The notes beneath the pieces are model-generated. The model was not told the origin of the DNA, searched no databases, and was given only the letters and a program-made list of their open reading frames with translations. 38,605 nt of DNA. Source: a virus. The stretch is from IMG/VR virus record IMGVR_UViG_3300024303_000159, one strand, 5' to 3'. Below, piece after piece: positions 1 to 38,605 of the stretch. Position numbers and translations under genes: made by a program. How positions within the stretch are numbered: the stretch's first letter is position 1; each line of letters begins with the position of its first letter.

Positions 1-127
1 TCCTTTCTTATATTCCCGGAAGAATCAGATCAGGCCTTTTCCGGTCCTGAACCTGCTTCCAAAACTTTCTTTCTGAAGATTCCAAAAACTTAATATCTTC
101 TTCAACCTCTGTTCTTTCGATCTTGTA
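1..127. repeat. Terminal direct repeat, copy A (identical to 38479..38605)
   Basis: Read by eye: bases 1-127 (tcctttcttatattcccggaag...ttctttcgatcttgta) recur exactly at 38479-38605. The unique length is therefore 38,478 bp. Confidence 0.95.
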
Positions 128-661
128 GTGCTTTGTTTGCAAATAGATTTCACCATTGAATTCCGATTTCAGCTGTGCCTTCAGGATCGCAAAATCAAAT
201 TCCGTCACCATGAAATAATGCAGCAGCTGTATGTAGTAGTTATCCGGGATCCTGTGATTCCACTTTTCCTTCTGCATGGATTGCAGGATGTTGGTTGTTT
301 TGATTTCAAGGATTCCTTTTCTGCCTGTTGCCTTTTCCGTCAATTCACCATCAAGTGAAGCAGCAGCAAATGGAAAGTCATCATTCAGGATCATGTTGTC
401 ACCGAAATATTCCACTTCATATTCCGGGAAGTCCAATGCAAACAGTTCACGCAACAATGGTTCCGCAGCAACACCATATTTCACAACCTCTTTATCTGAA
501 ATATCCGGTGCAGATGCCTGTCCGGTCTTTTCTAACCACAATTCAATATTGCTTTTCCAAGGATTCATCCCCAAAATGCAGGCCGCATCCGAACCACCAA
601 TTCTTGTTCTGTGCTTCAACCATTCTTCCTTGCTGTCGAATGTCATTCTGTGAATTGCCAT
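8..661 (-). CDS. YqaJ-like viral exonuclease (lambda Exo-type, partner of RecT)
   Basis: Has 'EEWLKHRTRIGGSDAACILGMNPWKSNIELWLEKTG', the typical YqaJ N-terminal motif. It lies in a module with RecT. I prefer the ATG at 661 (MAIHRM...) because GGGGG sits 6 nt upstream. An ATG at 646 forming an ATGA overlap with the upstream stop is the alternative. The track ORF extends to 700. Confidence 0.85.
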   Translation of the reverse strand: MAIHRMTFDSKEEWLKHRTRIGGSDAACILGMNPWKSNIELWLEKTGQASAPDISDKEVVKYGVAAEPLLRELFALDFPEYEVEYFGDNMILNDDFPFAAASLDGELTEKATGRKGILEIKTTNILQSMQKEKWNHRIPDNYYIQLLHYFMVTEFDFAILKAQLKSEFNGEIYLQTKHYKIERTEVEEDIKFLESSERKFWKQVQDRKRPDLILPGI

Positions 662-1134
662 ACATAACCCCCTGCACTCTTGATTTTTCCAAGGCAACAC
701 AGTGAAATGTTTTGCTGTGCAGCACCTGTCTTTCTTGCTGCATCACATTGTGATGTGAAGTATTGAACATTTCCATGCATGTCAATTGACTTAACAGGCC
801 TTGGAACATTCCTTGTCGAAAATCCATTGATATATGCATGTTCAACATTTTCTAACTGCGTACACCATTCAAGATTTTCAACAGTGTTGTTTTCCTTGTT
901 TCCGTCTTTGTGATTCACTATCGGAAAGCAGTCAGGATTCGGAATGAAAGCTTCAGCCACAAGCCTGTGAACCCTGAATGACTTTGCTTTTCCGTCTTTA
1001 CTCAAATGAAGTCTTGGATATCCTTTGCCATCATCTACCGAAGAAATGATTTTTCTTTTACTTTTCACCCTTCCAAGATTGCTGACCTCATACAATCCTT
1101 CATATCCGGAAACATCCTTCCACATTTCTACCAT
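643..1134 (-). CDS. Free-standing HNH homing endonuclease (NUMOD4-type N-terminus + HNH_3 core)
   Basis: 'WKDVSGYEGLYEVSNLGRVKS' is NUMOD4-like. 'HRLVAEAFIPNP...VNHKDGNKENNTVENLEW' is the HNH_3 core. The C-terminal 'QCDAARKTGAAQQNISLCCLGK' looks like a DNA-binding helix-turn-helix (HTH). Confidence 0.85.
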   Translation of the reverse strand: MVEMWKDVSGYEGLYEVSNLGRVKSKRKIISSVDDGKGYPRLHLSKDGKAKSFRVHRLVAEAFIPNPDCFPIVNHKDGNKENNTVENLEWCTQLENVEHAYINGFSTRNVPRPVKSIDMHGNVQYFTSQCDAARKTGAAQQNISLCCLGKIKSAGGYVWQFTE

Positions 1135-1325
1135 TCCGGATTCACTTCCCTTCGATACGAAGAAAGACAGTCATCACAGATCCATTCATCATTGATATAC
1201 ACTGCATCTTCGGTTTGGATCGGTTGATCACATTCGCAGCACCTTGGAAGCTTGTCCAACCATGATTCCTGCTCTGCATCGTGCTGAACAAAACAATCAT
1301 AGTTGTCAGGAATTGTGTTGCTCAT
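1128..1325 (-). CDS. Small Cys-rich (zinc-ribbon-like) early protein
   Basis: Four-Cys pattern 'PRCCECDQPI...WICDDC'. I prefer the ATG at 1325 (MSNTIP...) because of the upstream GGAAGGGG. The track ORF runs to 1346. Confidence 0.55.
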   Translation of the reverse strand: MSNTIPDNYDCFVQHDAEQESWLDKLPRCCECDQPIQTEDAVYINDEWICDDCLSSYRREVNPEW

Positions 1326-1479
1326 AGTGTTCCAACCCCTTCCCACCGATCAGCAAAAGGACCGCACCGACAACTGCCATCGCAATCGGAACCGTCAATG
1401 ATTCACTGTCCATCCCGGCCGCACCGATCATCAATGAAATAAGGCCAACTGCTGAAACAATCCAAAATAATTTCTTCAT
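1306..1479 (-). CDS. Small two-helix membrane protein (57 aa), not in the ORF track
   Basis: Hand translation: MKKLFWIVSAVGLISLMIGAAGMDSESLTVPIAMAVVGAVLLLIGGKGLEHYEQHNS. AGGAG lies 7 nt upstream of the ATG. The ATG forms an ATGA overlap with the upstream micro-ORF. Confidence 0.5.
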   Translation of the reverse strand: MKKLFWIVSAVGLISLMIGAAGMDSESLTVPIAMAVVGAVLLLIGGKGLEHYEQHNS

Positions 1480-1592
1480 GCGTTTTTCTCCTTTCTTCTA
1501 ACAATCCCGGCAACCTTTCCATCATTCACGACAACTTCCCAACCTTCCAAATAAGCTTTTACCGCTTCTTCAAGTGTCATTGCCATCTTCAT
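1476..1592 (-). CDS. Micro-ORF (38 aa), hypothetical early protein
   Basis: Hand translation: MKMAMTLEEAVKAYLEGWEVVVNDGKVAGIVRRKEKNA. AAAGGAG lies 4 nt upstream. ATGA overlaps at both ends indicate translational coupling. Confidence 0.45.
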   Translation of the reverse strand: MKMAMTLEEAVKAYLEGWEVVVNDGKVAGIVRRKEKNA

Positions 1593-1747
1593 CTGCTCCT
1601 TTCAACTTGTTTCATGAACCGTTCTGCTGCTTTCTTCAGATGTTCATTCCGTTCTGCTTTTTCTTCTTCCGTAAGATCAGGAAAATGAACGATATTCACA
1701 CCATCCTTAAATTCCTGCACTTCTGTTTTTGAATATCCCACTTTCAT
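1589..1747 (-). CDS. Micro-ORF (52 aa), hypothetical early protein
   Basis: Hand translation: MKVGYSKTEVQEFKDGVNIVHFPDLTEEEKAERNEHLKKAAERFMKQVERSR. An RBS GGGAAGGTG lies just upstream. There is an ATGA overlap with the next ORF. Confidence 0.5.
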   Translation of the reverse strand: MKVGYSKTEVQEFKDGVNIVHFPDLTEEEKAERNEHLKKAAERFMKQVERSR

Positions 1748-1803
1748 CACCTTCCCTTTCTCAGAAGATATTCATGCCCTGTTTGTCCGTATTCCTTTAT
1801 TAA

Positions 1804-1833
1804 AGTTTACATTTCGTGAACTTTCTGTGTAAA
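1804..1833 (-). promoter_or_regulatory. Candidate second early promoter with an operator in its spacer
   Basis: Minus strand reads TTTACA (1833..1828), 18 nt, TAAACT (1809..1804). The spacer contains the operator-like GTTCAC-gaaat-GTAAAC. Confidence 0.35.
1805..1821. promoter_or_regulatory. Operator-like 17-bp dyad (remote copy, at the 3' end of the cro-like gene)
   Basis: GTTTAC-atttc-GTGAAC. It shares the exact 9-mer TTCGTGAAC with the dyads at 2052 and 2135. Confidence 0.55.
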
Positions 1834-2031
1834 AAAATACAAGTGATATTCGCAAGGCTGAATGTCCAAGAATTCAGGTGCCGACATTTTCTCTATATCC
1901 TGAACAGAAATTGCAACCTTCCCATTCAATTTCAGTGACATAGTTTGTCTTGTTACACCATAAGCATCTGCAAAAGCATTCACCGATCCGAACTTCTCAA
2001 TGATTCTTCCACGCAATTTGCTATAATCCAA
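1807..2031 (-). CDS. Cro-like HTH regulator (DUF739-type)
   Basis: 'DYSKLRGRIIEKFGSVNAFADAYGVTRQTMSLKLNGKVAISVQDIEKM...EYHLYFF' matches my memory of the DUF739 phage HTH family. TTG start at 2031 with AAAGGGGGAAG upstream. It is divergent from the cI-like gene. Confidence 0.75.
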   Translation of the reverse strand: MDYSKLRGRIIEKFGSVNAFADAYGVTRQTMSLKLNGKVAISVQDIEKMSAPEFLDIQPCEYHLYFFTQKVHEM

Positions 2032-2051
2032 TTTCGCTTCCCCCTTTCTAA

Positions 2052-2068
2052 GTTCACCTTTCGTGAAC
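2052..2068. promoter_or_regulatory. Operator, perfect dyad GTTCAC-N5-GTGAAC
   Basis: GTTCACctttcGTGAAC, read directly. It lies in the leader of the lytic transcript, 21 nt upstream of the cro-like start. Confidence 0.7.
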
Positions 2069-2104
2069 TATTATTGTAAAAAAATATGTACCACTACAAT
2101 TTGT

Positions 2105-2121
2105 GTTCGCACTATGCGAAT
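2105..2121. promoter_or_regulatory. Operator variant GTTCGC-N5-GCGAAT
   Basis: GTTCGCactatGCGAAT has the same 6-5-6 architecture as the neighbouring dyads. Confidence 0.55.
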
Positions 2122-2134
2122 ATACAACATCATG

Positions 2135-2151
2135 GTTCGCACTTCGTGAAC
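2135..2151. promoter_or_regulatory. Operator GTTCGC-N5-GTGAAC abutting the lytic promoter
   Basis: GTTCGCacttcGTGAAC. It begins 9 nt downstream of the -10 hexamer (2165..2160), so it covers the predicted transcription start. Confidence 0.65.
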
Positions 2152-2159
2152 ACAATGTT

Positions 2160-2188
2160 ATATTAACATAGCTTTTTACATCCGTCAA
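2160..2188 (-). promoter_or_regulatory. Early lytic promoter (PR-like)
   Basis: Minus strand reads TTGACG (2188..2183), exactly 17 nt, TAATAT (2165..2160). It reads toward the cro-like gene. Confidence 0.7.
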
Positions 2189-2218
2189 TATATTTTTTTA
2201 CATTTTGCAAACTTTTTC

Positions 2219-2247
2219 TTTAATTTGTTCGCAATGTGTGTTATAAT
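2219..2247 (+). promoter_or_regulatory. Repressor-maintenance promoter (extended -10)
   Basis: TGtTATAAT at 2239..2247 is an extended -10. The -35 (TTTAAT) is poor. A weak half-operator GTTCGCaatgtGTGTTA (2227..2243) overlaps it. The cI-like ATG is 30 nt downstream, preceded by AGGTGA. Confidence 0.55.
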
Positions 2248-2276
2248 GAGTTTACATTCAAAAGTGAGGTGATTTT

Positions 2277-2651
2277 ATGGATGCCAAAGATGAATTAAAA
2301 GATAGACTGAAAACCGCATTAGATATTAGAGAAAAGAAGCTTGTTGATCTTGCAAATGCATTGAATATCCCTAAATCTTCTATGAGTATGTATCTTTCCG
2401 GTGCAAGAATCATAAAAGATTCTAAAAGACTATATGCTATTGCAAAATATTTGGATGTGTCAGAAGCTTGGTTGATGGGATATGATGTTCCAATGGAAAG
2501 ACCTGTTGAACAAAAGGAAAATGATGAATTGGGTGAAGTTGTCGAAAGGTTGAGAAAAGACAAAGGATTCAGAAGCCTTGTTGTCAAACTCAGCAAACTG
2601 AATCCTTCAAAATTGGAAAGTATCATGAATCTGTTGGATGTTCCTGATTGA
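2277..2651 (+). CDS. cI-like XRE-family HTH repressor (no S24 peptidase domain visible)
   Basis: 'LKTALDIREKKLVDLANALNIPKSSMSMYLSGARIIKDSKRLYAIAKYLDVSEAWLMGYD' is a classic XRE HTH. It is divergent from the cro-like gene across an operator-rich intergenic region. Confidence 0.85.
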   Translation: MDAKDELKDRLKTALDIREKKLVDLANALNIPKSSMSMYLSGARIIKDSKRLYAIAKYLDVSEAWLMGYDVPMERPVEQKENDELGEVVERLRKDKGFRSLVVKLSKLNPSKLESIMNLLDVPD

Positions 2652-2760
2652 TTTCAGAATTCATCAGTATTCCGTATATTAACAATAATATTTTTTCATC
2701 ATCGGTGGTTGTAACAGTTTCAAGTATTGTTTTTCTTATGTATTCAATATATTGTTTCAT
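2623..2760 (-). CDS. Candidate 45-aa ORF convergent with, and overlapping, the repressor 3' end
   Basis: Hand translation: MKQYIEYIRKTILETVTTTDDEKILLLIYGILMNSEINQEHPTDS. GGAAAGGATGGTG lies upstream of the ATG at 2760. Its composition is more protein-like than the plus-strand track ORF 2648..2833. It overlaps the cI-like gene by 29 nt. Confidence 0.35.
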   Translation of the reverse strand: MKQYIEYIRKTILETVTTTDDEKILLLIYGILMNSEINQEHPTDS

Positions 2761-2776
2761 GTTGCACCATCCTTTC

Positions 2777-2794
2777 CAAGAACATCCGTTCTTG
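2777..2794. promoter_or_regulatory. Perfect 7-bp-arm palindrome CAAGAAC-atcc-GTTCTTG
   Basis: Read directly. It lies between the candidate antisense promoter (2827..2855) and the 45-aa ORF. Confidence 0.4.
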
Positions 2795-2826
2795 TTTCAA
2801 AAATACATCATTGTTGTGATGAAATC

Positions 2827-2855
2827 ATCATAAAATCTTGAACATTTTTTTACAA
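2827..2855 (-). promoter_or_regulatory. Candidate promoter firing antisense toward the repressor gene
   Basis: Minus strand reads TTGTAA (2855..2850), 17 nt, TATGAT (2832..2827). The region is AT-rich, so a chance match is possible. Confidence 0.4.
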
Positions 2856-2908
2856 TATTTTTTATACAAAAAAAATCAAGAACAATCGACAAAAAAGGGG
2901 AAAATATT

Positions 2909-4501
2909 ATGTTATACGATATTAAACAAATCAAAATTGAAGATTTAATCATCTATTTAAGAAAATCACGTTCGGACGATCCTTCCATGACTGTTGAAGA
3001 TGTCCTTGCGAAACATGAAGAAGATTTGCAGGAATACTGTGAAAGAGAATTTGGCCAAAAGATGCCTGAAAGTCAAATCTTCAGGGAAGTTGTGTCGGGA
3101 GAAACCATTGATGACAGACCTGTCATGACAAGTATTATGAAAATGCTTGAAACCGGGAAAATCGCAGGTGTACTTGTCAAGGAACCTTCCCGATTATCAA
3201 GGGGAGATCTGCAAGACTGCGGAAGGATCATCAACACATTCAGATATACAAATACTTTGGTAATAACACCGGACACTACTTTCAATCTAACCAATGAACG
3301 TGACCGCAAATTTTTAGAAATGCAATTGACAAAAGGCAATGATTATCTTGAATACAACAAACAGATCTTGAACAGTGGCAGAATTCGATCTGTGAAGCGT
3401 GGGAATTTTATTGGTTCTGTTGCTCCGTATGGATATAAGAAAGTGAAGATCGGTTCAGGGAAAGATTCTTGCTACACTCTTGAAATCATTCCTGAAGAAG
3501 CTGACAACCTACGTTTGATGTATCACCTATTTATCAATGAAGGATATGGATTCATGAGGATTGCAAAACATCTTGACAATATCGGTGTAAAACCAAGGAA
3601 GTCAGAAACATGGTCACCTGCTGCAATCAAAGATATGCTTGAAAATCCTGTTTATATTGGAAAAATCAGATGGAATTGGAGAAAGACCGAAAAAACAATT
3701 GTTGACGGAAAAATTGTAAAGGTAAGGCCGAAAACAAAGGATGAAACGCAATGGATCTTTGTTGATGGAAAGCATGATCCAATCATTGATGATGCAACCT
3801 TCCAAGCAGCACTTGACAAAAGAGGGAAAAACGTAAGAGTCACAAAAGGAAAGGAATTGAAAAATCCGTTTGCAGGCCTTCTGTTTTGTGGTACATGTGG
3901 ATCAGCTATGTCATATAAAAAGTTTAAGCAATATCGTGGAAATTACGAAAACAACTGTGAAAATATGTTGTGCAACAGACAGTCATGGTGCAAAACAAAA
4001 TCTGTGAAATACGATGCATTTTTAGACCGTGTGATTGCTACACTCGAAAGAACAATTGCCGATTTTGAAATGAAGCTTCAGAATGATGATGGTGATGCTG
4101 CTGAACTGCACAAAAACATCATCAAGAATCTTGAAATGGACCTGAAGAAATTGAAGGACAAAGACATCAGACAAAAGGATGCGTATGAGGATGGAATCTA
4201 TACAAAGGAAGAATATGCTTCACGAAACGCAAAGCTTCAGGAACAGATTTCCGAAACAATGGAAGCACTGTGTCAAGCCAAAGATTCTGTACCACCTTCT
4301 ATTGACTACACAGAAAAGATTGTCAGATTCACAGATTGCTTGACTGCTCTGAAGGATCCGGAAGTTCCTGCAATTGAAAAAAACATGCTCCTGAAGGCAT
4401 GTATTGAAAAGATAGTATATCACAACAAAATGGAATCAAAGCCGGGAATCGGAAGATATGTGGAAAATGTGTTCAATCTTGATATTTTTTTGCGCCTTTA
4501 A
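2909..4501 (+). CDS. int: Large serine recombinase (integrase)
   Basis: N-terminal resolvase-type catalytic motif 'IIYLRKSRSDD'. Recombinase domain 'YGYKK...LEIIPEEA'. Zinc ribbon 'CGTCGSAM...C...C'. Long C-terminal coiled coil. 530 aa. RBS AAAAGGGGAAAA. Confidence 0.9.
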   Translation: MLYDIKQIKIEDLIIYLRKSRSDDPSMTVEDVLAKHEEDLQEYCEREFGQKMPESQIFREVVSGETIDDRPVMTSIMKMLETGKIAGVLVKEPSRLSRGDLQDCGRIINTFRYTNTLVITPDTTFNLTNERDRKFLEMQLTKGNDYLEYNKQILNSGRIRSVKRGNFIGSVAPYGYKKVKIGSGKDSCYTLEIIPEEADNLRLMYHLFINEGYGFMRIAKHLDNIGVKPRKSETWSPAAIKDMLENPVYIGKIRWNWRKTEKTIVDGKIVKVRPKTKDETQWIFVDGKHDPIIDDATFQAALDKRGKNVRVTKGKELKNPFAGLLFCGTCGSAMSYKKFKQYRGNYENNCENMLCNRQSWCKTKSVKYDAFLDRVIATLERTIADFEMKLQNDDGDAAELHKNIIKNLEMDLKKLKDKDIRQKDAYEDGIYTKEEYASRNAKLQEQISETMEALCQAKDSVPPSIDYTEKIVRFTDCLTALKDPEVPAIEKNMLLKACIEKIVYHNKMESKPGIGRYVENVFNLDIFLRL

Positions 4502-4519
4502 TATCCAACATAAAGGCGC
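4492..4519. repeat. Perfect 9-bp stem palindrome over the int stop codon
   Basis: GCGCCTTTA-atatccaaca-TAAAGGCGC. The T-run precedes the stem rather than following it, so it is not a canonical intrinsic terminator in either direction. Confidence 0.6.
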
Positions 4520-4544
4520 AAGTTCATAGGCGCATTGATGTTGG
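4505..4544. other. Candidate attP core (40-bp imperfect dyad)
   Basis: The arms CCAACATAAAGGCGC and GCGCATTGATGTTGG match 13/15 as inverted repeats around a 10-bp centre, aagttcatag. The symmetry axis falls between 4524 and 4525. It lies immediately 3' of the serine integrase gene. Confidence 0.45.
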
Positions 4545-4582
4545 AAATCACAAAAACATTGATATAAAGGGGATTTCTAATC

Positions 4583-4759
4583 ATGACGAAAATCGAAAAA
4601 CTAAACAAGCTGCTATTATCAGGAATTATCACAAAAGAAGAATATGATGAACAAATTGAAAAGTATCTGAACCACTTCTTCTATCTATTTGAAATCGGAC
4701 TGATTGATTATGAGGAATTCAAAGAAAAATATGATCACATCAAAGGATCCGAAAAATGA
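4583..4759 (+). CDS. Small SHOCT-like protein (58 aa), not in the ORF track
   Basis: Hand translation: MTKIEKLNKLLLSGIITKEEYDEQIEKYLNHFFYLFEIGLIDYEEFKEKYDHIKGSEK. It contains two 'G(I/L)I..EEY/F' SHOCT-type motifs. RBS AAGGGG. Confidence 0.5.
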   Translation: MTKIEKLNKLLLSGIITKEEYDEQIEKYLNHFFYLFEIGLIDYEEFKEKYDHIKGSEK

Positions 4760-4857
4760 TGAAAAGAAAGCTTTCAATCATTGCAGCCTATATTGATTTC
4801 TATATCATAGGAATAATTGATCGGGAAGAATACGAAACAAGAAGATTCAGCAAATAA
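4756..4857 (+). CDS. Micro-ORF (33 aa) with hydrophobic N-terminus and a SHOCT-like tail
   Basis: Hand translation: MMKRKLSIIAAYIDFYIIGIIDREEYETRRFSK. There is an ATGA overlap with the preceding ORF. Confidence 0.35.
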   Translation: MMKRKLSIIAAYIDFYIIGIIDREEYETRRFSK

Positions 4858-4864
4858 ACACAAT

Positions 4865-4888
4865 AAAGGGTGGATTGCTCCACCCTTT
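4865..4888. terminator. Bidirectional intrinsic terminator
   Basis: AAAGGGTGG-attgct-CCACCCTTT followed by TTG. It sits between convergent genes ending at 4857 (+) and 4891 (-). Confidence 0.7.
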
Positions 4889-4890
4889 TG

Positions 4891-5571
4891 CTATTTGATA
4901 TACAGTGAATAGCTTCTTCCGTTTTTAGTCCGGGAAACCTTGCCTTCCTGATTCCAATGGTAAAGCAATTCCGAAACATCGTTCTTTACGGAAGGATCAA
5001 ACAGTTTTACAAAGTCAGATTGCAGGATCCCTTGATTTTGCCGCAGTGCTTCTTCCACTCTTTCTTCTAGTCCTGCAAGTTCCCTTTCGTGCTTCTTGTA
5101 TGCCGCTTCTATCTCCGCAAAATTTGATTGCAGATCGTTCAGTTCCGCAGTCCGTTCTTCGATATACTCCGGACTTGCAATAACACTTTTAAACCAATAC
5201 GCATGACATTCACTCATTGAATTGCATATCTTCTGCACATCGTTCAGATATGAAACAAGGGATTCTAGTGTTTCAAGCCTTCTTCTTGGTTTCTCATTTT
5301 TGTTCGCAATCCATTCATTCAAAAAATAGGTGTATTCAGCTTTGATCTGCTCTGTGAATTCCTTGTTTAAGGTAAGCCATCCCCAAGGCAGTTCACCTTC
5401 TTTTGTCAGGTGGTTTTGATCTTCATCCGGTTTATTGATTTCCTGCATGACTTTCAGCACATTTTCATCTGTTGGATCATCAAGATTTGTCCTAATATAA
5501 TCAATCAATCCTTTTCCACTCATGACATCAAAATCAGCAGCCTTCTTTTCCTTCTTTTTGAAAAATCCCAA
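4891..5571 (-). CDS. Orphan 226-aa protein (coiled-coil middle, winged-helix-like C-terminus)
   Basis: Clean ORF. I prefer the TTG at 5571 (MGFFKKKEKK...) because AAAGGGGTGA ends about 6 nt upstream. The GTG at 5580 has no spacing to that RBS. I recognise no family motif. The C-terminus 'ILQSDFVKLFDPSVKNDVSELLYHWNQEGKVSRTKNGRSYSLY' looks winged-helix-like. Confidence 0.7.
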   Translation of the reverse strand: MGFFKKKEKKAADFDVMSGKGLIDYIRTNLDDPTDENVLKVMQEINKPDEDQNHLTKEGELPWGWLTLNKEFTEQIKAEYTYFLNEWIANKNEKPRRRLETLESLVSYLNDVQKICNSMSECHAYWFKSVIASPEYIEERTAELNDLQSNFAEIEAAYKKHERELAGLEERVEEALRQNQGILQSDFVKLFDPSVKNDVSELLYHWNQEGKVSRTKNGRSYSLYIK

Positions 5572-5643
5572 TACAATCACCCCTTTGCAAAATTTGGTAG
5601 TTTTATTATATTACTATAATTCCCGGAAGGATAGTCTGAACAT

Positions 5644-5820
5644 TTATTCGGAATCCTTCTCTATGCAGTCTACAATGTATTGATTCAATGATTTCCCTGC
5701 TGCTTCTGCCATTTGCTTGTATTCTTCTTTTTTGCCCTTTGGCACTCTGATTCGTATTTCATCCAATTTTGCAAGATATGTTTCATTTGCTTTCTTCCGC
5801 TGTTCGTAGTGTTTTGTCAT
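5644..5820 (-). CDS. Ribbon-helix-helix (Arc/CopG-like) DNA-binding protein, 58 aa, not in the ORF track
   Basis: Hand translation: MTKHYEQRKKANETYLAKLDEIRIRVPKGKKEEYKQMAEAAGKSLNQYIVDCIEKDSE. The beta strand 'IRIRVPKG' followed by two helices is the RHH pattern. AAGGAG lies 8 nt upstream. Confidence 0.65.
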   Translation of the reverse strand: MTKHYEQRKKANETYLAKLDEIRIRVPKGKKEEYKQMAEAAGKSLNQYIVDCIEKDSE

Positions 5821-5847
5821 GGCAATTTCTCCTTTGGCTTTTTTATC

Positions 5848-5876
5848 AGTATATCACGAATCATTTCACATGGGAA
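5848..5876 (-). promoter_or_regulatory. Candidate promoter of the RHH operon
   Basis: Minus strand reads TTCCCA (5876..5871), 17 nt, TATACT (5853..5848). The -35 lies at the centre of palindrome copy 1. Confidence 0.4.
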
Positions 5877-5882
5877 CATGTA
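5868..5882. promoter_or_regulatory. Operator palindrome copy 1 (ACATG-GGAA-CATGT-A)
   Basis: ACATGGGAACATGTA is an exact 15-mer repeat of 5933..5947. The arms ACATG and CATGT are inverted repeats. Confidence 0.65.
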
Positions 5883-5925
5883 ATATTGCACAAAAAACAC
5901 CTTTCATTTTTGGTAATTTTGCCGA

Positions 5926-5954
5926 TTGTATTACATGGGAACATGTAGTATAAT
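5926..5954 (+). promoter_or_regulatory. Promoter of the plus-strand orphan operon, with an operator filling the spacer
   Basis: TTGTAT (5926..5931), 17 nt, TATAAT (5949..5954). The spacer is TACATGGGAACATGTAg, which is palindrome copy 2. Confidence 0.6.
5933..5947. promoter_or_regulatory. Operator palindrome copy 2
   Basis: ACATGGGAACATGTA. Including T5932 it is a perfect TACATG-ggaa-CATGTA. It is 65 bp centre-to-centre from copy 1. Confidence 0.65.
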
Positions 5955-5999
5955 AACATCATAAGGAACAGGAAAACAGCACGAAAGGTGGTAAAGATT

Positions 6000-6251
6000 A
6001 TGAGAAGAATTATTGAAGTAGAAATGGAAACCAAATGCAAAAAGTTAGAAACGGCACTTGACAGATTTTTTAAAAAGCATCCGGCATTGAATTACTGGAG
6101 AGAAACATTTGAATACATGGCAGAAAACAATCTTGATTTTTTCAGTGACAACAGAATGGCAGATGGAACAAACAACAAAGATTGGGCTTACGCATTACAT
6201 CTTGATATTAACGAAAATGATTTTTATATCTGCGTTATCGAAAGGGCATAA
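6000..6251 (+). CDS. Orphan 83-aa acidic protein
   Basis: ATG at 6000 (MRRIIEVEMETK...) with AAAGGTGG 7 nt upstream. The track ORF starts at GTG 5988. I recognise no motif. Confidence 0.6.
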   Translation: MRRIIEVEMETKCKKLETALDRFFKKHPALNYWRETFEYMAENNLDFFSDNRMADGTNNKDWAYALHLDINENDFYICVIERA

Positions 6252-6297
6252 ACAAGCGGCTGTGCTATCGGCAAGACGGGCAGAAAGTGAGGATGTT

Positions 6298-6480
6298 ATG
6301 ACATTAAAAGAAATTATTTTTAAAATCGAAACGGATGATTTTGTGATTGTCCACGAAGGGCAGATCGAAGAAATAAACGGACTAAAAAAAGGAAGCTTCG
6401 GTGCCTTGAAGAAATACTTTGGTTACAATGTTGAAAAGATTGTACCACTTAACAACAGTGTAGAGATAACACTTTCATAG
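6298..6480 (+). CDS. Orphan 60-aa protein
   Basis: MTLKEIIFKIETDDFVIVHEGQIEEINGLKKGSFGALKKYFGYNVEKIVPLNNSVEITLS. GAGGA lies 4 nt upstream of the ATG at 6298. The longer track ORF (from 6109) overlaps the previous gene and has poor composition. Confidence 0.5.
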   Translation: MTLKEIIFKIETDDFVIVHEGQIEEINGLKKGSFGALKKYFGYNVEKIVPLNNSVEITLS

Positions 6481-6488
6481 TAAAACAA

Positions 6489-6516
6489 GGGCAGGGAATA
6501 ACCCCTGCCCCTTTCT
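6489..6516. terminator. Bidirectional intrinsic terminator
   Basis: GGGCAGGG-aataac-CCCTGCCC followed by CTTTCTC. On the other strand the stem is followed by TTGTTTTA. It lies between convergent genes ending at 6480 (+) and 6563 (-). Confidence 0.75.
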
Positions 6517-6562
6517 CATGCCCCTGTGACCTCACAGAATGGCCATATAGCCACTTTTACGG

Positions 6563-7201
6563 TCAAGGCTTTATAAGTGTACCCTTCTTCAATTTCTGAA
6601 GCATGGTGGTGTTCTGTGAAGCTGTTCCAACATACCCGGTGATTCCGTTTGCCTTTGCAATGGTCTTCCGGTAACTGAAACTTGTTTCTGCTCCAATGGA
6701 TGCAAGTGCATCCACAATGCTTCCGGATGCCCCGGTGTACTTCTTGAAATACTCCTTGGCTGCTTCATAGGTGATGTCATTCAGCAGGAACCAATGTGTC
6801 CAATCCCTCTTTGCAATCTTGGTCTTCACAACACCATAAGCAGATCCCCTTGCTTCGATGGCATAACCTTTGCCAACATAGATTCCTATGTGTCCTTTTC
6901 TCCAAACAGCTGCCCCAACAGGTGCATTTTCAACCGTACTGATCGGATGCACAACTTTTGCTTCTGCCTTGAACATGGAAGATGACTTTTCCTTCCCGGT
7001 GTACCATGAAATCAATCCGGAACAGTCAGTGCATACCTTTCCAACCTTCTTGACATCAGAATCCCACACCATATCCCGGCCATAGGTTTTCTTCAGCCAA
7101 TCATATTTTGCCCTTGTCATGACAGCACCCTTCATTCCGTACACATACGGAGTGCCAAGTTTTGATGCCGCAAAATCAATCAGTCCTTTGTTGGTTTTCA
7201 T
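6563..7201 (-). CDS. Endolysin, NlpC/P60 cysteine peptidase with a C-terminal putative wall-binding domain
   Basis: 'TPYVYGMKG', catalytic 'DCSGLISW', 'GHIGIYVG'. The C-terminal segment is 'SIVDALASIG...YVGTASQNTTMLQKLKKG'. It follows the holin. ATG at 7201 with GGGTGA upstream. Confidence 0.85.
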   Translation of the reverse strand: MKTNKGLIDFAASKLGTPYVYGMKGAVMTRAKYDWLKKTYGRDMVWDSDVKKVGKVCTDCSGLISWYTGKEKSSSMFKAEAKVVHPISTVENAPVGAAVWRKGHIGIYVGKGYAIEARGSAYGVVKTKIAKRDWTHWFLLNDITYEAAKEYFKKYTGASGSIVDALASIGAETSFSYRKTIAKANGITGYVGTASQNTTMLQKLKKGTLIKP

Positions 7202-7219
7202 AGAAATCACCCTTTCAAA

Positions 7220-7444
7220 TTATTCCTTGACTTCAGCTTCGTCTTCAGCTTTAACTTCCGGAAGGCCTGCAACAGATGTGAGAAGCGAAAGAACACCTGC
7301 CAATGCAGATGCACTTGCAACCATTGCCCAATTCACATCACCGATCACTGCACTTGTTCCGATTGTAGCAACAGCAGTCTGTGCCACAGTCTTGATTGCT
7401 CTGATACCTGCACACTTGATCCAACACTTGAAATTTTTACACAT
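7220..7444 (-). CDS. Holin, phiLC3-type
   Basis: 'AGIRAIKTVAQTAVATIG...GDVNWAMVASASALAGVLSLLTSVAGLPE' matches my memory of phiLC3/r1t holins ('RAIKTFAQ...DW...LTS...P'). It has an acidic tail. ATG at 7444 with AAGGGTGA upstream. Confidence 0.8.
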   Translation of the reverse strand: MCKNFKCWIKCAGIRAIKTVAQTAVATIGTSAVIGDVNWAMVASASALAGVLSLLTSVAGLPEVKAEDEAEVKE

Positions 7445-7449
7445 GATTA

Positions 7450-7713
7450 TCACCCTTGTCCTTTCTGTTCTAAGTCTGTCAATCTGTGATTGATCACCTT
7501 GATCTGTTCTTCCACAACAGGCATTCTTTTTGCAAAGTTGTTGTGTTCCCTGACTTCCCTTGTCAGTTCGTCAATCTTGTAGCTTTGAAGTGCCTGTGCT
7601 GTCGATAATTGACTTTCAATCTTTTTGTTGCTGTTGTGATTGGTGATTATTACACCAACCAAAGAAAGGACACCAACAACTACTGATGCCCCGGCTGCAA
7701 TAATTGCTTCCAT
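7450..7713 (-). CDS. Membrane-anchored coiled-coil lysis-associated protein (XhlA-like)
   Basis: N-terminal transmembrane helix 'AIIAAGASVVVGVLSLVGVIIT' followed by the coiled coil 'IDELTREVREHNNFAKRMPVVEEQIKVINHRLTDLE'. It lies directly upstream of the holin. Confidence 0.5.
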   Translation of the reverse strand: MEAIIAAGASVVVGVLSLVGVIITNHNSNKKIESQLSTAQALQSYKIDELTREVREHNNFAKRMPVVEEQIKVINHRLTDLEQKGQG

Positions 7714-7749
7714 GTTTTTGTTCCTTCCTTTCCTTTCTTTTGTTTTTAT

Positions 7750-9609
7750 TTATCCAACAGCTTCCACTGTCAAATACGTTTGCATAAGTCCACCATAGAT
7801 GATGTCATTCACCGTTCCATGACATCGAAGTGTTATCAATTCACCTGCCGACACCGCAACAATCCTTGGGGAAATAACAATGCTTTCAGGCACACTCGCA
7901 CTTGCGATATTCATCTGTGATCTTGCAAGATGCGATGTTGAAGCAGATGACCAAATTGCACATGTCTTCAGTCCTGCGGTTGCGGCACCATAACAAATCT
8001 GTGCACTAACTCTGATTTTTGTAATTCCGGAACCGATCAAAATCCCATTGTTTGAAATGGTCAATCCGCTTCCGACAATGGTTGCTGCTGTCATTGGCAG
8101 AATTTCATAATCACTTGCAGAAGTCTTTTTGAAATTGGTTCCCCCAAGCGTATGACTGACAGCAGAAGGTTCCAAAATCTCACTATTTCCAAGCCTGAAA
8201 CCCTTTGAAGCAACAATCTTCATTGCACATTCAAAGGCATCCTGTTCCGATACCTTCCCGAATGCAACACCTTTCCCGGATGCATTGAAGTCCATCAGTG
8301 TATACGCTGTTCCGATCTGAACAGTCTTTTCCGCTGTTGTGAAGAAATCGGAAATGACAAGCCTGATGTCAAAGGCATAATCACCCGACAGGATCCCGGA
8401 TGTTGAAAGATAGCTGCTGTTGTATGCATAAACAGTTCCGGATGTCAAGGTGGTCCATGCTGAAGCTGATTGCCGCTTGTACTGCAAGGACCATGACTTG
8501 CTGTTCTTGCTGTTCACGGATGCAATGCTGAAATTGATGCTTGCCTTCAGATAGGTTCCTTCAGCGTTTTCAACACCGCTTGCATTGGTTCTGATGCATG
8601 TGAATGATGTGATTGTCGGTGCTGTGTATGCAAGGACTGTGATTGACTGTGTTGATGTTGCTGTTCTTCCTCTGCTATCCGTCACCGTCACAACAACACT
8701 TTTTGTTCCTGCTGTTGTCAGGATCCCGGATGTGATTGATTGTCCATAGAATATTGCACCGTCAACCGTCACTTTGTATGACCTGATGCTGCTATAATAA
8801 GCACCGGAAGCAGCCACAGAAACATTCACCCGGCTTTTCCCTTGGACATATCCCCCGAACTGTGCTGCAATGCCTTCTGTGCCTTCTGACACACTCACAG
8901 ATGAAATTGTGGGAACCACCGATGCAGGAACAGTTGCTGTGAACCAAATTTCCCTTGATCCAATCAGTGTGCTTCCTGAATAAGTCTTGCAGACAATACT
9001 TCCGGTTCCTGTTGTTCCGTTTGGAATAGCAAGGCATAACTGCATTGGAACGGTCCATGCATATGATGTTGCAACACCCGAAGCAATGGATCCGGACTGA
9101 TTGCCAAACACCCATGTCAATGTGTGTGTGAATCCGCTTGATGCCCTTGGTGTGCTGATCGTCACACTTGATCCGATCTCAAATGTTGAAGCAGACAGTG
9201 TTGGTGTTGTTGCCCTTGCAATCGTGTTGAAGGTTCCTGTTCCGGATGTTGAAACGGAACCATAATATGTTCCGGACAATGTGACAGCAATCCCGGCAGA
9301 ACATGAAAAAGAACAGGTCTTTGTTCCATCAGCATTGTGCGGAACAGTCACTGTTCTTGTGTGAATCGTCTTTGTTTGGGTTCCGGTCAATGAAGCATTG
9401 AATGTGAATGCATAGGATGTTCCATTGATGGAAATTGAACCGTTTTTTGTTGTACTTGAATTGATTGTCCATGATGATCCGGTGGAAACAAGCTGCACAT
9501 TCGCTGTCACTGTGGAAGTGTTGTTTTCAACGGATTGTGAAGTCACTGACCATGCAATCTGTATCTTATAACCAAGAAATGCTGAACTGATTGTTCCTGA
9601 AGATGCCAT
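7750..9609 (-). CDS. Tail fibre / host-specificity protein, DUF859-like
   Basis: 'IQIAWSVTSQSVENNTSTVTANVQL...SSWT...ISINGTSY...HNADGTKT...FNTIARAT' is the DUF859 siphovirus pattern as I remember it. It is Ser/Thr/Gly-rich beta protein throughout. ATG at 9609 after AGGTG. The track ORF starts at GTG 9618. Confidence 0.7.
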   Translation of the reverse strand: MASSGTISSAFLGYKIQIAWSVTSQSVENNTSTVTANVQLVSTGSSWTINSSTTKNGSISINGTSYAFTFNASLTGTQTKTIHTRTVTVPHNADGTKTCSFSCSAGIAVTLSGTYYGSVSTSGTGTFNTIARATTPTLSASTFEIGSSVTISTPRASSGFTHTLTWVFGNQSGSIASGVATSYAWTVPMQLCLAIPNGTTGTGSIVCKTYSGSTLIGSREIWFTATVPASVVPTISSVSVSEGTEGIAAQFGGYVQGKSRVNVSVAASGAYYSSIRSYKVTVDGAIFYGQSITSGILTTAGTKSVVVTVTDSRGRTATSTQSITVLAYTAPTITSFTCIRTNASGVENAEGTYLKASINFSIASVNSKNSKSWSLQYKRQSASAWTTLTSGTVYAYNSSYLSTSGILSGDYAFDIRLVISDFFTTAEKTVQIGTAYTLMDFNASGKGVAFGKVSEQDAFECAMKIVASKGFRLGNSEILEPSAVSHTLGGTNFKKTSASDYEILPMTAATIVGSGLTISNNGILIGSGITKIRVSAQICYGAATAGLKTCAIWSSASTSHLARSQMNIASASVPESIVISPRIVAVSAGELITLRCHGTVNDIIYGGLMQTYLTVEAVG

Positions 9610-9610
9610 G

Positions 9611-10423
9611 TCATACACCTACTTTCTTGAATGACAGATTTCCGTTTGCCCTTGGTGTGAATGCAAAATTTCCAAGCCGCAAACTGTTGGTGAATTCACC
9701 ATCCACCACATACAATTTGTTGTTGCTTAGATATGCAACTTCTGCACCGTTCTGAATGAAAGAAATCCGGTCATTCCTGATTTGCAGTTCCAGTTCATTG
9801 CCGATTTCTCCAAGATGGATCCTTCCGTCAATGAATCTTATGTATTTCTTGATCTGTTCAAATTCAGCATCAGTTCCATTGACAATTCCTTCAAGGTCTG
9901 CATTAAACTGATTGAACCGGATCACAACATCTTCATTTGTCTGTTCGATCTGTGTCGATACTTCCGACACAAGCCTTTCTGCATCCTGCTTCAAATAATA
10001 CTGCTCTGAAACTGTTGAAAGGACCGAATCCTTTGATTTTGCAATTTCAGTGAATGCATTGCTTGTCAATTCGACAATAGCACTTGCATTCCGGTCTGCA
10101 CTGCTTGCTGCATCGTTTGCTGCTGTTTCCGCATTTACTGCCTTATTATAGGCCGCCTTTGCAGCTTCAAATGCTGTTGATATAGAAACTTCGGTATATT
10201 CAAATGAACCATCGGAAAACACATTGCAATCAACCACATACAATGTTTCTGTTTTCGTGGGATCATATGTTGGTTCCGTATCATCCCATGCTGAAGAAGG
10301 TGGAAATGTTGTTGGTTTGGAAGGTGCAGCCAAGGTTGATGATTGTTTCAAATAATATTTCCAAACCGCTTGAACATCCACAATGGCCGAAAGTGTGACT
10401 GCTGCACTTGCTTTGACTGCCAT
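9611..10423 (-). CDS. Tail fibre / baseplate-associated structural protein
   Basis: Position in the fibre block. Coiled-coil centre. C-terminal 'LQIRNDRISFIQNGAEVAYLSNNKLYV...LRLGNFAFTPRANGNLSF' is typical of Firmicutes phage minor structural proteins. Confidence 0.55.
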   Translation of the reverse strand: MAVKASAAVTLSAIVDVQAVWKYYLKQSSTLAAPSKPTTFPPSSAWDDTEPTYDPTKTETLYVVDCNVFSDGSFEYTEVSISTAFEAAKAAYNKAVNAETAANDAASSADRNASAIVELTSNAFTEIAKSKDSVLSTVSEQYYLKQDAERLVSEVSTQIEQTNEDVVIRFNQFNADLEGIVNGTDAEFEQIKKYIRFIDGRIHLGEIGNELELQIRNDRISFIQNGAEVAYLSNNKLYVVDGEFTNSLRLGNFAFTPRANGNLSFKKVGV

Positions 10424-10426
10424 GAT

Positions 10427-11260
10427 CTAACCTTCCAATTGTGCAGTGTAGGTTGCTTTGTTCGCAACATCACCTGCATCAATTGTCAGTGTTGTTCCGG
10501 ATGCAACAGATGTTGTTCCACCGTCTTTGTACCATTTCACTGTTCCAAGTGCCGCAATCTGTGTGCTGTTCAATTCTGTTCCTGCCTTATAGACATGTGC
10601 AGTCAGCGTTGTTTCGATTGCAGAATTCTTGAAAATGGTTCCATTGGAAGAAGTGATGGTCATGGTGATTGCATCCGCACCATTTGCACCGTTCGCACCG
10701 TTGGATCCGTTTCTTCCCACACTGTATGAAGTGGTTGTCGCATTGTCAGTGTATGTGATGACTGTTCTTGTCCACAAAAACTGCCCGGCACTGACCGAAG
10801 GAACCTCATCATTCCATGTTCCTGTTGGAACCGTTGTTCCGCTTGAAGCAGCCTGATATTTGACTTCTGTGGACTTGATGCCCTTTCCGGAAGATCCGGT
10901 TGCACCTGTGAATGCAATGGAAAATGCAAATTCTTTATTGATCACAATGTCACCAACATGAACCGGAATCTTCACAACACCATTTGAAGTGACCGCTGTT
11001 GTCACTGCAATTGTCAAGGTCGGTGCTGTTGCATTACTATCCTTCGTGACTGTCACTCCTGATGGTGCGACAATCTCCGACAAAATAACGGAAGCTGCAA
11101 GCTGTTCCGCACCTCTCATTGCAATGACCTGTGTTGTCGTGCTTCCTGCCTTGGCCGCTGAAGTAGTGCCTGCGAAAGTGAATGCATCACTTGTGAGAAT
11201 GACCGAATATGCATCAGTAACATCAACGATTGAAATCTGATCTGAAATTTTTACTGCCAT
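10427..11260 (-). CDS. Tail fibre protein with a short collagen-like G-x-x run and a shared C-terminal module
   Basis: 'GRNGSNGANGANGADA' is followed by a roughly 90-aa module homologous to the C-terminus of the 466-aa Tal-like protein. Confidence 0.6.
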   Translation of the reverse strand: MAVKISDQISIVDVTDAYSVILTSDAFTFAGTTSAAKAGSTTTQVIAMRGAEQLAASVILSEIVAPSGVTVTKDSNATAPTLTIAVTTAVTSNGVVKIPVHVGDIVINKEFAFSIAFTGATGSSGKGIKSTEVKYQAASSGTTVPTGTWNDEVPSVSAGQFLWTRTVITYTDNATTTSYSVGRNGSNGANGANGADAITMTITSSNGTIFKNSAIETTLTAHVYKAGTELNSTQIAALGTVKWYKDGGTTSVASGTTLTIDAGDVANKATYTAQLEG

Positions 11261-11279
11261 TATGATTTCCCCCTTGGAT

Positions 11280-12680
11280 TCAAATAATCAACTTACACAT
11301 GAATGTTGCCTTCGTGTCCACATCTTCAGGTGTGAGATCCAGGGAAAAACCATGATCCCTGATTCTGCTGTCACTTGCAGAAATCACACCGAATGTGTTT
11401 TCATCCATTCGCTGCCATGACCATTCCAAATATGCAGATGCACCAAATGATTCAGTCAGTTCAGCTTTGTTCGTTATTCGATTTTCTCCAAAGTAAATCA
11501 CAACAGCCAATGTTGTTTTTATCTGATTGTTTTTGAATACTGTTCCCCTTGATGAATCAATTCTTAGGACCGCAGCATCCTTTCCATCCTTCCCATCCCG
11601 GACAGTGACATTGAATGCACCGACTGTCTTTGCAGTGAATGATTCCACTATGCCACCAAGGACCAATTTGTTTGATGCAGGTTCAAGCAGATCAATTGAC
11701 AGCTTCCTGACCAACAGATTCTGATTGATTCCATGCGGATTGCTTGTCACATTCACATATGTTCCCACATGGAAAGAAGTCACTGTTTTATCAACGGATG
11801 CAAGATCCGCTGCTGAAAGGTCAATGATTTCCGGTGTGTTGACAAGTGAAGCAAGATGTGCCTTAGCCTTCCGCAGAAGGTTTGAAGCAATTGTGACATC
11901 ATCCCATATATTTGTAGCAAATATCATGCCATACTCTTTGACTGCATCTTCATCAAAGATATAATCAAGATCATTGTTCACCGATCTGATTGTCAGTCTT
12001 TCTTCGGATCCTTCAAGCTTTGCACCAAGTGGAATCAGTGCTGTTGATATTTCATCACCCTTCCGGATCCGCTTCATTTCAAGCAGATTCTTTGCAAACT
12101 CAATCTTCTGTGGTGACAGCAGTGTGAAGTCATTCAAATAATCAATGAAGCTGACACCATCAACCCTTCTGATGTTCACATATCCACCATGCCTGTTGAT
12201 AAGTGATTCATTTATAACTTCCAAGGTCTTTTTGTAGTCATTGGAAGTCATTGAAACTGTTCCCCCGGCATCCGTCACAGTGACATTTCCCAATGTGAAT
12301 TGACGGTCTGCATCAACCTGTGCATTGTGTTCTGAAATAAGCTTCTGAAGGAATTCTGCAATGCTCCCGGTGAATTCATATGGCCTGATGACTGAATCAA
12401 TCAGGAAGGCCATTTCCCCTTCACATTCCACATACTTTTCATTGTAGAATCCGATTTCATCATTCAGCACCCTTCCCCGGAACAGCAAAAAACCATCCTG
12501 ATATACAGTGATGATTGATTTGATCTTCCGTATGAATTCATAGGTGGGATGATCCGGATATATTGTGAAGGTGAAGGATCCTGTTTTGTTCAGTTCCAAA
12601 TCTACCTTCGGGGAAAAGATCTTGTATTCTTCCAAGCTGTCATCATAAAGCAGGAAAGAATCACAAAGTACCTGATACAT
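11280..12680 (-). CDS. Tail-associated protein (Tal, prophage-tail N-terminal type)
   Basis: Immediately follows Dit. The N-terminus 'YDDSLEEYKIFSPKVDLELNKTGSFTFTIY...ITVYQDGFLLFRGRVL' resembles the phage minor structural protein N-terminal region / Prophage_tail family. Confidence 0.7.
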   Translation of the reverse strand: MYQVLCDSFLLYDDSLEEYKIFSPKVDLELNKTGSFTFTIYPDHPTYEFIRKIKSIITVYQDGFLLFRGRVLNDEIGFYNEKYVECEGEMAFLIDSVIRPYEFTGSIAEFLQKLISEHNAQVDADRQFTLGNVTVTDAGGTVSMTSNDYKKTLEVINESLINRHGGYVNIRRVDGVSFIDYLNDFTLLSPQKIEFAKNLLEMKRIRKGDEISTALIPLGAKLEGSEERLTIRSVNNDLDYIFDEDAVKEYGMIFATNIWDDVTIASNLLRKAKAHLASLVNTPEIIDLSAADLASVDKTVTSFHVGTYVNVTSNPHGINQNLLVRKLSIDLLEPASNKLVLGGIVESFTAKTVGAFNVTVRDGKDGKDAAVLRIDSSRGTVFKNNQIKTTLAVVIYFGENRITNKAELTESFGASAYLEWSWQRMDENTFGVISASDSRIRDHGFSLDLTPEDVDTKATFMCKLII

Positions 12681-12681
12681 A

Positions 12682-13320
12682 TCACAACCCCCTTTCCAAA
12701 TAGGCGAAGGTTGCTGTGCCTGCTCCGTCTAATAGAATGATATTTTCCCCATTCACCAACCGGACCGCAGGAAGGTCATATCTGCCTTCAGAAAGTGAAT
12801 AGGAATTTGATCCGAAGGTCAAATCCACTTCCCCGGTGATGTCGATTGTCGGCATCACACTTCTTTTGCTGTTCATGAGGATCACTGTTCCCGGACCATT
12901 CACAGCTGCTGTGACTACTGTTTCAGATAGCTTTGTTTTGTACGGTTCACAATCGCAATCAATTGTCAGCTTCCCGATGTTCTTTTCTGCCTTCCATTCT
13001 GACACACTGATTCTTCCGGTGTAATACCATGCCGGATCATCATCAAGAACGATCCGCATCTTCTGTCCATGCAAGGCATTCTGAACCCTTGAAAACAGAT
13101 CCAGGAATTCTGCCTGCGGAACAATGCTTGAAAACTCAAAGGATAGATTCCGATTGTTATATCTTACTTCCCCGAAAACTTCTGTTAAATCAAGAACACC
13201 ATCACCCCCCGGAATGTCAATGCTTTCCGTTTTAGGTGATGGTGTACCAATCATCTTTTGTGAAAGGATCAGGGAAAAATCATGATAAGAATGAAAATCC
13301 CCAAAATTTATTCCTTTCAT
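12682..13320 (-). CDS. Distal tail protein (Dit, Sipho_tail type)
   Basis: 'INFGDFHSYHDFSLILSQKMIGTPSPKTESIDIPGGDGVLDLTEVFGEVRYNNRNLSFEF' is the canonical Dit N-terminal pattern. Confidence 0.8.
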   Translation of the reverse strand: MKGINFGDFHSYHDFSLILSQKMIGTPSPKTESIDIPGGDGVLDLTEVFGEVRYNNRNLSFEFSSIVPQAEFLDLFSRVQNALHGQKMRIVLDDDPAWYYTGRISVSEWKAEKNIGKLTIDCDCEPYKTKLSETVVTAAVNGPGTVILMNSKRSVMPTIDITGEVDLTFGSNSYSLSEGRYDLPAVRLVNGENIILLDGAGTATFAYLERGL

Positions 13321-13349
13321 AAGACCTGCCTTTCTTTTCTGTTATTTAA

Positions 13350-15119
13350 TCATTCAAAAATCTTGTTGATAGCAAACCAATAAACATCTGCGATCTGCCA
13401 CAAACCGCTTTCAGCCGGGTGAACAGCACCATAACCAATAGGACTTTCATAAGTTCTTGTATTCCTTTTGTTTACTGCAATTTCTTCCGTTCCCATATTG
13501 TAAACAGTATCAAGATTTGTGTTAATCGGTAACAAATAAATATTTTCGCTTTCTCTGTTTCCGTATTCACTAATGATACGCTTTACAAGTTCAAAATTAT
13601 TGTGCTTGTATCTATCCCTTGTCTGTCCGCAATTATAAGACTTGCCGAAAGCATCTTGTGATGCATTTGGTGGAATAGTCAAACAAACACCAATTTTTAC
13701 ATTTGAAACTGCGTTTTTAATACTCGCAATCATAAAATCATAATAATCAACAAAATTATTGATTTCGGTGTCAAGTTCTACATCATTTGTTTTACCGAAA
13801 ACATCATTGATTCCTAAATTTAAAATTACCATATCGGGATTTTCAATGTTGTTTTGTGCAAGGTAGTAAGCAAAATCAAACTTCTTTGAAGATGGATTGT
13901 AAAACGCATTGTTGTCTGAACCTGCTGTTTGTTCGTTTACATAAAGATTTGCAGACCAACCACTTCTTCCCTCGTGCTTATAATCTCCATTTCCTTTTGT
14001 TCCAAGTGCGGAAACACTAATTTTTTTATCTGTTGCATTTTGAACAAGCAAACGAACAGGAACACCACCATTTGTTGTGCTATCTCCGATAACAATAACC
14101 TTTACATTTTTTTCATTCTCTGTACTAGCATCAGTTACATAAATGGTTGATGTCTTTGTTGTGGCTGTTTTACCGTTGGAAACAGTGATAGTTATACTGT
14201 GTGTTCCCACTTCGGAAGGTGTAACTCTGAAGCATCTGTCAAATTGCTGTCCGATTTGACAATCAACATTGACACTATAATTTTCAATTCTACCATCCAC
14301 AATGTTGTCAAAATAGATGTTCAATTCTTCACCCTTAACAGCATATAACTTGTCCGGCAAATTGAAATCAATTTCTTCTGTTTCAGTGTTATCATTGATT
14401 TTATTGATATAGTCCAAAACATTGACTGATAGACTTATAGTATCAAGTGTATCTCTGTTGTTCTGCCAACATACAAATACATATTTTGCACCAACCGGAA
14501 CATCAACCAAAATATCTGCGTTATCGTCTGTAACTACCCTCTGAACATGATAAGCACTTGTTGGTCTATAACCATAGCCTTCTACATAATCTGTGGTTGT
14601 AAAGGTCAATTGTGAAATATAAGCATTTCCGTAAGTGTGCTTATATCTCAATTTCATTCCCTCATATACAGGAATTGGATCGGATGTAGTAAAACTATCG
14701 TGCGAAGTCCAATTTCCACCTGCCGACATATACCAACCTTCGTTATGATTTACTTCAATAGTTAACGGACTCCAACCTTTCATGTTGATTAATTCATTGG
14801 ACACATCAATGACACGATTATCCAACTCATTGATTGCACTATCCATCTTGTTCAGATTTTCTTCATTCAACGGAGTTTTTGTTGATGGTGCATTCTCAAA
14901 GTTTATTCTGTCATACAGTTTTTCCATGTCTGCTTCTTCTCCCCTTTCATCACTCAATATGCCGGGGATCCCACTGTCTGCAACCTTTTCTGTTTGTGGA
15001 CTTCTATCATTCAATGATGCAAGCAAAATACAAGCTACAATAATACATAGAATAATAGGCACAAAAACAAAAAGTGCTTTCTTCGTGTGTTTTCCCTTGA
15101 ATAATGAGTTAGGTTTCAT
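13350..15119 (-). CDS. Membrane-anchored SGNH/GDSL-family hydrolase (esterase) with fibre-like and Ig-like segments
   Basis: Block I 'VIVIGDSTTNGG', block III 'LNLGINDVF', block V-like 'GAVHPAESG'. The N-terminus is basic, followed by a roughly 22-residue hydrophobic helix (ALFVFVPIILCIIVACILLASL). 'TPLNEENLNKMDSAINELD' is a motif I associate with prophage tail fibres. GGAGG lies 9 nt upstream of the ATG. Confidence 0.75.
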   Translation of the reverse strand: MKPNSLFKGKHTKKALFVFVPIILCIIVACILLASLNDRSPQTEKVADSGIPGILSDERGEEADMEKLYDRINFENAPSTKTPLNEENLNKMDSAINELDNRVIDVSNELINMKGWSPLTIEVNHNEGWYMSAGGNWTSHDSFTTSDPIPVYEGMKLRYKHTYGNAYISQLTFTTTDYVEGYGYRPTSAYHVQRVVTDDNADILVDVPVGAKYVFVCWQNNRDTLDTISLSVNVLDYINKINDNTETEEIDFNLPDKLYAVKGEELNIYFDNIVDGRIENYSVNVDCQIGQQFDRCFRVTPSEVGTHSITITVSNGKTATTKTSTIYVTDASTENEKNVKVIVIGDSTTNGGVPVRLLVQNATDKKISVSALGTKGNGDYKHEGRSGWSANLYVNEQTAGSDNNAFYNPSSKKFDFAYYLAQNNIENPDMVILNLGINDVFGKTNDVELDTEINNFVDYYDFMIASIKNAVSNVKIGVCLTIPPNASQDAFGKSYNCGQTRDRYKHNNFELVKRIISEYGNRESENIYLLPINTNLDTVYNMGTEEIAVNKRNTRTYESPIGYGAVHPAESGLWQIADVYWFAINKIFE

Positions 15120-15150
15120 TTGTCTTTACCTCCGTTGTATAAATTAATTT

Positions 15151-15179
15151 ATTATACAATGGAATATTATGGAAGTAAA
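15151..15179 (-). promoter_or_regulatory. Candidate dedicated promoter for the SGNH hydrolase gene
   Basis: Minus strand reads TTTACT (15179..15174), 17 nt, TATAAT (15156..15151), 32 nt upstream of the ATG. The context is AT-rich, so chance is not excluded. Confidence 0.45.
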
Positions 15180-15188
15180 TAGTTTTTG

Positions 15189-15383
15189 TTATTTTGAAAT
15201 AGTTTCTTTGTCATTCTTAGCATCACTTTCAGCTTCTGCTTGCAAGTCCAATGCCACCTTCTGCCGCACTGCTCCAAGTGCGTTATCAAGAACCATTTCA
15301 ACAATGCAGGATGGCAATCCGCTTTTATTGATCACATCAACCAAATCCTGCTTGAATTTCTTTGTTGCTGTGTTTATTCCCAA
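15189..15383 (-). CDS. Hypothetical 64-aa protein in the tail block
   Basis: TTG start at 15383 with AGGTGG 7 nt upstream. Helical composition. I recognise no motif. Confidence 0.5.
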   Translation of the reverse strand: MGINTATKKFKQDLVDVINKSGLPSCIVEMVLDNALGAVRQKVALDLQAEAESDAKNDKETISK

Positions 15384-15400
15384 AATGTCACCACCTGTCT

Positions 15401-17173
15401 TTAAATGTATTCATGAATGTTTGCACTTGTTATCGGAACACCACCATTGATTGTTTCACAATGCAATGCTGTCAAGCTATCCCCGATGTGGACCGTTCCA
15501 TTTGTCCAATATGCAATTGGATGTGTTTCAACATACCCGGCATCATACATTGCTATGAAGTTATAACCAAGCCGCAAAGAACCGTTTCCACTTGTTACAA
15601 TTTCAAACATGTTCCCATCTAACTGTGCAGAAGTGCTTCCATCACGAATGACAACAGAACCATTGGAAAGAACGGAAAAACCACCATTGATGGTTGTATA
15701 ACCTTCCAAGCTGATTTGACTTGCAGAAATTGTTATTCCACTAACCGCAACACTTATCATTGAACTAACTTCCCCGGCCGTCACACGAAGTGCAATTTCA
15801 TCCGCAAGCTGTTGGATGCTTGATTCAGTGTTGGTTTGCAAGTCCTTCACAGAAAGACTGATTTCATCTGCACGAACAGAAAGGCTTGCTTCTGCTTCCT
15901 GTGCTCTCTTAACCTCTGCCGATATTTCTTCAGCAGTCTGCAAGATTTGGGATGAAAGATCCTTTTCTATGTCGATAAGCTGTGACCTTGTTTCATCAAC
16001 GGTCCTTGTCAGGATGTTCATCTTGCCTTTGATCTGCAAAATAGAACGATTTACCGAATTCACCTTTTCACCATATGCTTCAACACCATTTGCATCATAG
16101 GTGTCAATCAAACCCTGAATTCCCTTCAGTGTTCGATCCAGGATGTATGTTTCCACCACCTCATGCTGTGTGTTCAAACGGATTGCTGCACCGACTTCCA
16201 AACAAGGATTGCCAACCGCTTTTGCTGTTGCAGGCCTATAACACACAACACTGATAATGTCAAACAGCTTCTGTGCAACAGCTGTCAACCCGGAAGCATC
16301 CATTCCATACACAAGGAAATTGTTTTCAACGATATAGCAATTGTCACCATTGCCAACAATGCAACCAACATCATTTTCTTCCTGCCGGATTTGCAACTTG
16401 CTGATGTGCTTCGTTGTGAAATCTTCGTATTGGCAAGAAATATAGTGGTGTTCCTTTATCTTTTCAGTGTTTCCATCGTAAGGGAACAGGCCATCCATAG
16501 GAAACAGATCATTTGCCGGAAGAAGGCCGCTTTCTATTTCAGGCAAAGTGATATATTGCACCTTTCCACTTCTTCCGATATGCCCGAAGCATCCGTTTAT
16601 TTCACAGATTGCCTTCATCACCATGCTTCCACTTAATTCTTCCGGTTCAATCGTCTTTGTCACAACCATTTCATCATTCGTCAAGGTGATTTCTTCCTGC
16701 TCCAAGCCAAAATGTGAAATGAAGGATGCCCGGAAATCTCCAAGGGTGATTGTGCTTTCGGCATCCGGAAGAATATCGTTGTACCATGCCGACACATCCG
16801 CATTGATAATGTCATACATGGCATCATAGGCAACAATATCCCTATACCGTCTGTCTGCTGTCGGTTTGTCGGATGCCACCTTGTAAGTGCCAATAACAAA
16901 AGGATCCGCAATGTGACCAACATACATTGACACAACACAGGTTTCACCGATCAGCGGAATCACATTGCCGATGATCCGCAATTTAAAAACAGAAGCTTCG
17001 CAGGAACCGAAACGAAGTTCCGATTCCGAACAAAGACTTTCTGAAATCTCCATGCTTTCTTCCACAATATCTTCATCCCGAAGTGTGACTGACAGATTTG
17101 GAAATGAAACAAGCAGCCTTTTTCGTGTTCCGGTCTGCTTGAAAAGGTCCTTATATTCTTTTGTGTCTGCCAT
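15401..17173 (-). CDS. Second Tal-like tail tip / fibre protein (590 aa)
   Basis: It follows a small Dit-like gene and the second tape measure gene. The N-terminal region is 'ESMEISESLCSESELRFGSCEASVFKLRI'. It has a long coiled coil and a beta-rich C-terminus. ATG at 17173 with AAAGGAG 8 nt upstream. The track ORF starts at TTG 17179. Confidence 0.6.
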   Translation of the reverse strand: MADTKEYKDLFKQTGTRKRLLVSFPNLSVTLRDEDIVEESMEISESLCSESELRFGSCEASVFKLRIIGNVIPLIGETCVVSMYVGHIADPFVIGTYKVASDKPTADRRYRDIVAYDAMYDIINADVSAWYNDILPDAESTITLGDFRASFISHFGLEQEEITLTNDEMVVTKTIEPEELSGSMVMKAICEINGCFGHIGRSGKVQYITLPEIESGLLPANDLFPMDGLFPYDGNTEKIKEHHYISCQYEDFTTKHISKLQIRQEENDVGCIVGNGDNCYIVENNFLVYGMDASGLTAVAQKLFDIISVVCYRPATAKAVGNPCLEVGAAIRLNTQHEVVETYILDRTLKGIQGLIDTYDANGVEAYGEKVNSVNRSILQIKGKMNILTRTVDETRSQLIDIEKDLSSQILQTAEEISAEVKRAQEAEASLSVRADEISLSVKDLQTNTESSIQQLADEIALRVTAGEVSSMISVAVSGITISASQISLEGYTTINGGFSVLSNGSVVIRDGSTSAQLDGNMFEIVTSGNGSLRLGYNFIAMYDAGYVETHPIAYWTNGTVHIGDSLTALHCETINGGVPITSANIHEYI

Positions 17174-17175
17174 CG

Positions 17176-17559
17176 TCAATTCTCCTTTAACTTAACAGAA
17201 ATTGCACCATAACGGATTCTATTTTGCAGTGCGTATTGATGCGGAACACTAAAGTCTTCCACACGAAAAACACCTGTTGCATAGGATCCGGTTGTGTCAT
17301 TCCAATATTCCACTGTTACATTCCGGCCTGTTGAAAATGCAGAAAGAAGTGCAGTGTGTTCTTCCATGTCATGTTCCCGGATGGTGAATCCTATTTTCAT
17401 TTTCACTGCCGGACTTAATTCCTCATGGAAACCACCTGCCGCATCATAATATGATGCAATAACCCTTCTTGTCTGTGTGGAAGTGTAGCTGCCCTTCGTG
17501 ATCATTGTATTATCAATGATGTGGCCATTGACCTTGATTCTATAACCTCTATATGACAT
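17176..17559 (-). CDS. Small distal-tail-like protein (127 aa)
   Basis: Sits in the Dit slot immediately after a tape measure gene. Beta-rich. AAAGGGGGTG RBS. The assignment rests mainly on position. Confidence 0.45.
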   Translation of the reverse strand: MSYRGYRIKVNGHIIDNTMITKGSYTSTQTRRVIASYYDAAGGFHEELSPAVKMKIGFTIREHDMEEHTALLSAFSTGRNVTVEYWNDTTGSYATGVFRVEDFSVPHQYALQNRIRYGAISVKLKEN

Positions 17560-17573
17560 ACTGCACCCCCTTT

Positions 17574-19397
17574 CTAAGCAAATGCCGGATTCCCGGTTAT
17601 GTTTTCATATTCTCTTGCCTTATCACGCACTACCCGGAAAATGCCACTTTCGTCAGCTTCGATTCTCTGTGCATTCTGCAATTCCGGAAGCACTTCACGA
17701 ATAGCACCAACAACAGCATGAGAAAGTCTGTCATAGTCAATGCCACCACCACACTGCATTGACATTTCCTGTGCAACCCTGCTGATCCATTTTCTGTTCT
17801 GATCCAAAGGAACAACAGCTTCTGCACCGTTTCCTTCAAGGAATCCGATTTGTCCTTTTTCAAGGATGCCGCCCTTTTCAAGCTTCGGAATTAGTGGAAT
17901 GTTCATGCTCTTTCCACCTACACCCGGAACCCAATCCGGAATTTCAAGCTTGTTGATTCCTTTGATGAAATTATTGATCAGGTCAATGATTAAATTGATC
18001 GGTATTTTGAAGTTGTTTCCGATTCCTTCTGCTATGGATGAAAAGATGTTCTTCACACCTTCCCAAGCAGATTTCCAATCACCTGTGAACACACCCTTGA
18101 CAAACTGAATGATGCCCGAAAAAACACCTTTTACTGTGTTCACCTTATTCATCACAGATTCAAAGGCATAATTCACAACACTTGTCAACATGCCGGAAAG
18201 ATACTCAAATGCAAATTGCAGTGGTTTTATGGCAACTTCTATCACCTTTGTCACAATTGTGATCAACGGTGTCAAAATATTGGTGATCAGCGTTGTTAAA
18301 GGAACCAAAAGTGCCAAAACCAAATCAATGATCGGTTGCAACAGGTTCAAGATAGGTGTAAGCAGATTCAAAATCGGAAGAAGCAGCTGCACCAATGGCG
18401 GCAAAAGTGCCTGCACAATCTGAATCAATGGCGGCAATAGCAATTCAAGCACCTGCAACAGCACCGGAAGGATTGCTTCTGTGATCTGCATAAATGATGG
18501 CAATAGTGCTTCTATCAGACTAACCACCATCGGGAACACACTTTCAACCAAAGAAAACAGTATAGGCATCAAGGAATCCATCAATCCAAGCAACACAGGT
18601 GCAAAACTGTCAAAAATGGTCTGTACCCTTGGCATAAATTGAAGGACCAAATCAAGCACTTTCTGAAGGATCGGGAACAGTGCAACACCAATTTTTGTTC
18701 CTACCATCCCGGCCGACTTCTTCACATCATCCAAAGTATCACCAAGGACAACACCTGCATTCACTGCATCATCACCCATGATCAAACCAAGTTCATGTGC
18801 CCGGTCTGTCAATTCAATAATGCCTTCTGCACCATTGTTCAGCATCGGCATCATTTCAGATCCGGATCTGCCAAGAAGACCATTTGCAAGTGCTGCTTTT
18901 TCTGTGCCATTCTCCATTGAAGCAAGTGCCATTGTCACTTCCTTGAACATGTCTTCCTGATTCTTCATTGCTCCGTTGGAATCGTAGATGCTAACACCTA
19001 ATGCTTCAAACAATTCAACACTTTTTTCCGTACCGCTTGCAGCACCATCCATCTGTGCCACAAGTGTCTTCATTCCCATCTGAAGGCCATTGACATCCAT
19101 TCCATTCTGTCCTAATACATAGGACCATTCCTGATATGCCTGTTTTGACATACCAATCTTTGCTGACATTTTGTCGATTTCATCTGCATTGGATGCAGCA
19201 GAAGATGCAATTCCGGTCAATGCAGCACCTGCCGCAAGTGTTCCACCAACAACCGCTGTGCCAAACTTTGCAGCAACTCCTGCACCCTTCTTCAGACCTT
19301 CCGCAAATTTGCCTGCCTTTTCCGAAGTTTCTTCTATATTCTCAACTGCTTCACTGTTATCAATAGCAATCTTTCCGAATATCTTAAAAAGTTCCAT
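17574..19397 (-). CDS. Tape measure protein, copy 2 (607 aa)
   Basis: N-terminus 'MELFKIFGKIAIDNSEAVENIEE'. TP901-type core 'LANGLLGRSGSEMMPMLNNG'. Leu/Pro-rich periodic segment 'LLPPLIQIVQALLPPLVQLLLPILNLLTPILNLL'. C-terminus 'KLEKGGIL...GNGAEAVVPLD'. It has its own RBS, AAGGGGGTGA. Confidence 0.85.
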   Translation of the reverse strand: MELFKIFGKIAIDNSEAVENIEETSEKAGKFAEGLKKGAGVAAKFGTAVVGGTLAAGAALTGIASSAASNADEIDKMSAKIGMSKQAYQEWSYVLGQNGMDVNGLQMGMKTLVAQMDGAASGTEKSVELFEALGVSIYDSNGAMKNQEDMFKEVTMALASMENGTEKAALANGLLGRSGSEMMPMLNNGAEGIIELTDRAHELGLIMGDDAVNAGVVLGDTLDDVKKSAGMVGTKIGVALFPILQKVLDLVLQFMPRVQTIFDSFAPVLLGLMDSLMPILFSLVESVFPMVVSLIEALLPSFMQITEAILPVLLQVLELLLPPLIQIVQALLPPLVQLLLPILNLLTPILNLLQPIIDLVLALLVPLTTLITNILTPLITIVTKVIEVAIKPLQFAFEYLSGMLTSVVNYAFESVMNKVNTVKGVFSGIIQFVKGVFTGDWKSAWEGVKNIFSSIAEGIGNNFKIPINLIIDLINNFIKGINKLEIPDWVPGVGGKSMNIPLIPKLEKGGILEKGQIGFLEGNGAEAVVPLDQNRKWISRVAQEMSMQCGGGIDYDRLSHAVVGAIREVLPELQNAQRIEADESGIFRVVRDKAREYENITGNPAFA

Positions 19398-19434
19398 CAG
19401 GGATTCACCCCCTTCTTTTGTTCATTATCGTGGT

Positions 19435-21342
19435 TTATACATTCCCACGCATTTTTCTGTTTGATAATATACCCAATTCCTGATCAATCCTTGGTGCCAA
19501 TCTGCTGACCAAGGCATTCCCATCAAGAACGATGTTTGAATCCTTTTCTGCAAGCTGTGGCATGTATTCAGCCAATATTGACATGATCCTTTGCATGTAA
19601 TAGATGACAGGTTCATTTTCTGCTTTCACAGCTTCCCTGACGAACACAAGAAGTGTGTCAATAGGTGTGATTGCTTCTGCTCCTGCTTCACCAAATCCTT
19701 GCCATCCTGCAAGCGTTGGAAGCACTGTCGGCCTGTCAAATATTCCACCTTTTGCATTCCACTTGACAGAAAACTTTGGAACACCGGGAATGTTAAGAAG
19801 TTCAGCTGCCTTTGCAAGAATTGCAGGTTTCTTTGACCATGACACACTGATTGAAGGCATCTTGATTGCCTTGAATTTCAAGTCAATGTTAAAGAATCCC
19901 TTGATTTTCTTGATGGCATTGTCAACCACATTTCTTGCCGATTCAATCTTTTCCTTGATTGTTGAATAGATGGATCCGAAGACCTCAACAACCTTGTTCT
20001 TGGCAGAAACTATCGGATCAATCAGGCCCGATTTCAGCAATTGGAAAGCTGAAACAGCCTTGTCCTTTGCTGATTGTACTTTTTCAGAAATTGTGTTCCG
20101 GATATTATCGAAAATATCCGTTGCCTTCTGCTTCATGGATTCAAATTTTTCTTTCATGCTGTTATACATTTCAGTGAATTTTGTTTTCAGTATGGAAGCA
20201 GCCTTTGAACAGGCATCTTGTATCTTCTCCCATAGATTGATCCAAAACTGTCTGAATGGTTCAACATTGTTCCATAAATAGATGAAGGCAACCACAAGGC
20301 CTGCAAGCAGTGCCACAATGATTCCAATCGGATTTGCCATAAGTGCCGCATTGAATAAAAGGATTGCATTTCTGACTGTGCTGATTGCTTTTGCAGCTGC
20401 TGTCATAATGGTTCCCCAATTCATGATCAGAAGAAAGATCCCGATGGATGTTGCTGCACCAAGAATGACTGCAACCCATGTGTGGATTGTGTTTTCATTC
20501 TCCTTGATCCAGGTGATTGCATCCTTTATCTTGTCAATCAGTTCCTGGATCTTCGGTGCTGCTGCTGCAACCATGTCTGCAATCTTTCCTTTGATATTTG
20601 TCACTATTGGTTCAAACACTGCACCAAGGTCTGCAAAGGCATCAGAAAGCTTTTCCTGTGCCTTTCTTGCTTCCATCACATCTTTGTTGGTTTCCTTGTA
20701 CTGATCCGCAGCCTTGCCATATGTGTTCCGTAAGGTTTTCATGATCAGATCTTGTCTTTCTTCCTCTGTTGAACACTCTGCAAGCTGTGCATTGAAGTCA
20801 TCAACAGTGATTCCGGACCATTCCAATGCATCGGCCAAGGATCCCTGTACCTCTCCCAAAGAACTGCTGTGATTGATTGCTTCGCTCAACCCTTCCAATG
20901 GCAATGATGCCCCGAAAGTCGCATAAACTCCGGTCAAGGTGTGTGTCATGTCATTCAATTCCGATTCATTGTCAGCAATCAATGAAAGGTGCTGTGCTGC
21001 TTCAACAGCTGCACCGGAATCACCCATGACTGCATTCAAATCAGAATAGGTGTTTTTTGCCACTTCTGAACTGTGGCCTGCTGTCTGATAGGCAGAAACA
21101 AGCAATCCCATTTCTGCCCGATAATCTCTTGTACTTTCTGTGACTGCAAGGATGGATCCACCAATGGCCAATCCTGCACCTGCAATCATCTTGCCTGCTG
21201 ACACAACAGCCTTTCCAATTCCACCAAAAGCACTGTTGATAGTGTCCTGTGAATTGTTCGCCCTTTCTGCTGTGTCATCAATTGCATGGTTCGCTTCTGT
21301 ATTGTCGATGGCAATAGTGCCAAACAATCTGAACAGTTCCAT
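19435..21342 (-). CDS. Tape measure protein, copy 1 (635 aa)
   Basis: N-terminus 'MELFRLFGTIAIDNTEANHAIDD'. 'GSLADALEWSGITVDDFNAQLAECSTEEER'. Three central hydrophobic helices. C-terminus 'WNAKGGIFDRP...GFGEAGAEAITPID'. It follows the chaperone genes. Confidence 0.9.
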   Translation of the reverse strand: MELFRLFGTIAIDNTEANHAIDDTAERANNSQDTINSAFGGIGKAVVSAGKMIAGAGLAIGGSILAVTESTRDYRAEMGLLVSAYQTAGHSSEVAKNTYSDLNAVMGDSGAAVEAAQHLSLIADNESELNDMTHTLTGVYATFGASLPLEGLSEAINHSSSLGEVQGSLADALEWSGITVDDFNAQLAECSTEEERQDLIMKTLRNTYGKAADQYKETNKDVMEARKAQEKLSDAFADLGAVFEPIVTNIKGKIADMVAAAAPKIQELIDKIKDAITWIKENENTIHTWVAVILGAATSIGIFLLIMNWGTIMTAAAKAISTVRNAILLFNAALMANPIGIIVALLAGLVVAFIYLWNNVEPFRQFWINLWEKIQDACSKAASILKTKFTEMYNSMKEKFESMKQKATDIFDNIRNTISEKVQSAKDKAVSAFQLLKSGLIDPIVSAKNKVVEVFGSIYSTIKEKIESARNVVDNAIKKIKGFFNIDLKFKAIKMPSISVSWSKKPAILAKAAELLNIPGVPKFSVKWNAKGGIFDRPTVLPTLAGWQGFGEAGAEAITPIDTLLVFVREAVKAENEPVIYYMQRIMSILAEYMPQLAEKDSNIVLDGNALVSRLAPRIDQELGILSNRKMRGNV

Positions 21343-21354
21343 GCTTTTCCCTTT

Positions 21355-21636
21355 CTATTCTTCAGGAACAAAGGAATTCAAAATTTGTTGTGATGTTCTG
21401 ATGGTTGTTTCAAGCTGTTGTTTTGTAGGTTTCACAGCATTCCTTGCATGTGCGAATACTTTTTCTTTGTATTCATCGAAGGACTGTTCAAATACCTTGT
21501 GAATCCATACATCCCACATAGCTTCTTCATTTTGGATGTTCATGAAGTCGATGATGAATTCACACAACATCCCGGAAGAAATATATTGGTCTAACAACAA
21601 AAATGGACTTGCATATCTTTTGAATAGCAAGTCCAT
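21355..21636 (-). CDS. Tail assembly protein (Gp15-like, T-position)
   Basis: 'LLFKRYASPFLLLDQYI' resembles my memory of the Phage_Gp15 family. It lies between the chaperone and the tape measure gene. Confidence 0.55.
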   Translation of the reverse strand: MDLLFKRYASPFLLLDQYISSGMLCEFIIDFMNIQNEEAMWDVWIHKVFEQSFDEYKEKVFAHARNAVKPTKQQLETTIRTSQQILNSFVPEE

Positions 21637-21650
21637 GAATTTGAATTCCC

Positions 21651-22049
21651 CTATTTGAACAATTTTGAAACAACCTTGATAAAATCCTTGAACTGATCCT
21701 TCTGCACCACATCAATGATCATTTCAGCGAATACAACCATATCAAGTTCTGCAATGTCTTTCGCAGTCTTCCCGGAAAGATCTGCAAGGAAAGAATAGAT
21801 GTCCTGCTCCGCATGTGTAACATTGGACAATACAACCCCGGCAATGTCCACCATGACAGAAAGACCGATTCTTTCAACAGATGCTGCTGCATCCGTACCT
21901 TCTGCGATCAATTTCTGAACTTCTTCAGTTTCAAAGCAGGACTTGAATTCCTTGATTCCAATCTTGCTGATGATTCTTGACATGAGGAAAACATCCTTTG
22001 ACTGAAGTTCCCTCAATACATAAGCTTTTTCAATGTTTGTTTCTCCCAT
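21651..22049 (-). CDS. Tail assembly chaperone (G-position)
   Basis: Position directly after the major tail protein gene. Acidic, helical, 132 aa. Confidence 0.6.
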   Translation of the reverse strand: MGETNIEKAYVLRELQSKDVFLMSRIISKIGIKEFKSCFETEEVQKLIAEGTDAAASVERIGLSVMVDIAGVVLSNVTHAEQDIYSFLADLSGKTAKDIAELDMVVFAEMIIDVVQKDQFKDFIKVVSKLFK

Positions 22050-22066
22050 TGTTCAAATCTCCTTTT

Positions 22067-22645
22067 TTATGCTACAGGTCTATAAATCTTCCAAGGAAGC
22101 TTGTCAAGTTCCCCGGTGCTGTCTGCTGTGCAAACGAAAGTCACCGCAGGCTTGCTTGCTTCCTTATCCTTGCCTTCTAAGGAAAGGCCGGAAGTACAAA
22201 GTGCATTCGGAAGAATAGCAATGATGTTGCCACCATTCAGATCCTTTCCTACAAATGCAATGTTATCCCAATAGTCACCTTCTTCAATGTCCGGCTTGGA
22301 TTCAAGCACCGAATATGCATCATCTTCAGAAATGCCAAGCTGTGCAATCAATGCCGCCTTCATGACATCATCGGTCAATTCAATGAAGTTCACTTCCATT
22401 GTTGCCGCTTCTCCGGTCTTCTTATGTGTCAGGCCCTTGACCGGAACCAATGCACCATCCACTTCAATTTCAGTCAGTGTCGGAATGACTTCAAACTTGG
22501 AACCACCCGAAGTTGCACCGACAATGGTTTCCGTAAAGTTCCACGAATCACCGGAAAACTTCAAACCCTTATGAATAGTGCCTGCACCAAAAAGAACCTT
22601 CTTCGGAGTGTTAGCCGAAACACCACTTTTTCCTGCTTCTGCCAT
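22067..22645 (-). CDS. Major tail protein
   Basis: 192 aa. 'KVLFGAGTIHKGLKF...GATSGGSKFEVIPTLTEIEVDGA' is a phi13/TP901-like major tail pattern. The position is canonical. Confidence 0.8.
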   Translation of the reverse strand: MAEAGKSGVSANTPKKVLFGAGTIHKGLKFSGDSWNFTETIVGATSGGSKFEVIPTLTEIEVDGALVPVKGLTHKKTGEAATMEVNFIELTDDVMKAALIAQLGISEDDAYSVLESKPDIEEGDYWDNIAFVGKDLNGGNIIAILPNALCTSGLSLEGKDKEASKPAVTFVCTADSTGELDKLPWKIYRPVA

Positions 22646-22646
22646 A

Positions 22647-23036
22647 TCAATTCACCTTCCATTCTTTAATTATTAGATTGATTTGCAATCTTTTCAGGGA
22701 TCCTTCACCTGTTGGAACAGGGAATGCATTCCCATAAAAAACAGCAATCCCATTTCCATTCGGAAGGACTGCTGTGGTTCCCCCAATCATAGGGAATAAT
22801 TGTTCAATTGTTGCTTTCTGTCGTTCAAGATCCAACCATGTTCCTTTTCCGGTTCCTGTCAAGATGAATTGCGTTTCCTGCTCCCCATCTTCTGCATCCG
22901 GTGTCACTTCAGAATAAGATCCTACCCAATACACAGGAACGGAAGAAACATCAGAAGTGAATTCCATAAATTCATACGGAATCCCGGCTGAATCCATTGC
23001 ATCTTTTATGAATCCCAAAGCTGCTGTTGTCATCAT
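22647..23036 (-). CDS. Tail terminator / tail completion protein
   Basis: Position between the HK97 gp10-like gene and the major tail protein gene. 129 aa. Confidence 0.5.
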   Translation of the reverse strand: MMTTAALGFIKDAMDSAGIPYEFMEFTSDVSSVPVYWVGSYSEVTPDAEDGEQETQFILTGTGKGTWLDLERQKATIEQLFPMIGGTTAVLPNGNGIAVFYGNAFPVPTGEGSLKRLQINLIIKEWKVN

Positions 23037-23044
23037 TCACCTTC

Positions 23045-23461
23045 CTATTCTTCCATTCGGGCCTTCAGAACCTCTGTTGCCCTTCTGATGATGGCATTCT
23101 TCAATGTGTTGAATGCATTCTGCAATGCCCGGTTTGGTGTTTTACCATATGTGTGATGGAATTCCCCGGTCTTTTCATCCCGGTACACCCAACCACCTTT
23201 CCGGCCATCACCCTTCAAGGCATATTCACCTGTTCCGAATTCTTCCCATATAGCATTCTGAAGTGGTGAACCGATCACTGCTTCAAGCTTCGATTCATCG
23301 ACTTTGTAGGTCCATGAATTTTTCAGCTGTCCGGTTCCAACTCTTGAATTGTCTGCTGTCTGTGAAGCAAGTGATTCCGCTGATTCATACAGATAGGCAA
23401 TTGCAGCCTGATTCATTTCTTCCCTAACTCTCATTGAATTATCTTCAAAATGAACAGCCAT
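23045..23461 (-). CDS. HK97 gp10-family neck protein
   Basis: 'VGTGQLKNSWTYKVD...AVIGSPLQNAIWEEFGTGEYA' matches the 'TG.L..S...VG...A...EFGT' pattern. Confidence 0.75.
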   Translation of the reverse strand: MAVHFEDNSMRVREEMNQAAIAYLYESAESLASQTADNSRVGTGQLKNSWTYKVDESKLEAVIGSPLQNAIWEEFGTGEYALKGDGRKGGWVYRDEKTGEFHHTYGKTPNRALQNAFNTLKNAIIRRATEVLKARMEE

Positions 23462-23462
23462 G

Positions 23463-23795
23463 TCACTGCCCCCCTGTGTACTTCAGATAGATTTCAAGCT
23501 GTTTGTGCAATCCCATAGGATCATCAATCAACATGACATCATACACACCATTGTTCACAATCATTCTGCTGTTTTCTGCCTTCACAGACGGATCAAGCTG
23601 CTTCCAATCAGAAACAAACACATGTGTTGATTCCTGGATCTTCGCATTGAATGTCGTGTATTTGGAATCACCGGAAGAAAGATCAAGGAACCCTGCAATG
23701 TTGTGGATGGTTTCCCATGACTTCACAGATTCACCAATTTCATTCTTGGTTGTGGTGCTGATCTGAAACTGTGCAATTGTATTGCCACCAATCAT
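23463..23795 (-). CDS. Head closure / head-tail adaptor protein
   Basis: 110 aa in the canonical position. The pattern 'KNEIGESVKSWETIHNIAGFL...THVFV' resembles SPP1 gp16-type adaptors. Confidence 0.65.
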   Translation of the reverse strand: MIGGNTIAQFQISTTTKNEIGESVKSWETIHNIAGFLDLSSGDSKYTTFNAKIQESTHVFVSDWKQLDPSVKAENSRMIVNNGVYDVMLIDDPMGLHKQLEIYLKYTGGQ

Positions 23796-23806
23796 GCAAT
23801 CACCCC

Positions 23807-24337
23807 CTAGAATCTAGCCTTCATGTAAGGCCGTAGGAAGCCGATCAAGGACTTCGGAAAACCAAGTGTGGAATTATCCCCATCCATGTTGAAATAGGTC
23901 ACAGAATGCCGGGAAAGCGTTTCAGACTGTATGCCAACCTTATCCCTATTTTCAAGATCCCATTTCATCATGTTCACAACACCCATCTTCACATCCATCG
24001 GATATGCAACTTTCGTCACAAGGACATCAGTTTCATCCAAGGTTCCCGGAAGTGCAATGACATCATCACCTTCTTCTTCAACCTTAGAAACAACATAAAG
24101 ACCTTCATTGAAATTCGATTCAGTGATCTGTATTGTGTCACCTGCCCTGAACATGGAAACATCACAATACAACTTCCCATCCTCTATTGTTCCAACAGTC
24201 CGGATTGCCCTTTGCTGAAAGTTGTTGTTGGTGTGTCTTCTGATCAGCAATTCGATTGCCTGAAGCTTTGCTTCAATCACTGCATCTGCAACATCGGTTG
24301 TCACATAAGTCTTGAATTCTTCTGCTGTCATAATCAT
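23807..24337 (-). CDS. Head-tail connector (gp6-like)
   Basis: The N-terminus 'TAEEFKTYVTTDVADAVIEAKLQAIELLIRRHTNNNF' is like the Phage_connect_1 N-terminal helix pair. It sits after the capsid genes. Confidence 0.6.
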   Translation of the reverse strand: MIMTAEEFKTYVTTDVADAVIEAKLQAIELLIRRHTNNNFQQRAIRTVGTIEDGKLYCDVSMFRAGDTIQITESNFNEGLYVVSKVEEEGDDVIALPGTLDETDVLVTKVAYPMDVKMGVVNMMKWDLENRDKVGIQSETLSRHSVTYFNMDGDNSTLGFPKSLIGFLRPYMKARF

Positions 24338-24355
24338 CAGGGATTCCCCCTTTCA

Positions 24356-24595
24356 TTATTCAGCATCCGTCACTTCATAGCCTTCATGACTGCGGAACCA
24401 TGCTGCCATTCTTGCATCAGTGATGACTGCCTGACCATGTGCGAACTGCACACTTCCGGCATCAATGCCACAGAAATTCGGATTGGCCTTCACCTTAACC
24501 AACCACTTCTTTTCCTTCTTTGCCTTTGCCTTTGCTTCTGCTGCTTCTTCCTTTACTTCTACTTCTGCATTTACTTCTGCATTATTCTTTGCCAT
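24356..24595 (-). CDS. Small head-module protein (79 aa), hypothetical
   Basis: AAAGGA RBS. Lys/Glu/Ala-rich N-terminus followed by a globular C-terminus. It lies directly after the major capsid gene. Confidence 0.55.
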   Translation of the reverse strand: MAKNNAEVNAEVEVKEEAAEAKAKAKKEKKWLVKVKANPNFCGIDAGSVQFAHGQAVITDARMAAWFRSHEGYEVTDAE

Positions 24596-24619
24596 GTTGA
24601 TTCATCCTTTCTTTTATAA

Positions 24620-24645
24620 GGTGCGGCAGACTATGCCACCGCACC
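24620..24645 (-). terminator. Weak hairpin after the major capsid gene (possible attenuator)
   Basis: GGTGCGG-12 nt-CCGCACC. On the minus strand it is followed only by TTATAAAAG, a poor U-tract. Confidence 0.3.
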
Positions 24646-24659
24646 ATTCACATTTTTAC

Positions 24660-25643
24660 TTACGCAATCTTGATGTTGCGGAGTACACCTGCATTTGCAG
24701 TGTTCTTCAGAACGGTTGCTGCAACCATTTCAACTTCACCCTTCTTCACTGCACCCGGCTGACTGAAATCCGGAACATAGGAAGTGATTGCACCGTTTCC
24801 GGTCAAGGAAGCTGCATGGAAACCATTGTTCACATCGAACTTCGCTGCATAGATGTCAGTAACACCGGAATTCACCTTCACACAGGAATTTGCAGTCACA
24901 GTGCCACCGGAAACAGTGTAATGATTGCCAAGATCCATGAAACGAACACCATCCATGACGGTCACTCTCTTGCCGAAAGCTTCTTCGGTTTCGGTCTTGT
25001 AGCCAAGAAGTCTTGCAATGGTCTGAACCTTGCTGATCATGTCAGTGTTCATCAGAAGTGCATCTGCGTTGGTCTTCTTGATAAGGTTCTGAAGCATTTC
25101 ATAGAACTGATCCATGTTGGTCTTCAGGTTTGCCATCGTGGAAAGATCAATCACAGAATCACCTGCGTTGAATTCGGAAGCAGTGCCTGCAAGCATCTTG
25201 TCAAGGCCATCGAATTCATCCGTTGTTGTGGTGCTGTTACCATTGATCAAGGTGTAATGGAAAAGGGAAATTGCAGCTGCAATCTTCTCTTCGAACTGAT
25301 ATGCCATGTTGTTGAACTTGCCTTCAGCCTGCTTCAACACACGGTCCATCTCGAAGGAACCACCGAAGATCTTCAGTGCAACAGTCTTCGTTTCAACAGT
25401 TGCCTGATTTGCGGTGTAGTCATTGTTCAGTGCTCTGAATGCAGCGGTTGCCGGAAGCTTCTTCTGAACATAGGAATAAGTCAAGGTGCTGCCACCACCG
25501 GCAGACGGAGAAACACAATTGTCAAACGGAAGCATCTGAAGAATTTCAGACTTTCTCAAAAAGATGTCAACGATCTGCTGACTTACCTTGTCGGCCATAC
25601 CGACTTTCATTTCTGCTAATGTCATAGCCATAATAATCACCAT
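24660..25643 (-). CDS. Major capsid protein
   Basis: About 325 aa, following the scaffold gene. The composition and C-terminal part 'DIYAAKFD...' are typical of Firmicutes siphovirus capsid proteins. The start is uncertain: ATG at 25643, 25631 or 25625. Confidence 0.8.
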   Translation of the reverse strand: MVIIMAMTLAEMKVGMADKVSQQIVDIFLRKSEILQMLPFDNCVSPSAGGGSTLTYSYVQKKLPATAAFRALNNDYTANQATVETKTVALKIFGGSFEMDRVLKQAEGKFNNMAYQFEEKIAAAISLFHYTLINGNSTTTTDEFDGLDKMLAGTASEFNAGDSVIDLSTMANLKTNMDQFYEMLQNLIKKTNADALLMNTDMISKVQTIARLLGYKTETEEAFGKRVTVMDGVRFMDLGNHYTVSGGTVTANSCVKVNSGVTDIYAAKFDVNNGFHAASLTGNGAITSYVPDFSQPGAVKKGEVEMVAATVLKNTANAGVLRNIKIA

Positions 25644-25659
25644 TTACCTTTCTTTTCTG

Positions 25660-26280
25660 TTATTTGGATTCAAATTGCTGCTGAAGTGCTTCAGCAAGTG
25701 ACTTCGGTTCAGAACTGCCATGTCCGGCATCGGAACCCGGAAGCTTGTTTTCATCAATCTTCTTCTGTGAAGCTGATTCATACATGTTCGGGAACTGTGT
25801 CTTCAGTCCGTCACTGTAAGTCTTCCAATCTTTGATGTTGTCATTTTCGTCAAGTTCAAGGGATTTGCCCTCTGCATTCAGCTTTTCATTCAGCTTGAAA
25901 GTGAGATAGTCCACATCAAGTGCCTTTTCGGAAAGCAGTGCCACCTTGATTGCAGATTTCATCTTCGTTTCCTGAAGCTGTTTCTGCAAGTCTGCCACCT
26001 GCGTTTCATAGCCTGTGATCTTGCCCTGCAATTCCTCATTGCCCTTCGTTCCCTTCTTCAGTTCTGCGATCAGGCCATTTGCCTGTTCCAGTTCCGTTTT
26101 CTGACCATCGAACAATGCCTGAAGTGCATCATGCTTGCCCTTGCCTACATATTCACCGGATGTCAGATTTGCAAGCTTGATTTGCTTGTCCTTGTTTGCT
26201 TCATCCCCATTGTAGGCATTCACTTTTTCGGAAAACTGCTTGAAAAGGTCTTCCCCCAAAATCTCCTTCAAAAATTCCAT
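25660..26280 (-). CDS. Scaffolding protein (GP20-like)
   Basis: Highly charged coiled coil. The N-terminus 'MEFLKEILGEDLFKQFSEKV' and the position upstream of the capsid gene fit a scaffold. Confidence 0.8.
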   Translation of the reverse strand: MEFLKEILGEDLFKQFSEKVNAYNGDEANKDKQIKLANLTSGEYVGKGKHDALQALFDGQKTELEQANGLIAELKKGTKGNEELQGKITGYETQVADLQKQLQETKMKSAIKVALLSEKALDVDYLTFKLNEKLNAEGKSLELDENDNIKDWKTYSDGLKTQFPNMYESASQKKIDENKLPGSDAGHGSSEPKSLAEALQQQFESK

Positions 26281-26396
26281 ACCATCTTTCCTTTCTTTTG
26301 CGTTGTTTTTAATCGTGGTGTCACCACTGCAAGCCTAGTTTTAATGTCATGCGACAGGACAAATTTGAAGGGATAAATGCCCCCTTCTTGGCATAT

Positions 26397-26421
26397 AAAA
26401 AAGCAGTCTATTTTTGACTGC
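26397..26421 (-). terminator. Intrinsic terminator inside the head module
   Basis: Minus strand reads GCAGTC-aaaaata-GACTGC followed by TTTTTT. It lies in the 273-bp gap between the Mu-F-like and scaffold genes. Confidence 0.55.
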
Positions 26422-26553
26422 CTTTCTTCTCTTTCATTTCTTTGTATTGATCACATTTCCCAATACAAAACTTGTTTTTGATCTTGCACCACATCCGGAC
26501 AATACATGAAGCAGAAGTCGGATGCAGTGTTTTTTCAATCATGTATTTACATT

Positions 26554-27606
26554 TCATTCTTCTTTACCTGCAATCCTTTCCTGTGCTTTCTTGTATTCTT
26601 CAGAGTTGCGATAATTATAGATCTTGTCATACTGCCTTTTGAAATCATCATAGTTTCTTGCCTTCACCGGGATGATTTCATCCTTGTATTGCCGCAATGC
26701 ATCAACGGAGATCCCAAGCTTCCCGGCAATCGGTTCAAGGTCATCATCGGACATCTTGTCAGTATCACCAATGTATTTTGTTTCTTCCTCTCCAAGCAAC
26801 CACCTTGCCTTTGAATCACATCGGCATCTGCAATTGATGTCTTCGGAAGGTTCACCGAATCCACCCGGTTCCATTGCTTCCATGCCATAGATTTCAAACG
26901 GTTCATCCAATTCCCGGACCTGTCCATCAAGCAATCTGTGTGTATCTCTTGTTTTGCTGTCAAGTGCAGCACTCCAAATCTTCACAATATCGGCTCCCCG
27001 GTCCTTTGCATGGTGCTGTGCATTGGAAATGGCCTTGTTTTGGATTCTGTGGCCTTCTGTCCTTGCAATACGCATTGCATTGTTTTTGCTGATTCCTGCA
27101 TATGCTGAAAGGTTTCTTGCAATCTCGTTATACATTGCATTGCTTGTGATCCCCCGGCTGATTTCCGAAGCAATCTTCTTGGAAAGATCCTTGGTGTCCT
27201 TTCCAAGTGCCGCATAAAGGGATGTTGACAGCTGTGTTTCATGCTGAATTGCAGCTGCAACCATTTCCTGATCAATCGGGAACACCAATGGAATCCCCTG
27301 CCCTTGTATATCATACAAAGTGCCGATGAATCCCTGTTCATAGCACTTTGTCAGATATTCAGAAACTGTTTCAAAATTATCATTGTGCAGCTGCTCCAAG
27401 ATTGTTTCAATCTGTGATTTCAACTGCTTCTGATATTCTACTTGGTAGATGACATGTTGAAGATCGGCATCCCCACGCATCTGAAGGATTGCAATTCTTG
27501 TTTCAACCTCTGCCAATGCATCCTGATAGTTTTCAGTCAGTCTTTTCAGGACTTCCTTTTCACTATTCAGGGATATTTGAAGCATTTCCTTCTGTCTGCG
27601 GTTCAT
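26554..27606 (-). CDS. Minor head protein (SPP1 gp7 / Mu F family)
   Basis: 'RIARTEGHRIQNKA...WSAALDSKTRDTHRLLDGQ...NCRCR' is the hallmark of the family. Confidence 0.9.
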   Translation of the reverse strand: MNRRQKEMLQISLNSEKEVLKRLTENYQDALAEVETRIAILQMRGDADLQHVIYQVEYQKQLKSQIETILEQLHNDNFETVSEYLTKCYEQGFIGTLYDIQGQGIPLVFPIDQEMVAAAIQHETQLSTSLYAALGKDTKDLSKKIASEISRGITSNAMYNEIARNLSAYAGISKNNAMRIARTEGHRIQNKAISNAQHHAKDRGADIVKIWSAALDSKTRDTHRLLDGQVRELDEPFEIYGMEAMEPGGFGEPSEDINCRCRCDSKARWLLGEEETKYIGDTDKMSDDDLEPIAGKLGISVDALRQYKDEIIPVKARNYDDFKRQYDKIYNYRNSEEYKKAQERIAGKEE

Positions 27607-29053
27607 CTGTCATCACCTCATTCAAAGCACCCTGTGCAGCCTTCAGTTCATTTTCAGCTTCATCCGGATCCGGAAGCATTCCTTTGATTTCTTCATAGTC
27701 GATGTCAAGCACATCACAGATGTTCTGCATCAGAAGTTCATTTCCAAGCTGTGTTGCAAGGGAAAGCAGTGTGTTGATTCTTGCCTGCTGCTCCTGTGCT
27801 TCCAACAATGCGATCTGTGCATTCTCCTGTGCATTGGACATCACTTCATGTGCAAAATTGAAATATACATCCTTCTGCTGATAATCAGTGCCATTGATTT
27901 CATTGATTTCATCAAGGACAATCTTCAGGATCTTCCGGAACATCTGCTTCAGCTTGATTTCCTTCTTGGTTGCCTTCAGGTCAAGAAGGGAATACATTGC
28001 CTTGATTGCAATGTTAGTGGTTGCAGAAGTGTCCTTCAGACCGGACATATTCAAGCCGAAACCGAATCTGTAAATGTTCTTTTCATCCAATTCCAATTTT
28101 GCCTGTCGTGCCTTATACGGAACATCGACTGTGTGAACCTCAACACCACCATTTTCATCAGTGCCGATGATCTTCTTGGTCTTCAAAGTGGTCTGCAATT
28201 CATCAAGGTTGTCACCTTGGAATCCCTTCACAACATGAATCGGTGTGTCAAAGTCAATCAGATTGTTTGAAAGGCTGCTTGCCATCAAATCATAGTCATC
28301 AATCAGGTCCTTGATCGGTTTCAAGTCACTGAATTTCTTTTTGTTGTTATCCAACCGGAAGAACGGAATGAACCCGAATCCTTCAAAATAGGTGGAATCA
28401 TCGTTTTCCTTCTTCCATGTGGTGTGCGGTCTTGGATTGATCTTCACAGAATCATCTTCAATGATCTTTCCATCGGATCCCATAACATAGAAATATGCCT
28501 GCTTGTCATCCCACACTTGGATTCTAGTGATTTCCTTCCTGCCCTTGTCGATTCTATCAATATAGTGATAGATGACATATGCACAACCATCATCAGTGTC
28601 CTTTTCCCGGACCTCAATCACACCCAAGCTGTCAGCACACTGAAAGGCAATCCGGTCATCCGCATTCTTGTATGCGTACAAATAGCCAAAGCCTTTTGCA
28701 CTGCTGTCTGTGAGAAGTTCAGCCACTTCAGAAGCAAAATCTTCATTGTTGTTGAAGTATGTGTCCAATTCTTCCTGAAGCTTCGGATCATCCGACTTGA
28801 ACAGGCCATCATCCCCGGAAAGAATGTACTGCACCACCTGATCAACCAATTCAGCAAAGAACGGATGTGCATTCCGCACATTTGCCCTTGTCGTGTCTTC
28901 CTGGATCTTTCCGTCAGCATCATAATAGAACACCCGGTATTGCTTGATGTCGTGTTCCCCTTCGTAGTATCTCTGACCGATCCTTGCAAACCTTTTATTG
29001 TCTGCACTTCTGTCTTCGTCAATAAACTGCTTTATTTCTTCAATTGAAAGCAT
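27563..29053 (-). CDS. Portal protein (SPP1 gp6-like)
   Basis: 496 aa. 'NKRFARIGQRYYEGEHDI' at the N-terminus. It sits after TerL and has an acidic C-terminus. It overlaps the next gene by 44 nt. Confidence 0.9.
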   Translation of the reverse strand: MLSIEEIKQFIDEDRSADNKRFARIGQRYYEGEHDIKQYRVFYYDADGKIQEDTTRANVRNAHPFFAELVDQVVQYILSGDDGLFKSDDPKLQEELDTYFNNNEDFASEVAELLTDSSAKGFGYLYAYKNADDRIAFQCADSLGVIEVREKDTDDGCAYVIYHYIDRIDKGRKEITRIQVWDDKQAYFYVMGSDGKIIEDDSVKINPRPHTTWKKENDDSTYFEGFGFIPFFRLDNNKKKFSDLKPIKDLIDDYDLMASSLSNNLIDFDTPIHVVKGFQGDNLDELQTTLKTKKIIGTDENGGVEVHTVDVPYKARQAKLELDEKNIYRFGFGLNMSGLKDTSATTNIAIKAMYSLLDLKATKKEIKLKQMFRKILKIVLDEINEINGTDYQQKDVYFNFAHEVMSNAQENAQIALLEAQEQQARINTLLSLATQLGNELLMQNICDVLDIDYEEIKGMLPDPDEAENELKAAQGALNEVMTDEPQTEGNASNIPE

Positions 29054-29069
29054 CTTTGCACCCCTTTCC

Positions 29070-29207
29070 TTACCTGTTCTTTCTCAAATACCACTTCTTG
29101 ATGTATTTAACCCGGTAATGGTTCCCATGCTCCCGGTCAAGGTATTCACCTACAATGCGATAGTCAAAATGCTTTTTGATAAACTCTTTGATAAATCTTC
29201 TTAACAT
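29070..29207 (-). CDS. Small basic ORF (45 aa) between TerL and portal, not in the ORF track
   Basis: Hand translation: MLRRFIKEFIKKHFDYRIVGEYLDREHGNHYRVKYIKKWYLRKNR. GAAAGGTGG lies 4 nt upstream. Confidence 0.45.
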   Translation of the reverse strand: MLRRFIKEFIKKHFDYRIVGEYLDREHGNHYRVKYIKKWYLRKNR

Positions 29208-29219
29208 GCAACCACCTTT

Positions 29220-30455
29220 CTATATAAGCCATCCCTTCTGTTTTCTCCATCCTTCGATTACATAACGCAAGGCTGCCATTGCATCATCTTGGAATGCCAC
29301 AGGTTCATCCAAATATTCCCCTGTTCGGTCATCCTTCTTCCATTTCCATTGCTGCAATTCCTTGATGGTATTCACACAAGAAGGATGCACATATATTTTC
29401 CGCTGCTTCAGATAATCAATCTGTGCCTTCACAGATCCACCGGAACCACCCTTGTCAACACCTTTTGCCCGGTTATATCCACCCTTCTGCCACATCTTGA
29501 TTCTGTCCGGTTCTGCTGAATCACACCACATCTGCTTGTTTCGTGGTATGTCAGCAGCCTTTGCCATTTCAATCAATTCTGATGTGTCCTTTTCAAATTC
29601 ATATATTTCCTTCGTGATGTAGATGTCACCATCCTTGGTTCCGCATGGAAGGATTGCATTCGCATGGTTGAAACCAAAGTCCTGACCAATTGCAAAATCA
29701 TCATAATCGGCAGGATTCTGTGAGATCTCTTTCACTTCCCAATTGTGAAGGATCAATCCACCGATTTCACCCCATTCACCAAGGCCATATATTTGATACC
29801 CTTCAGGATCCACAATCTTTCTTCTTTCCATTCGCTGCTTGTAGGCAGCATCAATGAAACGGTTCTGAAGATATGTTGAATGATGTGTCAGCACATTCGG
29901 ATCCGGAATATCGAAAAAGACCTTCTTGATCCAATGATTCTTGTTCACCGGATTGAAGGTCATTCTGATCTGATAAAATTGTCCTTCCGGAAGTTCACCA
30001 CGCAAACGGTCATCAATGATTTCCAAGTCTGCCTGTGTGAATTCCGTTGCTTCTTCCAACCAAACATCTGTCAGCTTCCCTTTTGGGAATGTGATTGACT
30101 TTAGTTTTTCTCTTTGCCTATCATCATTCATTCCCCGGAAGATGATCTGATTTCCATTTGGAATGAATGTCAATGCCATTGGTGATTTGTTTACTTTCCA
30201 ATACTTATCATATTGATCACCAAACATCTTATATAAAGCACCTGTCAATTCAGCAAAGGTTGAATCCCTGTTGCTGATGTCTGATTTTCTCATTGCCACA
30301 AGGTTTCTTCCTGGATCCTGCATCAATCGCAGAATGTAATTCTGTGCAGTATCAACAGATTTTCCGGATCCGGCTGATCCTTTCATGACAATATACCGCT
30401 TTTTGCTTCGGTCCACTTCCCGGAATCCGGGATTCATCTGAACTTTTATATTCAT
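29220..30455 (-). CDS. terL: Terminase large subunit (PBSX / Terminase_3 type)
   Basis: Walker A 'MKGSAGSGKS'. 411 aa. ATGA overlap with terS. Confidence 0.92.
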   Translation of the reverse strand: MNIKVQMNPGFREVDRSKKRYIVMKGSAGSGKSVDTAQNYILRLMQDPGRNLVAMRKSDISNRDSTFAELTGALYKMFGDQYDKYWKVNKSPMALTFIPNGNQIIFRGMNDDRQREKLKSITFPKGKLTDVWLEEATEFTQADLEIIDDRLRGELPEGQFYQIRMTFNPVNKNHWIKKVFFDIPDPNVLTHHSTYLQNRFIDAAYKQRMERRKIVDPEGYQIYGLGEWGEIGGLILHNWEVKEISQNPADYDDFAIGQDFGFNHANAILPCGTKDGDIYITKEIYEFEKDTSELIEMAKAADIPRNKQMWCDSAEPDRIKMWQKGGYNRAKGVDKGGSGGSVKAQIDYLKQRKIYVHPSCVNTIKELQQWKWKKDDRTGEYLDEPVAFQDDAMAALRYVIEGWRKQKGWLI

Positions 30456-30949
30456 TCATCTTCATCCCCATAATCAACACTGATATTCAAACTCATGTCA
30501 ACATCAGCTTCAACCTTTTCTGTATACAGGCCATAACGCTTTCCAAGAAGTTCTGCGGCCTTGTTGGAATCGGACAGCCTTGCAGGAATTTCAACAACTG
30601 CCGGACTTTCTTCTGTGACAGTCTGCTTCTTCAATTTCCCTGTATCTTCATCCTTCACCCATTTTTCCACTTTATTCTGTAATGTCACAACAACAGATTC
30701 TTTCATTTCCCTTCGCATTACCGCTGTCAAGTACTTCATCACTTCATCTTGGTCCGCAATCAGGTCCTTTTCCTTCTCTGCAAGCCGATTTTCGATATAT
30801 TCCTTGATGTTAGGTTTTCTTAGGTTTTCTGTTGCAATTACTGCTGCTGTCTTTTCAGAATATCCCGCTCTTATAGCTGCTTGTGTGGCATTTAAGTCAA
30901 TCAGATATTCATCACAGAATCTTTGCTGTTTGGCTGTTAGTTTAGCCAT
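30452..30949 (-). CDS. terS: Terminase small subunit (Terminase_2 type)
   Basis: 'LTAKQQRFCDEYLIDLNATQAAIRAGYSEKTA' is the canonical TerS HTH. ATG at 30949 with AAGGTGG upstream. The track's N-terminal extension to 31003 is unlikely to be real. Confidence 0.9.
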   Translation of the reverse strand: MAKLTAKQQRFCDEYLIDLNATQAAIRAGYSEKTAAVIATENLRKPNIKEYIENRLAEKEKDLIADQDEVMKYLTAVMRREMKESVVVTLQNKVEKWVKDEDTGKLKKQTVTEESPAVVEIPARLSDSNKAAELLGKRYGLYTEKVEADVDMSLNISVDYGDEDE

Positions 30950-31018
30950 CACAATCACCACCTTTGAACAAAAGGCCCTGAATGCAGGAGTATTGAGCAT
31001 CATTCAAGGCCAAAGGAA

Positions 31019-31050
31019 AAGGTGCTGCCACCAACCGGAAGCAACACCTT
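31019..31050 (-). terminator. Hairpin with U-rich tail between the ThyX-like gene and terS
   Basis: Minus strand reads AAGGTGTTGC-12 nt-GCAGCACCTT (10 bp including one G-U pair) followed by TTCCTTTGG. Confidence 0.4.
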
Positions 31051-31139
31051 CATGAATCATTTTTCATTTTAATAATATCACAGGAATTCAGTCACATGTT
31101 ATACAACTTTTCGCAAAAAAGTCACAATACATACATTTT

Positions 31140-31706
31140 TTAACACTTTTCAGCACCTGTGATGAAATAAGAATGCGGAAGTGATTCAATCCATCTGCAA
31201 AATTCCTTCCATTCAGGCAGTCTGTGGTTTTTTCTTTGTGAATATATCGTCTTCAGCTGTCTGTAATTGGTTGTCATTGCAGCAGTCAATTTGAATCCGC
31301 ATGGATTGGAATACAACAGTCGAAGATAATCTTCCGGATCCTGCGTTTCATTGTATCTGTCTTTCAACTCATTCATTATTGCAATCATTCTTGGATCCGT
31401 ATATTCACTATACTGATTATCAAGATCAAACTTTGCTATCCGGTGCATGGTTGACTGACTTGAAATGAAATCAAGAAAATGATACCTTTCAGCTTCGGTC
31501 CATGCCTTCACAGTGAATGTCAAGTCAAACTGAACAATGATCCCGGTCAGAAACTGATCATGACCACTTCCCTTTTCACATGTCGCAAGCTTCACTGTTC
31601 TTTCTGTCATTTCTCCATTCAGGCTGCTTGCATCAATGGCCATCGGAAACTTGCTGCCACGAACAGCATTTTCAATTCCATACACATTTACATTTTCAAC
31701 AATCAT
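31140..31706 (-). CDS. ThyX-like protein with degenerate catalytic motifs (function uncertain)
   Basis: 'GSGHDQFLTGIIVQFDLTFTVKAWTEAERYHFLDFISSQSTMHR' parallels the ThyX 'H.S.lEH..f.F.i...SR....q..RHR..S...qSqRY'. However, RHR is replaced by RYH and SQRY by SQST. The protein is only 188 aa. Confidence 0.4.
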   Translation of the reverse strand: MIVENVNVYGIENAVRGSKFPMAIDASSLNGEMTERTVKLATCEKGSGHDQFLTGIIVQFDLTFTVKAWTEAERYHFLDFISSQSTMHRIAKFDLDNQYSEYTDPRMIAIMNELKDRYNETQDPEDYLRLLYSNPCGFKLTAAMTTNYRQLKTIYSQRKNHRLPEWKEFCRWIESLPHSYFITGAEKC

Positions 31707-31711
31707 TCACA

Positions 31712-32173
31712 TCACCTTCTTTTCTTTGCATCATGCATCTGTTCCTGTGCATATAGCATTGCATAATATTTGCCATAACTCATGCCCTTTGCAAATGCCC
31801 TTGCCTTTGCGTTTGCTTCGTGCAGATTGTCATGCTTCTTCGATTCTTCTTCCTGAAGCTTTTCTTGTTTTTTTCTTTTTCTGTACTCTGCACCATATGC
31901 CTTCCGGTTTTCGTTTGATGCCTTATCCCGGCATTCTTTGCCACAATACTTTGTTGGACCTTTTGCGGCTTTGAAAAGCTTTCCGCAGTATTCGCAGTAT
32001 TTATCAAGCAATACTACTTCCCCGGCCTTTTCTCTTTTCTTTTTCTGATAAAACCTCTTATTGTTCATGCTGTCATAGCAATCGAATGAACAATACTTTT
32101 TCTGCTTGTCACTTCCTCTGTTTTCATCCACCGGGAAAGCTTTTCCGCAGTATGCACATATTTTCTTTGTCAT
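31712..32173 (-). CDS. Double zinc-ribbon protein (153 aa), possible late regulator
   Basis: Two copies of 'C.YCGK.F....KYC..(D/E)C' followed by a Lys/Arg-rich tail. ATG at 32173 with AAGGAG upstream. ATGA overlap with the upstream gene. Confidence 0.6.
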   Translation of the reverse strand: MTKKICAYCGKAFPVDENRGSDKQKKYCSFDCYDSMNNKRFYQKKKREKAGEVVLLDKYCEYCGKLFKAAKGPTKYCGKECRDKASNENRKAYGAEYRKRKKQEKLQEEESKKHDNLHEANAKARAFAKGMSYGKYYAMLYAQEQMHDAKKRR

Positions 32174-32631
32174 CCCTGCTCCTTTCTTCTGTACGGTTCC
32201 GGCAATGGCATCCATGCAATAGCGTGACGGTCCAAACCAAAGCCACCATAAAAAATCCAATCATTAGAAGGACTGTAATAATATCCGACTCCCTGCGTTT
32301 CTTTCCATCCTACGACATTCACACCTTGCATAATTTTGTATTGATAATAAATCAAAACATCATCGTCTGTTTCCGGCAATCGTTCTTCAACCGGAATCCA
32401 ATTACTTGAACAATCACTTGATTTATTGATATGTTCTGTTGATTTATTGATATATTCCGCTTCGACTTCGGAAACGATTCTCTGTGCTTCCAAAAGTCCT
32501 TCAACCATACCGTTAAAGTAGCAGTAGTCTTTACTGTCACCCTCGGTTCGCAATATATGCCGTCTGCTTATTTCTTTTTTCTCAGCCTTTTCTTCCAACC
32601 TCTCCTTTATCTTCTCAAACGCTTCTTTCAT
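32170..32631 (-). CDS. DUF551-domain protein
   Basis: The C-terminus 'WIPVEERLPETDDDVLIYY...AIAWMPLPEPY' fits the DUF551 pattern. ATG at 32631 with AAGGAG upstream. Confidence 0.65.
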   Translation of the reverse strand: MKEAFEKIKERLEEKAEKKEISRRHILRTEGDSKDYCYFNGMVEGLLEAQRIVSEVEAEYINKSTEHINKSSDCSSNWIPVEERLPETDDDVLIYYQYKIMQGVNVVGWKETQGVGYYYSPSNDWIFYGGFGLDRHAIAWMPLPEPYRRKEQG

Positions 32632-32644
32632 TGTTGCTCCTTTT

Positions 32645-32749
32645 CTACACAATCAAATTCAAAAATCCCACAAGTGCCATAAACAAAGCCGAAAGCAGCA
32701 GTGCAATCGGCACATACTCTTTTAAAAAGTCCTTAAAAAAATTCTTCAT
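32645..32749 (-). CDS. Micro-ORF (34 aa) with one transmembrane helix, not in the ORF track
   Basis: Hand translation: MKNFFKDFLKEYVPIALLLSALFMALVGFLNLIV. AAGGAG lies 5 nt upstream. Confidence 0.45.
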   Translation of the reverse strand: MKNFFKDFLKEYVPIALLLSALFMALVGFLNLIV

Positions 32750-32762
32750 GGCTGCTCCTTTC

Positions 32763-32972
32763 TCACCCTCTTTTATAGGTGTGTTCGCTTCCATCTGACA
32801 TTTTTACAGTAATTCTCATAGGATAACCAGTTTGGTTATTACTGATAGAAACATAACTAGCTTTGACAATCTCAATTGGCTTTTTATGCCCTTTTTCACA
32901 ATCAGAACATTTCCACTTCTCGTTGTATTCCGTTCCGCATACTTCACAAATATAATGTTTGACTTCTTTCAT
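32763..32972 (-). CDS. Small zinc-ribbon protein (69 aa)
   Basis: 'CEVCGTEY...KCSDCEKGH' is a CxxC...CxxC pattern. Confidence 0.6.
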   Translation of the reverse strand: MKEVKHYICEVCGTEYNEKWKCSDCEKGHKKPIEIVKASYVSISNNQTGYPMRITVKMSDGSEHTYKRG

Positions 32973-32987
32973 CCCTTGCTCCTTTCC

Positions 32988-33191
32988 TTACTTCCTAGAA
33001 CCCAAGAAGGTTCGCATCATTGCTTCCTGCCATTCAGCACCTTCTTTCAGCGGATCATCTAAACTCTCCAATAGTTGCTCCCGACATTCTCTGTCCTTTG
33101 TTTCGATCTCCTGAAGTCCGTTCTTAAACTCCTTTATGGTGATTTCTCCTGCTTTGTACTTCTGCTTTAAGGTTTCTCTAGTTTCCTTCAT
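32988..33191 (-). CDS. Hypothetical helical protein (67 aa)
   Basis: ATG at 33191 with GGAG 7 nt upstream. The track ORF starts at GTG 33197. Confidence 0.5.
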   Translation of the reverse strand: MKETRETLKQKYKAGEITIKEFKNGLQEIETKDRECREQLLESLDDPLKEGAEWQEAMMRTFLGSRK

Positions 33192-33327
33192 ATTCACTCT
33201 CCAATCTCAACAGCAGTCCTGCTCCATACCGTATCTTGTGACCGCACTTCACGCACTTTCGGATCAGGTACTTCTTTTTACGGATTATGGTGTATTCATG
33301 AAGGCAGTATTTCTTCATAAACATCAT
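33178..33327 (-). CDS. Micro-ORF (49 aa), zinc-ribbon-like, not in the ORF track
   Basis: Hand translation: MMFMKKYCLHEYTIIRKKKYLIRKCVKCGHKIRYGAGLLLRLESEYEGN. GGAAGGTGA lies 3 nt upstream of the first ATG. It overlaps both neighbours. Confidence 0.4.
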   Translation of the reverse strand: MMFMKKYCLHEYTIIRKKKYLIRKCVKCGHKIRYGAGLLLRLESEYEGN

Positions 33328-33748
33328 GCATCACCTTCCTTTCCAAGATCTCCTGAACATGCTTCAATGCCCGGCCATGAACTGTTGTGGCCCATGAATA
33401 TGATTTATCCATCATGTCAGCAGCTTCATCAAGTGTTTTGAACTGTATGTATACCTTGTGCAGAACATCATATTCAGTGACAGGAAGCATTTCAATGGTC
33501 TTGATAACATCCTTCTTGGTATCAACCAATTCATCTATGTATCTATCAATTTCTTCTTCCATTTCAACCAATCTGATCACTGCATCTTCCATTCTGCTTT
33601 TGTTTCCGGAAGACTGAACCCTTTCCTGTTCCGAAGAACAGGATCCGGTTGACAGTGCAATTGATTTCCACTGATATTTTTCAATCAGCTTGTTTTGAAT
33701 CATCTTGTCAAGTTTAATGACCTGCTGAAGATAGTCCTTTGCTTTCAT
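33296..33748 (-). CDS. Sigma-70 region-4-like / DUF1492-like late transcription regulator
   Basis: 'AKDYLQQVIKLDKMIQNKLIE', an acidic helix, then 'MLPVTEYDVLHKVYIQFKTLDEAADMMDKSYSWATTVHGRALKHV', an HTH of sigma region-4 type. ATG at 33748 with AAGGGGA upstream. Confidence 0.6.
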   Translation of the reverse strand: MKAKDYLQQVIKLDKMIQNKLIEKYQWKSIALSTGSCSSEQERVQSSGNKSRMEDAVIRLVEMEEEIDRYIDELVDTKKDVIKTIEMLPVTEYDVLHKVYIQFKTLDEAADMMDKSYSWATTVHGRALKHVQEILERKVMHDVYEEILPS

Positions 33749-33813
33749 TGCTTTTCCCCTTTCCATATTTTTTCGCCAATCTTGCCTTCAGGCGATCCCT
33801 TCTTTCTTCAAAG

Positions 33814-34704
33814 TCAGGGATCACCATTCCCAAGCAATTGTTTTTCAAATGCATCCATATCACCATAGTCCTGCTTTGGGATGTCATTGAAGCTGTTCTT
33901 TTTGATCCAGGAAGGAACCTGTTCTGTTCTTCCTTTTCTGTTGTCATAATTGCCTTCGATGATCTTTGCCATGTTTGCATCCTTAATCATCCAATCGAAG
34001 TTTGCTGACCAATTTCTATCATTGGAACCTTTCAGGAAGGAAGATGCTTCAGCCTTTTCAAATAATGTCCGGAAATCATCAAGGTTGTATGCCTTCAATC
34101 TTGCATTTATGGCCTTCTTTCGTGCTTCAGATATAGTTTTGATAGATGGATATGAAACACAGATGGAATGATACAGATCCACCACCTGCTTGCAGGTGAT
34201 CTTTTCTTCTTTCTCTTTCTCTATTTCTATATCTATATCTATTTCTTTCTCTATATCTTCTTCTAGGCAGCTAACATTAGCTTTACTGTTAGTTTTACTG
34301 TTAGTTTTACATGAAAGACTTTTCTGTTTTTCTCTGTAATTCCTCATGTATTCCTTCATGTACTGCTTCTTTTCTTCCAATTGGTCCAAATTCTGATGCT
34401 TTCCCCAATTCGGAATAGTGATCACACCATCAATCAATTCAATCATTCCAAACTGTTCAAATGTTTCCAATGCAAGCTGCACTGTTGATTCCTTCATCCG
34501 GAAGATCGTTGAAAGCATCTTGTCTGTATATGCAATCCTGTTATTCATCACGAACACACCACTGTTGTTCATCTTCCCGGCCAAACAAAGCAGCTTGAAC
34601 CAAACGACAATGATTGCATTTGCATCAGGCAATGATTCAATCAGAAGCATCTTTTCATCATCAAAAATGTCTGTTGTGATCTTGATCCATTTCACATCTG
34701 CCAT
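33814..34704 (-). CDS. Phage replisome organizer (N-terminal organizer domain + DnaD-like C-terminus)
   Basis: 'VKWIKITTDIFDDEKMLLIESLPDANAIIVVWFKLLCLAGK' is the replisome-organizer N-terminal motif. ATG at 34704 with AAGGGGA upstream. Confidence 0.8.
   Translation of the reverse strand: MADVKWIKITTDIFDDEKMLLIESLPDANAIIVVWFKLLCLAGKMNNSGVFVMNNRIAYTDKMLSTIFRMKESTVQLALETFEQFGMIELIDGVITIPNWGKHQNLDQLEEKKQYMKEYMRNYREKQKSLSCKTNSKTNSKANVSCLEEDIEKEIDIDIEIEKEKEEKITCKQVVDLYHSICVSYPSIKTISEARKKAINARLKAYNLDDFRTLFEKAEASSFLKGSNDRNWSANFDWMIKDANMAKIIEGNYDNRKGRTEQVPSWIKKNSFNDIPKQDYGDMDAFEKQLLGNGDP
34221..34310. repeat. Iteron-like repeats inside the replisome organizer gene (candidate ori)
   Basis: A run of seven TCTATW-type hexamers (34221..34262). 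The palindrome GCTAA-ca-TTAGC (34270..34281). The 12-bp unit TTTACTGTTAGT repeated 2.4 times in tandem (34282..34310). Confidence 0.45.
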
Positions 34705-34708
34705 AATT

Positions 34709-35038
34709 TCATCCCCTTGCGTATTCCCGGAACACTTCTTCATTCAGATTCCTTTGTGCTTCCACATTTCCTTCAGCTGCAAGTTCCGGATGCTCTGCCT
34801 GAATCTTCTGTCTTGTTCTTCTGATCGTTTCCGTTGAAGGGAACCCATATTCCTTCATGTGAAGGAAGAATGTCGGCATTGACATGGAATCTATATCAAT
34901 ACCATTCTTCTTTCCTACAATCTTATAAACCATATAACACAAATAATTGTCACTGCTTCTTGCCATCGGCTGTTCATTCAGGACTTCAAGCACAATGCCC
35001 TGTGTCGTTTTCAATTCATTCAGTCTTCCCATGCTCAT
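34709..35038 (-). CDS. Hypothetical replication-module protein (109 aa)
   Basis: Clean ORF. 'STETIRRTRQKIQAEHPEL' is a motif I have seen in Firmicutes phage proteins of unknown function. Confidence 0.55.
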   Translation of the reverse strand: MSMGRLNELKTTQGIVLEVLNEQPMARSSDNYLCYMVYKIVGKKNGIDIDSMSMPTFFLHMKEYGFPSTETIRRTRQKIQAEHPELAAEGNVEAQRNLNEEVFREYARG

Positions 35039-35421
35039 ATCTCCTTTATCTGAATACCATGTCTAAAAAGCATCAATTTCCTTTTGATGATATAGTCCTT
35101 GGTGCGGAATCCTTTTGTATCTTCCACAATGATCTTTCCAAGTCCATGATCAAAATAGACAAAATCAGCAATATATGCACATTCCCTTTCAAGCAGCTTC
35201 CCCGGTTTCCTTCCACCCCTTTTTCCGATGATGTCAGGTTCCCTTTGCTCCGGAATCAGCACATATTTGACTTGTCTGTTCAGGCCTTGGATTGCCCCTG
35301 CTTTTTCAAGCAAGGACAATTCCTGAAACCTTTTTGCTTCCTTCTTGGAATCAAAGACAATGCCATCAATTTCAACCTTCTTGCTGCCATATTTGTTGCC
35401 ACTGTATCTTTTCCAAGCCAT
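35035..35421 (-). CDS. DUF1064 protein (PD-(D/E)XK-like, putative junction-resolving nuclease)
   Basis: 'NKYGSKKVEIDGIVFDSKKEAKRFQELSLLEKAGAI...YIADFVY...IVEDTKG...YIIKRKL' matches the DUF1064 pattern. Confidence 0.75.
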   Translation of the reverse strand: MAWKRYSGNKYGSKKVEIDGIVFDSKKEAKRFQELSLLEKAGAIQGLNRQVKYVLIPEQREPDIIGKRGGRKPGKLLERECAYIADFVYFDHGLGKIIVEDTKGFRTKDYIIKRKLMLFRHGIQIKEI

Positions 35422-35435
35422 GTTGCACCTTCTCC

Positions 35436-35852
35436 CTAGTTGAAAGGTAATTCTTCATCAATGCCATCCGGGATGTTCATGAATCCATCCTGATCAACCT
35501 GTGGTGCAGATGCTGCATTGCTTGCAGATCCGGTTCCCTTGCTTTCGCAGAATTCATGTTCTTCGACAACAATATCTGTGGTGAAGTGCTTCACACCATC
35601 CTTTTCATAGGATCCGGTCTGAATTCTTCCTACAACAGCAATCTTCATTCCCTTGGAAAGATACTTTTCAGCAAATTCGCCCTGCTTTCCGAAGGCAACA
35701 CAATTGATGAAATCCGCTTCCGGTTCATTATCTCTTTTGAATCTTCTGTTCACTGCAAGTGTGTATCTTGCAACACAAGTGGCTTTTTCGCCCTGACTGT
35801 ATCTCACATCCGGATCCTTTACCAATCTTCCGATGCCTGTCCATTTATTCAT
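35436..35852 (-). CDS. ssb: Single-stranded DNA-binding protein
   Basis: OB-fold N-terminus 'NKWTGIGRLVKDPDVRY...ADFINCVAFGKQGEF' and acidic tail 'DEELPFN'. Confidence 0.92.
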   Translation of the reverse strand: MNKWTGIGRLVKDPDVRYSQGEKATCVARYTLAVNRRFKRDNEPEADFINCVAFGKQGEFAEKYLSKGMKIAVVGRIQTGSYEKDGVKHFTTDIVVEEHEFCESKGTGSASNAASAPQVDQDGFMNIPDGIDEELPFN

Positions 35853-36184
35853 TAGATGTCACCTTCCCTTCTGTGCAGACTGTGTTCCGCATCAAATCCT
35901 TCCGGGAACCTTGCCTTCAGCTTGTCAATGTTCATCTGCATCACTTCTTCAAGCTTCCATTCATGTGCTGTGCAATATTCAGCCACGAACCAAAGCAGAT
36001 CACCCACTTCTTTCTTCATGTGTTCTTCGTTGAAACTATGCCCCTGATATAACTTTTGACAAATGCTGTGGATCTCCCCGATTTCACCAACCATTCCATG
36101 CAATGCATGAAGTTCCTTCTGCCATGTCTGAAGGTCATGATTGATAGTTCTTGCCGCCAATACCTGATATTCATTTCCGGTCAT
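35852..36184 (-). CDS. MazG-like nucleotide pyrophosphohydrolase
   Basis: 'NEYQVLAARTI...HGMVGEIGEI...EVGDLLWFVA' contains the E..GE..E and E.gD motifs. 110 aa. Confidence 0.8.
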   Translation of the reverse strand: MTGNEYQVLAARTINHDLQTWQKELHALHGMVGEIGEIHSICQKLYQGHSFNEEHMKKEVGDLLWFVAEYCTAHEWKLEEVMQMNIDKLKARFPEGFDAEHSLHRREGDI

Positions 36185-36199
36185 AATGCATCCCCCTTT

Positions 36200-37060
36200 C
36201 TAGTTGCCGAACAATGCAGCCTGTGCATCCGTTACATCTTCAGAAGGTGCTTCCGGAACCGATTCTTCCTGATCAATTTCAGTCACCTGTGCTTCAATGA
36301 TGGAATCATCATTTTCAACATAGGTCTTTGTGCCATCCTCATTGATCACAGACATGTCACCATCCATTGCCATCTGCATTTCAATTGACATGATGCCCCA
36401 TTTGCTGATCAGCTGCCGAAGCATTGTCTTGAAGGCCATTCCATCAAAGTCCTTTTCCCAAAAGGTGAAACCCTTCTTTGCTGCATATCCCTTGGAATAC
36501 TTCAAGGCATGTGCTTCCATCTTCTTCTTGCTCCAATACATTGCCTTCTTGAATCCATTGGTATATTCAAACATTGCATAATAGCCAATGGTTTCTGCCT
36601 GCTCCCTTGCTTCTTCATCATCAATCAGCTTCACTTCGATTTCTTCATTCAAAGGATCGAACCGGATCAATTCACCTTCCTTGATTGCAAGCACATTCAA
36701 TTTCTTGTACTGCCCGGACCGGATTGCCAACTGAATATAACCCTTATATCCAAGCTGAAACTGTGCCACCTTGCCCTTGTTCTTGTCATTGAAAGGCACC
36801 ATGTAATACTGCCCCAACTGCGGAGAAGGTGACAGGTTCAAGGACTGTCCAAGAAGTGCAGCCGAAAGAATTGACTGATTTGTGCATTCCTGAAGTGCCG
36901 GATTGTTATTCACTGCGGAAACCACCGCAGAAATGAACTTGGTGCCATCCTTGCCGCCAACAACACTGTTGATCTGATTCTTCACTGCATCAGCAGTCAA
37001 ATATGCTGTGATGCCTAATCTCTGATTCTGCTTTGCTACCAAACTATTATTTACTGCCAT
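36200..37060 (-). CDS. recT: RecT-family single-strand annealing protein
   Basis: 'NNPALQECTNQSILSAALLGQSLNLSPSPQLGQYYMVPF...AQFQLGYKGYIQLAIRSG' is a canonical RecT pattern. Confidence 0.9.
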   Translation of the reverse strand: MAVNNSLVAKQNQRLGITAYLTADAVKNQINSVVGGKDGTKFISAVVSAVNNNPALQECTNQSILSAALLGQSLNLSPSPQLGQYYMVPFNDKNKGKVAQFQLGYKGYIQLAIRSGQYKKLNVLAIKEGELIRFDPLNEEIEVKLIDDEEAREQAETIGYYAMFEYTNGFKKAMYWSKKKMEAHALKYSKGYAAKKGFTFWEKDFDGMAFKTMLRQLISKWGIMSIEMQMAMDGDMSVINEDGTKTYVENDDSIIEAQVTEIDQEESVPEAPSEDVTDAQAALFGN

Positions 37061-37080
37061 ATCATTTCACCTATTCCTTT

Positions 37081-37941
37081 CTAAACTGCCTTGAATTCAA
37101 TGTTTCTGCGATTGAAAAAGTCCTTCAATGCAAGTGCATCTTCCGTTGTCATAAAGGCCTGAAACCTCACCCACTGTCTTGCAGGCTTTGCTTCTTCAGC
37201 AATAGCATCAAATGACTTTGAATCAGTGAATTCCACCTGCCCCGGAATCTGTTCTGCTTCAGCAGCCTGTGCCTTTGCCTTCTGTTCTTCTTCGATCTTC
37301 CGCATTGCTGCTTCTCTTTCAGCCTTCGCCCTTGCTATCTCTGACATCCTGTGACCTTCAGCAATGGCCTTGTTCATGTCAAGTGTAGAAATATATACCT
37401 GCTGTGCTTCAAAGCCAAATTCGGGCAAATTTGAAAGTGTGGCAAGGTCTTTTGCAATCTGCTCCAACCGGGAATCCATTTCTTCCTGTATGGACTTCAG
37501 GGAAACGGAAGTATTCAGCCACTTTTCGTTGAAAATCTGATTGAATGTGACAGCTTCCGGAACCTTGTCAGCCGAAAGGACTTCATGCCAATATGCCTTG
37601 ATTTTCTCCAATTTCTCCTGCTTCTGCTTTTCCTCATAGTCGGAAATCTGTGTGCCAATCGCAGCAATCGAATCCTGCACAATTTTAGAAAGTTCATTCA
37701 CCTTTGCTTCAAACGGTTCATAAGCCTGCAAACACTGCTTCTTCACCTTGATCCTTTCATCTGAAAGGGCCTTGACAAATTTGTTCAAATTTGCCCGGTC
37801 CGTCTTTGCCTGTTTGATTTGATCATCCGTGTATACCAAGTTCCGGTACATTTCAACACGATCACTGATTTCCTGCTTTAACTCTTCAAAATTAAAATCT
37901 ATCACTTCCGGAAACGTGATTTCTTTGATTCTTAATTCCAT
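37081..37941 (-). CDS. DUF1351-family protein (recombination-module accessory)
   Basis: 'IDFNFEELKQEISDRVEMYRNLVYTDDQIKQAKTDRANLNKFVKALSDERIKVKK' matches DUF1351. ATG at 37941 with AAAGGAG 9 nt upstream. The track ORF starts at TTG 37950. Confidence 0.75.
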   Translation of the reverse strand: MELRIKEITFPEVIDFNFEELKQEISDRVEMYRNLVYTDDQIKQAKTDRANLNKFVKALSDERIKVKKQCLQAYEPFEAKVNELSKIVQDSIAAIGTQISDYEEKQKQEKLEKIKAYWHEVLSADKVPEAVTFNQIFNEKWLNTSVSLKSIQEEMDSRLEQIAKDLATLSNLPEFGFEAQQVYISTLDMNKAIAEGHRMSEIARAKAEREAAMRKIEEEQKAKAQAAEAEQIPGQVEFTDSKSFDAIAEEAKPARQWVRFQAFMTTEDALALKDFFNRRNIEFKAV

Positions 37942-37946
37942 CTTCG

Positions 37947-38471
37947 TCAACTCCTTTTTCTTTTATTTTTGTTCTGTTCTGCCATTGTCACCCACCTACA
38001 ATTGGAAGGTTCATAGTTTCCATCATTGTCAATCCGGTCAATAGTCAGATTGTCATCATATCCATTCTGTATTGCCCAATCTGCAAAGGCCTGAAAACTG
38101 CCTTCCCATTCATCACAAACCCGGATGCCCCTGCCACCGTAATACCGGAAACAAGGAACATTTGAATTCCTGCACCTTGTTTTCATTGCTCGCCAAATTC
38201 TATAAAGCCGGGATCCCCTGCCACCGTGTGTTGTTTTCAATGATGCTGTTACCTTTTTCTTTTCTTCACTCTGATTCCAATTATTTATTGCTTCCACCCA
38301 CAGGCAACCGCAGCTTTGTGTTCCTTGTTTTAACGATGAAACGCTTATGATTTTTTCGTTTCCGCAATCACACCTGCACAACCAAGTTGCATGACCGTTT
38401 TGGGATCCGCATCTTTGAACCACAAACAGCCTTCCAATCCTTTGCCCGGTCAAATCAATCAGTTTTGGCAT
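37947..38471 (-). CDS. Zn-ribbon + HNH-like endonuclease / DNA-binding protein (free-standing)
   Basis: 'LTGQRIGRLFVVQR...WLCRCDCGNEKI...SCGC', then 'RLYRIWRAMKTRC...YYGGRGIRVCDEW', then 'LTIDRIDNDGNYEPSNCRWVT..EQNKN' (HNH-like). I remember this family as common in Firmicutes phages. Confidence 0.6.
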   Translation of the reverse strand: MPKLIDLTGQRIGRLFVVQRCGSQNGHATWLCRCDCGNEKIISVSSLKQGTQSCGCLWVEAINNWNQSEEKKKVTASLKTTHGGRGSRLYRIWRAMKTRCRNSNVPCFRYYGGRGIRVCDEWEGSFQAFADWAIQNGYDDNLTIDRIDNDGNYEPSNCRWVTMAEQNKNKRKRS

Positions 38472-38478
38472 GTCACAC

Positions 38479-38605
38479 TCCTTTCTTATATTCCCGGAAG
38501 AATCAGATCAGGCCTTTTCCGGTCCTGAACCTGCTTCCAAAACTTTCTTTCTGAAGATTCCAAAAACTTAATATCTTCTTCAACCTCTGTTCTTTCGATC
38601 TTGTA
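38479..38605. repeat. Terminal direct repeat, copy B (identical to 1..127)
   Basis: Same 127-nt string as 1-127. The exonuclease gene's 3' end and stop (TAA at 10..8, equal to 38488..38486) sit 14 nt upstream of the ATG at 38471, with an AAAGGAG RBS between. Gene order is therefore continuous across the junction. Confidence 0.95.

Follow-up and report, generated by a model that had tools for sequence, protein, structure and literature searches.

Four conserved genes lie within a ~1.6-kb stretch of this virus that is flanked by two strong bidirectional terminators. Do they form one system, or do they belong to separate units that share a location? A preliminary description of the same DNA had treated them as a single autoregulated prophage cassette. 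Analysis of the window (the whole stretch of DNA under study, 38,605 nucleotides) and of related loci led us to a different answer: the block probably consists of two independent accessory units side by side and not of one four-gene system. In the model that we consider likely, one unit is an Aca-like cassette in which a ribbon-helix-helix (RHH) protein represses variable cargo, and the other is a standalone, lysogeny-associated gene, p226.

The block occupies the arm that runs from the lysis genes to attP. Its landmarks are as follows:

2909-4501: serine integrase, whose stop codon abuts the candidate attP
4501..4548: candidate attP core, an imperfect palindrome with 19-nt arms and a 10-nt centre, directly 3' of the integrase stop
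4865..4888: bidirectional intrinsic terminator, ending p226 (minus strand) and the SHOCT and 33-aa genes (plus strand); fold -15.2 and -16.9 kcal/mol, z -3.7 and -4.6
6487..6512: bidirectional terminator, ending the cargo operon (plus strand) and the endolysin gene (minus strand); fold -17.9 and -22.8 kcal/mol
7210..6563, minus strand: endolysin gene

Folding and comparison with shuffled sequences confirmed both bounding terminators on both strands (-15 to -23 kcal/mol, z -3.3 to -4.6). The four open reading frames were found where the preliminary description had listed them, and all are real genes, with homologues found for each. The same description had supposed an attP at 4505-4544 and, on that condition, had taken the block for accessory DNA on the arm between that site and the lysis genes. 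Prophages L004-L007, whose integrase is 69% identical, join host DNA at the equivalent position, inside a host Mn-catalase gene. This junction, together with the palindrome after the integrase stop, makes an attP at ~4501-4548 plausible. The placing of the block as accessory DNA on this arm is supported as well. A blastn search with positions 4500-6560 found no match in 50,697 phage records, and a search for this very phage in integrated form, from which attL and attR could be fixed, returned only phage-form or colinear contigs. The phage appears to be a temperate siphovirus of gut Clostridia; the host is loosely indicated, because the assignment comes from a single p226 relative in the genome collection, an Acutalibacteraceae MAG.

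The division of the block was revealed by L058, a colinear sister phage that is ~95% identical to the window. L058 lacks positions 5651-6486, with ~10 nt in their place, and retains the p226 gene (93% identical) together with the conserved p226 promoter. By blastn, the homology of L058, L001 and L059 to the window ends exactly at 5650; that of L058 restarts at 6487, where the terminator begins. The difference is an indel: either an insertion in the window phage or a deletion in L058. Other elements gave the same picture. At 20 of 20 other non-redundant p226 loci, p226 stood with no homologue of the RHH protein, p83 or p60 nearby, and p83 and RHH homologues likewise occur apart from the other genes. 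The claim that the four genes make up one cassette therefore fails, since they do not travel together.

The first unit is probably a mobile cassette, with the following parts:

5651..6486: 836-bp module (RHH gene, operators with divergent promoters, p83 and p60), present in the window and absent from L058 by blastn and the L058 gene map
5644..5820, minus strand: 58-aa RHH regulator, beta-strand IRIRV at residues 22-26, no C-terminal extension
5868..5881: operator O1, ACATGGGAACATGT, overlapping the -35 of the predicted RHH promoter (TTCCCA-17-TATACT, 5876 to 5848, minus strand)
5933..5946: operator O2, ACATGGGAACATGT, within the spacer of the predicted cargo promoter (TTGTAT 5926-5931, 17 nt, TATAAT 5949-5954, plus strand)
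6000..6251, plus strand: p83, an 83-aa orphan and first cargo gene, with a beta-alpha-alpha-beta-beta-beta fold
6298..6480, plus strand: p60, a 60-aa orphan and second cargo gene, ATG at 6298

Profile searches bore out the RHH protein reported at 5644-5820. Its best PHROG match was phrog_13890 (E 8e-13, function unknown), followed by Arc-like PHROGs (3e-4 to 5e-3). The Pfam matches HicB (1e-3), Arc (4e-3) and NikA (6e-3) all fell just under their gathering scores: over residues 20-53, Arc and HicB reached 17.4 and 19.4 bits against cut-offs of 20.4 and 21. In the PDB, AmrZ matched residues 4-55 (E 0.009). By these profile matches, the 58-aa protein belongs to the ribbon-helix-helix (Arc/MetJ) DNA-binding superfamily.

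The exact 14-mer ACATGGGAACATGT occurs twice, 65 bp apart, and each copy lies over a promoter element. Viral contigs were scanned with an operator/-10 pattern, and loci with two operator copies were kept. Five such loci were recovered: L074 (the contig of L062), L075, L076, L077 and L080. Each of the last four carries a divergent homologue of the RHH protein (52-62% identity); in L062/L074 the RHH protein is 78% identical and its gene closes the cargo operon, downstream of the same operators. L062 and L077 have a nearly identical cargo promoter and leader. L078, L079 and L081 also matched the pattern, each through a solitary site embedded in other sequence without a further operator copy in the vicinity, and we took these matches to be fortuitous. 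The operator ACATGGGAACATGT is common to all six RHH proteins whose beta-strand reads DE[IV]RIR, and homologues with other beta-strands, L064 (DRIALV) and L063 (DVFSLR), have different repeats. For the L064-type strand, CTTGTGCAAGTATAT should be the expected recognition sequence.

The genes beside these regulators are not conserved. Cargo differed at every locus and was always orphan, across at least six independent elements. In L075 the operon that follows the RHH gene and operators continues towards genes of holin-like and lysin type, and in L076 and L080 they lie inside GC-rich elements of unclear type; these contexts indicate that the regulator family is not confined to moron cassettes. 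As the earlier idea of an RHH-autoregulated cassette implied, the RHH protein very likely regulates its own gene, with two operators predicted over the two divergent promoters.

Observation covers the genes themselves, the boundaries of the module, the conservation of its operators, the gene neighbourhoods and the folds; DNA binding and all cellular functions are our reading, and we infer the repression, its strength and its timing from the geometry of operators and promoters. The RHH protein, presumably dimeric, would bind the two identical operators and would repress both its own gene and the cargo, because the operators overlap both divergent promoters. O2 sits between the -35 and -10 of the near-consensus promoter predicted to drive p83 and p60. 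When RHH protein is absent, as in the first moments after DNA entry, the promoter of the cargo would fire and would later be shut down, a logic that by analogy resembles that of Aca-controlled anti-defence operons. The cargo would most likely be two small proteins that act on the host or in counter-defence.

None of the three non-RHH products (p83, p60 and p226) has a significant Pfam, PHROG-function, NCBIfam or PADLOC family, in line with the earlier report that they carry no recognisable motif. The p83 protein has homologues in 24 other clusters; homologues occur in unrelated contexts and without p60, RHH or p226, and the one in L073 is fused to a GP88 domain. It had been called acidic, and it is, if only mildly (pI 5.1). 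Its AF2 model was confident (pLDDT 93), and Foldseek found no fold match for it in the PDB. For p60, six other homologues of ~60 aa (40-50% identity) were found in 1.84 billion representatives and no relatives in viral contigs; an 832-aa match, P0114, was rejected as a repeat-protein artefact. In general libraries, the cargo of the window and of L062, L063, L064 and L075-L080 matched no named family, including anti-defence, defence and toxin families. The idea that L076 and L080 each begin their cargo with a Sipho_Gp157-like early gene found no Pfam support and was dropped.

The same genes could instead be a moron that is expressed steadily from the prophage for lysogenic conversion or superinfection exclusion, with the RHH protein only tuning the level and no early burst of counter-defence. 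The module does lie in the classic moron arm beside attP with its own promoters and terminators, and negative autoregulation is equally able to give steady, low expression. However, the position of O2, inside the spacer of a promoter close to consensus, points to strong repression after RHH protein has accumulated, and the L062 arrangement, with RHH last behind the same operators, is an Aca-like layout. The cargo sequences also have no signal peptides or transmembrane segments (GRAVY -0.7 and 0.0), unlike most Sie proteins. We consider steady expression unlikely, and prefer to read the module as an Aca-like repressed cassette.

The second unit, at 4891-5650, is p226 with its own promoter:

4891..5571, minus strand: p226, 226 aa, TTG start, N-terminal MGFFKKK motif, helical domain and C-terminal winged helix
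5572..5650, minus strand: p226 upstream region, promoter-like TTCAGA-16-TATAGT (5640 to 5613) and RBS

The TTG at 5571 aligns with the ATG of homologues, including those in the alignment of L001, L059 and L058. It leaves a gap of 72 nt to the RHH gene; the 63 nt given earlier fit a GTG at 5580 and a product of 229 aa. In alignments, the promoter-like region at 5572-5650 is conserved with p226 in phages without RHH. The minus-strand operon that had been proposed for RHH and p226 is thus not obligate, p226 having its own promoter-like region and existing elsewhere without RHH.

The p226 family is large and uncharacterised: 85 homologous clusters were found by single-sequence search and at least 400 metagenomic clusters by profile search. 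A tblastn search matched one unannotated faecal phage contig. At all 15 non-redundant loci with enough flank, the nearest large gene to p226 was an integrase (11 serine, 4 tyrosine). The usual gene order is a cI-like HTH or S24 repressor, sometimes ImmA, then p226 and then the integrase. Judged by gene layout, p226 is co-transcribed with the cI-like repressor and integrase in most relatives, so that expression from the prophage is most likely.

The AF2 model of p226 (pLDDT 92) showed a bundle of 10-25-residue helices, in place of the long coiled coil described previously, and a C-terminal winged helix (residues 168-225), as described previously. A Foldseek search of the p226 and p83 models had been suggested as a check, and it succeeded in part: the p226 winged helix matched ArsR, MarR, BlaI and Z-alpha folds, with weak E-values above 0.05, and the p226 helical domain, searched against the PDB and BFVD, was left unmatched, as was p83 in the PDB. 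PCI-like and primase matches to p226 had low probability and were rejected. A p226 profile found nothing among PDB sequences. Residues 169-223 matched Pfam DUF7343 (PF24034) at 20.6 bits (E 4e-4), below the gathering threshold of 27.6 bits. Some p226 homologues carry a weak precomputed match to DUF7343. Among the four proteins, the sole match in PADLOC-DB 2.0 was LmuB, a coiled-coil-type match to the p226 helical region (E 0.0033, 14 bits); RHH, p83 and p60 matched none of its defence models.

The one functional clue for p226 is its gene position. The protein is predicted to be cytoplasmic, with a short N-terminal stretch that is hydrophobic and polybasic, followed by the helical domain and then the winged helix. 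Most likely it would be a DNA-binding factor associated with lysogeny that serves superinfection exclusion or defence, or else regulation. For the separate parts of the block, roles in defence, exclusion or counter-defence are possible. The boldest version of the model is tentative and, in our view, somewhat unlikely. In it, p226 would found a new class of lysogeny-module protein in temperate phages of gut Clostridia, with a membrane-proximal, hydrophobic and polybasic N-terminus ahead of the unmatched helical domain and the winged helix; co-expressed with repressor and integrase, it would be a novel prophage-encoded exclusion or defence factor or an unrecognised third component of the lysis-lysogeny switch. 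Separately, p83 and p60 would be counter-defence proteins of a new kind, controlled in Firmicutes phages by an Aca-like repressor of the RHH type.

The constant neighbourhood of p226 also raises the prospect that it is an accessory factor of the integrase: a recombination directionality factor (RDF, or excisionase) or an integration cofactor. It adjoins the integrase at every informative locus, and its C-terminal winged helix is the fold of many Xis proteins. Serine integrases are known to have RDFs of many kinds, commonly of some 60-250 aa. RDFs are normally integrase-specific, however, whereas members of the p226 family are found beside integrases of both the serine and the tyrosine type, from several lineages. 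Co-transcription with the cI-like repressor and integrase would place an RDF together with the integrase in lysogens, and the related phages L062, L064 and L077 have integrases and no p226. We judge such a role improbable, and favour a lysogeny-associated factor.

Hardly any weight can be given to the reading of all four genes as one autoregulated prophage system, whether a defence or exclusion system or an RHH antitoxin with a 226-aa toxin and the small divergent genes as partners: it is consistent with the adjacency of the genes between two terminators, with the position of RHH directly upstream of p226 with no terminator between, with the weak HicB, RelB and TacA-like matches of RHH and with the fact that RHH proteins are common antitoxins, but L058 has p226 without the other three, the partners are missing at every other non-redundant p226 locus, p83 homologues stand without the other three genes and RHH homologues are paired with other cargo and not with p226. 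The antitoxin/large-toxin pair in particular is refuted, because the four genes do not co-occur in relatives. In alignment, RHH ends ~3 residues after helix B and so has no C-terminal toxin-binding tail, and p226 has no toxin match in Pfam, NCBIfam or PADLOC beyond LmuB (E 0.003) and only a winged helix by Foldseek. Read-through from the RHH promoter could still co-express p226 in this phage, and some functional coupling here is conceivable because no terminator lies between the RHH stop and p226.

The units for experiment are the 836-bp RHH/operator/cargo module and the standalone p226; a clone of the 'whole cassette' would bring together two units that are unrelated. The window phage and an L058-type sister form a natural near-isogenic pair, with and without the module, that can be used to study cargo function. 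Guilt-by-association is an established route to anti-defence genes, and the operator-promoter pattern, used as bait, brought up additional cassettes whose orphan cargo is new, here in the little-studied phages of gut Clostridia. The p226 family numbers 400 clusters or more, sits in a fixed place between the repressor and integrase genes and has a fold that is for the most part unmatched; a phenotype for it would annotate hundreds of gut prophages.

Several known systems resemble parts of this locus. Type II toxin-antitoxin modules (RelBE, ParDE, CcdAB, HicAB) likewise combine an autoregulatory operator with a small RHH gene that immediately precedes a larger one in the same orientation. Here, however, the partner gene p226 is unlinked to RHH in every relative, has its own promoter and has no toxin fold; RHH is without a toxin-neutralising tail, and its conserved partners are operators, not a protein. 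The likeness to Arc/MetJ-type repressors (Arc, Mnt, CopG, AmrZ) is closer: a beta-alpha-alpha core of about 45 residues, predicted recognition of short palindromes through the N-terminal beta-strand, predicted autoregulation through promoter-overlapping operators and, in our alignment, operator change that follows beta-strand change. The window protein differs in that its Pfam Arc and HicB scores lie just below the curated cut-offs and in that the phrog_13890 subfamily is known from sequence alone.

For p226 the nearest parallel is the lysogeny module of Streptococcus phage Sfi21, annotated as cI orf127, metalloprotease orf122, orf203 of the 'immunity region' and integrase. This order of repressor, ImmA-like protease, ~200-aa gene and integrase is that of p226 loci L004-L007. 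Bruttin et al. are said to have described an exclusion function for orf203 in 1997. Homology between p226 and orf203 was rejected (hhalign profile probability 0.1%), and it is gene position alone that is equivalent. Sfi21 too has small accessory genes in its endolysin-attP arm, among them the annotated anti-CRISPR AcrIIA5; homology of p83 to AcrIIA5 was likewise rejected (0.15%).

The cassette itself most resembles acr-aca operons. Aca14 is an RHH-type Aca that represses anti-defence operons via an inverted repeat over the -10 (bioRxiv 10.64898/2026.07.27.740549). The cassette of the window differs in three respects: its cargo has no match to a known Acr or anti-defence protein in general family libraries, its regulator is divergent from the cargo and not the last gene of the operon (as it is in L062), and its host clade is gut Clostridia, not Proteobacteria as for Aca14. 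What it would share with Aca14 (WP_005725436.1), likened here by description alone, is a small autorepressor of the dimeric DNA-binding type. In common with acr-aca operons it has a palindromic operator over the core promoter, a second operator positioned to control the neighbouring transcription unit, a location in the accessory region of a mobile element, and a conserved regulator and operator beside small orphan cargo that is freely exchanged, here among at least six elements.

The window is a circularly permuted 38.6-kb metagenomic phage contig (JGI Ga0216339_10004497), and more than 20 other contigs are assemblies of the same phage. The region around the cassette contained the following features.

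Features of the window from the repressor genes to the lysis genes (p226, p83, p60 and RHH are the 226-, 83-, 60- and 58-aa proteins, RHH being of ribbon-helix-helix type)
minus strand: cro-like DUF739 gene, divergent from the cI-like gene
2277-2651, plus strand: cI-like HTH gene
2909-4501, plus strand: large serine recombinase (integrase)
4501-4548: palindrome directly 3' of the integrase stop, candidate attP
between palindrome and first terminator, plus strand: SHOCT-type 58-aa gene and 33-aa gene
4865-4888, both strands: terminator
5571..4891, minus strand: p226
5820..5644, minus strand: RHH
179 bp: divergent intergenic region, RHH to p83
6000-6251, plus strand: p83
6298-6480, plus strand: p60
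6487-6512, both strands: terminator
7210..6563, minus strand: NlpC/P60 endolysin, then holins and tail genes (minus strand)

The block coordinates in the preliminary description were confirmed by the ORFs, by terminators on both strands and by folding against shuffled controls (both terminators -15 to -23 kcal/mol; z -3.3 to -4.6). p226 is 226 aa long only if translation begins at the TTG at 5571, where homologues have an aligned ATG, and the p60 gene stands with its start corrected to 6298. Placement of attP was supported by the palindrome after the integrase stop and by prophages L004-L007, whose integrase is 69% identical to that of the window: the switch from phage to host fell at the point matching the palindrome. 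Host sequence there was a Mn-catalase gene (PF05067; positions ~7160-7630), and the integrase stop overlapped the start of the leftover catalase fragment, which suggests that the Mn-catalase gene is the attB type of this serine integrase lineage. With attP at 4501-4548, unit A (RHH, operators, p83 and p60; 5651-6486) and unit B (p226 and its own promoter; 4891-5650) would both be at the other end of the prophage from the integrase.

The SHOCT-like ORFs form a tandem pair at 4583-4857 (58 aa, Pfam SHOCT, E 3e-6; 33 aa). L058, a ~95%-identical sister phage, lacks 4600-4755, most of the 58-aa gene; because short direct repeats (D5 and D11) flank this indel, it has the look of a recent event, duplication or deletion, between the two SHOCT-like units. 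At 643-1134 (minus strand), between a YqaJ exonuclease and small early genes, a NUMOD4/HNH_3 homing-endonuclease-like gene encodes 163 or 160 aa across otherwise identical contigs; neighbouring small ORFs vary, and L009 has an extra 65-aa ORF nearby.

Comparison with the sister phage separated the block into two units. L058 shares cI, the 530-aa integrase, holin, lysin and a 93%-identical p226, and is colinear with the window over 2001-4599, 4756-5650 and 6487-7998. In place of 5651-6486 (836 bp), exactly the RHH gene, divergent control region, p83 and p60, L058 has ~10 nt. In L001 and L059 (p226 70-74% identical), homology to the window likewise stopped at 5650. The conserved segment 5572-5650 holds a promoter-like TTCAGA-16-TATAGT and the p226 RBS; upstream of it lie a T-rich terminator tail in the relatives and the last RHH codons in the window. 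The absence of 5651-6486 from L058, the homology end at 5650 and the conserved segment therefore indicate that p226 is a self-contained gene. RHH/p83/p60 is a separate indel module, inserted where the terminator of the lysin gene is followed by the promoter of p226.

The block had been proposed to be one autoregulated four-gene system or as an RHH-antitoxin/toxin pair. The four genes do not travel together: L058 keeps p226 without the others, and among 21 non-redundant p226 loci (95%) none outside the window phage had an RHH, p83 or p60 homologue. A toxin-antitoxin pair of RHH and p226 is likewise wrong; the accessory nature of the block and its location between lysis genes and attP were borne out. 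Homologues of p83 occur at unrelated places: as first gene divergent from an HTH_26 regulator (L014-L017), or among other phage genes (L068, L071). p60 was not found beside the p83 homologues in these loci or in L073. At 4938-5783 in L061, between holin and p226, where the window has its RHH cassette, there is a different divergent unit: a minus-strand gene for a 69-aa HTH_26 regulator faces two short ORFs (57 and 65 aa) on the plus strand. This location seems a hotspot for modules that combine a small regulator with small genes.

RHH matched phrog_13890 (E 8e-13) and AmrZ in the PDB, with the Arc and HicB Pfam models slightly below threshold. The exact 14-mer ACATGGGAACATGT, an imperfect palindrome, occurs twice in the RHH-p83 intergenic region, at 5868-5881 (O1) and 5933-5946 (O2). 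O1 overlaps the -35 of the predicted minus-strand RHH promoter (TTCCCA-17-TATACT, TG upstream), and O2 occupies the spacer of the plus-strand cargo promoter (TTGTAT 5926-5931 to TATAAT 5949-5954). A viral-contig scan with the O2/-10 pattern as bait returned eight loci. Two operator copies were present in five (L074, the contig of L062, and L075, L076, L077 and L080); a divergent RHH homologue (52-62% identity) was present in every one of the four new contigs. The remaining three were single operator sites in unrelated sequence. In L062, a 78%-identical RHH is the last gene of the cargo operon, and the same two operators with a near-identical promoter and leader precede a plus-strand operon of four unrelated orphan genes. 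The beta-strand reads DRIALV in L064, DVFSLR in L063 and DE[IV]RIR in the other six RHH proteins; control regions of L064 and L063 have, respectively, CTTGTGCAAGTATAT three times and the palindrome TACATGGTATCATGTA, and their cargo again differs. Because the operator co-varies with the DNA-reading strand and cargo changes freely, good comparative evidence indicates that RHH binds O1/O2 and represses both promoters; on this evidence, autoregulation had been proposed correctly. A one-mismatch operator copy, AGATGGGAACATGT, at 15607-15620 (minus strand) in the tail-gene region is probably fortuitous (chance expectation 0.7 for ≤2 mismatches, whole window).

No cargo protein across the RHH loci compared had a known function, and p226, p83 and p60 gave nothing significant in Pfam, PHROGs (function), NCBIfam or PADLOC. 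p83 had 24 other clusters (55-88% identity); for p60, 1.84 billion representatives yielded six further relatives of ~60 aa. The AF2 model of p83 (pLDDT 93) had no Foldseek match. The only domain-fusion clue to p83 function is L073 4998-6218, a 406-aa protein with a p83-like N-terminus and a C-terminal part matching Pfam GP88 (E 1e-16) and, weakly, DUF5131. In L001 (4771-4908) and L059 (5773-5910), the p226 promoter is directly preceded by a 45-aa ORF that ends ...EELTDFDDFMSEIEKEYR...; the 51-aa product of the final cargo gene in the RHH cassette of L077 (12365-12520) has that C-terminal sequence too. Single cargo genes apparently shift, within this arm, between sites with and without regulation.

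The p226 family is large; most of its fold is unmatched, and its place in the genome is highly consistent. Single-sequence search gave 85 homologous clusters and profile search at least 400; every one is metagenomic, many come from contigs of 36-45 kb, and no name among them is informative. HLTxEGELPWGW, KGEC..WF, GILQSDFxKLFD and KSGRSY are strongly conserved, as is an N-terminal MGLFxFxKKK. The AF2 model (pLDDT 92) showed a bundle of medium-length helices, not the long coiled coil first described; Foldseek matched the C-terminal winged helix only (ArsR, MarR, BlaI and Z-alpha types, E >0.05), and the helical domain had no match.

The nearest large gene to p226 was an integrase in 15 of 15 non-redundant loci with enough flank: large serine recombinases in 11 (window, L058, L060, L001, L061, L002, L018, L041, L042, L007, L031) and tyrosine integrases in four (L050, L049, L048, L025). 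Most commonly the genes ran in one direction: a cI-like repressor (HTH_3, alone or with Peptidase_S24) came first, an ImmA-type M78 protease followed in some loci, and p226 and then the integrase came next. The window group (window, L058, L001, L059/L060, L061) differs in that p226 is found on the far side of the att region, where it follows the lysis genes and is convergent with the integrase. The related phages L062, L064 and L077, with homologous holin and tail genes, lack p226 and carry an SSB-like OB-fold gene instead, indicating that p226 is accessory, not essential. This ~200-aa SSB/OB-fold protein (C-terminal fold; L062 5257-5859, Pfam SSB E 2e-16; L064 5369-5974; L077 12932-13546) is encoded integrase-proximally in L062 and L064 and after the RHH cassette in all three; it is apparently a further accessory gene that recurs in this arm.

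From position and modelled fold, we take p226 to be a putative prophage-expressed winged-helix DNA-binding protein, acting in exclusion/defence or as an auxiliary lysogeny regulator. In a rough split, superinfection exclusion or defence is the somewhat likelier of these two, though below even odds, a regulatory role follows not far behind, a role as integrase cofactor is improbable, and other roles take the rest. A recombination directionality factor is argued against, since p226 accompanies both serine and tyrosine integrases and is co-transcribed with the repressor.

Both units are of known kinds, one a cassette with autoregulation and variable cargo, the other an accessory gene of the lysogeny module, and their components are uncharacterised. 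In gut Clostridia, the RHH/operator signature can serve as bait for small phage effectors that are new. In position, the p226 loci resemble the Sfi21 module (cI, metalloprotease, orf203 'immunity region', integrase), with which they share no homology. For unit A, the architecture matches Aca-controlled anti-defence operons; comparison of p83 with AcrIIA5 was negative. The L062 layout, with RHH last in the cargo operon, is the classic acr-aca order. Aca14, an RHH-type Aca, has recently been described as repressing both its own operon and one next to it by way of an inverted repeat that covers the -10 (bioRxiv 10.64898/2026.07.27.740549), and the Sfi21 record has an annotated anti-CRISPR in the endolysin-attP arm, the same arm as unit A. 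On these likenesses we favour a tentative reading, to which cargo homology added no support: unit A would be a counter-defence or host-directed cassette, its cargo expressed in an early burst and then repressed by RHH, as in Aca-controlled operons.
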